In this document: positions 1 through 64,000 of the stretch, piece after piece
Numbering within the stretch: position 1 is the stretch's first letter
Layout: every line of letters starts with the position of its first letter
Assembly: GCF_037042905.1 (NCBI RefSeq)
Contig: NC_087245.1
Span: 20,710,001-20,774,000, forward strand
Origin: Lytechinus pictus
Lineage: Eukaryota
DNA length: 64,000 nt
Direction: 5' to 3'
The notes under the pieces: model-generated
Databases searched by the model: none
Told to the model about the DNA's origin: nothing
What the model saw: only the letters and a program-made list of their open reading frames with translations
Made by a program: the position numbers and the translations under genes

Positions 1-331
1 TGTTTTCTAATTGGTTGGCAATCAATTTACATTCAAGTTTAGGAGTTGCGTTTGATTGCAAATCACTCTCAGTTAAAGAACCCCCCCCAAAAAAAAAAAA
101 AAAAAAGCAGAAGGCAAAGAAGAAGAATGAGGAGGAGGGGGGGGGGTGAAGAAGGAAGAGAATTATTTGCCTTGCACATATAATATAACAGTAAAGGAAG
201 AAAGAAAACAAGACTTGAAATCAGCAGGATTTAAACCTGTCATCTACTAGCTGACATCAACTCTACCTCTAGGCTCCATGCCACTGCTGGTCATTGGTAC
301 TTGCCATATAGCAATCAATGAATAGATCTCG

Positions 332-400
332 TTGGGTACCTATTCACCTCACCTGGGTCAAGTGCGGCTCATGTGGATACATTTTGTGCTGATGGAAATG
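332..400 (-). mobile_element. Fragment of tRNA-derived SINE (central domain), same family as 15367-15657
   Basis: gggtacctattcacctcacctgggtcaagtgc is the near reverse complement of gcactcaacccaggtgaggtgaatgggtacc in the SINE at ~15470-15500. Confidence 0.6.
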
Positions 401-2874
401 TTAATCTTTGCCATGCCGTTAGAGATCTAGATCTGGGACATGAAAATTTTACTTTGTGAAATCCCGACATTTAAACTTAGAAATGATGAGACTAAAAATC
501 ACAAACCCTGATAACCACATGTGGGGCGTTGTATCATCACTTGGAAAATTATAAATAAATCTAGCTGGGAAGTCATACTTTTGGGGGGCTAATTTTCTCA
601 GCAATTCACCTTTTCAACTAGACCAAAATTATTTTACATAGGTACATTTTTTTAAATTCATGTATACAAATACTTGGGTTGTAATTTTATTGGATTCTGT
701 TCAAACTCATTTTGAGATCATTACAACAACTAGCACTAAAAAAAAAATCAAACATAATTTTCTCATTTCTTTTGATTTTCTATATAATGATTAAAAGCCC
801 ATTTGAACTCATAAAATAGAACATTCTGCTTGTATTTTCTTTATCACAATTTACCTCACAAATCTCATTTGAATTGCATTTTTCACTGACATAAATTTCG
901 TATTCACATTCAGTGCCTTTATTGTTAACTCAAATACTAATGTTCTAAGTGAACTATACATTTTATCACGTGGAATTTTCTTGTGTAATATATCTTTTCA
1001 TTAATTTAGCTGACAAGTGAAACGTTTTCCTAATGGTCCATAGTGTCTCGCTGTATTACAAATACACTGGAAATCAAAATATATTTAGGATTTTGTATTT
1101 GTACATGCTGTATATGTAGCATTTTTATATCCTCATTTCCTATCCTATTTGAAATGCTTTCATACAAGGGTCATTGTTTATTTGTTAAATAATATTTATT
1201 TTAAAATTTGTAAATATGACAGATGTACAATTTCTGATAATTATTTTGCTCTCAATTTCTTTTATTCATCCTTAATCCATCAAGGATAATTGCTCTTGCA
1301 AACTCAGTGTATTTTCTCGTTAGAATGATGGAAATAACATGTACACATACATGCATTCAGTTTATGATTATGATTTAGTTCACAATTTGATGTATTTCTT
1401 CTTATTCCTAACAAGAATTAATTGATGTCTGTTACTATCTACATGTATCTGTTGAAAATTTGTCTGTTGCGCATTTCTGATTTAGCTCACAATTCAATCT
1501 TAAAGCAGATTGTCATATCCTAATCAAATTCTGGATTATGTTTATCATAATCATGTTTAGAAAAATGCATTTTGTTTACCATGTTGTCATTATAGGCAAA
1601 GCAGATCCAAAAAGAATGTCTAATAAAGTTTAGAAATACACATGTTCCCCTTTTGGGATTTCATTTATTATTAAGTGTAGTCAAAGGCATCATCAGCTCG
1701 GGGGGGGGGGGGGGTTACCCCTGTGTGGCAAAAATAAACCAAGTGTATTATGCTGTTAAAAGTTTGCAATTTTGATATTCATATTAAACAAGCAGCTATA
1801 TTACAAGCTCTGCATATGGGAAGAAGGGGGTGTTTTGATCCCAGGGGGAGTGGGGGGCAAATGATAGACCCTGAACACACACATACACACAAATACTTTT
1901 AAAGGTTTGGTTTCTCCTTGGATCCATCTTATTCTCTAGTTCATATATTTGTAACTTACAGATAACATTTATCGGGGGGGGGGGCGTTCTATCACTGCTC
2001 CTTCTATTTGGTATGCGTGATGCTTTTATTTGTATTTCAGAAGCTTTGCTAAACATGTCTACAATTTTCGCTCTTACTAGCCATTATTTCTATTGAAGGT
2101 CCAGATTGCGGATTCATGTTTTTCCTTAATTTCAAGTTTTTCACTCAACACAATATAAGAATACACTTTTTTTTTTATGGCTGAAGCTTATTTGCCTGTA
2201 CTTGTGACCTATGCTTCTCATGTACATATTTTTATATTCATGTCATTCATTCATGTTTGTATAAAGGTGAAATATGTAGTGTCCAATGTCCAAAAATTGA
2301 TTTTGAAGGGGAAACAAATAGTTTTGACATGCTGACAGATTTGTATTAAAATTTCTACAAACTGCAAAATCATTTAGTGAATTGACTTCAGATTCCTGCT
2401 TGGTTTGGCATGATCATCATAGCAGGTGAGACAACTGGGATGAGAGAAAGAGACACACATGTATCGTCAGAAAAGAGAGATCAAAGGGATCAAAAGTATC
2501 AGAAAATAAATGTAATGTATTCAACTGTATTAAGCATCCAATAATGTCTGATTTTGACAATTTAAAAGTGAGTTGAGAAAAAAAATGTATGCTTCAACAC
2601 AAATAACAGACATCACATTGTACATATTAATGTGTTCCTTCAAAGGCTTATATTGAGAATGATATAATTAGTACACAATAAATAACTGGTTCATTTGTTG
2701 AAGAACATTATATATATATAAATGTGTGAAGTTATACATGTACAACAGCTTTGGCAACTCTTTTATTTAAATAGTTTGTGAAAGAAATGGATGAAGAGAA
2801 CAATGGTAGGCTTAGCTTAAATCAAGGTTCCCCAGAGCTATCTACCCTTTGGAAAAATTGGTGATGCCGAAAAA

Positions 2875-2946
2875 TGTCTCTGCTGGGAATCAAACCTGGG
2901 CCCCCAGCTTTGAACGCCGGTGCCTTAACCACTAGACCACAGAGAC
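2875..2946 (-). tRNA. Degenerate tRNA-like gene, anticodon TCA (left-arm copy)
   Basis: Reverse complement GTCTCTGTGGTCTAGTGGTTAAGGCACCGGCGTTCAAAGCTGGGGGCCCAGGTTTGATTCCCAGCAGAGACA followed by T5; T-stem mismatches and B box mutated (GGTTTGA). Confidence 0.55.
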
Positions 2947-3279
2947 GGGTAAGTGGCTAGGGCGACCCCGATCCGATTAACCGTCAGACAGATTTTCGAC
3001 ACTACCAATTATAATTTCCTTTGTCGGGTGAAGGTGGGTTTTGAACAATGACAAGCCGCCATGCCTCAGCTGGATCAAAGCTATTGCTTTGATACAGTAC
3101 CAGTATGGGAGAAAGTATACAAATGTGTGAAGTTATACTGTATCAAAACAATAGCTTTGATCCAGCTGAGGCATGGCGGCTTGTCATTGTTCAAAACCCA
3201 CCTTCACCCGACAAAGGAAATTATAATTGGTATAGTGTCTGACGGTTAATCGGATCGGGGTCGCCCTAGCCACTTACCC

Positions 3280-3351
3280 GTCTCTGTGGTCTAGTGGTTA
3301 AGGCACCGGCGTTCAAAGCTGGGGGCCCGGGTTCGATTCCTGGCAGAGACA
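3280..3351 (+). tRNA. tRNA / tRNA-like gene with anticodon TCA (opal-suppressor type, short variable arm)
   Basis: Acceptor GTCTCTG/CAGAGAC, D stem GTCT/AGGC, anticodon stem CCGGC/GCTGG with loop GTTCAAA (TCA at 3313-3315), variable GGGC, T stem CCGGG/CCTGG with loop TTCGATT, discriminator A, then TTTTTT (3352-3357); intact A and B boxes. Confidence 0.75.
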
Positions 3352-3600
3352 TTTTTTGGCATCACCAATTTTTCTAAAGGGCAGATAGCTCTGGGGAACC
3401 TTGATTTAAGCTACACCTACCTTTGTTCTCTTCATCCATTTCTTTCACAAAATATATATATATATACACACAGTGTCTACAAGAATTATTTGCAAGCTAC
3501 ATACAACAATGCAAAATGAGAAGAGCTATGAACAAAAGTTCCTAACTTGGCCATCATAAAACAAAATGAATTAAACGTATATCATATGAAAGAGAAGTAA

Positions 3601-4530
3601 GTACAGCCTTTGTTTTGCCCCTAGTTGCAAATTGTGATCGGTCATGCATGAATGATTATGAATCCTAATAAGCAATAATGCACATTTTCAGACCAAATGA
3701 TTGCAGACGAACCATGTATGACTGCTGTTGTCTCATTGACTTTTGTAAAGGGGTGCAAATAAATTCATTTTTCATATTTCATTTTCTGTCAAAATATAAA
3801 AAGAAATTGAAAAAAGTATGGTCTTTGTTTTGCACCTAGTTCCAAATAGTGACCAGTTATGAATGAATGATTTGTAACATATGCAACTGCACATTTTCAG
3901 ACCTTGTTATGATTATTGAAGTGTATTGCGTAATGCTTCACTGATCATGACATATTTCATACTTTTTTCTGAGAGATGAGATTTTTTTTTTAAAGCAGTA
4001 TTTCTGCATTTATTAATAAATCAAAATTACAAATTTATAACAATGATATAAAATCAAACATACATACTGATCAAGTTACAAAGGTGACAATTGTATAGTA
4101 GTTAAGTAGATATATAGACATAATATTCATGTAAACAATAACAAATGAATTTAAATGCAGAGGCCAGCTATCATAAGCTGAAAGCTTGAAATAATAGCAG
4201 CCAGGGGATGATATAGTTTTATTTGATATAACTTCCTAATATTTCAGTCGGTATTACACATTTCACAAACGATTTTAAATGAATGGATGTCTGACTGGTG
4301 TCACCTCATTGACTTTTGTACAGGGGTGTAATAAGATTCATTTTTCATAAATTTTATATGAAACTAAACCATATCTCAACTCTCAGAAAAATGAGAAATA
4401 AGTTGTGATCACTGAAGCATTGCGAGTTATGCTTCAATAAAATATGCATTCTCGCACTTAAATGATTATAATCATTCATGCATGACTGATCACAATTTGG
4501 AACTGGGTGGAAAACAAAGGCTATACTTTT
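3601..4530. repeat. Old repeat with direct and inverted sub-repeats (decayed TIR element?)
   Basis: 3601-3690 recurs degenerately at ~3815-3900 and in inverted form at ~4441-4530; ctcattgacttttgta occurs at ~3732 and ~4305. Confidence 0.4.
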
Positions 4531-7253
4531 TTCTTCCATATGTTGTATAATTCGTTAGATTTTATGACACCTAGGTTATGAGTTTTTGACTTCCAGCTTA
4601 GTTCATCCGCTCATTATATAGTGTTTTTAATGTACAGTGTACAAATAATTCCTGTATACACTATATTCTATATCATCAAAAACTTTAACCGAGCCCTTTA
4701 TCAAGTGGATACACATACATACACATTTTCCACTTTATATATACCGGTATATATATGTCCAAGCTAGTTACTTTGAATGCAAAATGAAGTCACCATAATT
4801 TACTTTCAATTATTAATAAGTTAATTTTATTTTTACATTTGTGCAATAAAAGACATCTTTCTCACAAAGTATATTGGACACAATTCTTCAATTCAATATC
4901 AAAGATATAGTTGATAACAATCAGTAATTTATTAGACAGTACTGAATACTTGTGTGGGAGTGAACCCCCCCCCCCCCTATTGAACATGAATACGTTACAA
5001 CAGCCCCCTTTCAAGCTTCCAAATTGTTCAATGACCTGCAACCATTCGATTAGAAAAAAAGAAGAAAAAAACTGTCGATATTTGCTTGTCTCATATTTTT
5101 CTTAAACCTATACCCCCCTCCCTATCGCCACCCCCTCAGATATTAATTAACTTACCCTTTTTCATTAATTTTGAATTAAGGATATTTTTTGTATATTGTT
5201 TGTTGCTTTAATTGTATACTTAGTTTTGCTTTAGCTAATTTTTGTGGTATAGGTTTTCCCTGTCAATTTCGACAAGATTTCATTCGATTAGATTATTTAG
5301 CATTCAAATTCCAGCAAATTATGCTCCACTTTTTTCCCGTGTTTCAATTTAACGATTTTTGTGTTCATTTCTATTTTTCATCATAAGAAAAGGCAAAATT
5401 ATTATTCAAATTAGCTTTCATTTGATTTAGTTTGGCAATATGACAATCGTCATTCAAGTTTGCAAAGTATGTAACAAAGAAGGAATTCTGTGTTGGATCT
5501 CGATTTCATTTTCACCTATAGACAATCAATTTTGCACTTACGCCGGTCAAATAATAAAGTAATCTCATTTCCCCCTTTATGAATTATTTGCTTTATTTCT
5601 TTTCTGCCACTTTAACATTCAGGTGATTTTTTTTTTATAGTAATAATCTGTATTGGCTGTTATTTTTTCATCTTCTAACATAATTGTTTTGTGGACTTTA
5701 TTTGTATATTTGAGGACGCGTGTCTCAGTTTTAATCTCTATTTCATTTTGTTTAAACATTTTTTGTTTTCTTTATGATGCCTTATGATCTCGGCTGTTAA
5801 TTTCCTTGCCATTCAAACACCTGGGCAAATACGTTTCGGAATGGTTAAGCCATTGGGTGCACTTATCAAGTGATGTGGATCAACATCAGAGATACACGGT
5901 TGTAGCGTTGAGCTGCAACGATTGCTGGTTTGATAGAACTTTATAAAAGACAACCTTCTCTGACGACTTTATATTGGGATCTATCCGCTAAATGCTCTTA
6001 ACCCCAATCTTGTCCTTTCGACGCTTATAGATATTTCAAAATAAATCAATGGGCGGCAATCCAGCGGAAAGGGACGGTGGGGGGGGGGTGGGGAGGACGT
6101 GTTGGTCCCCCTTCGAATATCGATTAATATAAAGCGTTAGACATGTTTGAATCTATTCAAGTTTTTGCGTATACGCTTTGCACGACGGTTGTTCTTGACA
6201 TTCTGAGATCATGAGAGAGGCTCCCTGACATATATAAATAGGAAATATAAAGGTTTCATGCTGGATTCCATGTATTCAAAGCAAATTGCCAGGAAATAAA
6301 CGTCCATTGAATCACTAAGTTATATAGAGACCAACTCCGACCCTGCAAGGAACTGCGGTGGTGAGACATTAAGAAGATCGAAGAGCACTTTTCATTACAT
6401 TAGCTCACATACAGCTTCAATACCTACATCGATGCATATTTCTTGGATCAATATTCATCTTTTCCATTTTTTTTTCAATACCCCTCCCCCGTTAAAATAG
6501 ATTTATAATGCTTAATTGAAAATAGCGTCTTATTTACCGAGTTTAGTCATTCCAGATGTAAAAAAACATGGAAATTAGGAAACAGTTACATTTATCGACA
6601 CATCGCATAACACGTAAAAAACTTACGAAAAGGTATTTTTCAGTTCGTGAAATCGAATACGCCGCTTCCTCCCACGACTTAACACGTTTTAATTAGACTG
6701 CTGTTTCGACGAATTTGAATGCTGATACGGGGATAGATAAATTGAAAAATCTTAGTCTTATTTTGTATTTTGATTATAGTTAATCGCACGCGAAAGAAAT
6801 AAAATTGAACAGCAAAATTTGCTTTTTAATTGTTGATCCACATTGTCAATCGATTTTGGGTGAAATCAAACAGAAAATACATATATTCCAATGATAAATC
6901 TACAAAGATGACCGGGAAAACCCTCTTTTGCAATGTTCACGGACAGCTGAAAGCATGACCTTTTAATCGTAATTAAATAAAATAAAATACAAAAATAGAA
7001 ACAATTGAACAAATGTCAGGTGAACAAAGAGCATTCAAAAAGTTTTTATGAGCTTCGCAATTTTGAATGAAATTAATGTCCATTGAAATGAAAGCTTTTG
7101 TTTTGTTTTAGGACAAAGATAATTCTATGCATGATAATATTCACTTCAAGAATTCACATAATTCACATGACCATTTAATATTGAATAACAACGTGCAATA
7201 TACTAAGCATGCTCACTTAGTTTAAATTTCGTTAGGTTAAAAGATAAATAATA

Positions 7254-8803
7254 CAGGGGGCTGATCCAGCTTTCGCCAATAGGGGGGGGGGGGCGAAAAA
7301 TTAGTTCATTCATAATTATTTTCCCCGATCGGCCGCTCAAAATGGATTATTATTTTCTTCTTTGAAGGGGTAGTCCAAACATTAACTTCTTAGTTTTATC
7401 ATCACAAAACATAAATAAGTAATACTCTCATATAAGCCATAATTAAATGGTACGAGTGCGAAGCGCGAGCTATTTTTTTAGGAAACCTCGTGTATTTTGT
7501 TCTGAAAATTGAACATTCTGAGCAATGACTGTAATCGAGAACAAGATATGTAAGTAACTAAATAATTACTGCGAGCGCGAATCACGAGCAGAAAATCTTA
7601 ATACACGTTCTGGCCTGATTGAGAACAGACCTTTTAAGGACTTTTTACAGGTCAGTTACCCATGGAAACTATACATACTTCAACAATCAATGAATGCGAG
7701 CGCGAAGCGCGAACTGAAAATTTTTCACATTTTGACCCCAAAATTTGACATTCTAAGAACTTTTTGTAATCCTGTAATTAACAGGATAGGTATATAACTA
7801 AACATTCTATGCGAGCACAAAGCGAAAAAAAAAGAGATTTAGACCTAGACCTAAAAACGGGACACACTATTCATGCTTCGTAAATCACGAAAAGGGTGAC
7901 TAATTGGGTATCTATAATGCGAGCGCGAAGCGCGAGAAAAATACGCGTTTTTATTATTATTTTTTATTTTTTTAGATTTAGACCTAGAATCTTGGTATTC
8001 TAAATACATTTCTTTTATTATGAAAATCAATAATGCGCGAGCTGCAAAACATTGATGGCGATCTGAAGAGGGTCAATTTAAGCAGTTTTTCAAGCATCGT
8101 AGGAAATTTGTGAAGTGGATATGGATCGTACTTCACAAATGATGCGAGCACGAAGCGCGAACCGATTTTTCAAATTTTTATTTAGACCATGTAGTAGGTC
8201 CATGATTAGACCAAGCACCAGGGAAATTGTAAGGACATTTTGTCATCATATGAAAATGACTATTTTCCTATTCCTCTTCCTAAGCGCGAGATGAAACTTG
8301 TCGATATCGATATTCCATTCTGAACTTGAAAAAAAAGGACAATTAAATTATTATGAATTCATGAAACCCTGGCCTTACCTTATTTCATCAATCTAATATA
8401 TCTGTTGATATTAAGGCCTGAAACCGGACATTTTAGGCATTGTTTAAATATTGTTTTACGGCCTACTTGAGCGCATATGGTATCCTCCTATATATGCAGA
8501 GCCAATCGGCCGTTGATGGAGTGCAGGCCGGAGACCCATGTGCAGGAGAATGTCTTGATGCGCGCGCAGTTGCGGTAGTGTGATTTGCTTACAATTGTGA
8601 ACCAACAGAATGCGGTGCCACTGCGAGTAGACCTGTGGGGATCGGGCCGGCCATTACGAGGCCGTAAATTCAACATGGGTATAATACCTCCTTCGTACTT
8701 TCTGTTTTTCAGCGTTTCTCTCAAGTTAAAAGAACATTTTTTCTGGGGGGGTTGCCAAAAAATAGGGGGGGGGGCCGGCTCGGCCCCCTTGGATCCGCAC
8801 CTG
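7254..8803. mobile_element. Non-autonomous hAT-like TIR element with internal GCGAGCGCGAAGCGCGAG-bearing sub-repeats
   Basis: Termini CAGGGGGCTGATCC ... GGATCCGCACCTG; aataata on both flanks; homologous to 44735-46015; motif recurs about every 110-125 bp. Confidence 0.7.
8459..8664. mobile_element. Small MITE nested in the 7254-8803 element
   Basis: tttacggcct (8455-8464) and aggccgtaaa (8659-8668) inverted ends, TA on both sides, GC-rich interior not seen in the related copy at 44735-46015. Confidence 0.5.
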
Positions 8804-8951
8804 AATAATATATAATTTATTATGCTTCATTAAGCTTCAGAAGTTCAATACATTGAAGAGTTACGTCAAATTTCATTTATTATGTTAAAAGTTGACAACA
8901 AGACAACAAGGAATGGACGAATTGATTTTTTTTTCACAATACCTCAAGGCA

Positions 8952-9992
8952 TTACAAACCCGTCATCGGTGGCAAGTTGGTGGCGTTTGTTGAGAGGGAC
9001 TCCGATGCATCTATCTTGTGTTCGAAAACAGGACCGAGACGCGCACGGGTTCCGACGCAAAGACCCTTGATGGCTTTCCGAAAATGAGCATTCATAACGA
9101 TATATACCACGGGATTCATGCAGGAGTTGAAGAAAGCGAGGACGGTGAGGGCGCGGTGCAGAATGCTGTTGATGTAAGTGAAAGGAATTACGCCGATGGT
9201 AACGCCGAAAAAGGCAATTTGGTTTGGTGCCCAACATATGACATAGATGAGGATGACTATGACCATCATCTTGATGATACGAGATCGAGCCGCTAGAAGA
9301 CCACTCGAGCGCATTCCTACATCCTTGTTTCCCTCAAACCGTTTGGATTCTCGGAAAAGGTTCCGCGCAATCAGGGTCTGTGTCACCATCATGATCAGGA
9401 TCGGGATTACAAGTCGGATGACAAAGGTGTAGGCGCCGAACGCGAGCTGGGCTGTGGAAGTCGGGAAGGTGAAGATGCAACGTCCACTTGAGCCATCGAT
9501 TTCAAAGACGAAGATACCAGGGAAACACATGAGAAAGGCGGCAAACCATGTCAAAACGATGCAGATGATCACACGTCGTTTGCTCACCAGGCGGTTGAAC
9601 GCGAGTGGGTAGACGATGGCAAAGTAACGATCCACTGACACCGTCACTAATGCATAGGTTGAAGCTGTTATGGCGATCCACATGAGCATCTGGGAATCTA
9701 TGAGTCGACAGTAGATTTCACCCAACCATGTATCGGGTGCGGTCTGGAGATCGGGAATCGGGATTAGCAGAATGGACGTCAGGAGATCAGCCACCGCGAG
9801 GCTCTGAATCAGGATATCAGTGCTACGGCTATGAGATCGACGTTGAAACATGACGATCACCACCAACAGATTCCCCAGGATCCCGACGATCGCGACAACG
9901 AGCTGGATGACGAGTGACCATTGCCAATCTAGTGTTTGCCAAGACCAAAAAAGATTAAGAACATTCGACGCTGTTGTCTCAAGATTTTCCAT
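8952..9992 (-). CDS. Class A (rhodopsin-like) GPCR, galanin/allatostatin-A/somatostatin receptor-like, intronless CDS, 346 aa
   Basis: Seven hydrophobic segments with class A motifs: TM1 GILGN, TM2 SLAVADLL, ECL1 W..EIYC, TM3 SVDRY, TM4 W, TM5 LVIP, TM6 ICWAP, TM7 NSCMNPVVY; GC content clearly above flanks. Confidence 0.95.
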   Translation of the reverse strand: MENLETTASNVLNLFWSWQTLDWQWSLVIQLVVAIVGILGNLLVVIVMFQRRSHSRSTDILIQSLAVADLLTSILLIPIPDLQTAPDTWLGEIYCRLIDSQMLMWIAITASTYALVTVSVDRYFAIVYPLAFNRLVSKRRVIICIVLTWFAAFLMCFPGIFVFEIDGSSGRCIFTFPTSTAQLAFGAYTFVIRLVIPILIMMVTQTLIARNLFRESKRFEGNKDVGMRSSGLLAARSRIIKMMVIVILIYVICWAPNQIAFFGVTIGVIPFTYINSILHRALTVLAFFNSCMNPVVYIVMNAHFRKAIKGLCVGTRARLGPVFEHKIDASESLSTNATNLPPMTGL

Positions 9993-11242
9993 GATTAAGT
10001 CCTAGAGAATGATACAAGATTCTGTTGTGGTTTGGATTGTTTTCGATGAATTAAAGACAGTCAATCACAGATTCACCCTTTAAAAGTTTCAATAAATTTA
10101 TCGCCAGCAACGCCCCCTTCGATGCAACAGTCCTAATTCGATGAGTTTCATTTGTGTTATTGACTGTCAATCTAATCCTTCGGATTATCAAACGGATACC
10201 GACATCGATGATGTAGAAGTCGACAGTCTGTCGCTTTCTGTTAGTGTAGTCGCTCTCGGGAACACTTATCTGCAAAGTGAAATATAATAGTAAATGGAGA
10301 GCGAATCATTATCTCACACCTGTAAAAGACTAAATTCATGTCTATTTATACTTCGAAGAAAGAGAAACATTTCCGCTACTCCGGGGGAAACTAAGTTACA
10401 ATAGCCAGACCTGACAACCTTTCAGATGTAATCACCCCAAGAAGAGCACATTCATTCTCATGTGACACTTACAGAAGTATATGCGTCTTCTGAATGCGAG
10501 GTCGCTTTTAATCCATCGGAATTACTCTAAAAGTACCCCCCTGGCGCGGCCGTTACTCTTTGAAGTGTTGGACGGCAATAAAGTGGTCTGTCATGGTCTT
10601 TCGAGAAAAAAAAGAGATTTCTTTTGCTAACGCGGTTTCAGTCGGGGATTATTTTCTCATTGGAATAGCCGAATCGTCTGCTTAACGACATTATCCGTCA
10701 AATCTTGTCATCTACTCATAACTTGTTCACATCTTCATTAGATGTCATTGCATGTCTTGATTAACAGTGCTTACCCCGAAAGCGGGGTGCGAGAAGCCAT
10801 AAAAGGGGGATGGGTCCGAATGGAAAACTAGAATAGAGCGCCAAATGACGAAGTCTTTCCCCGCAATTTTTTATGTTTTATATTGAAGATAATCGATTTT
10901 TCTTTCATTTTGATCCTCTATTATATTCCTTCCTTAAAGGAACATGTACCTTCTTCAGTTTATAAATAACAACAAAAAAGAAGCAATATGCAATTTAAGC
11001 ATGCTAAAAGAAAAATCAATGATAATTACACAGATTTTTCGAAACAGACTGTAGAAGGACATAAGGCAAGAATCAGACATTATTTGATACATTCGGTAAT
11101 TTGAATGTCATTGAGTAGGAATATTAATTCATAATCACCTGCTCATATCCAAGTCATTCCCATGGAGATATTAAACAATGGCAATATTATTTTGATGTGG
11201 AAATTAATGATGTGTCTGGTTTAGACCGAACTGTCTGCATGA

Positions 11243-11529
11243 CAGTGGCGTACCTGGGATTTTCACAGGGGGGGGGGGCAAAATCGTCCGCCAAAAAATT
11301 TGACAAGCAAAAAAAAAAAAAAAGGTCTTCAATCACAAATGAAGGATTTCGTACCAGAAAAAAATTTGACAAGCAAAAAAAAAAAAAGGGTCTTCAAGCT
11401 CGTCAGGGGGGGCAATAAAGGTATTCAAGCTCGTCAGGGGGGCAGGGATACGTCCTTTGCATGGGTTGTGGCTCGTCAGGGGGGCAGACTGCCCCCTCTG
11501 CCCCCCCCCCCCCCGTAGGTACTCTAGTG
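11243..11529. mobile_element. hAT-like MITE
   Basis: Ends CAGTGGCGTACCT ... AGGTACTCTAGTG; exact 8-bp TSD ctgcatga at 11235-11242 and 11530-11537. Confidence 0.8.
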
Positions 11530-12885
11530 CTGCATGATGCTTACCATTTTCATCGGTCTTGCATGCACTTCTCATAAAGTGCTGAGCTGATTTAAATTCC
11601 ATATACATTGTAGGTAATAAAAATACCAAAAAATGGTACACAAATTTGAAGGAAAATACCAAATAATAGTATCGTTATCATTTGTAAAATTTTATTCACA
11701 AAAAAATCTCCACAACTGTTTGAATTTGTTTTTTATTAAATGGGCAGTTTTCGTCATTAATCTTCCTTGCCGCCCTTCACCATATTCGTCGACTTTGCCT
11801 GGTTCTCTAAACCACGATTCTTAGTTTCTCTAATTATTTTTTTGTTTGGTCATTTCAATTTATAATGCGATACATTTTTTTAGACGACGAGTACAATTCA
11901 ATAACGGAAATAAATTAACATTTTAGTATAATCTGACGTCAAGCGGAATTGATGATTGCATTATCATTTTATCCTCATAAATCATGCGTCAATATGCTTT
12001 TCATTCAAGATCATCAATTAGAATCATTGACTTAACTCTTACAGTACATACCCAAAGGTTATATGAGTTTAAGAGAGATAGAGAGAGAAAAAAAACGTCT
12101 TTACCGCAATAAGTTGTATCCATACGAAAATTGATTCCTCTTCAAATTCCGGATTTGTGCATTATTGATTTTTTTTTTATCTTCATGTTTTATGCCTCTT
12201 TTGGTTACTACTGCTTTGAGGTAAGTAAAGATTTATGCCATATTGAAACGTCTGTTTGACAAAAAAAAAGTTACGATGTATCCTAGCTGAGATTTGAAAT
12301 ATGATACTACATCCTCTGAAGAAAAAAAATCATAATCACAATCGTTTTGCTAGGCGAAATTTTAAGAAATTTAAACTCTTTCATTGTTTTGTTCACACAT
12401 TCATACGTATTATAAAATCTCGCTTTTGTAACAAACTAGAGATAATATTGTAATAATGATCTGAATCAGTATCAATTATGGTTGATGAAATAATTGTTTT
12501 ATGTAAATATGATGCATATAACTATTTCATCTAATATTTCCATTAAAGATTTTCAGTCATTTACTTGTTCATTGTACTCTTTTGAAATCATATCAATTAA
12601 ATGATTTCTCCCGTCAAATAGGATGTTTTTTAATTCTTTTCTTCCTCTCTTTTTTTTTTAAATAATCGTTCATTTTCCTTTTCCATGCAATATTGAAAAT
12701 GGGAAGTGACGCAAAAGTGCTCTCAGAAAAGAAGGTTATGTAGTAAAGCGCGAGATAATTAGATTTACCGGAACAATACGTGCTGTTGTGGTTTCTTAGC
12801 TATATTTTTACGATCATTATAATTCATATGTGACGTGATGATGAAGGCATCTTTCATCGTTATAACCACTTCAAGGTCACTCAAT

Positions 12886-14356
12886 CAGACGCGTAGCAAG
12901 GGGCGCGGTGGGGGCGGTCGCCCCCCCCCCCAAAAAAAAAAAAAACGTCCCCAAAAAAGACAAAAAAAGAGAAAAAGAAAAAGCGAAGGAAGAAAGGGAA
13001 AGACGGGTATAGCATTAATTGTTTTTCCTTCTTGTTTTTTTGTCAATAGAATGAAAACCTAAACGAGACGTTAATTCTTCCCTCTCTTTATACAAAAAAA
13101 AATCAAATTTGCCATTTCCCTTTGTTTTTCACACCTTATTTCTACTCCGTTTTTACCCTCCCCAGCTATGCGACTCGTGTGTTTCTTTCCAGAAATTATC
13201 AAATATATTGGTTTATAGTGTTAAAAGTATTTCTTTAAATTGAATCTTCTGATAGGAGCGGATAAACACGACCGCCACTAACCGAGTCCCCATTATGCCA
13301 TTTCTTCCGCTTTTCAGCAAGCGATTTTGGCAAGTATCTGCTCAAAGGGACAGACATTAAACTCGTGCTAAGCTATATGCAAAAGTATATACGATGAATG
13401 ATATCGCTGCACATCAATCTCCTGTCTTGTTTTGCGCCATTAATTTGAAATTTTGAATCTCACTGAAGTTTCTTAATCATACAAAAGGAGGCACTTCATA
13501 ATCATGAGCGTAATTTTTTTCTTATAAAATAAATCAGAGGTTTCCGTACCTCGCGTGCATGAGAAAGGAAATATCCCTCTTCTAGCTTGCATCATCCCAT
13601 TTTTAGCTCTTCTTTCTTCATAATCGAGTGATATAATATAAGAAATATCAAAATCAAGCAGATCAAGGTATCACAGAAATTTCGAAATTTCAGAGCTTCA
13701 ACGCCATTTGCGGGAATGAATATTTCCTCCCTTCACGTCTTATACTCTGTTTTGCAAGTTAAAGAAAAATAATGTGGCTAAATTTTTGCTATCAAATCTG
13801 ATCTGACCAAGTAGCCATTTCATGCCACTTCTGGGGAGCGTTTGTTTGGACGTTTTATCCGACAAGTCCCATTTTATCCGACAGTTACCATAGGAACAGT
13901 GCCTCTCAGCCAATCAAAATCATGGAAAGATGTCAGATCTGACAACTTGTCGGATGAAAATATTCATGAAACGCTCCCCTGTTCTCAATTTTATAAAGCG
14001 TTTTAGCGTCAGCGCTTCTCGCGGGAAGAGGAATTATTTCAAATTCCTCAATCTTTTCCCATTTTGAGGCGCTTATAATTTCTTCCAAAAACTGGTTTAT
14101 TTAATCACAGCAAGTCAATATAATTCGAGTTGATAAGGGTACTAGAGACGCAAGAGCCGTCTTCTTTTGATTTGAATTTGATGAATAATCGAAAACTTCG
14201 CATTTCGCGCGGGAGGGGGAGTCCCCCTTGCACCCCCCCCCCCCCCTCCCCTAGGGAGTGTTTTTCGCGCGCTCTGTAAGTGTTGGCACCAAAGACGTTA
14301 TGATTTAATTATCTACGAGACTGCCCCTTCAAAATTAGATCCTTGATACGCGGTTG
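12886..14356. mobile_element. Non-autonomous hAT-like element (~1.47 kb)
   Basis: Imperfect TIR CAGACGCGTAGCAAGG / CCTTGATACGCGGTTG; exact 8-bp TSD cactcaat at 12878-12885 and 14357-14364. Confidence 0.75.
13834..13978. mobile_element. Harbinger/PIF-like MITE nested in 12886-14356
   Basis: TIR GGGAGCGTTT / AAACGCTCCC with CTG on both sides; second copy at 23521-23689. Confidence 0.7.
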
Positions 14357-15366
14357 CACTCAATGAACTTTCGGTATGATGTTGACCACAAATTAGTATG
14401 TCATAATGATGATTGTTTGCATACCTAGTTTTATTTAAACCAGTAGCGTGACGAGCCAAAACTGTTAAGGGGGCCAGACTGTGCATATAGGGCATAATTT
14501 CTGAAAACTGCGAGCGAGCAAAGCGAGTAAGCAAATATATTGAATGGACATGATGGCTCAGTGGTAGAGCGCCCGCCCTATAAATCGACCCCTGACATAT
14601 TAACCAACTCATGTTTGAGTGGTAAAGACGATATCTCTTCAATTGCCTTCTAACTCTCGAAGAGTGAGCCAAACCATCGTTCAAATATAAATCCGAAGAT
14701 TCCAAGCGAGCGTAATGAAAATTTGTTCGTTACTTAGCAACCTGATAGTTTTTATCTGCTGTATAAGCTAAATCCACGCGCGCTCGACATGAAAGTCCCT
14801 ATTTGAATCATGGGTTCGAGTCCAGGTTAGAATTGCGGTGTAGTTCTCGTTTTTTTTCTGAATTCAAAGGATTCGGTGAAAGTTTTCCGTCCTCACCTTA
14901 TAAGGTTTTATCCCTTATAAACTTCTTGAGAACTTCGGAGTTCGATTATGTAGACCCTATAATATCTTGTTCGCTCGTTTATCATGTGTATAGGGAGGTT
15001 TATGGGGATACCGAGTTTCATGAAGTCTTGCCATGACATTTACCTTTGTCAACAATTGACGGAAACGTTTGACCTTTGACATGGCTTTTATACGATTAAA
15101 TGATTGAATAATGGCCAGAATAAATGATTTCGTGAAAGTGATCATCCTTTTTTTTCTCTCTTTTTTTAATTCAATATTAGTCAGGATATAAGTAGTATTA
15201 ATAGTTATCATAATAAGCGTGTCGAATAATACTGCATTAATACTGTGCTGTACTTTTCTGATCCATTTTTACATGAATTAGGGCAATTAATACAGCATAT
15301 TTGCAAAGAAAATGTAGGGGAAAAAAACCAAAATAGTAATATTCAAACAATGATTTTAGAATCAAT

Positions 15367-15657
15367 GGAGCGTTGTGGCCCGGTGGATTAGTCTTCTGAC
15401 TTTGAAACAGAGGGCCGTGGGTTCGAATGGCGTAATTTCCTTCAGCAAGAAACTCATCCACATTGTGCTGCACTCAACCCAGGTGAGGTGAATGGGTACC
15501 CGGTAGGAAGAAATTACTTGAATGCTTGAGCGCCTATATAGGCAGCTCAGCTAAAGCCGGGGTAATAATAATAGCAGGGCCCGCTGGTAGAACAGTTTTC
15601 GAAACTGAAGTGGCTACCCTGGGTAAATATACCTATATTATTATTATTATTATTATA
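15367..15657 (+). mobile_element. tRNA-derived SINE
   Basis: A box TGGCCCGGTGG, B box GGTTCGAAT, central domain shared with other copies in the window, (TAT)n tail. Confidence 0.75.
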
Positions 15658-16609
15658 TTTAATATACTAAAATTCTCAAACGATATTTTTCAATATTTTC
15701 AAACGAGACGAAAATTGGGGCTCGACATTTAGGAAATATATTAATACGAACTAATACGTATGACCGGTAAAGGACATGCTGTATAAATGATAGAATGAAA
15801 ATAAACGTAATCTCATTGATTCAGTTTATCTTCCATTCTTATCACGAGATGAAGATATACTCCGAAATATATTTCGACCAACCAAATATTATAACAAGTT
15901 GAAATCTGACAAAGATTTGACAAATCTGACAAGAAATGACTTACCCCTCTTCGTCGAAAAGAAGAACACGCATTCCGTGAGAATCATACAAAGACTGTCA
16001 TCTCATCCCGCAAGTGATTTGGTGTATGTCAACTCTTGAAGAACTGTAAAACTCCTCGTTGTTTCACCTCTGCAACTTAAATATACAATGCGTAACGTCT
16101 GTTGAACGCGCACGTTCCTATAATACCGAAAACATTGAAATATTCATTTACATCAGTGTAAATTGTTTCCTGCTCATCAGCACCCTTCTTCAACCCTCAA
16201 AACACTTTCTCGGAGAAAGGGGGACTACCTTGAAGGGGGGGGGGTGCATGGAGACATTGAATGCCCACCTTTCATTGTTCATTGATTTAACCACCGGAGG
16301 AAAGGGTCTGGAATTGAGTAGGATGCAGTAAAGTAAATCAGGATGGTATCAATGCTTGAGCTGAAATATCGAAGTTTAAGCCCCCCCCCCTTCATTTCCC
16401 CACCGATCAAGCGCTATGGTACTAAAATAAATGTAATATCTTACTTGAGACAAATTGGGGATGTTCGTACAAACCACACCTTACGGGGGATATTCCTTTA
16501 TCTTAACAATTACTTTGTTTCAACGGTCATAATTTCATTTCATTGATATTATAAATCATGCATATTCTGCCATTATTACTATTATTATTTTTTTTTTTGG
16601 GGGGGGGGG

Positions 16610-16799
16610 AATAATAATAAAAGGCATTTATATGGCGCCATCTAATAAGCTATTTCGAGGCGCATTGTTATTTATTATTATATACCGCGAGCTGCCTTTA
16701 GTGCTCAGTGCTGAAGGAAAACACGCCATGACTGGGATTCGAATCCACGTCCCTGTTATTGAAAGACGAGAGTCGTAACCACAACACCATGGCGACCCC
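16610..16799 (-). mobile_element. Internally deleted tRNA-derived SINE
   Basis: On the minus strand: GGGGTCGCCATGGTGTTGTGGTTACG (A-box-like), GGATTCGAATCCC (B-box-like), (TAT)n tail toward 16610. Confidence 0.55.
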
Positions 16800-16925
16800 A
16801 CTTGATTCAAGAGCCAGTTTCTATCTCCATGCGTGATTTTGATTTGCCATTTTCCCATTATCAACTATACGAATAAAAAAAGCGTCGAGTACAAGTAAAC
16901 CCTCCCAATCATTTATACCTGATCC

Positions 16926-18047
16926 CAGTGGCGTACCGTGGGTCAAGGCATGGGGGGGGGGGCACCAGCAAAAATTTTGAGTCACTTAGTGAGCGCACGA
17001 AGCGCTCTCAGTTGCCAGGTATTCTGACCTAATAGAGACACTGATTTTAAGGACAATACGGATATATGTATCTCACTGGCCAAATAATGGGAGCGCGAAG
17101 CGCGAGCTGAAAATGTTTGATATTCAGACCTAATAAGGGACATTATAATCAAATTTTTGTAATCATAATACGTATATCTGTCTCGCTAAACAATGCGAGC
17201 GCGAAGCGCGAGCTGAAATTTTTGTATATATTGACCCCAAACAGGGAGATTTTAAGGACTATATTTTAGGAATCCAGTAAAAGTACACAAATCTCACCAT
17301 AGTCATCTAATGCGAGTGTCAAGCGCTTGCTGAAGTTTGTTGGAATAACATCTAAACACATGAAGCACTTTTTTGTAGTCATTGTAATCATGATTATCAT
17401 ACGCATCTCACTAATCAAATATTGCGAGCGCGAAGCGCGAGCTGAAAATTTAGATAATTCAGACCAGAAGTGGGAGCATTCTAAGGCTTGCTTGTAGGAA
17501 TTCAGACCATACGTATTTCACTAACCAATCGATGCGAGCGCGAAGCGCGAGCCGAAAATTTTTGATATTCAGATGAGAAAAAGGGACATTTTAAGGACTT
17601 ATTTTAGGAATTCATGGAGGGCAGACATATCTCACCAATCCACTAATGCGAACGTAATCACGGACAGGAAATGTTTTTTTTATTAAGACCTTAACATGGG
17701 GCAATCACTTTAAGGAGTCATGAAAAATAAACATATGTCACTACATTAAACAATAACTCGAAGTGCGAGGAAATATATTTGGTGTATATTAATGCGAGCA
17801 CCAGGAACAATGAAAACATAGGCCCTGAGCAAATTATGTTTCATAAAGTTATGATAAAAATGTCTGTTAGGTAATGTAACATAACATAATAATCATATAA
17901 CATTATAATGAATGATAATGTCTTCTTTCCTACTACGTTTCTCTATTTTTCTCCCTCTTTTTCTCCTTTTCCCCGTTTTTTTTTTGGTCAGCCGATTGGG
18001 GGGCACGTGCCCCCCCCCATGCCCCCCCCCCCGTAGTTACGCCACTG
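16926..18047. mobile_element. Non-autonomous hAT-like element with ~105-120-bp sub-repeats
   Basis: TIR CAGTGGCGTA / TACGCCACTG; flanks cctgatcc and (cgg)gctgatcc; repeated GCGAGCGCGAAGCGCGAGC motif. Confidence 0.8.
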
Positions 18048-19887
18048 CGGGCTGATCCATAAAACAAATATTGTCTAATCACATGCGAGATTTGATTTAT
18101 ATTTGCATACTTCATCACACGCCATATACAAACCTACCTCCATCTGAATTACTGATTAATAAAGGCTCACTTGAAACGTGATTCCAAGACTTCATTCCAA
18201 CTTAAGAAATAATCTTTAAGCATAGTTACAGTTTTTCCGTTGTTATTTTTTTCATACAGCCTTATAGTTCAGTCTTTTCGTGTAATATACTAATTCAAGT
18301 TATTTGACTTCAACCCACGAATGTGGATTCCGGTGTTTTCATGAATTTTATTTCAAAAGTAATGGATATGAAATGAATATCACAAATTGAAAGCGGTAAC
18401 TAGGTCGAGATATGAAAAGGTTCAGTTGGCCACACATTTTCTTGCTCGGTTTTCTTCGCTGATTTAATATATATACTTACTCGTCATTATTACTTTGTTG
18501 TAATGATTGAGGTGTAGTTAATCATAAATTGGTCCTCGAACTTTCAATGTAACTCGGACAGAATCTTATTCGTCTTTATTGAATATACACAAATATAGTG
18601 TATTTTTTACAAAATGCTTTACCATAACTCTGATTTATCTTTCCATCTTTCAGGGTTTTATCGAAGGGAATGATTAGCTTTATAGGTTCTAAAGTTATAT
18701 CAGTAATAGTTGGAAATTAAAAAAGGAAAAAAAGAGTGAATTGACATACATAGGCGAGATCGGAATAAATATGGGGACGAAAGAGACCTGTTAACAAAAT
18801 AAAATTATACAGAAAGTTATATGTTATTCAGCGAGAACCGTAGGAGGAAAGACTCAAGAGAAAGTATTAATTCATATAATCTACATGGGCTGAACGAAAT
18901 CACACTTGGGTTCCGTTTACAAATTGTTCAGGATTTTGCCCTGCTTCCTTCAAACCAAAAGTCATGAATTACAAAATAACACACAAGGTAATTAATTCTT
19001 ATAATCATATTGAAAAAAAAATAGGGGAATATAGCTTCAAGATAATTGAATAATGTTCTTTGTTCTTCATTCTACTTATTTTTTGTATGCGACAGATTTA
19101 TTTGCAATTGGTCTTGCTTACTCGTGGTCAATGAGACTGATGACGATCCCATGATTTTTTTTGTTTTTGTTTCGAAGCGCATCATTATGGCCAGAGGGAA
19201 AAAACAATTTTTAAATGTTCTCCGCCATCAAAAGGAGTCCCGAAGCTTAAAAATCTGCGTAGGGACAGGGGATAGAGGAACCTTGACAATAACCAAACAC
19301 TGCTCTTTTTACTGCGCCGGCTTTGTCTTTTCTGCTTTGACGAGCCGTATTTCCGCCTCTTTCCTTCGTCATCATTTCAGTGTTTGTTTTTTTAATTCTG
19401 TTTTATTTTTATTTTCGCGGACGGAAGCGAGCAGTAATGAGTTTTTTTCTCTACCCATTTTATTCCTGTGGAATATTTCTCTTTTAGACATATTGTATTT
19501 TATTGATTTCAAAATAATGCAAGCATTTATATAGCAATTTTATGTACTCCTATATTGAATTAAGACTAAAAGTACACGTTGGTTAAAAAAAGATATAAAG
19601 AATCGTTGTTGGGAAATTCATATCACTTCAGAAATAAAGGAGAATAACAAAAATTTGGTAGCGTTGTTTCAAGTTATTTTGTTTTAAAAGAAAATTTTAT
19701 AAAATTTAATGAAGCGAATGATGTAATATCTTGGTGCTGAGTTTGATTATTTTGAAGTCAGTATAATGTAAATTCCACGTTTCAGATACCATTTGTACTT
19801 TTTTTTTTTATGCCTATTTAGGAAATTAAAAAAATCAACGGCTTATCTTCAAATGCATGTGCGTTATACTGTAGTGCAGAAGACCTG

Positions 19888-20064
19888 GCGGTGTTCAAGA
19901 TGTTCGTAAGTTAAGAGCGACTTTAAGAACGACTGGTGATCCTTCCTTATGGTAAATGATATTCACCATTAATGTTCATTGGTGATTATTTAGCACGTAA
20001 GAAAGGTTCACCAGTCGTTCTGAAAGTCGTTCTCAACTTACGAACAGCTTTATGAAACGGCCCC
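19888..20064. mobile_element. Palindromic Harbinger-like MITE
   Basis: Long internal inverted repeat gttcgtaagttaagagcgactttaagaacgactggtga / tcaccagtcgttctgaaagtcgttctcaacttacgaac; CTG on both sides. Confidence 0.7.
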
Positions 20065-20482
20065 CTGTTATTGGATTGTGTTTTAAATCTATACTTAATT
20101 ACTTTAGGCGAAAATAATGTAAATGTCGTACTAAGCCCATTAGGGGACTGATACTACATTACCTATATATTATTATGAATGAATAAAAATACTTATTGAT
20201 GCTATTTTTTATGATGCGAATATAAAGCTGAATAGGATGTGCATCTTACTTTTAAGAACGTTTATAAGATTCATTTTCTACAATAAGTACCCTTGGAATA
20301 ACATGCTAGGTCCTTTTTTTTTTTGGGGGGGGGGTAAAGGCCTATAGATAATTCCATTTAATTTTACTAACGTTATTTTTATTTCTTTATTGTGCACACA
20401 TTAGTTGAATGTATTAGAGCATTGTCGATTAAATGCCTTGCCCGCGGGCTAATGTAGGTGCCGTACCGGGATCAATCCCCTG

Positions 20483-20650
20483 GTGGGTGTTTCACAAAGC
20501 TGTTCGTAAGTTAAGAGCGACTTTAAGAACGACTGGTGATCCTTTCTTGTTTATGGTAGATTCATTGGCGATGGTTTAGCGCATATACGAGAAAGGATCA
20601 CCAGTCGTTCTTAAAGTCGCTCTTAACTTACGAACAGCTTTATGAAACGG
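20483..20650. mobile_element. Second copy of the palindromic MITE, inserted in a minus-strand SINE remnant (~20420-20700)
   Basis: Near-perfect hairpin matching 19888-20064; flanks read as a SINE head on the minus strand (GAGGTGCCGTGGCCGAGTG). Confidence 0.65.
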
Positions 20651-23520
20651 AGTCTAACGGACCCTATTTTCATGTGTCTAGCACTCGGCCACGGCACCTC
20701 CACAAAAATAGAAACAGTATATAGAAACCAAAATTGATTTGATTTTTTAAATCGCCGTTTACCCCCTCGTTTTATTTTTCTCAGTGTGTAAATCAAATGG
20801 TTGGTGAAGATTATTTTGTTAGTACTCGCATTTTGTCATCATTATTTATAAAAAGAATGTCGTAGATAATATCCGAATCAAGTTTATAATGTATCAATAT
20901 CAGTAAAAAAAAATGTATTGATTGAATAATCCTTGCGCTTTCTTTTCCTTTGATATCATATTACTTTCAAAAGAAAAGCATATACTAAGTGACATTTCAT
21001 GCTTAAGGAAGCATGAACTAAGGGAATATCTCTATCTTTTTGTTTGTTTTTCTATCAACACGACAATCTGCGGGAGTTATTTTAGTTATAGACACAGTAT
21101 TTCGTTGTGTGAAAAAAAAGATATTCGCATTTGACATATTAAAAAGTTCGCATGACCGTGCTGAGATAAAGAAGAACTCCCAGCTAAGTTGGCGCCATGA
21201 GCCTATAGGCAGCGGTGGAAGCAAGGGGCAGGTGCCTCAAGATTTTTTTTTACTGAATTTTTTTTATAAATTTCACAAAAAGTGTGCACAAAATCCTTCA
21301 ATGTCACTCAATGTCACTTTAGAAAATGCAAAGCGCCCCCATGACAAGCTCAATTGCAGGATTTCTTCGAAAATTTCTGTGCGTTTTGCCCCACCCCCCT
21401 TCCTGTCAGATAATACATTCTTTTTCCGTGTGGCCATGGTTGTCGTAAATGTTGCGCACAGGCCATCATAATGAAGGATTTCAGTAGATTTTGACCGTTA
21501 TTGCAAATTTGTTGTAATAACAAGTTTTATGAAACGGGCCCTAGACAGACCAAAACTATTTGATATAGTAGTCATTCCAAGTCATACCAACCACCAATCC
21601 AAACAGTGATATGCCATTACAGATATTATAGAATAGCTTTAATCCTTCTGAATCTGACTTCCTTTGCTGTGACCAGTGTAGCACAATATTTCAGTTTGCA
21701 AAAGTGCATAGTTTCCTTTTCAATCATTGTCTGTCTTTTTTTTTTAGCGCCAATATATGAATCGTTAAATAATGTATATTCATTGTATCATACTGAATAA
21801 CGCACATATTTGACTTGAAGATCCTAAAATCATGCTCGTGATTTATTAAGTTCTTGATTGGTATGCATCTAGGCCATTCATAGAAGTTCTTGTCATGCAT
21901 CCACTATGCATGCACTCTCAAGAAGTGGAGGCCTCTTTGATTTTGATGAAACGCCACGGGAGGTGGGGCGACCGCTCCCTTTTCCTTTTTAAGCTGTAAA
22001 AAAGAGAGAAAACGATGAAAAGGAGGAAGAAAATGGAAAAAGAAGAAACAATAGTATTAAGAATAGATTTGGGTAGTGTAACTTAATCTTGTCATTCAAT
22101 TTTGAAAATTACGTCAAATTTACGTCATCCCCTTATCAAATACCTTGGCGCCACCCCCGCTTTCGTCCAACTAATCTCCCCTTATAACATTTTTAATGTT
22201 TGTGAATATTTAGAGCTATCGTTTGGTCACCCCCTCTCTAGAAATAATAGGTACAGATGCTTAATTCTTACGTTATTTCTCTCTTCTCGCCTTCTCCTTA
22301 CTCGTCTTCTTGATATCCTACATGTCTGTCATTGATGGGTCATTATAACTATATCTTATTTCAGGCCTATCATGGGTTATCAGATACTATGTAACATGTT
22401 TTCGTATCATCGCAATCGATGCTTCATGTAATATGGTTTAATATACCAGCCATCCTATCGATGCCATCATGCTATTAACAATCGGATGACATTGGTTAGC
22501 CATTAATGTACACTTTCTTTAGTCCTCATGCACTCCACTTTCTCTCTATTCTTATTTCAATCTTCTTGATCTTACTAAGATTACTTTCGCACGTCGTTGG
22601 TAACATGAAGCAGGGCCAACGGAAGTTGACTTGGGTATAGTGGGAAAGTGACCTCGTGAAGATTATATTTCAATTTATCAATGGAAATATTTGGAACATT
22701 ATTTATAAGACTTGGACTTGGTACTTTCTCACAATAGATCCTTTTCATATTTTTTTTTTTTTCGTTTTCCCTTTTCTCCTGTATTCTTCCTGTAGCCTCG
22801 ATGATTATACAAAGTGCATGGGTGTGGTGCTGTATACGTCACATTGTTATTTTCCATTTTCGCCCTTGAGAAAAAAAATCAATATGGGCAGGTCCGTGTA
22901 AAGGGATACTCCATCTTCATATGAAGTTGAGTTAAATAACAGGTGAATGAAGAGAACACTTCTACATAAAGGCTATAACAACAGCATGATCAAGAAAAAA
23001 AAAAGATATTTACGTCATTTTGACGTTTTGCGTCTCTCTTCGTGAAAAGTGTCATGCGCAGCTTGACTTGTTCGCAAATTTGATTATGTCGCTTGGGTAT
23101 CTTAATGAAAAACAATTCCAATGGATTTTCTAAGAATTTCTCATTTGTGTCAAAATAATTCTTATATGATCTTTTACATTGTCTAGAATGCAAATGTATG
23201 TTCAATGTATACTCTTACGAGTTTCTCATAATTTGTGTCATTAGTTTAGAGTTTTCATGAAAAAAAATGCGTCATTGTTTTTAACATATTTGGCTAATTT
23301 TTTAATCGTTTCGTAGATGAAGTGTGGCAGCTTGTGTTTTCATATAGAGAATGACTGGATAAATAACAAATATGTGTAATTTGGGACCCCCATAACTTAT
23401 TTATTTGAATTGTACGCATGGCTAGTTTTTGAAAATGCAAGATCCCTTTCTAGAAATTTTTTTTTTTTCAGAATTTATGCTTATATAAACTCGCTTGGGT
23501 ATACTAATCTATTAGAACTG

Positions 23521-23689
23521 GGGAGCGTTTCATGCAAGGGCTTGTCGGAGATTTATCCGGCATATCCTGTTTTATCCGACATAAACCATAGTAACTACAG
23601 CAACCGTGGTAGCTTCTCAGCCAATCAAAATCAATAAATGTTGTCAGATCCGACAAGTTGTCGGACAAATATCTTGATGAACGGCTCCC
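23521..23689. mobile_element. Harbinger-like MITE, same family as 13834-13978
   Basis: GGGAGCGTTTCAT ... ATGAACGGCTCCC; shared core ctcagccaatcaaaatca and ttgtcgga repeats. Confidence 0.65.
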
Positions 23690-23971
23690 AATCCTCCCAT
23701 GGAAACCTACAAAACATGTGGCGAAGAAACAACAACAATGTACAACCTGTATTCCTATAATCTACTTAAACATATTCAGTAGACATCCTAAAATGATACG
23801 AGTTGCATTACGCATATTGGGTGAGATGGTGAACGTGATAATTCTTAGTTGTAGCCCTGTATTATTGTAGCCTTATCTACATTGATCTTTATAATACGTT
23901 ACTTAATTATTAATATTAACATAACAAACTATATTTCTATAACAAAAATTCCTCCTATTTAAAACACTTCT

Positions 23972-24004
<33 letters not shown>

Positions 24005-25109
24005 GGTTATTTATATGCGCTATACACAAAAAGTATCACAGCGCTTACAATTGTCAGAAATAAAATATAAATATTGATTTTCTTCTTCAATGTTGCAAGC
24101 CGACCTCTTTTATTGACTCTAACTTTAAAAAACTGGTCTTTTGAAATATTGACACGACACATGGATCTCTAACCTTTGCTCCGATATATACCTTATTTCT
24201 TTCCTGTAAGCATTCGCAATGTACAATAAAATATTTTAAAAGACATTCAAGCATATTATAAAACTTCTTTTAAGAATAGTGTGCGAAGTTCATACGTTAA
24301 AATGATTCAATTAAAGAATACATAATGTAGTTATTCCAAAGAAAGAGAAAAGAAGAAGCCTCATGAATATGAATTAACAATTTGTTGAATTGGAGAAAGT
24401 ATACTCTTTCTAAATAAAAGTGTGACTGTTTCGTATCGTTCGTCATTATGTCGGTGGAGCGAAATGTTTGAACGTGGTCAAAAAGAGAGGGAAAGGTAAA
24501 ATACAATAACAAATGAACTAAAGTAAAAATGGTCATGACATTGACAAAGGAAATTTCCATCCTATAAGAATCGCAGTCATTTTTTACAATTTTTTCGTCC
24601 GTCGGTCAAATGGCATTACCTTGAAGAACAATTGATGCCTCAATGTAAACACATACACATAAAATCAAACCGGTCGCTCAAGGATTATTTAAAAAGAAAA
24701 ACTACACACGCTGTAACGAATTTGTAAACCCAAGATGACTTTAATCATGATTTAAGAATGAAGCGCACATTTCAATATCATTAAGTAAATAATATCAAGT
24801 AGCTGCGTTGGCGATGACACTAATGATGAGATGGTTATATTTGGTCACATTGAAAATGCCTTCATTTTATTGATTTTCCTCAACAATGCTTGCTAATTTT
24901 CATCAAAGTTTCATTTCACAGCCAGGTTGCTAAGAGACTACTGTAGATTTGATGTAACACTGCGATGTGTTTAAGAGAAGGATGTGACCATGTGAGTGAT
25001 TCGACTGACTGATTTACATATCTTTTCTTTTTGTGTTTTGGCAGGGTAGTGAACTTTGAAAAGTCCGTTTAAATTGAGCCCAGTAAGGCTTTGTTTCTAG
25101 CAGCCGCCT

Positions 25110-25430
25110 GTAAGCTGCGTTCTCTCAACTCTTAAGTATGGCTCCGATCCTCTGAGCTGAATGTTGGAGGATGACAAGATATGACCTTGAGAAGCTGCCA
25201 GGAACAAAAGCTTAGGACGTTAACGTAGCATCAAATAAAGAACTAGAAGCAAGACCCCGTCATAAAAAAACATGGAAGATACCTCCATTGAGGTAAAGTT
25301 GGATCGGACGTAGAAGCTGACACAACGAGGACAGCGCCGCAGTGGGCTCAAGAAGGAAGGAGAAAACGGGGCCAACCCCAAAACACCTGGTGACGGACCG
25401 TGGAAGGTGCACTGAAATGACTAACCTCCA
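25110..25430 (+). pseudogene. Decayed 3' end of an RTE-clade LINE ORF
   Basis: From 25322 translates TTRTAPQWAQEGRRKRGQPQNTW*RTVEGALK, resembling the RTE C-terminal W.P.GKRKRGRP..TWRRTVE motif; upstream SNKEL and WIG remnants. Confidence 0.6.
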
Positions 25431-25754
25431 AAGTTAGAAGTATTGCTATTTTGAGCTAGGATCGTATGATGTCGGATGATGGAAATTTGAACAAGAATTT
25501 ACTTGGAGAAAAGTTCAGGTCTTTTTTTAAAGATATTTGAATTAGTTGAAAGATATTAAGCAAAGAAAGAATTAAATGAAGGTGGGTCAATGCACATTAT
25601 GGAGGGTATTATTTTGCATATTGAAATAAAGTGTGTATCGAAATTTTGTTCACATTATAGAGTTTTATCTGAATTTTGATAAAGTCCACCCATGTGACAT
25701 TGATGATGTTAGTGGTGGTGATGATGATTGTGGTTAGGTTGCTGATAAACTGGT

Positions 25755-25967
25755 CAGGGGTGGATCCAGGATTTTCCAAAAGGGGGGGGGGGGCAAATGT
25801 TTTCGGAGGAAAAATTTGACAAGCAAAAAAAAAGATCTTCTTCAATTTCAAAAGAGGGGGAACACCTCTGTCTTAATGGCATCTTTACATTACAAATTTT
25901 AATTTTGCTTCTCAAAGGGGGGGGGGGCACGTGCCCGCTGTGCCCCCCTCCCCTGGATCCGCCAGTG
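25755..25967. mobile_element. hAT-like MITE
   Basis: CAGGGGTGGATCCAGG ... CCTGGATCCGCCAGTG; TSD aaactggt / aaactgtt (7 of 8 match); partial relative at ~30477-30680. Confidence 0.7.
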
Positions 25968-26150
25968 AAACTGTTGGTGATGGCGGTGGTGGTGGTTATG
26001 TAGTTGATGGATATGTAGATGATGCTTTCCCTAAGCCTACTGTGGCTTGATGAGCCCAAAATTTTGAAGTGGCCTGATATGGAGTATTGGGAATTTTTTT
26101 AAGTTGCTAGCGAGCGAAGCGAGAGACCACTAATTTCAACATTGTTTATT

Positions 26151-27047
26151 ACAAGTAGAGCGCCTCTTGCAGTCTCGCCTGCATTACGCGATTCAATATA
26201 GCAGTAGTGCTGATTTTGAAAACGACTCCAGAATAATTATTCAAAAAATACCATTCATTATGATAGTAGAATAGTATGTTCATTGAACCTTAAATTACAT
26301 TTGACCTTGATCATGTGACCTAAAACTTGTGTAAGATAATCAGTGATATCTGATTTCCCCTATGCCCACATTTCATGAACTATATAGATCGATAAACTTT
26401 CAAAGTTATGAAGGCAGTTCAAGAAATGCCTCCAGTATGGCCAAAGTTCTTTAACCTTAAATGACCTTTGACCTTGGTCATGTGACCTGAAACTCATCAT
26501 CATGCTCACTGATACCTGATTACTCTTATGTTCAAGTCTTATGAACTAGATCCATGTACACTTACAAAGTTTTGACATTTCAAAAAAATCAAAATTACCT
26601 TGGTATTGATTTCATTTTGATTCTCTAACAATCTAAGTTCATTGACTCTAAATTACTTTTCATCTTGGTAATGTGACCTGAAACTCGCACGGGATGTTCA
26701 GTGGTGCTTTTATCACTCTTATGTCCAAGTTTCATGACCTAGATCCATAAAGTTTTATAGTTATGAAGGCAATTTAAAAAATATTAAAAACAGGTCCAAT
26801 GTTCATTGACCCTAAATGACATTGGACCTTGGCCATGTGACCTGAAACTCTGATAAGATATTTCGTAATGCTTCGTTATACTTGGTAATAAGTTTCATGA
26901 ACTAGGTCCATATACTTTCTAAGTTATTATGACATTTAAAAAACTTAACCTTAGGTTAAGATTAAGATGTCGACGACGCCGCCGCCGCCATCAGAAACGC
27001 GGCGCTTACAGTCTCACTCTTCTATATGCAGGCGAGTCCGGCGAGAC
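26151..27047 (+). mobile_element. Helentron/HINE-like non-autonomous element with tandem core repeats
   Basis: Subterminal inverted repeat gtctcgcctgcat (26172) / atgcaggcgag (27026); recurring tgacc(t)ttgaccttggtcatgtgacctgaaact units; A-run at the 3' end; partial copy on the minus strand at 54560-55202. Confidence 0.6.
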
Positions 27048-28148
27048 AAAAAAAAATCAAATTTTGCGATAGATTTTGACATATATGCAATGATATAAAA
27101 ATTATATATTTCGCCCTTCTCTCTTTCCATTGTCTTCTTGTTTCTTTGTCGTATTTTTTTGTTTGGGGTGGGGGTGGGACAATCGCCCACAAGCCCCCCC
27201 CCCCCCGTCTGTACGCCACTTTAAGCCGGTTGTATAGTGGTTGTGTTTATTGTGATGAATTTTTAGACCAAAAAAGTTTGACAGAAAATTATGCAAAATG
27301 ACAAACTTACACAAATTCATAGCTGGGAATGACAATAAGTGCTAATAAACAGAACACTTTTGACAAGATTACAGTAATTAATTGTCAGTCGATGCTGTAT
27401 TTAATGAAGACACTTTTCATTAATTGACAAAAATACATTACAGTACCGGTATTCCGAGCATTTCTTTGAAGAAGGAGAAGCGGGTAAAAAATGCACATCT
27501 TAACAAAGGAGAGCAAGAATGAAAGCAAAATATTTTTGAAATGTTGGTATTGAATATTTAAGTGTTAAGATATCCAGAGATATATAGACCTATAATTCAG
27601 TTATGAGAATGTTATCAGTCAGCTATCATTTCGCCAATTATTTATAAATGGAGGCAAAAACAATATTTAAAAAAAAAACACGGAATGTGCATAATAATTA
27701 TGATTAACTCAAGATTTACAGCAGAAGTTGAGACCTAAATACAGAGTAACCATATTTATGTATTATAAGACAAAAATGAATGAATGATTCAAGGTGGTGA
27801 AAACTAATAGACCTTGCTTAGGTCCGGAGAGCAATGCCGCCCAAAACGATCAATACCGTTCAAAGTCACAGCACATAAAGCAGAATATGCATATGGAAAA
27901 ACTCAATATAGAATGGGTGGTTAAATGGATATAATGTATGATGGTATTGAGGCATAATACTATCTATCAACCTGATCAACAAACTGCTTGTCATTCAAGG
28001 TCAGATATAGGCAGAGGACTATCCGGCAAACCAAAAGAGACAGACCAAAATAAATCACTGTTTTTGGAAGAATTCCCTCTCACAAATCTTCAGACAAGCA
28101 AACGCAAAATTTAAATGTAAAATAAAAAAGCGGAAAACAAGTATACTA

Positions 28149-30001
28149 CAGTGCGTATCAAAAAAAAGTTTACACTTTGAAAAAGCCCTGGGAATTAAAC
28201 TTGCACATCAATGATGTGGAGCTCATCCGGCATCTCGCAACGAAATTTAACACAATTTTAATTTCAGCCCAGTTGACACTGTAGTGAATTATATTGGTGA
28301 CATAAATTGAGGATATAGAATTGAAATTGATGAAGAAATGACATAGAAGCATTTTTTGTGATCTATGAATAAATTTCATATAAATTAAGCATAATAATTT
28401 TCTAGTCAAAATTTCTTAACTCTGTGTAGGACCTTGGTGAACCTCATGTAGCTCTCAGATGGAACAAAAATAATCAAAATCAATCATCAAATAAATAAAT
28501 AATTTTTGTGAGTTTTGAAAATATATGAATAAATTAGAATATTTAATGAGTTTCAAAATTCTGTGTCGAAATTTTGTATCAGCACCTCGAGCTATCATAT
28601 AAAGCAAACAAAATTGAAATTGATCGACAAATGAAGAAGAAAAAACATTTTCTGTGATTTATGAATAAATTTCACATAAATTAGCATAAATAATTTTCTA
28701 CTGAAAATTTCGAAATTCTGTGTAGAAGGTTGGTGAACCTTATGAAGCTCTACTAGATGAAAGAAAAAAAAATCAAAATCGGTCAACAAATAAAGAAGAA
28801 GCATTTTATGTGAAGTTTTAAAAATATGGATAAATTAATGTCGCATAAATTAGCATCAAAATTGTTCTCATCAAAATTTCAAAATTCTGTTTAGAAGTTT
28901 GGTGAACCTCATAAAGCTCTACCAGATGGAAGCAAAAAATCAAAAATCGGTCAACAAATAATTAAAGAAGAAGCATTTTTTGTGAATTTTGAAAAATGCG
29001 CATAAATTAGCATATTTAATGAATTTCAAAATTCTGTGTAGAAGTTTTGAATCCCCCACCTAGTGCTATCATATAAAGCAAACAGAATTGAAATCGGGCT
29101 TGAAATGGCGAAGAAGCATTTTGAAATTGTGGACAGACGACGGACGCCACTCCACGGCATAAGCTCATTTGGCCCTTCGGGCCGGATGGGCTAAAAATAT
29201 ACAACATGTGGGTAATTTTTTCACATATAATCTTGGGTTTTGGTCTCATCTATCCAATGAAAGTAAAAGTTTTGACAGAATGTTACACTTGAGTGGGCAA
29301 TGTCCATTTTTGCAAAGCTCGCAAAAATCTGTTTGCGCAGAAATGCTCGTTTTCACGCTGTGTGAAAGGGCAAAATAAAACTAACCCTGCGAAACATTTC
29401 TCATACATTTTCCTTGCACTTTTAGTCAATTGAAATAAAACAGATACATTCAAGCATTTTGTATCAATTTTTGCCACCAAAATTTAAATTTCAACACTTA
29501 GTAAGCACAACCTTTACCCTGTTTGTGCCAGCTGGATCTGAGGACATAACTGAATCTGAACATAAGTTTATATCAGACATTTTCAGCATTTAAGCCATTC
29601 ATGTACATCACAGCTCAGTGTAAAGCAAATATCGTCACGATGGCCTCGGTGTGTGGGGGAATGGGGTAGGGCGCAATGCACAATTCGAAGTGTTTTGGGC
29701 AAGGAAACAAGTTAAAATAGGTAGAAGATATCTTTAAATCAATTTCATTAGCTAAATTCCATGTGTTCTTCATTATTAAGGTCTATTTTTATTCGCATAA
29801 CTATTTCTGCGCAAATCATTTTTCACTAAATTTTCAAAAGTAGTGGTGCTCACTCAAGCGGAAATATTTTTCGACTGTTATATCGTCATTTGCTTAAATG
29901 GGTTTGTACCGATGTTAGAATGTGGAAAAATCCTCAGGATATTACAAATGTGTAATTTTACAGGACTTTTTCTAAGTGTAAACTTTTTTTGATACGCACT
30001 G
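28149..30001. mobile_element. Tc1/mariner-like non-autonomous element, interrupted by a HINE-like insertion
   Basis: TIR CAGTGCGTATCAAAAAAA(A)GTTTACACTT / AAGTGTAAACTTTTTTTGATACGCACTG with TA on both sides. Confidence 0.8.
28200..29192 (+). mobile_element. Helentron/HINE-like element nested in the Tc1-like element
   Basis: Subterminal IR agctcatccggc (~28222) / gccggatgggct (29181-29192); terminal hairpin agctcatttggcc-cttcg-ggccggatgggct; gacagacgacggacg tract; diverged ~150-bp core repeats; inserted in an A-run. Confidence 0.65.
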
Positions 30002-31152
30002 TAGTAGTGGATGTCCATCTTCATAACACTCCACCTTCTACCTAAATCGAATAATCATATAATTCTGACAAGATATGAAAGATTAAAAGTATGAATTGCT
30101 ATGGCGATGGTGAAATACAAGCAGGTTGCTGCAGGTACCATACAACGACGCAACACTTAATGCAATTTCAAGGCTCTTATCTGAGATTAACGAATATGAA
30201 ATGGACAAATCCTTGTTTGGGAGACTATTCAAGATTTGCGCATTTTCTATCGAAATTGTGATTTAAAAGGGATGTTACGGTATTACGCTCGAATGCATTC
30301 AACGAGAGAAAGTTCAGTTCGATAAGAGCCTGTGCATGATTAGCAAATTACATGTCTGGCATAGGTTTGAAGATGATAAAAGCAAGGGGCCTTTTAATTT
30401 TGAAGGATACTATGTATTCATTGACCATTAGTGCAGCTTCAAATGGAGGCATTTTGAATGATTTTGTGGATGTACTCAGGGGCGGATCCAGGATTTTCCA
30501 AAAGGGGGGCAAATTTTTTCAGCACCCCCCCCCAAAAAAAAAGGTTTTCAACCACAAATAAAGGATATTTCGTATCTGAAAAAAATTGACAAGCAAAAAA
30601 AAGGGGGGGGGTTCAACCACAAATAAAGGATATTTCGTACCTGAAAATTTTTGACAGGCATAAAAAAAAGGTCTTCAATTTCAAAATCATCGTCATCATG
30701 ATCATCATCATTATCATAATCATTTTCAATTTTATCATCATCATCATCACAATCACTGTCATCATCTTCATTATCACCGTCATATTTATTATCATTATTA
30801 AAATTACTATTATTGTTCTATTTCTATTATGATTTAATTATCATTACTAAAAAAAGAAGGTGCAGCTTAAGTCAGGGTAATAACTGATTTCCTCTGAATG
30901 GGCAACTTGATAAACAGTGCTAAATGCTATAAAATGTTCATTTCCTTTTCTTCTTCTTCTTCATCATCATCATCATCATCATCATCAACATCATTATTGA
31001 ATATTAATGTATTTATGAAAAACGTAATAAATAAAAATTATATATACAACAATCATTAGGAATTTTATCTATCAGGAAATCATATTGAATTAATCAGAAT
31101 TATTTCACATTCATAACAATGTGATTTCAATAAGAAAGATATAGATCATTAA

Positions 31153-31738
31153 AGGACTAGTCCACCCCAACAAAAAGTTAATTTGAATAAAAAGAGAAAA
31201 ATCCAACTAGCATAATACTGAAAATTTCATCAAAATCGGATGTAAAATAAGAAAGTTATGACATTTCTAAGTTTTGCTTAATTTCACAAAACAGTTATAT
31301 GCACATCCTGGTGGGTATGCAAATGAGGAGACTGATGACGTCGTCCACTCACTATTTCTTTTGTATTTTATTATATGAAATAGGGAATATTCTATTTTTC
31401 TCCTCATTGTCGAGTGAAACAACGATTAATTCCTCCCTGAACATGTGGAATGAGCATTGATTAATACTATATGATTCAGTCAAGTTGGTCCTTATTGCCA
31501 AATCCTTAAAAAATGAAATATTGTAAAATTCAAACAATAAAAAACAAAAGCAATAGTGAGTGAGGGACATCATCGACTGTCTCATTTGGGTTGTACATAC
31601 ATGTGAAAAATAAGTAAAACTTTAAAATGTCATAACTTTCTTATTTTACATCCGATTTTGATGAAATTTTCAGTGTTTTGCAAGTTTGATTTTTCTCTAT
31701 TTGTTCAAATCAACATTTTTCTGGGGTGGACTTGACCT
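31153..31738. mobile_element. Kolobok-like MITE (TTAA TSD)
   Basis: TTAA-AGGACTAGTCCACCCCA ... TGGGGTGGACTTGACCT-TTAA; inverted similarity extends over 100 bp. Confidence 0.75.
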
Positions 31739-31847
31739 TTAAGGAGAAAAACAAGTACCGACCAAATCAAGGGTAATGTAATAAACTCACTAGAGTTCTT
31801 ACAAAAGTCTCATGGAATGAATTTCAGAAAGGCATAATTAAATTTAA

Positions 31848-32439
31848 AGGGGAATCCAACCCAAATAAAAACTTGTTTTTATAAGGAAAAGAAAAATCAG
31901 ACAAGTTGATAGGTGGAAGTTTTAACAATATTGCACAAACAGCAAGAAAGTTATGAATTTTTAAAAGTTGTAAATATTGGTAATCACTATACCCATGGAG
32001 ACTTCAAATTGGCCGCATATGGGATGTCATAGTGATGTAAGGCAAGGACATCTCGTCCATGTACTCCAATACATATTATGGCTAAAATGTAATTTTTCCC
32101 AAAAGTTTTATTTCAAATTATATTTTTCTTTCATGACATAAAGCAATATACTACCTGGGTTATATTTAGATTACTGCCCCAGGGGAATGGGTACTTAGGA
32201 GAAAACCACAAATCCCTGATAATAAAGTACATGGCCTATGGGAAAGTTGTCCTTGCCCCTTGTCATAATTTACTTACCCAGTTGCCAATTTGAAATCTAC
32301 ATAGTATTAGTGATCTCAATTTTAAAGCAGCTATAACTTTCTTATTGCTTGTACAATATCTTTCATACTTTCACCATTCTGTTTAATTTATTTTTCTCCT
32401 TTCCAACACAACATTTTATGGCCAAGGCTGGATTCCCCT
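31848..32439 (+). mobile_element. Kolobok-like MITE
   Basis: TTAA-AGGGGAATCCAACC ... GGCTGGATTCCCCT; related deleted copy in the opposite orientation at ~57795-58220. Confidence 0.7.
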
Positions 32440-34621
32440 AAAAAAAAACAGCAGATAAATAACACACACACACAAACACACACAAAAACAGTCATTGGTC
32501 TTATAGGTTCAAGTACATACATATATATTTTCTTCATCTTCCATTGTAAGGCTTAGTCTGTCGGCTGTAATATATTATATATAAAAAATAATCTTGCTAG
32601 ATTTAGAATACTGCACTTGCAAAGCAAAGCCTTGGGCCTTCTAGAAAGATTTATAAACATACTTTATGGTTCTTGACAAGGGTTTCTCTTAAAGCAATTG
32701 CTATATAAAGGTACATCATATTACTTTCAAATAGTATAGAATCAGTATATGAATGTATTTTTTTTTAAACGTGCAACTTAGTTGTCTACAGTACATAGTG
32801 TACAAAAGAACTAAAAACAAAACAAAAAAAATGATTTTTTAAACTTTGCCTTTTGAAATGTCACCAATGAACAATGATAATAAGAACATGATAAAATGTA
32901 TACATGCTTTTCCAGAATAAGCAGAACATCTTTCCTTCAAAAAGCATTTTGCTTAAGCTACCAAATTCATTGATATTGATATCATTTCCTGTCCTCTACT
33001 CCTTCTGGGACACCTCATTGACCTCCATGAAGTGAGAACCTCTCTGTAAAGACCAATGGTCCACAAAACAAAAGTGACTGTTTTTCTGTACTTTATTTCA
33101 GAAGGTCTTTCAACATAAATGTAAAGTTTAAACTTTCAACATAAACTAACACACTTTAAAAAAATGACTGAAATCATTTCTTGTTCCAAAGAACTTGGTT
33201 ATTGGGGGATACATGTAAATGTAAATATAATCAAATCAATTAAGGTAACAGATAATGCAATACTTTTGAGAGTGAGATAATACACACTTGTACTTTACAC
33301 ACTGAAATTACACCTAAGCACACATACCTATATATTTTTCCATGCAGTCTTCATTTTAATTCATCACTTTTAAGCAGTTGGCATGCTAATGTAAGTAGTT
33401 TTCTCTACCAACGTGCCTATCTTGTCCAAAAAATGACAAAGATAAAGTTGTTCAATCATGTTATTCTGGTGGAAGGCTTTGCACACATTGAACAAAGTTT
33501 CTTCAAATTCTGTCAACAGGCATAAAGTCTTGAAGCAGGGCAATTCAAGTTATCTCACTTTCCCATAACCTGACATTCAACTACAATTAAAGTCTTCATT
33601 CCACTTTAAAAATTAAAATGCTTATAACTAAAACTGATGCAAAACCAACTTAGATATAAACAACATCTAAGCAAACCAGACAAGCCAAATTTTATCTACA
33701 ATAATTTAGATTGTTAGACATCACGTATTCTTTTATGTAATCAGAATTAGTAAAAAGTAAACAATGAAGGTAAAACAAGTAGTGAAGTTCAAAACACCAT
33801 ATCCTTATATTGTAGAATTTAAACAAAATACTTGCCAATTATACATACAACTTAAGTTCAATCATAATGATGATGAAAAACCACATCAGTATTACAGAAA
33901 AATTAATCAATTTCAATTCAAATTACTTTAAAGTTAGGTATATCTCAACACTCATAAAACAGAATGAGACACTGCTTTGAATAAAAAGCAAGGAATTAAG
34001 GTTATGATAGATGTTTCACATTTCTATAATGTGACAATAAGTTCTGGGGAAGTTCAAATCTGAAAATAAATTTGTAAAGATTAAAGCAAGATATGGAGGC
34101 AGTGACCTATCAAGCAACTATCATTAAAATATATTGACGTAATCACAGTTTTAGTTTTTTTCATCCTAGCATGAGCATGTATTAAAGACACACCATACAA
34201 ATTACTGTTTCATTTTACCCACTTAAAAAAAAAAAAAAACAATTCAAATAACATTTTATATTTCCTTTCAAGCAAAGATTTCATTTAATATGTATCCTAC
34301 GTATAACCACTAACTAATATGATCAAATGTATCTTTGATGTAACCAAAGTTATTCCTTATCAACATTGATGAGAAAAGAATATTATGAAACCTCACACAT
34401 GTACTGAGAAAAAAAAATTGGAAAGTTTAGAGAAGTTAACAATTTTGATTTGACATATCACATATTAAGACGGACTACTCATTCTTGCTTTAGATTATAT
34501 TGAAACCTTACTTAAAATTCCATTTCATATTTCTACTTCTATTAACTCTTATAATCAGGATTGCTTATGAGAAGATATTGCATAAACCTTACACAACAAT
34601 TGGAGCATTTCTTAAACATCT

Positions 34622-34711
34622 TCAGTGAAGTATAACAGAGATGATTGTAGAAGAAAAGTCAATGATGTCATCTACTGGGATGTGTGTTATCCTTGCTAGA
34701 TGACCGTTGAT
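34622..34711 (-). CDS. CNTD1: CNTD1 coding exon 7 (INGHLARITHIPVDDIIDFSSTIISVILH*)
   Basis: tatttttag acceptor, TGA stop at 34624-34622; 90 nt. Confidence 0.88.
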   Translation of the reverse strand: MNGHLARITHIPVDDIIDFSSTIISVILH

Positions 34712-37700
34712 CTAAAAATAGGTTGAAAATAAATACAAAAATATTAATGTAAAAAATAAAAATAAACTAAAGGATGGATATTTTGATGGGGGGGGGGTTG
34801 ACCTATTCTTCTCAAATGTATTACGTGATAATATGTTACTTGATCAATACCTTTCCTTTCGATGCTGGATGCTCTTTCATCCCTCTTTTTTTTCGCCCTC
34901 TTTCATCTTCATTTCCCTCTACTTTGCAAATCATATAGCCTGTCAACACCTGCACCCAACCCCGACCGTGCCCTAGATAAATACACGCACACATGTGTTA
35001 TAATGCAAAACAGCATATGTGTATGTGCTAATGTGTACTTTTATGATTGTAAATTTTGAGAATTCAGAAAAGAAAAGTAATTACTAAGCCAAACCACAAA
35101 ATCACTTCAATCACTTTGTCCATAGCGGGTAAAAATAAAGTGTACTCAACTTTACTTAGTGTCGAAGTACAAAAAAAAATTATTTCAATTAGCATGCTAA
35201 AACAGTACCCTAAAAATAATTTTTAACAAATCATCAGTGTCAGAAGCAGGGGCTGTCAATCAAGGCAACAGATAACTGTTAAAAACAAAATCCCACTCTC
35301 TCATTTATTTAGTGTACTCACATTAATGACAAATATAGTGCAATTAAGATGATTATGAGTTGCAAATTGCAAATTATATTTCACAAGAGGTTCCCGAACA
35401 ATATAATTCACAATTACACTGTGTTTATGCACGTCTCTGCTGAAAATATAAAAGTACAAGACTATGTAATTATAACATAGTACTGTTTTTTTTCTATTGT
35501 ATCATTAGTTGTTTTGTTTTTATCTGTATTTATTGGTATATTTATCTATTATTTGATTTATTATGGTTATTGATTTTAATCATCATTTTTTTAGGGTGGC
35601 AGGTTATGCATACTTTGATTTCAGTATTATCACATGCCTTTGGATTGATACATATCATGTACATATACCTACCATTTGTGTTGAATTCATATCAATGAAG
35701 TAAGAAGCAGCCCCTATATTGGCTGTTGCTAAAAGCATGCAATCGTTTTCAACTGGCGCAAATTTTGATCTGAAAGAAAAAAAGAGACTATTACGCACCA
35801 ATTTTAATTTCATCTTTAAAAGTGAGGGTCTATCTTAGACCATGCAACAAGATCCCTTTCTATGTTGCAGTGATTTAATTTCAGTTATTTACTCAATTGA
35901 TCAGCAAATATTGTGAGAAACACTTTCATTCAAAACATGAGCGGCAGCACAGAGGATTGTTTTTTTTTAGAGGATGCAACAATAGATGCCCCCCTAAAAA
36001 AATCAATAATATAATCCTTTGCGCTGATGTCCATGGTTCATAAAGTAAATCCTTTTCACTGTTTTCACCAACAGTTAAATTTACACTTCTGTATTTTTGT
36101 CTGCGATAAATCTGATTCCGAAAAGGACACTCTTATACTATCGATGGACGTCAGTCTAGAAAGAGAGGGCAGCAAACACTAGCTATCAGAATGCTCCATT
36201 GCAATAAACTGAATTCCAATTAATGTGACCCACAGGTCTCTGGCATGTAAATTTGGGATGTAAAGATGGACCACTATGCTGGAGTTTCCCCCTGCTCTTA
36301 CACAATGTTTATAATGCAATGAGTTCTTTGCATACAAAATGGTGACTCTCATCTAAATGCATGGGACCTCCATTTAATATCCTATCCAAGGGACAGAGTG
36401 TTTTCCACTGTGTTGGGTACGTAACATTGGTGGTCTTTGATGCATCACTTGACAAATGAATATCATATAGACACTCAAATATCAGACCAGCATCTTTCCC
36501 GCAGGAATCCTGCAATTAGCTTTTCATTACAAATCATCAGTCACCAAAAAAATGGGGATGGCATGAAAGCTGCAATGAAAACACGCATAGCATCTTTACA
36601 GCAGGTTTTCTGCTTAAATAATGATAATAATCCACTTTTATATAGCGCTTAATACATTGGAACGACATGTTTAAGCGCTTTACAGATTTCAGTCAGTTGC
36701 CGGTGAGGTGCACACAGTACTGGACAAGCTACAATGACTTACACATTAAAGACATGGCCTGTGGCAGACTTTTGACAAGTTGTCTCACACAGAAGTTAGT
36801 GAGTGCAGTAAATATTGGTCATTTTGCAAAGGAAAATTATCATTTTTTTTAAATTTCAACTATCAAATTCAGTCTTTCATATATCTATATATCCTTATGT
36901 GTACTTTTCTCTCATTAAGAAGGAATATATTTTTTGAAGGCAGCATGGCCCAGTCAATTTCAGATATAAGATAAGATTGTACGATTTTAATGTCAGTGGG
37001 TTCACGTCCTGCTCATGCCTAAAGATCTCTAACAAAAAAAACAACTAAAGCTGTAGTGTTGTGTGTGTGCCTCACTGCTGTATTCAGTGCAGGTGTGATT
37101 TGAATGCAGTTGAAAAACACATCGGAAAGGATGCAAATGTTGGTCCCGTGTTAAAGAGAGTAAGCAACTTATGCACATTTAATAGAACCAATACACAGAT
37201 GTTCGACCGATGTATTGCACCTGCTGGTCTCCAGCAAAACTCAAAAGTACGAATCTACACAACAAAAAAATGGTCTGTATACATACTAAAAATTAGAGAA
37301 GATATTTCAATATAAATTAGCTAAACTGCCCAAGAATATCTTGCATGTATAAATTAGCCTTCATTCTGAAGCCTGAGGGAGGGAGGGGGGGGGATTGGGG
37401 TGTGACCCATACCTTGTTTGGGGATTGACTGGACTATCTCCGATAGCAAGCTGTAGTAACCTACTGTAGACAAGCTTCCTCTTGATATAGACAACATCAA
37501 GTATCTTCAGACATGTCTCATGGAGAAGCTTGACAGGGGTATCTGGATCATTGTGACCTGCATGGTGTTAATAGAAAAACAAACAAATAAATATTGAGAA
37601 AGGAGTTAGGGGACATTGTAACAAACAATTTTTTTAGGGGCTACTTTTCACAACTTACCATCTGAATATGTGACATTGGATAGGGTTTAAAATTATAACA

Positions 37701-40700
37701 AATAGGGATTTCCAGTGCTACCAGGACTCTTTTTAATATTTGGGGGGCAAAACTGCCCCGAGCCTCTGTATTTTTTCCCTACATGGTAAATTCATGGGAA
37801 AGACATCCCAGCAACAGATTAAGAGAGCATGTCAATAATGTCATTGAAATTGATGGATGTACTTTAAGGGCGTTCCACAGTTAAAATTAATCCCTTATCA
37901 TTTTCACTAAAGTTTGCACAGATTCATTTTAGCACCTTAATATTCCAAATATAAAAAATGAAGTTCATGCACTTGATTTTTTTCTATTCAGCTTGAAGTT
38001 CATCCAATTGGAAATTCTTGAGAAATCGCGCAGTGATAAGAGTTAGGTATTTTATACATTATGAGATAACTGTGTTAAGTCTATACCATATCACTCTGTC
38101 AAGTAATCCATGTAAATTTCATCAAATTTTAAGTATGGTTAAAATTATATACTTAAGATGAAGATTCCATTCATATTGCTATTTGTTTGCTCTTTTAAGG
38201 CAAGCAGCATCTTTCATTTAGAAAAAAATGGTAGGGAAAGGCAAAAAATGTCTCAAACATTTGCAATTTCTATAACAATTTTAAGAACTGAAATGAATGA
38301 TGTGCTTTATTTAAAATCCATATCATTTTAACCACCATTTGTTGGTCTACTAGAGAGGTGTAAACATTATAAAAAAGGTGTTTGTGTGCTTGTTTTCAAA
38401 CAGCTCTTTCATTAGAGCAAATGTGCTTTTAAAATTGCCAAAAATGTGCTATAGGGTTTGTGTCTATGTAAGGAATAATTCCAAGCCACTCACTCATTTT
38501 AATAATCCAACTCAGGGTTATATTTGTCATACTTTGCAGCACTGTAGAGAGTGATGTATTATGAAATTGTAGCTATGCATTTGAAGAATGGGTCCGCGGA
38601 TTATTTTCAGCTATGGCATGGTCACATTTCCCCGTCGAAAACAGTCATTTAAACATTTTTGTACCAGCTACATTATAGGTGGTTTGATTAAAAATTAATA
38701 ACATAGCTTGTTTTGTCTCTCCGTGCCGGCACCAGAGGGGAAATGTGACTGCAGCATAACACATCAGATGAGGAGTAAAGAGTGCAGATCACAGGAAAAA
38801 TCAGCTGATACCTCTCGATGCCGATGCGCATAGCGTAAATTACTATGCGCACATCATGAGCAAAAATATAAAAATGTGTAACGTCCTCAACAGAAAACTT
38901 TATTCTGAATGTGTAATTGTCTACCTTGAGGACGTTTGATGTGATATAATTATTTCAGAAAAACTAAACTGTTTCAAACTTTGATTAAAGTTGCATCTTT
39001 TGGGTATATTGACATACAGTAAAAGAATAAAAGAAGGGGAAAGAGAATGAAATGAATGAATCAGAAAAAAGTGAACTTTACCCATTATCTCAAGCAGAGT
39101 TTCAATATAACCCAAAGGACTTGACACATGAAGTTTATAGTCCAGTGTCTTCATTACTAACAATTCTGAGGTTAAGACTTTGGATGTCTGATAGCGATGG
39201 CCTTTGTCTTGTAATAGCTCAGCACAGCGACGACATGTAACAATCTGATGGAATAAAGAGAAAGATATTTGAAATTAAGAGATAAAAGGTAATGTTACAG
39301 TGTCACCTAATATATCAGATATATGATGAATATTTCATATGTTCCTGAATCCAAAATTTTCATTAAAAAAAGTTTTATTAAAAAAGGCAACAAAACAAAA
39401 AATTATCTGAAACCTTTTTTATAACATTTACGATATCGTAAATAGATTCCCACACCCAACTTAATTGGAAAACATTTGATTGCATAATCATTTCATTGTT
39501 TGAAATCTTCATTGTATTACCATCCAATTGTTTTCAAAGCTATTTTTTAAATTCCATAATGAATGTGAGTAGATAACAGACTTACACTGTAGTGTGAACA
39601 CAGTTTCGAAGCAATTTGAACACAGGACACCATGAAGGGTAGCAATTGTTTACATAGTTTACGAAGGGTGTGTTTCCACTCATCCTGTAGTGATATTTTG
39701 CGTCGTTTAGGTGCAACATGACTCTCTTTTACTTTCTCTTTGAGGTTAGGTATATGGGCTCTCATAAACCTGCAATAAAATACAAAGGAATATTATTGTA
39801 ACAAGCCCAACAATTTCAATTTCTATTAATACTGATCACAATACTGGATGCAATTCTCTTAATCTATTTTTTAATTTACTTATAAGATTATCTATTTATA
39901 CATTATTAATTTCTTCATTCATTCATTCATTCTTTCTTTCATTAATTCATCCATTCATGCATTCATTCATTCATCTGTTCATTCAATCATTCATTTTCTA
40001 GGTTGAATATAATAATTCTATATAATTCATTCATTCATCCATTCATGCATTAATTCATTCATTCTCTAGGTTGAATATAATCATTCTTAAAACCATTTGG
40101 AAAAAGAATATAACCAATATGTATAGTGGACGAAACATATTTTAACAATGTCCTGCTGGTGCTCTTTACAAAGAAGATTGTAATACAGAGCACATGATGC
40201 ATTTTAAGAAGATTCTCTACTAAAGACAAGATGCAACACTGGCTTTTCTTCCATCATTGTAAAAGTTTAAGGCAGTGACGATATATACAGGAGTGGAATT
40301 TCCAAGTCATTGTAAAAACTTTCTAACATAAATCTCTGTGGCATGTCAAGTTGAACTGTTAATAGAGATATTTAGACCAATGAAGAGATGAAAATGGGTT
40401 GAGAATATGGATCTTTAAGGGTTAACCTTTTTCAAACAATTAATAATGATAATATTCCTATTACATATATCAGTACTGCTTAATATATTTAAACGTCTAT
40501 AAGCGCCAAACAGATATATCTGATCCCCAGTCCCAGTCATCTGATCCTAGCAAGTTTGGCATACCCACACACTATGCATGCACTTTCTCCTCTCCCAGGG
40601 GAGCATTCCTTGGCATACTACCAAGAACCCATCTAACGTTTGGGAGAAGAGTGGCAAAGTGTGGATCAACGCCTTGCCAAAGGATGCTATGTCACAGTGG

Positions 40701-41765
40701 AATTCAAATGCACAACCCTCATAATACAAGGCAAGATTCAGAACCACTACACCATGACGTTTCCTAATATTTGAACATACGACCCTCTGAAAAATTTTGA
40801 AAAATTTTATCTACCTGTCAAACAATTCAGCAGCAACATATCTGGTTTCTGGAGGTTGTTTCATCTGCTCACAAATGATGAATATGCATTCTGTAGAAAA
40901 CATTAAAAACATAATAGCTTTGATGTAATACAATTGATAAAACCTGGGGGCATTTGTAAGGCTGCTCAAAAGGTAAGCATGGCTTTACAAACAAGTGGTG
41001 AACCTTTCTCTTGGTAAATAATAATAAATATACTTAAAATCTTTTATTGCTATTGATCAAATTCTGGAGAAAGCATCACTACTTGTTTACTTAACTTACA
41101 AAATACTTACGAAACGTTCACATGTTTGTTTAGTTTTCCTTTGCATCTGTTAATAATACTAACATAGATGCTCTTGAATTATTCTCCTATGAAATAAATC
41201 CATATATATATATATTTATTTTATCTGTATGTTTAACCATTAAAATAAAAATCAAATAAAATCAATATAAAAACGCCCTTTTCTTTGAGCAATTTTGTTA
41301 ACTTTTTTGCAAACTACTGGTACATATAAAGGTAATTCATTAATGTTTCTGGTCAATGTATGACCAAGGTTGATAGTCAAAAACTACATTTTCATTTTTT
41401 TACATTATTACCATAATTTTTTATTTTCTTATTTTTTATTTTTTTATTAATTTTTTTTTTAGAGCTGGGGGACTTGAATATAAAACAAAGAAAAGATCAT
41501 ACAACTTTATTGAAAGACACTCAATATTAAATGATAAAAGAAATTGAAATTTCTTTCTCTCACCAACTAGAGGGCCACATTTAAATAGACCATACTCTGT
41601 TGAAGCCCTTCGTATTTGTCTATCATTGGATGTTGCTTGTGTGAAAAGCAGCTCCTCTAAAAGATTAACTGATAAACAGCACCCTTTCATGTTGAACACT
41701 GGTTCTGGAGGGGTTCCAAATATCCTGGATGTATCCATTGTTCTACGACTTCGTCTGCTCATCAT
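34622..41765 (-). CDS. CNTD1: Cyclin N-terminal domain-containing protein 1 (CNTD1/COSA-1 family), 7 coding exons, 957 nt, 318 aa
   Basis: join(41765-41564, 40890-40815, 39769-39586, 39244-39082, 37557-37413, 35769-35673, 34711-34622); all introns GT-AG with consistent phases 1,2,0,1,2,0; cyclin-fold motifs RYVAAELFDRFM, VSCVQIASKLCSHY, SELLVMKTLDY, SPLGYIETLLEIMGHN resemble vertebrate CNTD1 from memory. Confidence 0.9.
35673..35769 (-). CDS. CNTD1: CNTD1 coding exon 6 (SKFAPVENDCMLLATANIGAASYFIDMNSTQM)
   Basis: ttttctttcag acceptor, GTAGGT donor; 97 nt. Confidence 0.88.
37413..37557 (-). CDS. CNTD1: CNTD1 coding exon 5 (HNDPDTPVKLLHETCLKILDVVYIKR...PQTR)
   Basis: catgcag acceptor, AG|GTATGG donor; 145 nt. 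Confidence 0.9.
37868..38886. mobile_element. Kolobok-like non-autonomous element in a CNTD1 intron
   Basis: TTAA-GGGCGTTCCACA ... TGTGTAACGTCC-TCAA (imperfect TIR and TSD). Confidence 0.5.
39082..39244 (-). CDS. CNTD1: CNTD1 coding exon 4 (IVTCRRC...SELLVMKTLDYKLHVSSPLGYIETLLEIMG)
   Basis: ttccatcag acceptor, G|GTAAAG donor; 163 nt. Confidence 0.9.
39586..39769 (-). CDS. CNTD1: CNTD1 coding exon 3 (FMRAHIPNL...VSCVQIASKLCSHYS)
   Basis: ttttattgcag acceptor, GTAAGT donor; 184 nt. Confidence 0.9.
39913..40086. repeat. (ATTC)n microsatellite with short internal duplication
   Basis: Repeated cattcattc; tctaggttgaatataat occurs twice. Confidence 0.8.
40560..40760 (-). mobile_element. Decayed tRNA-derived SINE in a CNTD1 intron
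   Basis: Minus strand reads CGTCATGGTGTAGTGGTTCTG ... CCTTTGGCAAGGCGTTGATCCACACTTTGCCACTCT, similar in layout to the other SINEs here. Confidence 0.5.
40815..40890 (-). CDS. CNTD1: CNTD1 coding exon 2 (ECIFIICEQMKQPPETRYVAAELFDR)
   Basis: ttttctacag acceptor, AG|GTAG donor; 76 nt. Confidence 0.9.
41564..41765 (-). CDS. CNTD1: CNTD1 coding exon 1 (MMSRRSRRTMDTSRIFGTPPEPVFN...LFKCGPLV)
   Basis: Acceptor AG at 41791-41790, ATG at 41765, donor G|GTGAGA; 202 nt coding. Confidence 0.85.
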
Positions 41766-42538
41766 TCAAAGCTCATTCTACTAAACTTCCTATCATTAAA
41801 AAGAAACATATCAAAAACAAATATTTCAGCAAACAGATCTACAGCGAGACTTACCTTTAAAATTTTGATAATTTTCTGCTGATATCATTTGCTTGCCACC
41901 CCAAAACCAACAACAATTCTCCAAAACTGAAGTTTGAAATTTCTTATGATGATAAACAATCTGTCAGAATTGATCAACAATTATCCACACAAGTACTTGA
42001 TTGAATGTAGAATAAATTCACCGGGAGCTCAAAAAATAAGGAGAAAACAGGGTTTGAAGTTCAGGGTTCACAACCATTCACTTGAGCTTTTGAGCATGAG
42101 ATGCACGCTACAATCCCAGTGAAAATTCCAAGCATTCCAACAAAAGGTGATACATGTAGGAAAAGAGAAAACTTGGAGATCTAGACTATCTTATATTTCA
42201 GCTTCTAAAGTTTGATAACCAAGAATTACTCTTTCACATTTGCAAATTTGCTCACTTATACTCTTTGAAGACCAAATTACTTTTTTAGCTATTAAGACAG
42301 AGTAGGCCTAACATTCACCCAACATCAGGCCTAACTTTACTTTCCCTGACAACAGCTATAAGTATTAATAGATCTGGATCTATATCTGTTTTGGCCTTTT
42401 GGGTTGGCAAGTCGCTGCAGTCTAACGTTAGTTCAAAGTATCACCAATAGTGGTACTACCTCTTAGTCTAGATTAGTACTAAAGGCTTATGTACGTTAGA
42501 GCTACATACCAGTACTGAGACTGAGTCTGAGAGTATTG

Positions 42539-43142
42539 TAGACAGCTGGCAGCCGTCTGTTTTGAGGAGTTTTTTAACATTTTAAATTTTTTTTAATTTC
42601 TCCTCGTACACAGACGGCTCGCTATCGTGTAGACAGGAATAACCGTAGTTTCTGGGGATTTATTCAACAATTTCTGACATTTTACTGTAATCCCCATTTA
42701 CCAATGTATGGTGAGTGGAGCCAACGTAGTTCAGCGGAACAACCAAAATACAGAGACTGAAGCTTTTGGTCTAGCTATCGTGCAGCCACCATTAGGGGGT
42801 TAACAATGCAAAATCCCCCCGACGGGGCTCATCCATTTTTGTCTTTATGTCATAAAAATATATAAAAGAACTGTACCAAAATAAAGACTTTTATTCGGTT
42901 TTGGCCTGAAATGCACCAAAACGGGGAAAAAATAAACTTAAAAGGGGGGAAAAACAGTGACTTACTTCAGCTGTTGTGCAACTTCACTTCCCTGTTTTAT
43001 CCGAACTTAATAAACATATGGCCATTGAGTCCCTGGCTGTACAGATCGAGCTAGAACTTTGGTCTCTGTATTTGGTAAGTGGAGCCAACGGAGTTCAGCG
43101 GAACAGCCAACATAACAGAGACCGAAGCTTTGTTTTGGTCTA
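42539..43142 (+). mobile_element. TAGAC...GTCTA element copy 1 (AcademH-like, non-autonomous), with nested insertion
   Basis: Collinear with 43396-43844 once 42630-42773 and one TSD copy are removed; its own TSD is not recognisable. Confidence 0.75.
42630..42773 (+). mobile_element. 144-bp TAGAC...GTCTA element nested in copy 1
   Basis: Exact 9-bp TSD gctatcgtg (42621-42629, 42774-42782); 3' end shared with host family; single gctagcgtg at the empty site in copy 2. Confidence 0.85.
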
Positions 43143-43395
43143 AGACTCAGCTCTGCCTCTGGCAGTCTGGGACTGGGTACGGTACGTTCGTTAGTTCTAT
43201 TTCTAATTTTTCATTTTTCTTTTTTTCGGTGGGGAGTGTACCGTACGGTACTACCGGTAAGTCTAAGTAATATCTAATGAAAGTTAGGTCTAACTTTGTT
43301 ATACTTCTGAGCTTTGGCTGGGCTTTTTTTTTTTTTCTGAATGCCCAGAGAGTCCGTGGCCGTGGAAATGGTAACGGTTACTGCACTGTCTGCAG

Positions 43396-43844
43396 TAGAC
43401 AGCTGGCAGCCGTCTGTTTCGAGGAGTTTTTTAACTTTTTTTTTTTTTTTTAAATTTCTCCTCATACACAGACGGCTCGCTAGCGTGCAGCCACCATTAG
43501 GGGACTTGCAATGCAAAATCCCCCCATCGGGGCTCTTCAATTTTTGTCTTTAATGAATAAAAATTTTGAAAATTAACCCGACCAAAATGCAAATTAATAT
43601 TCCCTCTTGGCATTAATTGCCAAAAAACGGAGAAAAATCAAGTTAAAAAGAACAAAAACAGTGACTTACCTCGGCTGTCGCGCAAATTCACTTCCCCGTT
43701 TTATCCGATCTTAAGTACATAAACATATGGCCATTGAGTCCCCTGTACAGATCGCGCTAGAACTTCGGTCTCTGTATTTGGTGAGTGAAGCCAACGGAGT
43801 TCAGCTGAACAACCAACATAACAGAGACCGAAGCTTTTGGTCTA
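43396..43844 (+). mobile_element. TAGAC...GTCTA element copy 2 (449 bp, 9-bp TSD, AcademH-like)
   Basis: tgtctgcag at 43387-43395 and 43845-43853; 5-bp TIR; subterminal hairpins at both ends. Confidence 0.85.
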
Positions 43845-43853
43845 TGTCTGCAG

Positions 43854-44298
43854 TAGACCAAAAGCTTCGGTCTCTGTTATGTTGGTTGTTCAGCTGAACT
43901 CCGTTGGCTTCACTCACCAAATACAGAGACCGAAGTTCTAGCGCGATCTGTACAGGGGACTCAATGGCCATATGTTTATGTACTTAAGATCGGATAAAAC
44001 GGGGAAGTGAATTTGCGCGACAGCCGAGGTAAGTCACTGTTTTTGTTCCTTTTAACTTGATTTTTCTCCGTTTTTGGGCAATTAATGCCAAGAGGGAATA
44101 TTACTTTGCATTTTGGTCGCGTTAATTTTCAAAATTTTTATTCATTAAAGACAAAAATTGAAGAGCCCCGACGGGGGGATTTCGCATTGCAAGTCCCCTA
44201 ATGGTGGCTGCACGCTAGCGAGCCGTCTGTGTACGAGGAGAATAAAAATTAAAAAAATGTTAAAAAACTCCTCGAAACAGACGGCTGCCAGCTGTCTA
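43854..44298 (-). mobile_element. TAGAC...GTCTA element copy 3 (445 bp), inverted relative to copy 2
   Basis: Reverse complement of copy 2; tgtctgcag at 43845-43853 and 44299-44307. Confidence 0.85.
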
Positions 44299-44510
44299 TG
44301 TCTGCAGCATCCCGAAGTGCAAGTACGGTAGTACGTTTCCACTCCGTGACTGTGCCGGGCCCGGGCGGCTACGGCATCGGTAACTGACCGTGGCAGGCTA
44401 CCGCCACTTGTGTTTGATTGCAAAAGTTACCGGTACCAAAGATACCACATCCTGCAAGTGGTTCAAGACACAATAAAAATGAAATATAACTAAAATTTCC
44501 ATACACTCAC

Positions 44511-44700
44511 CAGAGTCGCTTCACTTGCACAAGAGTCTTAAGGTTTCTTGACTTAAGTGTCTTCTTTTGAAATAAACTTAAAGTTCATGACATGTCGACA
44601 TCTTCATGAGATACCGATTAAAATTAATTGATCCATGTCGCGCGCCCTCACCGATCCAAAAGAGCAAGCGTTTAATTGAGCGCTCAGCGCAGGGTACGTA
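44511..44700 (-). promoter_or_regulatory. Probable CNTD1 promoter and non-coding first exon
   Basis: Strong donor CTG|GTGAGT at 44511/44510; CpG-rich unique sequence 44636-44710; the first coding exon has an acceptor, so an upstream exon is needed. TSS not defined. Confidence 0.45.
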
Positions 44701-44734
44701 TACGGTGCGTGGATTATTTTATCCACCTCTATTT

Positions 44735-46015
44735 GGGGCAGATCCATCCAGCTTTCGCTAATGGGGGGGGGGGGCGAAAAAAAATCATCCTTTTTTTTCC
44801 GATCGGCCGTTCAATTTTTGTTCGTTTCTTTGAAGGGGTAGTTCTAACATTCACTTCTTAAATATATTTTTAATTAAAAAAACCCACCATGAATATACAA
44901 TTATGGAAATGTCATGTATTTTTTCCTGAAAATTGAACATCCTGGGCAATGTTTTTGATCCTGAACAAGATGTGTTCTTTACTATATCATTACAGAAATT
45001 TTCAATAAAAGTTATGGCCTGTTGAAAACAGACCTGTTAATGACTGTTTACAATTAGCCATAAAGTCGAAACATATTTCAACAATCAAGGGCGAAAGCGC
45101 GAGCTGAACAATTTTGACATTCCGACCTAAAACTTGACATTCTAAGCACTTTTTGTAATCATGAACAGGATAGGTATATAACTGAACAATGCGCGAGCGG
45201 AAAAATGAGATTTTGATTTGAAAGTGGGACACTCTATTCATGTTTTGTAAGTCATAAAAAGAATGGGTATTTTCCTACATTAATAATGCGCGCGCTGAAA
45301 ATATTTGACATTCCGATCTGAAAAGAGATCAATTTAAGCACTAATTCAAGCTCTGTGTAGGAATTCTGTGAAATGGGTATCGTTCTAACTAAGTAAATGA
45401 TGAGAGCGCGAAGCGCGAGCTGATTATTATTTTGACCTTTTGGGGCACTTTGTCATCACATGAAAATTATGATTTCCTATTCCTTTTCCTATAAGCATGA
45501 GATAAAACTTTTCGATATTTCTTTTTGAAAAAAAGGAACTATATGATTATTAGGAATTCATGAAAACGTTATTATCTTATTCATTAATCTAATAAGCCTA
45601 ATGAGAGCGCGAAATTTGTTATGGTCTGAAAACTGAACATTTCAAGCACTTTCGTAATAATGAAGAGGATGCATGGGTTAATATCTTTTGATAGTTAATG
45701 CGAGCGCAAATCGCGAGCCGAAACTTTTGACAAACTGTCATAAACAGGGGATTTTAAGTAGTTTGTTGTAGAATTACTATAGAGGTATACATTACTCACC
45801 AATCAAAATGCGAGCGCGAAGCGCAAGAGAGAAATTTGTATAGTGACATGAAAGATTTGTTCTTATTTTCCAAGTCTTCCCCTCATCTTATTTTATTTAC
45901 TCGTCTTCCTCCATTTTCCCTTTTCTAGTTTTCCCCTCTTTTCCCTTCTTTCTCATTTTTTTATTGCTCCGCCAATGGGGGGGGGGGGGGCTCGGAGCCC
46001 CTGGATCCGTCTTTG
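44735..46015. mobile_element. hAT-like non-autonomous element, same family as 7254-8803
   Basis: Shares atccagctttcgc-aat-G-run start, ccgatcggccg, ctttgaaggggtagt and GCGCGAAGCGC sub-repeats; ends CCCCTGGATCCGTCTTTG. Confidence 0.7.
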
Positions 46016-46554
46016 TTTGAGCCAATAAAAGTGTGAAGCAGAGTCATACCGATACAATGCATAGATGTGCTTATTTTTATCCACCTCTATGGTATATTCA
46101 TGAAGATGTCTCTATGGTCATGATATAGGCCCGAAATCACAACCGTGGGTTTGGCAAAATCAGTGAATTCGAGCTACTGTGTTTCATCTTCTTGTATTTG
46201 TTTGTGTGTGTGTGTGTGTGTGTTTTTTTTTTTTTGGGGGGGGGTATTTTACGATATTTTTTATTTTATTTTTCATGATATTTTACATATTCAGGTTAGT
46301 TGTTTATAGGCCTATATATATTTTTTAAATTCTTTTCAGTATATCAAACTGCAAATGAAACTGCAAATGGGTGCATCATTAATGATTATCAGGAGAGCAG
46401 CTGTTTATAAATCTTGATCAGATTTACTTCCCAACACCCCCCCCCCCCACTTCCAACCGCAGAGTTTATTGAAGAGGATCTTGTTCCGAATCTCGGGAGT
46501 TCTACAAATCATACTTATCAGATGTGTGATCAGGACTTCATATGTGTTGATCTG

Positions 46555-46862
46555 GGGCCGATTGCACGAAAGGGTCTTTGCAAGAACCGTCTTTCGTGTC
46601 GCCCATTTATTATGATGCGCCATGTGAAACGCATTTTAAATAAATTACCTGCAAACATATTTTATTCATCCGTTAAAGTAAAAAAAATCTTTGTTTATAA
46701 AATGATGTGATCATAAAATCGTATACAAATTGATTTAAATGCTAGCTAACGAATTTAATTTTGTTTATCCCACATTTCAGAAATATCCCGCATACAGCTT
46801 ATCATAAAAGATGGGCGACACGAAAGATGGTCCTTGGAAAGACCCTTTCGTGCAATCGGCTT
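46555..46862. mobile_element. Harbinger/PIF-like MITE
   Basis: ~60-bp TIR gccgattgcacgaaagggtcttt...cgtgtcgcccat / atgggcgacacg...aaagaccctttcgtgcaatcggc; CTG on both sides. Confidence 0.75.
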
Positions 46863-47690
46863 CTGCCCAACACCTGTAATGACAGCGCGAACAGAGCTTT
46901 ACAGGAAGGCTCAATGCAAAGAGATAATCTCTATATGGCTCAATGCCAGTGATCGAAATTCTTATCTGCTGCCATCTTGCATGCAGTTTTATCGCACATT
47001 GATCACCTATACCTGTAGTTTACAGCACGTCAATGACAGAACTTTTATCATCACTTTCATTAATTTGATGTGACTTGAATATTCGATTTATTAATGAGTG
47101 ACATAATTTCAAGGAAGGGTAACTAATAAAAATAATAACAAAATTTGGCAGTTGGTATCTGATTTTCAACGAGAAAGTCATATCAATAAAATCCCTGTTC
47201 TGCTTTATATAACAAGAATGAATAACAAAGTCTATTTTGTATAAAATAATCTTTTATATTTTAGATATTTTCACAACGAACGAAGATGTTTTCATTGAAG
47301 GACTTCCTGCAATTTCAGAAAACAAAGTGATTTATTCTCACTCTGTCGCGAATTCACCCCTCCCCCCCCCCCCCCTCATGCTCAATCATGTTTGCATTCA
47401 GTCTTTTTGTCAACTGTATACAGCGTATACTTTATTCACCACTGGTTATCCTCATGATAATGTTGTTATATTCAAACCATTTTCTCAAACTATTATTGAT
47501 TATTTTATTGTTTGATTGAATAGGGTATATCCCTTTCAACCTCTTGATAGATGCTGGTTGTGGAGGTGATCATTATAAAAGCAAATTTGGGGGGCAACCC
47601 AACATTATCATCTACCATTTTGGTGACAGTGACGGCCTGAATCACGATTTTTTTTTTTCGATTACTTTTTATTTGTGACATAAACTCCTG

Positions 47691-47890
47691 AATTACAGTT
47701 TGGCTGAACATAAATGTTAATATGCGAGCGAGCGAGCAAATTTTCAACAGTTGGAAGACTGGATGGTGATCAAAATCGTGTTTCTTTTTAAATTACAGTT
47801 TGGCTGAACATAAATGTTAATATGCGAGCGAGCGAGCAAATTTTCAACAGTTGGAAGACTGGATGGTGATCAAAATCGTGTTTCTTTTTA
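47691..47890. repeat. Perfect tandem duplication, 2 x 100 bp
   Basis: 47691-47790 is identical to 47791-47890. Confidence 0.95.
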
Positions 47891-48899
47891 AACCAAAAAT
47901 TAGAAAAGGGAGATTAAACAGTCGAAATGTATTCAATAAAAACGCATTTACTCTTTAGTTACTGGTGAGTAGAGAATGCTAAATAAAATGTTATCGTAAT
48001 TTTCACGAATAAGCGTGGCTTACGAAATGGATAATATTGCATCACAGTCCTTAACTTAAGCTTGCAAAAATGTTGAAAATAGCACATTGATGAATGCAAA
48101 TGAAACTGAAAATATTGCTGTATTTCTAAAGTTGAGGGTCAATCCCCCTATCCCCCCCTCTCTGTATACTAGTGTCATCAGTATCTCACTGTAAATTTCT
48201 TTCGAAGTATGGGGTATTTCCTTCCTTGTACAAACTACCCCACTCTTCCAAAAAGGTGCCAGGATAGGATAGGACCGCCACCGCGGCCCTCCTATTCACG
48301 CCGGTGTAAAGAGGATGTATTGATTGGTATAACCATAAAAAGTCATTGGAATCATACAATTCATAAATGACTCACTATAAATAATGCTCTACGTGATGCA
48401 GTGAATTATAACATGTACAAACATGTATACATAAATTAACTTAAACCGTGAATTTAGGAGGATCCATTCACTACCCATTGTTATTGCCATCAACAAATAT
48501 TTCAAGCCAGAATGGCTTGCTCAGATGATGACACAAACATGGAACTATGACGTTTAGCAATAATTTATGATTGTGCAGTCATGTTAATATTATAAAAGGT
48601 TATAGAGAAAAAGGTGTAATGTTGTACATAAGTAATCATACATGTTGTGAAGAAAACTTGACATTTCACTGAAAGTGATTAATACCCCGCCCTATGCATG
48701 CCGTTACCATATCAACACAGTTTCCAACACATTTAGAAATGAATCTTGCATGTCTTAACTCCAAGACTAATATTTGTGCCAACTTCATGGGCACTGCCTA
48801 AAAATGGGGAAGCAGTTTGATCCGCAATTATTTTCCTGGAGTTTTGGCCGTACTTATTATGGTAAAACAAAATTTTGTGACCTTCAAACATGCCTTACT

Positions 48900-50560
48900 A
48901 TCACAATAGAAGATAAAAAATGGGGTATTTTAACATTGAGTTGTTTTCCCAAAATAATGAACACGTTTTATTTCTTCATAACTATGCATTCATTTGGATA
49001 TCATCCTCACATAGTTAAACCGACCATAATTATTGATGGTCATTCATCAACACATATCGATAATATTGTTTTTCAAATAAGAATATAAATACTTCCAGCA
49101 GATTAATAATATCCGATATATCTGATCATTTACCGTTTTTTTCTATGATGCGATAATGATATAAAAGACACCTAAATCGACAAAGTATGAGAAAATGTCA
49201 CAATAATTATTGGATCGGGTAAATGTGATCTAACTATTGAAGAGTGGCTGGGTTTATGAATGAGACTATAATTCATATTACATACTCAAATTTAACAATA
49301 TACGAGAAACTTTTTTCCTATGTTGTCATCTAACAAAAAGGAATAATGCAATGGATTACTAAAATTATTATACGATCCATGCTCACCAGAAATAAATTAT
49401 ACAAAGCATTTTTGAAGAACTACCCTTCTTTATAAACATAAATATAAAAGTTATAGAAATAGACTACTAGTGTAACTAATGTAATTCGAGCTGTTCACAA
49501 GACAAAGTCAAAATATTACCCGAAGATAATTTCAATTCAATTCAATTTATTGACAATTAAAAAACATAAATATATTTACAAAAATAACATGATACAAACA
49601 ATAATACAAAATTTCACAGTTCATGATGTTGCAAGTAATTCAGAAGATGTAGCTTTACCTTTAATTCTTTTTTTTTGTTAACACAGAGCCCTCTTTGGCA
49701 AACAAACTGTACTGACCAAATACAAAAAATTGTAAAATTTCTTCCCGCACCCACATATTTTTCTTTATCCCTTCAAATGAACAAAATTAATGTTCAGGAA
49801 CTAATTGAAATAACAATAGATCTCAAATCAAGCAAATCATGCACTGTGGTATGATAGAATCAGTGATTTCCTTTTTTAGAAAGATCATACATTCTCTCCT
49901 TTGTGTCATATTTTGTACCTGTCAACATGGTCAATCACCGGTAAATGTCCCGATTCTCTAAAAATTGCAAGAGTAAATCCCGCTTTCAAAAAAAAAGACA
50001 ATCCGCATGAAATATCCCGTCCTATTTCTATTCTACCTAGCATAGTCATAATATCATAGAGAAGATTATTTACAACAGACTTCCTATAGTTCCTCCATAC
50101 TTTTCGTTTCAAAATTCAAATCAATATGGATTAAGGAAAGGACATTCAACCGACCATGCTTTAATACAAATATACGATAAAATTACAAATGCAATGGCAA
50201 ATAAAGAACAGTATTCATGGACTTACGCAAAGCCATTATTACTCTCGAACACCAGATTTTACTTTAGAGCTTGAAAACTATATGGAATTCGAGCAATTAC
50301 ACTTTCATGGTTTGGAGGTCATTTGTCTAATGTAGAAAACAATATGTAATTTACAATAATATTTCTTCTAAGTTTCAGTCAATAAGTGCAGAGTTCCACA
50401 ACGATCAAACCTATATAGAGGGCCTTTGTTTTTCCTAATTCATACTAATAATTTTACTACTGTAACGCCTTTTTTATTATGTGTATTATTTGCAGATGAC
50501 ACAAACATTTTTGTTCACACAAAAGCTGAGAAACTTTAGTAGATACGTAAATCGTGAATT
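48900..50560 (+). pseudogene. Decayed CR1/L2-group LINE ORF2 (AP endonuclease plus reverse transcriptase)
   Basis: Frameshifted motifs in order: HPHIVKPT..SSTHIDNI, SDHLP, WITK, FFVNTEPSLANKL, KIARV.P.FKK, RPISILP, QYG.RKGHSTDHALI, YGIR, LFADDT. Confidence 0.8.
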
Positions 50561-52581
50561 GTGAAAACTTTTTTTGTGGTATAAGTGTATAGTAAGCTTA
50601 CACCTCACACCGATTTTAAAAATATGTGTTTTAAGCATACGCATTCACTCATTACTGAATTTCCTTACAATAATCTTATATAACATTCTTCTCGAAAGAA
50701 AAACACAAATAAACAATGTTGTGTCTTTTTATGATGACAATCCTAGACTTCTCCTGCTAATTGTAAATTTTAGTAGATCATGTTTGGAATGATATTTTTA
50801 ATTTGTTATGTTATGAAAAATGTTTATTACGAATGGTATGAATATTATGCTGAAGAGAAGAATAGATCAAATAAACTAAAATGTATGGGAACCATAGCAA
50901 CACAATTTCTGACAAATGTGAAAATATGTCTTGTAAATCTTAAGCTCGATACCTATTGTTTTTGCCAAATTTCATGAACATAGCTCATAAAATGAAGAAG
51001 TCGTTCAATTAGCATGACGTTAACATATAAATGCCGTTACAAAGGCAACGCAGTTTCAAAATAATGCCTAGGAAATTCGAAGTTTCGAATGCTAAAATGC
51101 ATTCTAATCATTGAATATTATTGGTACATATAGCACTGGTTGTTAATGAAAACAGGTTGCCTAGCAAACGTTGCTAACTTGCTATAGGCCTATATTAAGA
51201 TTATTAAAATTTTCCACCATCTTTGAAAATGTTAAGAATGTTCTTTTGATCATTGTATTCCCAATTTCATGCCATTATCATAGTCTGAACAATATGTTTG
51301 TTGTATCTTTATCGTTTATCAAGCGTTATTTTGTAAGAAGTACTCTCCCTTTAATAACGAACCCCTCCCACTCTTACATTTTCGATGACCCAACACCGTC
51401 AAAGTATGCAACAGCTGTACAGCTTGTTATCATTTTTCATTTTTATCGAGCTCTCTTCTATTCAGTATCACAAACCTGTATTCTGCCACCGTGGCGTGTA
51501 AAATTGGCGCCTCCGCCGTGATCCCAAGAAATGGCAACCAGTCTCTAAACGTATTTAAGCGAGGGTAGCAACTTCTCGGCGGGGAATTACAAACGCTTGC
51601 GGAGGGAGTCGGGTACATTGAAAGAGAGATTCCGTTTGAGTGACTGAGTCAGACTCGCTCGACTGGAGTACCTTGCTCGGTAAATGCATTTAGCAATCGG
51701 AGCGTGCTGGATTCCGTGTCTGCGATCGTCGCTCGACCGCTTTTGCGTTATGATCTTCAGCTTGAATTCCACAAATGGATTGTTTTTCTCCGTGTTTGGA
51801 AGCAGCAAGTTCTTATTTTGAGCAAGTTTAAGTTGCCTTCGACCTTAATGTTTCCCAGGATGTATTTCATTTTTAAAAATATTCCGTTCGTGCACTAAAT
51901 TTGGATTTATTGAAAAGTGATCATGGATTGTAAACAACTCTATGGAAACTGATACCTTCTTTGGATTATAATTCGGATATCAATATAAGAGGTATGTGTG
52001 GAATAACCAACAGTTGTATCAAGTTAATCTACATAATTGATTTTTACAATAGAAAACTGATTCTATTGAATAAACAATCAAATACTCATTTTCATTGACA
52101 TTGTGTACCAATCATTATGTACCCATGGTTGTGATGATTTATTTTTCCTTTTCGAGTTTCGACTCTCGTCTACCGTAGATATACAGCACTTATATTGGCC
52201 ATAAAAATACATTCCAATCCATGGCTAGCCTACTATAGGCTTATTATGACATAGGTCTGTTATACACTATAATATTTTGACAGTGCGTGTAAAATGGCAA
52301 CCAAGATTTAAAACATCGATTAAATTTTTTTTTACCTGATTATGTAATAATGAACTTCTTCGGATTTTTAATGGTACCTTGCTTGCACCCATTATTGCTA
52401 TAGACATGGTCGAATATTATTGATATCAATATATAGACCTATGTCATGCTACAACATTGCAGGGTTGAGGTGAAACTATCACTGATGATGCCATGGTCAA
52501 CTGGTTCCTACTTTATTGGATAAATGACATTATCCCTAGAGGCTTTGTTAATGGCGGCACCAGGGACGGGGTCGCATGGGT

Positions 52582-52608
52582 CACCACCACCACCATAACA
52601 CCACACCA

Positions 52609-52687
<79 letters not shown>

Positions 52688-52748
52688 GCTGCTACTACTA
52701 CTTCTACTACTACTACTACTACTATTACTACTACTGCTGCTGCTGCTG

Positions 52749-52789
<41 letters not shown>

Positions 52790-52811
52790 GCTACTACTAC
52801 TACTACCCCTT

Positions 52812-52855
<44 letters not shown>

Positions 52856-52989
52856 GCTGCTACTACTACTACTATTACTACTACTACCTCTATACCTCTA
52901 TTACTACTACTATACTACTACTACTCCTACTACTTCTACTACTACTACTACTACTACCACTACTTCTCCTACTGCTACTACTACCACTT

Positions 52990-53031
<42 letters not shown>

Positions 53032-53085
53032 TTACCTCTACTACTACTACTACTGCTACTACTACTACTATACTAATACTACTCT

Positions 53086-53138
<53 letters not shown>

Positions 53139-53144
53139 TACTAC

Positions 53145-53175
<31 letters not shown>

Positions 53176-53244
53176 TACTACTACTGCTGCTGCTACTACT
53201 GCTTCTTATACTACTACTACTACTACTACAACTTCTATTACTAT

Positions 53245-53295
<51 letters not shown>

Positions 53296-53515
53296 TACTA
53301 CTACTATACTACACTCTTAAAAGGTTGGCAACATACTGTCCACACAACAACTGGTTAAAACTTTATCCAATTCTCGGTAGTTTTAAACCAACAATGTGTG
53401 CTTTGGGTGAAAACTACACAGTATTGCTTGAAAACTGCCCAAAGTTGGATAATCTTTTTAACCAATTGTTGTGTGGACAGTATATTGACCAACATTGCCG
53501 AACATTTTAAGAGTG

Positions 53516-53558
<43 letters not shown>

Positions 53559-53735
53559 GCTGCTGCTGCTACTGCTAATTACCACTGCTACTACTACTAC
53601 TACTACTGCTACCACTACTATACTACTGCTTCTTCTACTACTACTGCTGCTGCTACTACTACTACCACCACCACCACCAGTACCAGAACTACTATTGCTG
53701 ATGCTTCTACTTCTACTATACTACTTCTTCTACTG

Positions 53736-53787
<52 letters not shown>

Positions 53788-53806
53788 AACTACTACTGCT
53801 ACTAGT
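52582..53806. repeat. Long (TAC)n/(CTA)n microsatellite with (CAC)n and (TGC)n variants
   Basis: Directly visible trinucleotide array of about 1 kb, split by an insertion at 53312-53515. Confidence 0.97.
53312..53515. mobile_element. CACT-ended palindromic MITE (EnSpm/CACTA-like) inside the microsatellite
   Basis: TA-CACTCTTAAAA ... TTTTAAGAGTG-TA; internal arms atactgtccacacaacaa / ttgttgtgtggacagtat. Confidence 0.75.
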
Positions 53807-54559
53807 ATATAATCTCTATTGGCTGATAAAATATTTAAGCCCACTATCACTCTCCTATACTGGTATACTTCAATTACCTTGTTGCTCTTATACTATTGCT
53901 GTCACAACTCTTGTTGCTATTGCCACTACTATTATTGTTACTATTGCCGCTGCTTTATTTATCTTGATAGTCTTTATTTTTCAGAAAAAAAATCTAAATT
54001 TATAAAACATGTGTTACATCTTGGATAAAACAGAACATTCGTGGTGTCTTACGAACAAATTATTGTAATTATATTGTTGTTCACTCAAAATCGTGTACCC
54101 TGGTCCTACCAACCAGACAATAAACCAATAAAAGTAAATGAATAACCCTAAGCCTACTACAACTACTGATGCTGCTTCCGCTAATTTACTTGCCTCTCAT
54201 GCCACAATACTCTTACTAATACACTACTTGTGGCTATGTCCGTATGCTATTACCATATAACTACCTATTTGAGTCTTTCAGTTATAACATTAATTAGTAT
54301 CATGCTAAAGACTTAAAATCTCACGAAATCTTTGCGACACTGCATGTATATTATGCTTCCTATGATAAACAAAATTACAGACCATACTCCACCTTAGTGC
54401 CACGCTTAGACATTATTTTATACGATGCATTTTGAAATTCATTGATCACAAGTGAAGTTTGTTTGCCAAAGAGGGCTCTGTGTTAACAAAAGGTCACCTA
54501 AGAAATGGCACCTGGGGATAAGGCCTGAATACTGTTGACCATGTTTTTTGTATCAACAA

Positions 54560-55202
54560 TTAAGTCTTAACTAAGGTTTAAGTTTTCGAAATGTCATTAT
54601 AAATTTGAAAGTATATGAATCAAGTTCATGAAACTTGGTCATAAGAGTACTCAAGTACCACTGTCAGATTGTCTTGCATGAGTTTGAAGTCACACGATCG
54701 AGGTCATAGGTCATTTAGGGTCAATGAACTTTGATCATATTTTGCTATCATTGAAATCTTAGCCAAGGTTAAGTTTTCGAAATTTTATCATAACTTTTAA
54801 GGTAAATGGGTCCATCGATGGAATTTGGACATAAGGTAATCATAGGCGGCGGAAGCGGGGGGGGGGGGGGACCTGTCCCCCCCTAAATTTTTTGTTGAGA
54901 ACCTTTTTTTTTTTTTTTTTGCAATTTTGCAATTTTTACCCGTGTCCATCCCAAAATTTCACGTGGACCCCCCTAATTTTTTTTCCTTCCGCCGCCAATG
55001 AGGATAATCAAGTAGCAGTGAACGTTTTGCACGAGTTTTAGGTCACATTATTACGGTCAAAGGTCATTTATGGTCACTTCTATTCATCATATGAATTGTG
55101 TTTTCTGTAAATAATAATACATCTTAGTTGTTTTCGAAGTCATCGTTGGTGCCATATTGAATCGCATAATACAGGCGAGACTGCCAGAGCCGTTCCACTT
55201 GT
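54560..55202 (-). mobile_element. Partial HINE-like element, family of 26151-27047
   Basis: Reverse complement of 55150-55202 matches 26151-26210; ggtcaaaggtcatt core repeats. Confidence 0.6.
54841..55000. mobile_element. hAT-like MITE nested in the HINE-like copy
   Basis: CATAGGCGGCGGAAG ... CTTCCGCCGCCAATG; flanks aaggtaat / aggataat. Confidence 0.65.
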
Positions 55203-57794
55203 GATATCTGACATGCAGTGATTCGATTTTTTTTTACCTTTTCATTGGATATAACGTGACGCAGGCTCGTGTGTACATGCATCAAAATCAAATACAAAAA
55301 AAGAACTAAACCCCAAAGAATAATTATGCATATACTACCTGTGTCGATCTTGGCGCCTTGGTATTACGTAACCCTTTCGTCTTCTCCACTCATGGGGTAT
55401 TGTTATGACGGTGAATAAGACAAATTACATGAAGTAGGCTTATTAGAATGCGAAAATAATTGACTCAACGTCACCTTCGATCCTTATCACAATGTGTATT
55501 TGATTATGGTGTTCAGGGCAAAGATTGTTGTAAAATTGCATTACACACACACACCCACACAATCACAATCATACAAGAACATGTTCTGTGATAACTCGGT
55601 TTTAATGGCATGCTTTTTATACCGCCCAAGGTCCCATTTTCAGGTTTAGACCCCCTTTTCTCTCCCCCCCCCCCTCTCTCTCTCCCCTCTCTCTTTCTGT
55701 TTCTCTTTCATTATTTTCGTGAATAAAACAATTTTTTTCTGAGCAAATCATTTTGAATTAGTTGCTTTTTTAAAATTATTATTATAATTCAATTCTTTAT
55801 GTCATTTCCACTCAAATACTACAAAGTAATATAAATGAGATATACATGCAAATTAACATACTGGAACATTAACATACAAAGAAAAATAGCGTATGGGAAT
55901 GAGGGGAGTCCACTATAACAGCAATGCTTGTAAAGTGTGCATGGATCCACTTATCACCCGATATACCTTTGTAAATGAATAGATCGCTTCACCTCTCAGC
56001 ATGGGCCGCGGAGCCGGGAGATGAGGAGGCGTCCGTCTGCCCCTTCTTTTTTCAGTAGACATGTATAAAAAATTAAAACATTGTTTGATTTCTGGCATGG
56101 TCAGCCCCAAACTTTTTGCTCATCTGCAGGCTTTCAGAGCCATACCGCAACCCGTGTCCCTATAGCCTATATGATGTGCTACTGAATGGATAGCGTACAA
56201 TTTGTTGCCAGTTTGACAGCTTATAACCTTTATCGCCAAACATATCAACTCTCTTTATATAAAATGGACAAAATCTTAAGTATTATTGTAGTTTCATATT
56301 AAAAACACCTTTTTTAAAGGGTTCATTTTTTCAGCGCGTAGAACCACATAAAGTTACTTCAGGTGTTTCAAGATTTATACTGCATGGGTTGAAACTGTAA
56401 TTAAATCATGAATAGTGTAGTAGGTTTCACGATACACCATGTAACTTTCTTGGGCAAGTGTTGGTCCTGAAATGGACGACAAGAACACACTTGTCGAAAC
56501 GTCGAGATTGGGTGGTCCTTTTCAGGACCAACACTGTCTTGCCCAAGAAAGATAACATACAAAAAAAAGAAAGATATATGATGTACCATGAAACCTACTA
56601 TACTATTCTTCTTCGCCATAGAAACTTTCAGAAGTTATAAATGATGAAAGTATTATATGAGCGAAATGCTGTGTGAACGCCATGGTTAATTTTTATTTTG
56701 TCTAAACCCCGCTGTCTCCTTTTCGGTTGGTCTCATGGTCGCATCACTCATTAAAGTTAGTTTAATTACCAATAAGCATATTTACATCTTAGACATATTA
56801 TTTCCAACTATAGGGTTTATCAGTTTCATCTATTATCAAGTGGGTATAGCACCACTTAATCTGTATGGTTTGATTACTATTTATGAACCATATTTCCATT
56901 TTAAAGAAGGGAAGTACTTTATCAGTAGATGGGGTGGATATTAAACTAGACCAAGACCAAGTGATGGAAACGGTTATAATAACCACATTAATTCATACAT
57001 GTAGACCAAGTTTACCTATAGATGATGGTGTTTCACAGTATGATAATTAGACCATCTGCTCGGAGACCAAGTATACATGTATATACAAACCAAGTGCATG
57101 GGCCTGTATGATTTACAGGGGCGCTGCCAGAATAATTTGATACGGGGAATGAGGATGAAGGATCTAAAATAATGCAATGTTCATGAGCAATCAAATTCAT
57201 TTACGACCAGGTCTTCTACTTTCGCTGATATTCTTTCTTCACTTTTCCCATCTTTTTCTACCCGTTTGTCTAATTTTTACGCTTCTATGTCATAATAGTT
57301 TAAATTATTTGGGACTTCTGCCCCCTCCCATGCATGTATGCGGCGCAGCCCCTGATTATATGTCAAATCAAACATTCATCAACATCCGTGTGTCAACAAT
57401 ACGCTCCCTTTTCACGTTTTTATTTTTATTGGTTTCAAGTTACTTGCACGCACTCTTGTTCTCACCAAATAGAAAATAAAAGGTGGATCTGGATTATTTT
57501 CAGTGATGAAGATAAGCCTATGCTGGTACTATCCAAGAATGTATAAATTACATCTCTGATTTCATTGTTAAAGATGACTTGTGATATTACCCCCATTATG
57601 AATTTCGGTAGTGTTATCAAAACGTTTCCGCTTTGTGGCAAGTTTTTGACTGTATGCATGCAATAGACCAAAAATGAATGATTTTTCATTAGTGACAAAG
57701 CAGTATCATAAAAAACAAGGAATCCATGAATAACTAAAACATTTCCTGTACATGCGATAAATAGACACTGTATACTCTTTAATATGTTGTGCTT

Positions 57795-58220
57795 GAAAGG
57801 AACAAATGAAGTAAAACAGAATGGTGAAAGTTTGAAAGAAATCAGACAAACGATAAGGAAGTTATATGGCTGTTTTAGAATTGGGATCTCTCCGAATGTA
57901 GATTTCAAATTGGCAACTGGGTAATTGAATCATGACAAATACACGTTCCCCTGGGGTTGTAATCTAAACATATCATAGGTATAACATGTATATTGTTTTA
58001 TCTCCCATGAAAGAAAACTATAATTTGAAGTAAAACTTTTGAAAAAAATGTAACTTTAGCCATTTTATGGATTGGAGTACATGGGAGCAATATTCACAAC
58101 TTTTGTAAATTTATAACTTTCTTACTGTTTGTCCGATATTGTTCAAACTTTCACCCATCAACTTGTCTGATTTTCCTATTCCTTCTCAAGAGCAAGTTTT
58201 TATTTGGGTTGGATTCCCCT
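57795..58220 (-). mobile_element. Deleted copy of the Kolobok-like MITE at 31848-32439
   Basis: caagtttttatttgggttggattcccct is the reverse complement of 31848-31875; gtagatttcaaattggcaactgggtaa matches ~32274-32300. Confidence 0.65.
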
Positions 58221-59107
58221 TAAATGGTTTTCTAGGATATTATCTAGGCAAAACTAATTCTTGGTTCTGGGATGGTTCTGGACACAGAATGTGAAAATAA
58301 AACCCAAGTGTATCTTACTTACAGCCATGTTTTATACATTGTGAATAATGGATAAGGGGGAGGGGGTTGTTTTCATCGTTATCCGTTGGCAAATTGTGAT
58401 AGAATTAGAGATAGACATGATCTAATATTCTTTAATGTCATTTATAAATCACGGATTCCGCTTCATAATGGGTGTAATCGGGATATAGATCATCGGTAAT
58501 ACGTCACGTAATTACATTTTCCGCGGCATTTCGGTTTAGTATTATTATTGAAGGGCAATGCAGGCCATGGGAGTCAGTTGATATCTAAATCTATATCACG
58601 CTCGCCTTCACCCGTTAGCTGCTGGGGTCATAACACCTGCCGTAATGGACGCCATGTGCTTGCTTCACACTCAGTGGTAAATTATTGTCTGCAAGGTTTA
58701 TTGAAATGGGACACTTATCCATAGCGGTATACCAAGGTAAATATTTCGCGAGACTGCATCATCTGTCTTTATGTGGCAAACGCGTTAAAACTGCATTATG
58801 GAATGTGTTGTTGATAGGGAATTGGCATTTCAACTTTTGTTTGCTTACATAGTGTATAAATTCATTTTTTATTTTAAAATGCAGGCAGCTTTCAAGTCGC
58901 AATCTTCTTTGGATATCAACCTTGTGTCATTAGAATGTTTTCATGGCTTCTATGAAAGTTCTGCATGCATATTCGTTTGAATTTTCTTTTTAAAATATGA
59001 AATGTTACCATATATTATCATGTGTTCGTATTTGCTTCTGAAAATGTTAATCAACTATAAATCCAGTTTATATAGATTGTTTTCCTCATATTGTTGTTGC
59101 AAACTAT

Positions 59108-59157
59108 TACACACACACACCCGCACACCCTCACACACACACACGCACACACTTACA

Positions 59158-59192
<35 letters not shown>

Positions 59193-59224
59193 CATATATA
59201 TATATTTATATATATATATATATA
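59108..59224. repeat. (CA)n followed by (TA)n microsatellite
   Basis: Directly visible. Confidence 0.9.
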
Positions 59225-62200
59225 ATTATGAATTCATTTATTTATTTTTTAGAATATATTTTATCAGGTACAAAAGATCAGCAGAAAGATGTTTTTCATC
59301 AATGACCTGATGGAAAAAGAATCAATCTTACAAAAAAAAAATCATCAATATTATACATGTAAATAAACTCTTACGTGGAATAATACTACCAACATTCCCA
59401 CTGTTAACTATATAAAATAAGTAGTAGCACCACTATCACTAACCGCTATCAACAACATCATTATCATCACCATGGCTGTCGTTATCATTATCATATCCAT
59501 CATACACTTACAACGCCATCATTCGAATTGCTATCTTCTTTAGATCTTAACCTAGTGTCGTTCTTATGTTTCCAAACATTATCTGATTGAAAACCTGAAT
59601 TTTCCGCATTATCTCCATTTAGATGTGCTTCTCCTAGTCGATAACGTTGGTCAACTGAAAATTCCAGTTTACATCTTGGTTTATCTGAACTATGAATCAA
59701 TAGCACATCCCTTACCATTTTTTGAAAATAAATTCGTGAACTCCTCATTTAAAATTATTGATACAAATTCAATTTTTTTAGCATACATACGTTAATTTAC
59801 TTACTCTAATCAACTTCCTCTCTTCCCTTCCCCTTTCGTTCCCCTTTTCTCTTTCTTTTCTACACCCCTGTTCACCCCTTCTCACAGCAAATAAAATATA
59901 ATCGTATATATTCACAATCCCCCTCTTTCATCTTCTCTCTCTACCCTCGCTCAACTCCATTTTTCCTTCCCCTGTTACTGAAGATGACTAGTTGATGCAT
60001 CTGTACTATATATAGCTCCAAACAAGGTGTTACTGACCTGGAAATAATGCTTTTTACCATTATACATGATCGTGCTGCCAGATGAAGAGGCGTAGAGTGG
60101 GTCAATGTTTCCCGAGATGATAAGGGGTGGGAGTGGGAGGGGCTTTAGTCAAAAAGTAATTGCAAATTCAATTAGTATCCAAAGGGGATTTCTCCAATTG
60201 TCTTTTTTTTCTTTACGTCTTCAATCTTCTCTCTGTCCATGTTCTATTTCCCCTGTTGCCCTTTTTCATTGTCCCATCCTCTCATAGAGAGTAAGGGGGA
60301 ATTTTTATCAGTTTTATTTTAAATTTCACATAAGAGCTTGCAAGACCAATATTTAGAGGGGCACATGGGGAGTAGTCAATTCCTCTTTATCGATTTTTCC
60401 CCAACCCCCTCTCTGTGTGTATGTGTGTGTTTGTGTATGTGGGAGAGAGAGGGGGGGGGGGGCTTACCCTGTTACCGTATTGATGGCGCACTGCTTTAAC
60501 ACTGATGTAAACCTACTGCATAATGAAATAAGATGTGGGAGGGAGCCGTAGGGCGTTGAACTCCCCATAGTCTCAGCCAGTCCCATCTCCCTCTAAATCA
60601 TCCACCCTATGTTAAGATACTACGAACACTGGCGTTATATCGATGACTGCGAATTTTTATACCCTCATATATTGATTGTATTCCTCGTCGATGGCTGCAT
60701 AAAAAATTTGAATTTCTCTTTTGTGTATAAGGATGATTGAGAGCTACTCCATGATGTTTGAAAACACAGATCAGACACGGAATGGATTAATACAATATTT
60801 CTTAGACTCTGCACGTGGTGTACGGTAGTTTTTATTTCATTTCATCAAAATGTAAAATGGTGAAATAAGAATATAAGTCGTATAGCCCTTTCTCGTGACA
60901 ATAGTGGTGGCGCCGTATAGGAGAGCAGGGTGGGCAAGCTCCCTCCCCCCATCATGATTTTTTCAATTATTTAAAAAGTTAAATAAACAAAGAGAACAAA
61001 GAAAGAAAATTCAGAGAAAAATATGAAGACTAAAAAAAATATGTAATGATGAAAGATCATATACATGTATGCACAGTAACATGTTAACATATTACAGATC
61101 ATTATTTAAGTAGGGATAGCGATCTATATTCAAGCTGCATGTGCTTCACGTACTGTGTATTGTTTCTCGTATGCAAACTTGTTTTATACATTTTAAATGT
61201 CGGTCTATGAATATATATATATATATGGCATTTCTTATTCAATTGCGATGATACTTATATAGCATAGAAACTTACACTTCATATGCATTTCTATTATTAG
61301 CGTAATATCTTAGATGATTAACTTCATAACAGAAATGACCCAACGTACATTACAATTGCTCCAAATTTCGCCATCAAAAATTTATTAACATCAATAAAAA
61401 AGAAAGAACATTGCCGAGGCGGGTATAATACACCTTATACACCTGTGACTCTCTGCCATTCTCGGAGTCGTCATCGTAAAGAATGTTGCCAGCAGCGGTA
61501 CTCTAACCATATTAAACGCATGACCGTGTTTAGGGGGCACTGGTAATGATGGGAACAGCGAGCATGCACGTTCGGGAAAGTGACCCATGCAATTTGCGCC
61601 CAATCAGCATTAGACCCCCGACACCGATTTAGCCCTCGTCCTCATAATTATCTAGGTGGGCTGGATAATGGGTGGATATCAGCAAGAGAGGGGGAGGAGG
61701 GGGGATGGCTGGGGTCAGTTGACCCCTTCTGTTTCTCCTTTTTGACTGAACTGTATACTAAGAAAAGAAAAGGATATACCATAATAGTTTGCGTTAAATT
61801 GGATCACGAACGAGTACGTCTACCATGACTTTCGAACATTCTCTTTTGTCTTTTTTTACTACAGTATTTTCTTGAGAAAAAAATCTAGACCACTCTTACA
61901 TCGAGCCATGCATTGACATGAAAAATTAAAGAATACAAACATTAATTCGTGACGTTACAGGGATTAAAATATACAACTGTACACACGGAATATAGGCTTA
62001 AACGATACACATATAAATGTGAAATAATGAATATTAGCGACAGCAAAAAGAAAAAAAGTATAGCCTTCCAGCCTGAAGCAGAGATAAGAACCATCCAATA
62101 TTTCTTTATTATAGTTAAAATGTATTTTACACACACAAAAAAATAATTTACTGGATTAAAATCGCGAATGTTTTGAAGATAAACTTATAAACACTGGCGG

Positions 62201-64000
62201 ATCCGGGGGAGGAGGGGGGGGGCACACCCGGCCCGTGCCCCTTCCCTTTGAGAGGCTTAATAAAAAATGTAATGTAAATATGCCGTTCTAACAAAGGTTT
62301 ACCCCCCCCCCAACTGCAAAAAGAGAAATTGATAGAATAAAGATTTTCTGAATTTTCTTGCTACGCCCTTTGCTGAAAGACATAGACCTCAGTAATGGGA
62401 TGACCAAGGCAGTTAGGACTGATTGCATTGAGAGCCCATAGATTATGATCTAGTCCAGCAGAATATACTCGCCATCGACAAAATGTGTACGTTCAACTGT
62501 TCCGAATGCTTTAGAAAATTGGTTTAATGGTTTATTTAAAAATATACAGAAAATAGCAGCACAAAGGCTGAATTACATTAGTTCGCAATATACATGACAT
62601 AATTACAATGACACAGGCAATTATTAAACTAAAATGGTTGTATACATGTAAATTATTATCATATAGATAAAGTTGGATGTATAGGCCTATACCCAGCGTA
62701 TGACTGAGGAAGAAAAGGGAGAGGTCAGAAGGGAGATACAAATTTGTACTCAACATGATTAAAGCAGTGATTACATAACAACTTATATAACAGAAAATTG
62801 ATATTTCTGTCTCTTCACATCAAAACATCTTCCTTGTTCCAGAAACGTTTTGATGAGGGATTATACTCACGAGAGAATGAAACGATACTTTTGCCATTTT
62901 TCCAACGAAAATAAATGTGTAGTTCAAATCTATTTTGATTAATGGTTATATATTTTCTGTAGTCAACACCTGCTTGGGAAATTCAAAGATAATTTTCACT
63001 TTTATTATTGATATTTGGATGTTGCTGTTAAAGAAAAGTTTTCATTGTTTGTGAATTACATGTATATGTATCCAGTGGCTATTGAAAACTAGAATAAGTA
63101 ACATAATTTATTTTCACCTGTCACATCGCTCGTTTGTTATATAGGAACATAGATTACAGTTATTACCGATCGACTGACGTACTAGAAAACTATTCGTTAT
63201 ATTTTCTCATCAAAACGTGTTATCCGATAAGAAATGGCATAAAATTCTTTGTTAATTAATTCTGCAACTGACTGCTTTTACCGATTTTAAAGGTAACGAA
63301 AATATACATTTTTCTCCTTTTCTTGGCAAGAATTTTGTTTACAAAAATATTAATCTTTGTAATTGTTGTATATGCATTAATTCTATTCCCACCACAATTA
63401 TAAGTCAACTTCTCACGTGAGAGGAATTGATTGTTATGTAAACTTTTTGATAAATATTGTAATATGTTACCTTATATTTCTTATCAATCAATCAATCAGT
63501 CAATCAATCATTGGAGTCTAAGTATGAGTATATCATGCACAGCACCAACCGTCTAAATGATTATGTAATATAATCTGCGTATGTTACTCTTCGACAGATT
63601 TACAAAACTTCAACCATATTTGGCTAAGGTCTTATAAATACAAGTCTTTATTGTCCGTTCTGTCAAAGAGAGAAAGCGATTTAAGATAGTGAGGATTTTG
63701 CGCCTGAACAACTCCTACATAAGCAGTTGTGTAGCATTGTTAAAACAGAATGACTTTATCGGACTGCTATTATTTTGGAATGTTGTGCGTTTTTGCATTT
63801 AGGCATTGCTTTTAGAATGAAATAAATGTGCAACAGCGTATAGGACCTTGTCGATCTCCTTTAATTTGACATTTGGTTGTGTTGCCGTCTGGATTTGCTA
63901 CTGGTAAGTTTTACAGAACCATTTAAGACAGTTGTGATCTTATATATTGATTTTTGTTCAAAATTAAAACAGAGGTAATACATACACATTTGATTTATTT

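What the first reader, a model, noticed from the sequence alone, without database searches (positions are those of the whole stretch)
3280..3357. Intact-looking tRNA gene with a UGA-reading (TCA) anticodon and short variable arm, carried inside a repeat element
Seen: all four stems pair (7/4/5/5 bp with G-U wobbles), the 7-nt loop GTTCAAA places TCA at positions 34-36 with U33 and A37, A and B boxes are intact, and a T6 Pol III terminator follows directly. Known: tRNA-Sec also has a UCA anticodon but has a long variable arm and an extended acceptor/T stack; this gene has a 4-nt variable loop, so it is not tRNA-Sec. The D and T arms (TGGTCTAGTGGTTA, GGCCCGGGTTCGATTCC) resemble eukaryotic tRNA-Glu, so it may descend from a TTC tRNA whose stem register shifted by one base. 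It is not a normal SINE head, because ~140 bp upstream and ~100 bp downstream are shared by both copies and a terminator follows the tRNA. Inference: a mobile element may carry its own opal-suppressor tRNA (stop-codon readthrough for an autonomous partner with in-frame UGA), or use the tRNA only as a Pol III promoter or RNase P/Z processing signal. Caveat: G32 is atypical.
Basis: partly seen in the sequence, partly recalled or inferred. Interest (0 to 1): 0.78.

Follow-up and report, generated by a model that had tools for sequence, protein, structure and literature searches.

The report
tRNA-carrying Penelope-type selfish repeat
The stop-codon-reading tRNA look-alike is real, but it is one module of a 408-base selfish repeat copied over two thousand times in the way Penelope-like retrotransposons copy; its anticodon looks like a passenger, and the sequence just upstream is predicted to pair with and hide the tRNA fold.

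Summary
The cloverleaf, TCA anticodon, 4-nt variable loop and T6 are real. It is not tRNA-Sec. It is a module of a ~408-bp non-coding unit; its anticodon-arm 21-mer has 1,924 exact genomic matches. Copies sit in (TA)n, are 5'-truncated, form head-to-head pairs and homogeneous tandem arrays, and end at two fixed 3' ends ~38 bp apart: the Penelope-like (PLE) 'tail' signature. The window holds one head-to-head insertion. Suppressor reading not supported: position 36 is no more conserved than its neighbours, 7 of 25 older-type copies carry TCC, tRNA copies decay like their flanks, position 32 is G, and host PLE frames of ~900-1000 aa are open without TGA. Added here: the 45 bases upstream pair with the D arm, T arm and acceptor 3' strand (0 of 500 shuffles as stable), so long transcripts should hide the cloverleaf and only a transcript starting at +1 can form it. 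Closest: non-autonomous PLEs, non-LTR retrozymes (no ribozyme here) and Helenus TRIMs. The autonomous partner and the tRNA's role were not found. New variant; moderate-to-low interest.

The parts
3280..3351 (+). tRNA-like module: full cloverleaf, TCA at 34-36, G32, 4-nt variable loop, A and B boxes
   Evidence: 57.6 bits
3352..3357 (+). T6 run, Pol III terminator-like; a second run (T5) lies at 3369-3373
3235..3279 (+). 'Anti-tRNA' leader: predicted to pair with the D arm, T arm and acceptor 3' strand, leaving only the anticodon hairpin
   Evidence: -58.0 kcal/mol vs -41.2 +/- 2.7 for shuffled leaders, 0 of 500
3136..3450 (+). Right arm: 5'-truncated copy of the 408-bp unit (from about unit position 30 to the first 3' end)
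3452..3466 (.). (TA)n target microsatellite at the right arm's 3' end
2723..3135 (-). Left arm: one full unit, inverted, joined head-to-head to the right arm near 3133-3136
2875..2946 (-). Second tRNA-like module, already decaying (T-arm changes), followed by T5 at 2870-2874
   Evidence: 46.7 bits
2723..2767 (-). ~38-45-bp PLE-type 'tail' present on this arm only; ends in the AC-rich loop of a predicted hairpin
   Evidence: tail concept from PMC8557442 and PMC11167929
2709..2720 (.). (TA)n target microsatellite at the left arm's 3' end

Best explanation
A non-autonomous retroelement mobilised in trans by a Penelope-like element (PLE). Shown: the genomic anatomy, copy number, neutral decay after insertion and anticodon variation among source elements. 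Inferred steps: (1) a unit-length-or-longer RNA of the tRNA strand (concatemer or circle) folds into a rod in which the upstream leader masks the cloverleaf, which would shield the template from tRNA-processing nucleases; (2) a host PLE protein nicks (TA)n DNA and starts reverse transcription internally at one of two AC-rich sites ~38 nt apart, giving the two 3' ends; (3) priming on both strands gives head-to-head pairs like this one, and repeated passes over one template give homogeneous arrays. The tRNA module is most likely a captured tRNA or SINE-head gene kept for its Pol III promoter/TFIIIC site, as proposed for Helenus. Short +1 transcripts could fold as a cloverleaf but are unlikely to be charged and decode. 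TCA is a passenger state of the dominant source lineage.
For: 1,924 exact anticodon-arm matches and 2,377 within one mismatch. 10 of 25 loci are head-to-head pairs with one arm ending near unit position 369 and the other near 407, nearly all against (TA)n. Arrays of at least 32 and 35 units; sampled units are identical within an array (4 of 4 over ~13 kb; 2 of 2; 0-1 difference in 4) but differ by 9-17 between arrays. These features match PLE descriptions (PMC8557442 sections 6 and 10; PMC11167929). The second 3' end lies in an AC-rich hairpin loop. HHR-bearing PLEs are abundant in this genome and also end in (TA)n; family fragments sit in the same tracts in 3 of 7 downstream stretches. Anticodon: 30 of 453 single-base variants fall on position 36 vs 21.6 expected; 18 TCA and 7 TCC among 25 older-type copies picked blind to the anticodon (with 13, 20, 21, 52); non-CpG divergence is 55/1020 in the tRNA vs 30/589 and 21/481 in the flanks; 17 of 19 such copies have a broken stem pair. 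The leader abolishes acceptor pairing (P 1.00 to 0.00).
Against: No autonomous PLE sharing the 3' end was found in 30 endonuclease loci and 7 downstream stretches, out of 468 candidates, so the partner is inferred only. Two T runs (T6, T5) directly after the tRNA should stop Pol III, so a Cassandra-like unit-length Pol III transcript is hard to explain. Selection on the rod is not shown: shared variants keep pairs only slightly more often than singletons (17/10 vs 26/31 transitions, p=0.17); one compensatory pair in 124; one unit folds as well on the opposite strand; the leader helix reaches z<=-3 in only 3 of 11 older copies. The rod may be a relic of an old inverted junction. All stems pair although they differ from every sampled host tRNA, which a pure promoter would not need.
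Confidence: 0.72

Rival explanations
1. Ribozyme-free retrozyme: host tRNA-processing enzymes (RNase P and/or Z) cut tandem transcripts at the cloverleaf, a ligase closes unit-length circles, and PLE reverse transcriptase rolls around them. The leader acts as a switch between processable and protected folds.
For: Unit size and tandem form are like non-LTR retrozymes (PMC7229834 passages). No ribozyme match in a three-unit array at E<=10. Rod fold z about -5 to -7 in 5 of 6 natural units. Identical units within arrays. Only 3 copies start exactly at tRNA +1, as expected for a circle but not for a linear monomer. Stems fully paired though unlike sampled host tRNAs.
Against: A leader that masks the cloverleaf in any transcript entering from upstream works against RNase P/Z cleavage. 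No piles of read starts or ends in two RNA-seq runs, though such libraries may miss them. The few +1 truncations fit an unprocessed concatemer equally well. Wrap-around reads are uninformative because tandem DNA gives them too.
Confidence: 0.15
2. A working opal-suppressor tRNA carried to help an autonomous partner with in-frame UGA.
For: Intact cloverleaf, boxes and terminator. A +1 transcript keeps the acceptor stem. TCA dominates in both old and young copies. UGA-containing PLEs exist: Naiads of clams and spiders (PMC8557442), though these use SECIS and Sec. Eight copies have a canonical Y32 loop.
Against: TCC sources multiplied (7 of 25). No protection of position 36 or the stems. G32 is family-wide. 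About 1,900 intact anticodon arms against tens of genes per real isoacceptor (12 Arg-CCT, about 28 Gly-TCC, 58 Glu matches) would be costly if active (inference). Of 149 GIY-YIG matches, 7 hold a TGA, 2 TAA and 1 TAG, each in single copies, while 10 lie in stop-free frames of 895-1026 aa. No Naiad was seen among 28 translated loci.
Confidence: 0.04
3. A foldback/MITE-type DNA element or a plain satellite.
For: In this window the two arms form a ~730-bp palindrome; long tandem arrays exist.
Against: The inversion point differs at every locus, most loci are single or tandem, the arms end at two different fixed points and 5' ends are ragged; there are no constant terminal inverted repeats.
Confidence: 0.05
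4. An ordinary LINE-mobilised tRNA SINE.
For: tRNA-like Pol III boxes; a host SINE head has a near-identical D arm (15/16).
Against: 188 bp of family sequence lie upstream of the tRNA, a terminator follows it, only 3 copies begin at +1, and tandem and head-to-head forms with a tail are common.
Confidence: 0.02

Closest known systems
Non-autonomous Penelope-like elements (MRC1 and other Chlamys derivatives; Naiad/Neptune insertion pattern; PMC8557442, PMC11167929)
   Same: (TA)n targets, 5' truncation, head-to-tail multicopy and inverted 5' copies, optional 30-40 bp tail, AC-rich stem-loop at the 3' end, no coding capacity.
   Different: Carries a whole tRNA-like gene with terminator and an antisense leader; no shared 3' end with an autonomous family was found.
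Non-LTR retrozymes of animals (PMC7229834; bioRxiv 10.64898/2026.07.22.740005)
   Same: 170-400-nt class tandem unit, PLE-related, strongly self-paired unit RNA, homogeneous arrays.
   Different: No hammerhead or other Rfam ribozyme; circular RNA not shown; tRNA module instead.
Helenus / Ajax / Cassandra (TRIMp3; PMC10886601)
   Same: Small non-autonomous retroelement with an internal tRNA-derived Pol III promoter that is judged not to be a working tRNA.
   Different: Those are LTR elements with two LTRs, PBS, PPT and 4-5 bp TSDs; this one has PLE anatomy, and its cloverleaf is complete.
tRNA-Sec(UCA) and engineered opal suppressors
   Same: UCA anticodon, U33, A37.
   Different: 4-nt variable loop and 7/5 acceptor/T stems (not Sec); G32; thousands of neutrally decaying copies.
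tRNA-derived SINEs (host examples L076-L079)
   Same: A and B boxes; similar D arm.
   Different: tRNA is internal, followed at once by a terminator; different insertion anatomy.

Membership tests
tRNA-Sec | Long variable arm and 13-bp acceptor+T stack | tested here: not met
   4-nt variable loop, 7+5 bp
Functional suppressor tRNA | Cloverleaf with conserved boxes and U33/R37 | tested here: met
Functional suppressor tRNA | Pyrimidine at 32 (rule from own knowledge; PMC11231383 passage notes the 32:38 role) | tested here: not met
   G32 in the family; 8 copies with Y32 listed
Functional suppressor tRNA | Anticodon and stems conserved above flanks | tested here: not met
Functional suppressor tRNA | Mature CCA-tailed, charged RNA and readthrough | not testable with these tools
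   Only 150-nt cDNA libraries were laid
Non-autonomous PLE | Partial tandems, inverted 5' copy, 5' truncation | tested here: met
Non-autonomous PLE | Optional 30-40 bp tail / two 3' ends | tested here: met
   Ends near unit positions 369 and 407; 10 of 25 loci show one of each
Non-autonomous PLE | Microsatellite/AT-rich target | tested here: met
   flanks
Non-autonomous PLE | 3' similarity to an autonomous family | tested here: inconclusive
   None in 30+7 stretches of 468 candidates; Naiads not sampled
Non-LTR retrozyme | Type I hammerhead in each unit | tested here: not met
   (no core match in L011, while the scan found host PLE hammerheads)
Non-LTR retrozyme | Tandem units of about 170-400 nt | tested here: met
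   406-409 bp units
Non-LTR retrozyme | Circular unit-length RNA | not testable with these tools
   Wrap-around reads also arise from tandem DNA
Helenus/TRIMp3 | Two LTRs with PBS, PPT and 4-5 bp TSD | tested here: not met
   Contiguous units, no internal region, ragged 5' ends
SINE2 | tRNA head at the 5' end of copies | tested here: not met
   3 copies start at +1
MITE/foldback | Fixed terminal inverted repeats | tested here: not met
   Variable inversion points

The most novel reading that the evidence does not exclude
A retrozyme-like circular RNA parasite that has replaced the hammerhead with a tRNA cloverleaf: host RNase P/Z and a ligase make unit-length circles, a built-in antisense leader toggles the RNA between the processable cloverleaf and a protected rod, and a PLE reverse transcriptase rolls around the circle to write arrays of 30+ identical units. 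That would be a new route to circular retroelement RNA and the PLE counterpart of SINEs and TRIMp3.
Probability: 0.15. Interest if true: 0.75.

Novelty: new variant of a known kind. Interest (0 to 1): 0.36.

Why it matters
Practically, it seeds about two thousand false 'tRNA-Sec/suppressor' calls in this genome's annotation. Conceptually, small-RNA-gene-bearing parasites are described for LINEs (SINEs) and LTR elements (TRIMp3). My ten library searches found none described for Penelope-like elements, so this would fill that slot. Its two sharp 3' ends and young arrays make it a compact substrate for testing internal initiation and array formation by PLE proteins. A transposon-borne working suppressor would matter far more, but the evidence is against it.

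Tried and rejected
1) Ordered succession TCT to TCC to TCA: suggested by divergence (12.6%, 6.4%, 3.7%) but dropped. The TCA sample was biased to best BLAST hits, the tree mixes the types, and blind sampling gave 18 TCA to 7 TCC among older-type copies. Polarity is unresolved. 2) RNase P- or Pol III-defined 5' ends in inserted copies: only 3. 3) Strand-specific rod as proof of RNA selection: strong for one unit (z -7.1 vs -1.3) and for the local leader helix (-58.0 vs -34.7), but not general; the pair-keeping test was not significant. 4) Partner search: all 28 translated of 30 GIY-YIG loci had the endonuclease at the end of the frame (Neptune-, Poseidon- or Hydra-like by my reading); none shared sequence with the unit except separate nested insertions. 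5) Foreign origin of the tRNA: 0 matches in metagenome and viral contigs; only a 42-nt 86% match to a phage tRNA-Arg. 6) Single parent tRNA: unresolved; host Arg-TCT, Asp, Trp and others were not sampled. 7) RNA-seq: 1,978 and 1,354 reads from a quarter of each run, both directions about equal, mostly 90-95% alike, no start or end piles. This fits passenger copies in mRNAs or an unstranded library and says nothing on a 75-nt RNA. 8) miRNA-family hits are below cut-off and only reflect the palindrome.

Full report
OBSERVATION. Window 3280-3351(+) is a 72-nt cloverleaf with 7/4/5/5 stems, loop GT-TCA-AA, a 4-nt variable loop and A73, followed by T6. ARAGORN also finds a copy at 2875-2946(-). Rfam scores are 57.6 and 46.7 bits; a unit from a young array scores 60.9. 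The short variable loop and 7+5 stack exclude tRNA-Sec.

THE ELEMENT. The two copies are the arms of one head-to-head insertion: a full inverted unit at about 2723-3135 and a 5'-truncated unit at 3136-3450, each ending in (TA)n. The unit is 406-409 bp with the tRNA at positions 189-260. A 21-mer over the anticodon arm has 1,924 exact matches in the genome and 2,377 within one mismatch (array units are included). Of 25 independent loci inspected (picked as best matches to the tRNA), 5' ends are ragged while 3' ends fall at two fixed points, near unit positions 369 and 407. Ten of the 25 are head-to-head pairs with one arm ending at each point (L001, L003, L004, L005, L011/L031, L013, L015, L017, L019, L024). 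Arrays of at least 32 and 35 units exist. Sampled units are identical within an array (4 of 4 across about 13 kb, 2 of 2, and 0-1 difference among 4) but differ by 9-17 positions between arrays. This is the anatomy described for Penelope-like elements: partial tandems, an inverted 5' copy, an optional 30-40 bp tail and (TA)n targets (PMC8557442, section 6). In vitro the tail lies between two internal reverse-transcription starts in an AC-rich stem-loop, and both DNA strands are cut and extended (PMC11167929, parts 1-2 of 4). Here the second 3' end also falls in an AC-rich hairpin loop. The host is an animal (a GPCR-like frame lies at 8952-10001; family recalled). Earlier AI notes call it a sea urchin (not tested here). 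A second organism label holds a near-identical stretch spanning the tRNA (run X11, 173 nt with 2 differences).

IS THE ANTICODON FUNCTIONAL? Position 36 differs in 30 copies (19 TCC, 7 TCT, 4 TCG) of 453 single-mismatch copies, against 21.6 expected per position (p=0.08 for an excess), so it is not protected. Among 25 older-type copies selected by two diagnostic flank sites, blind to the anticodon, 18 are TCA and 7 TCC (19 read known). TCC source elements therefore multiplied, and UCA is not needed for mobility. I first read the data as a TCT-TCC-TCA succession; this blind sample removed that claim. In the 19 copies, non-CpG divergence is 55/1020 in the tRNA, 30/589 upstream and 21/481 downstream, and 17 of 19 have a broken stem pair: neutral decay after insertion. 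G32 is the family norm; 8 copies with a canonical Y32 loop are listed. Real isoacceptors number in tens (12 Arg-CCT, about 28 Gly-TCC, 58 Glu matches), so about 1,900 active suppressor genes would be a heavy load (inference). For a partner needing readthrough: 149 GIY-YIG matches (150 of 468 candidates scored) include 7 with a TGA, 2 TAA and 1 TAG, in single copies, and 10 in stop-free frames of 895-1026 aa. All 28 translated of 30 fetched loci have a C-terminal endonuclease. UGA-containing Naiads are known from clams and spiders but carry SECIS elements (PMC8557442 passages); none was seen here, and Naiads were not specifically searched. If the RNA were charged at all, TrpRS is the likeliest enzyme (G1-C72, C35, A36, A73; own knowledge, untested).

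ORIGIN OF THE tRNA. Against host genes the window copy has 50/73 identities to Glu-CTC (with a one-base shift that turns Glu G31 into G32), 47/72 to Glu-TTC, 48/72 to Gly-TCC, 48/73 to Arg-CCT and 49/73 to a host SINE head. The T arm matches Glu and Gly; the D stem 3' side and anticodon stem resemble Arg-CCT. The acceptor stem matches none of them yet pairs 7 of 7. Either an unsampled tRNA was captured with its terminator, or the fold was once rebuilt under selection. No foreign source was found.

THE ANTI-tRNA LEADER. A unit read from tRNA +1 round to the next +1 folds as a rod (z -5.25; about -5 to -7 in 5 of 6 natural units and -1.4 in a decayed TCC unit). Forcing the cloverleaf costs 23 kcal/mol. 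Locally, the 45 nt at 3235-3279 pair with the D arm, T arm and acceptor 3' strand and leave only the anticodon hairpin: -58.0 kcal/mol against -41.2 +/- 2.7 for shuffled leaders (0 of 500) and -34.7 for the reverse strand. Acceptor-stem probability falls from 1.00 without leader to 0.00 with 20 or more leader bases; two host tRNAs with their own shorter (12- and 23-nt) leaders keep it. So a transcript entering from upstream should hide the tRNA, and only a +1 transcript can show it. Against over-reading: these are predictions; the helix reaches z<=-3 in only 3 of 11 older copies; inherited variants do not keep rod pairs significantly more often than singletons (p=0.17); RNAalifold finds one compensatory pair in 124; and one unit folds equally well on the minus strand. 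The leader could be the relic of an old inverted junction of the kind this family makes all the time.

MECHANISM. Shown: anatomy, numbers, decay, anticodon variation. Inferred: PLE-driven priming in (TA)n at two internal sites on a concatemeric or circular template. Only 3 copies begin exactly at +1, so the template is not a linear RNA starting there. No ribozyme was found, although host PLEs nearby carry hammerhead cores. T6 and T5 after the tRNA argue against a Cassandra-like unit-length Pol III transcript, which leaves the source of the template open. Two RNA-seq runs show reads in both directions equally and no start or end piles; they cannot see a 75-nt RNA. I put the PLE-type element with a passenger anticodon at 0.72, tRNA-nuclease-made circles at 0.15 and a working suppressor at 0.04.

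LITERATURE. Seen: PMC8557442 (passages; sections 6, 7, 10), PMC11167929 (parts 1-2 of 4), bioRxiv 10.64898/2026.07.22.740005 (part 1 of 5), PMC7229834 (passages), PMC10886601 (passages), PMC11231383 (passages). Searches listed no paper on a tRNA-bearing non-autonomous PLE (listings and abstract starts only). Repbase and Dfam were not searchable and no supplements were read; the family may already be catalogued there. Eight earlier AI notes on other copies mostly reach the same view. They are not independent support, and none of the shown text mentions the leader.

VERDICT. Real feature, new variant of a known kind, not a suppressor on present evidence. Interest 0.36.

Noticed in passing
G000:C3:56147014, C3:80318746, C8:23216565, C8:25142104 (L013), C8:30247872, C9:21090154, C10:31273297, C19:3426672: Eight family copies have mutated G32 to C/T, giving a canonical UGA-reading loop; these are the likeliest accidental suppressors.
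   Followed up: partly
L098, L099, L100: Family fragments and several different hammerhead-bearing PLE 3' ends pile into the same (TA)n tracts, which act as insertion sinks.
   Followed up: partly
L082, L083, L098 and unit positions ~320-327: A CTACG motif occurs near the 3' end of three PLE families and ~35 nt before the family's first 3' end; only a 5-mer, could be chance or a recognition signal.
   Followed up: no
G000:C4:9.70-9.74 Mb (L035-L062): Large tandem cluster of tRNA-Lys(TTT) genes with decaying copies, some reading CTT and some called TTA (ochre) by ARAGORN.
   Followed up: no
L076-L079: Two ordinary tRNA-headed SINE families (TCC and TCG loops) with related bodies.
   Followed up: partly
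L089: One PLE copy has TGA at a cysteine of the endonuclease motif while its ~95-97% identical relatives have Cys; a single-copy change, not a Sec-type family trait.
   Followed up: partly
L065, L070, L120: Three older copies carry a 5-10 nt duplication in the anticodon stem 5' strand.
   Followed up: no
window 43441-44257 and 42539-43131: A 404-bp, 97% inverted repeat with a 9-nt spacer plus an older direct copy: another young palindromic element.
   Followed up: no
window 8952-10001 (-): Intronless 349-aa frame that looks like a rhodopsin-type GPCR (family recalled, not searched).
   Followed up: no
window 47691-47890: Perfect 100-bp tandem duplication.
   Followed up: no
window 52550-53810: About 1.2 kb degenerate (TAC)n microsatellite.
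   Followed up: no
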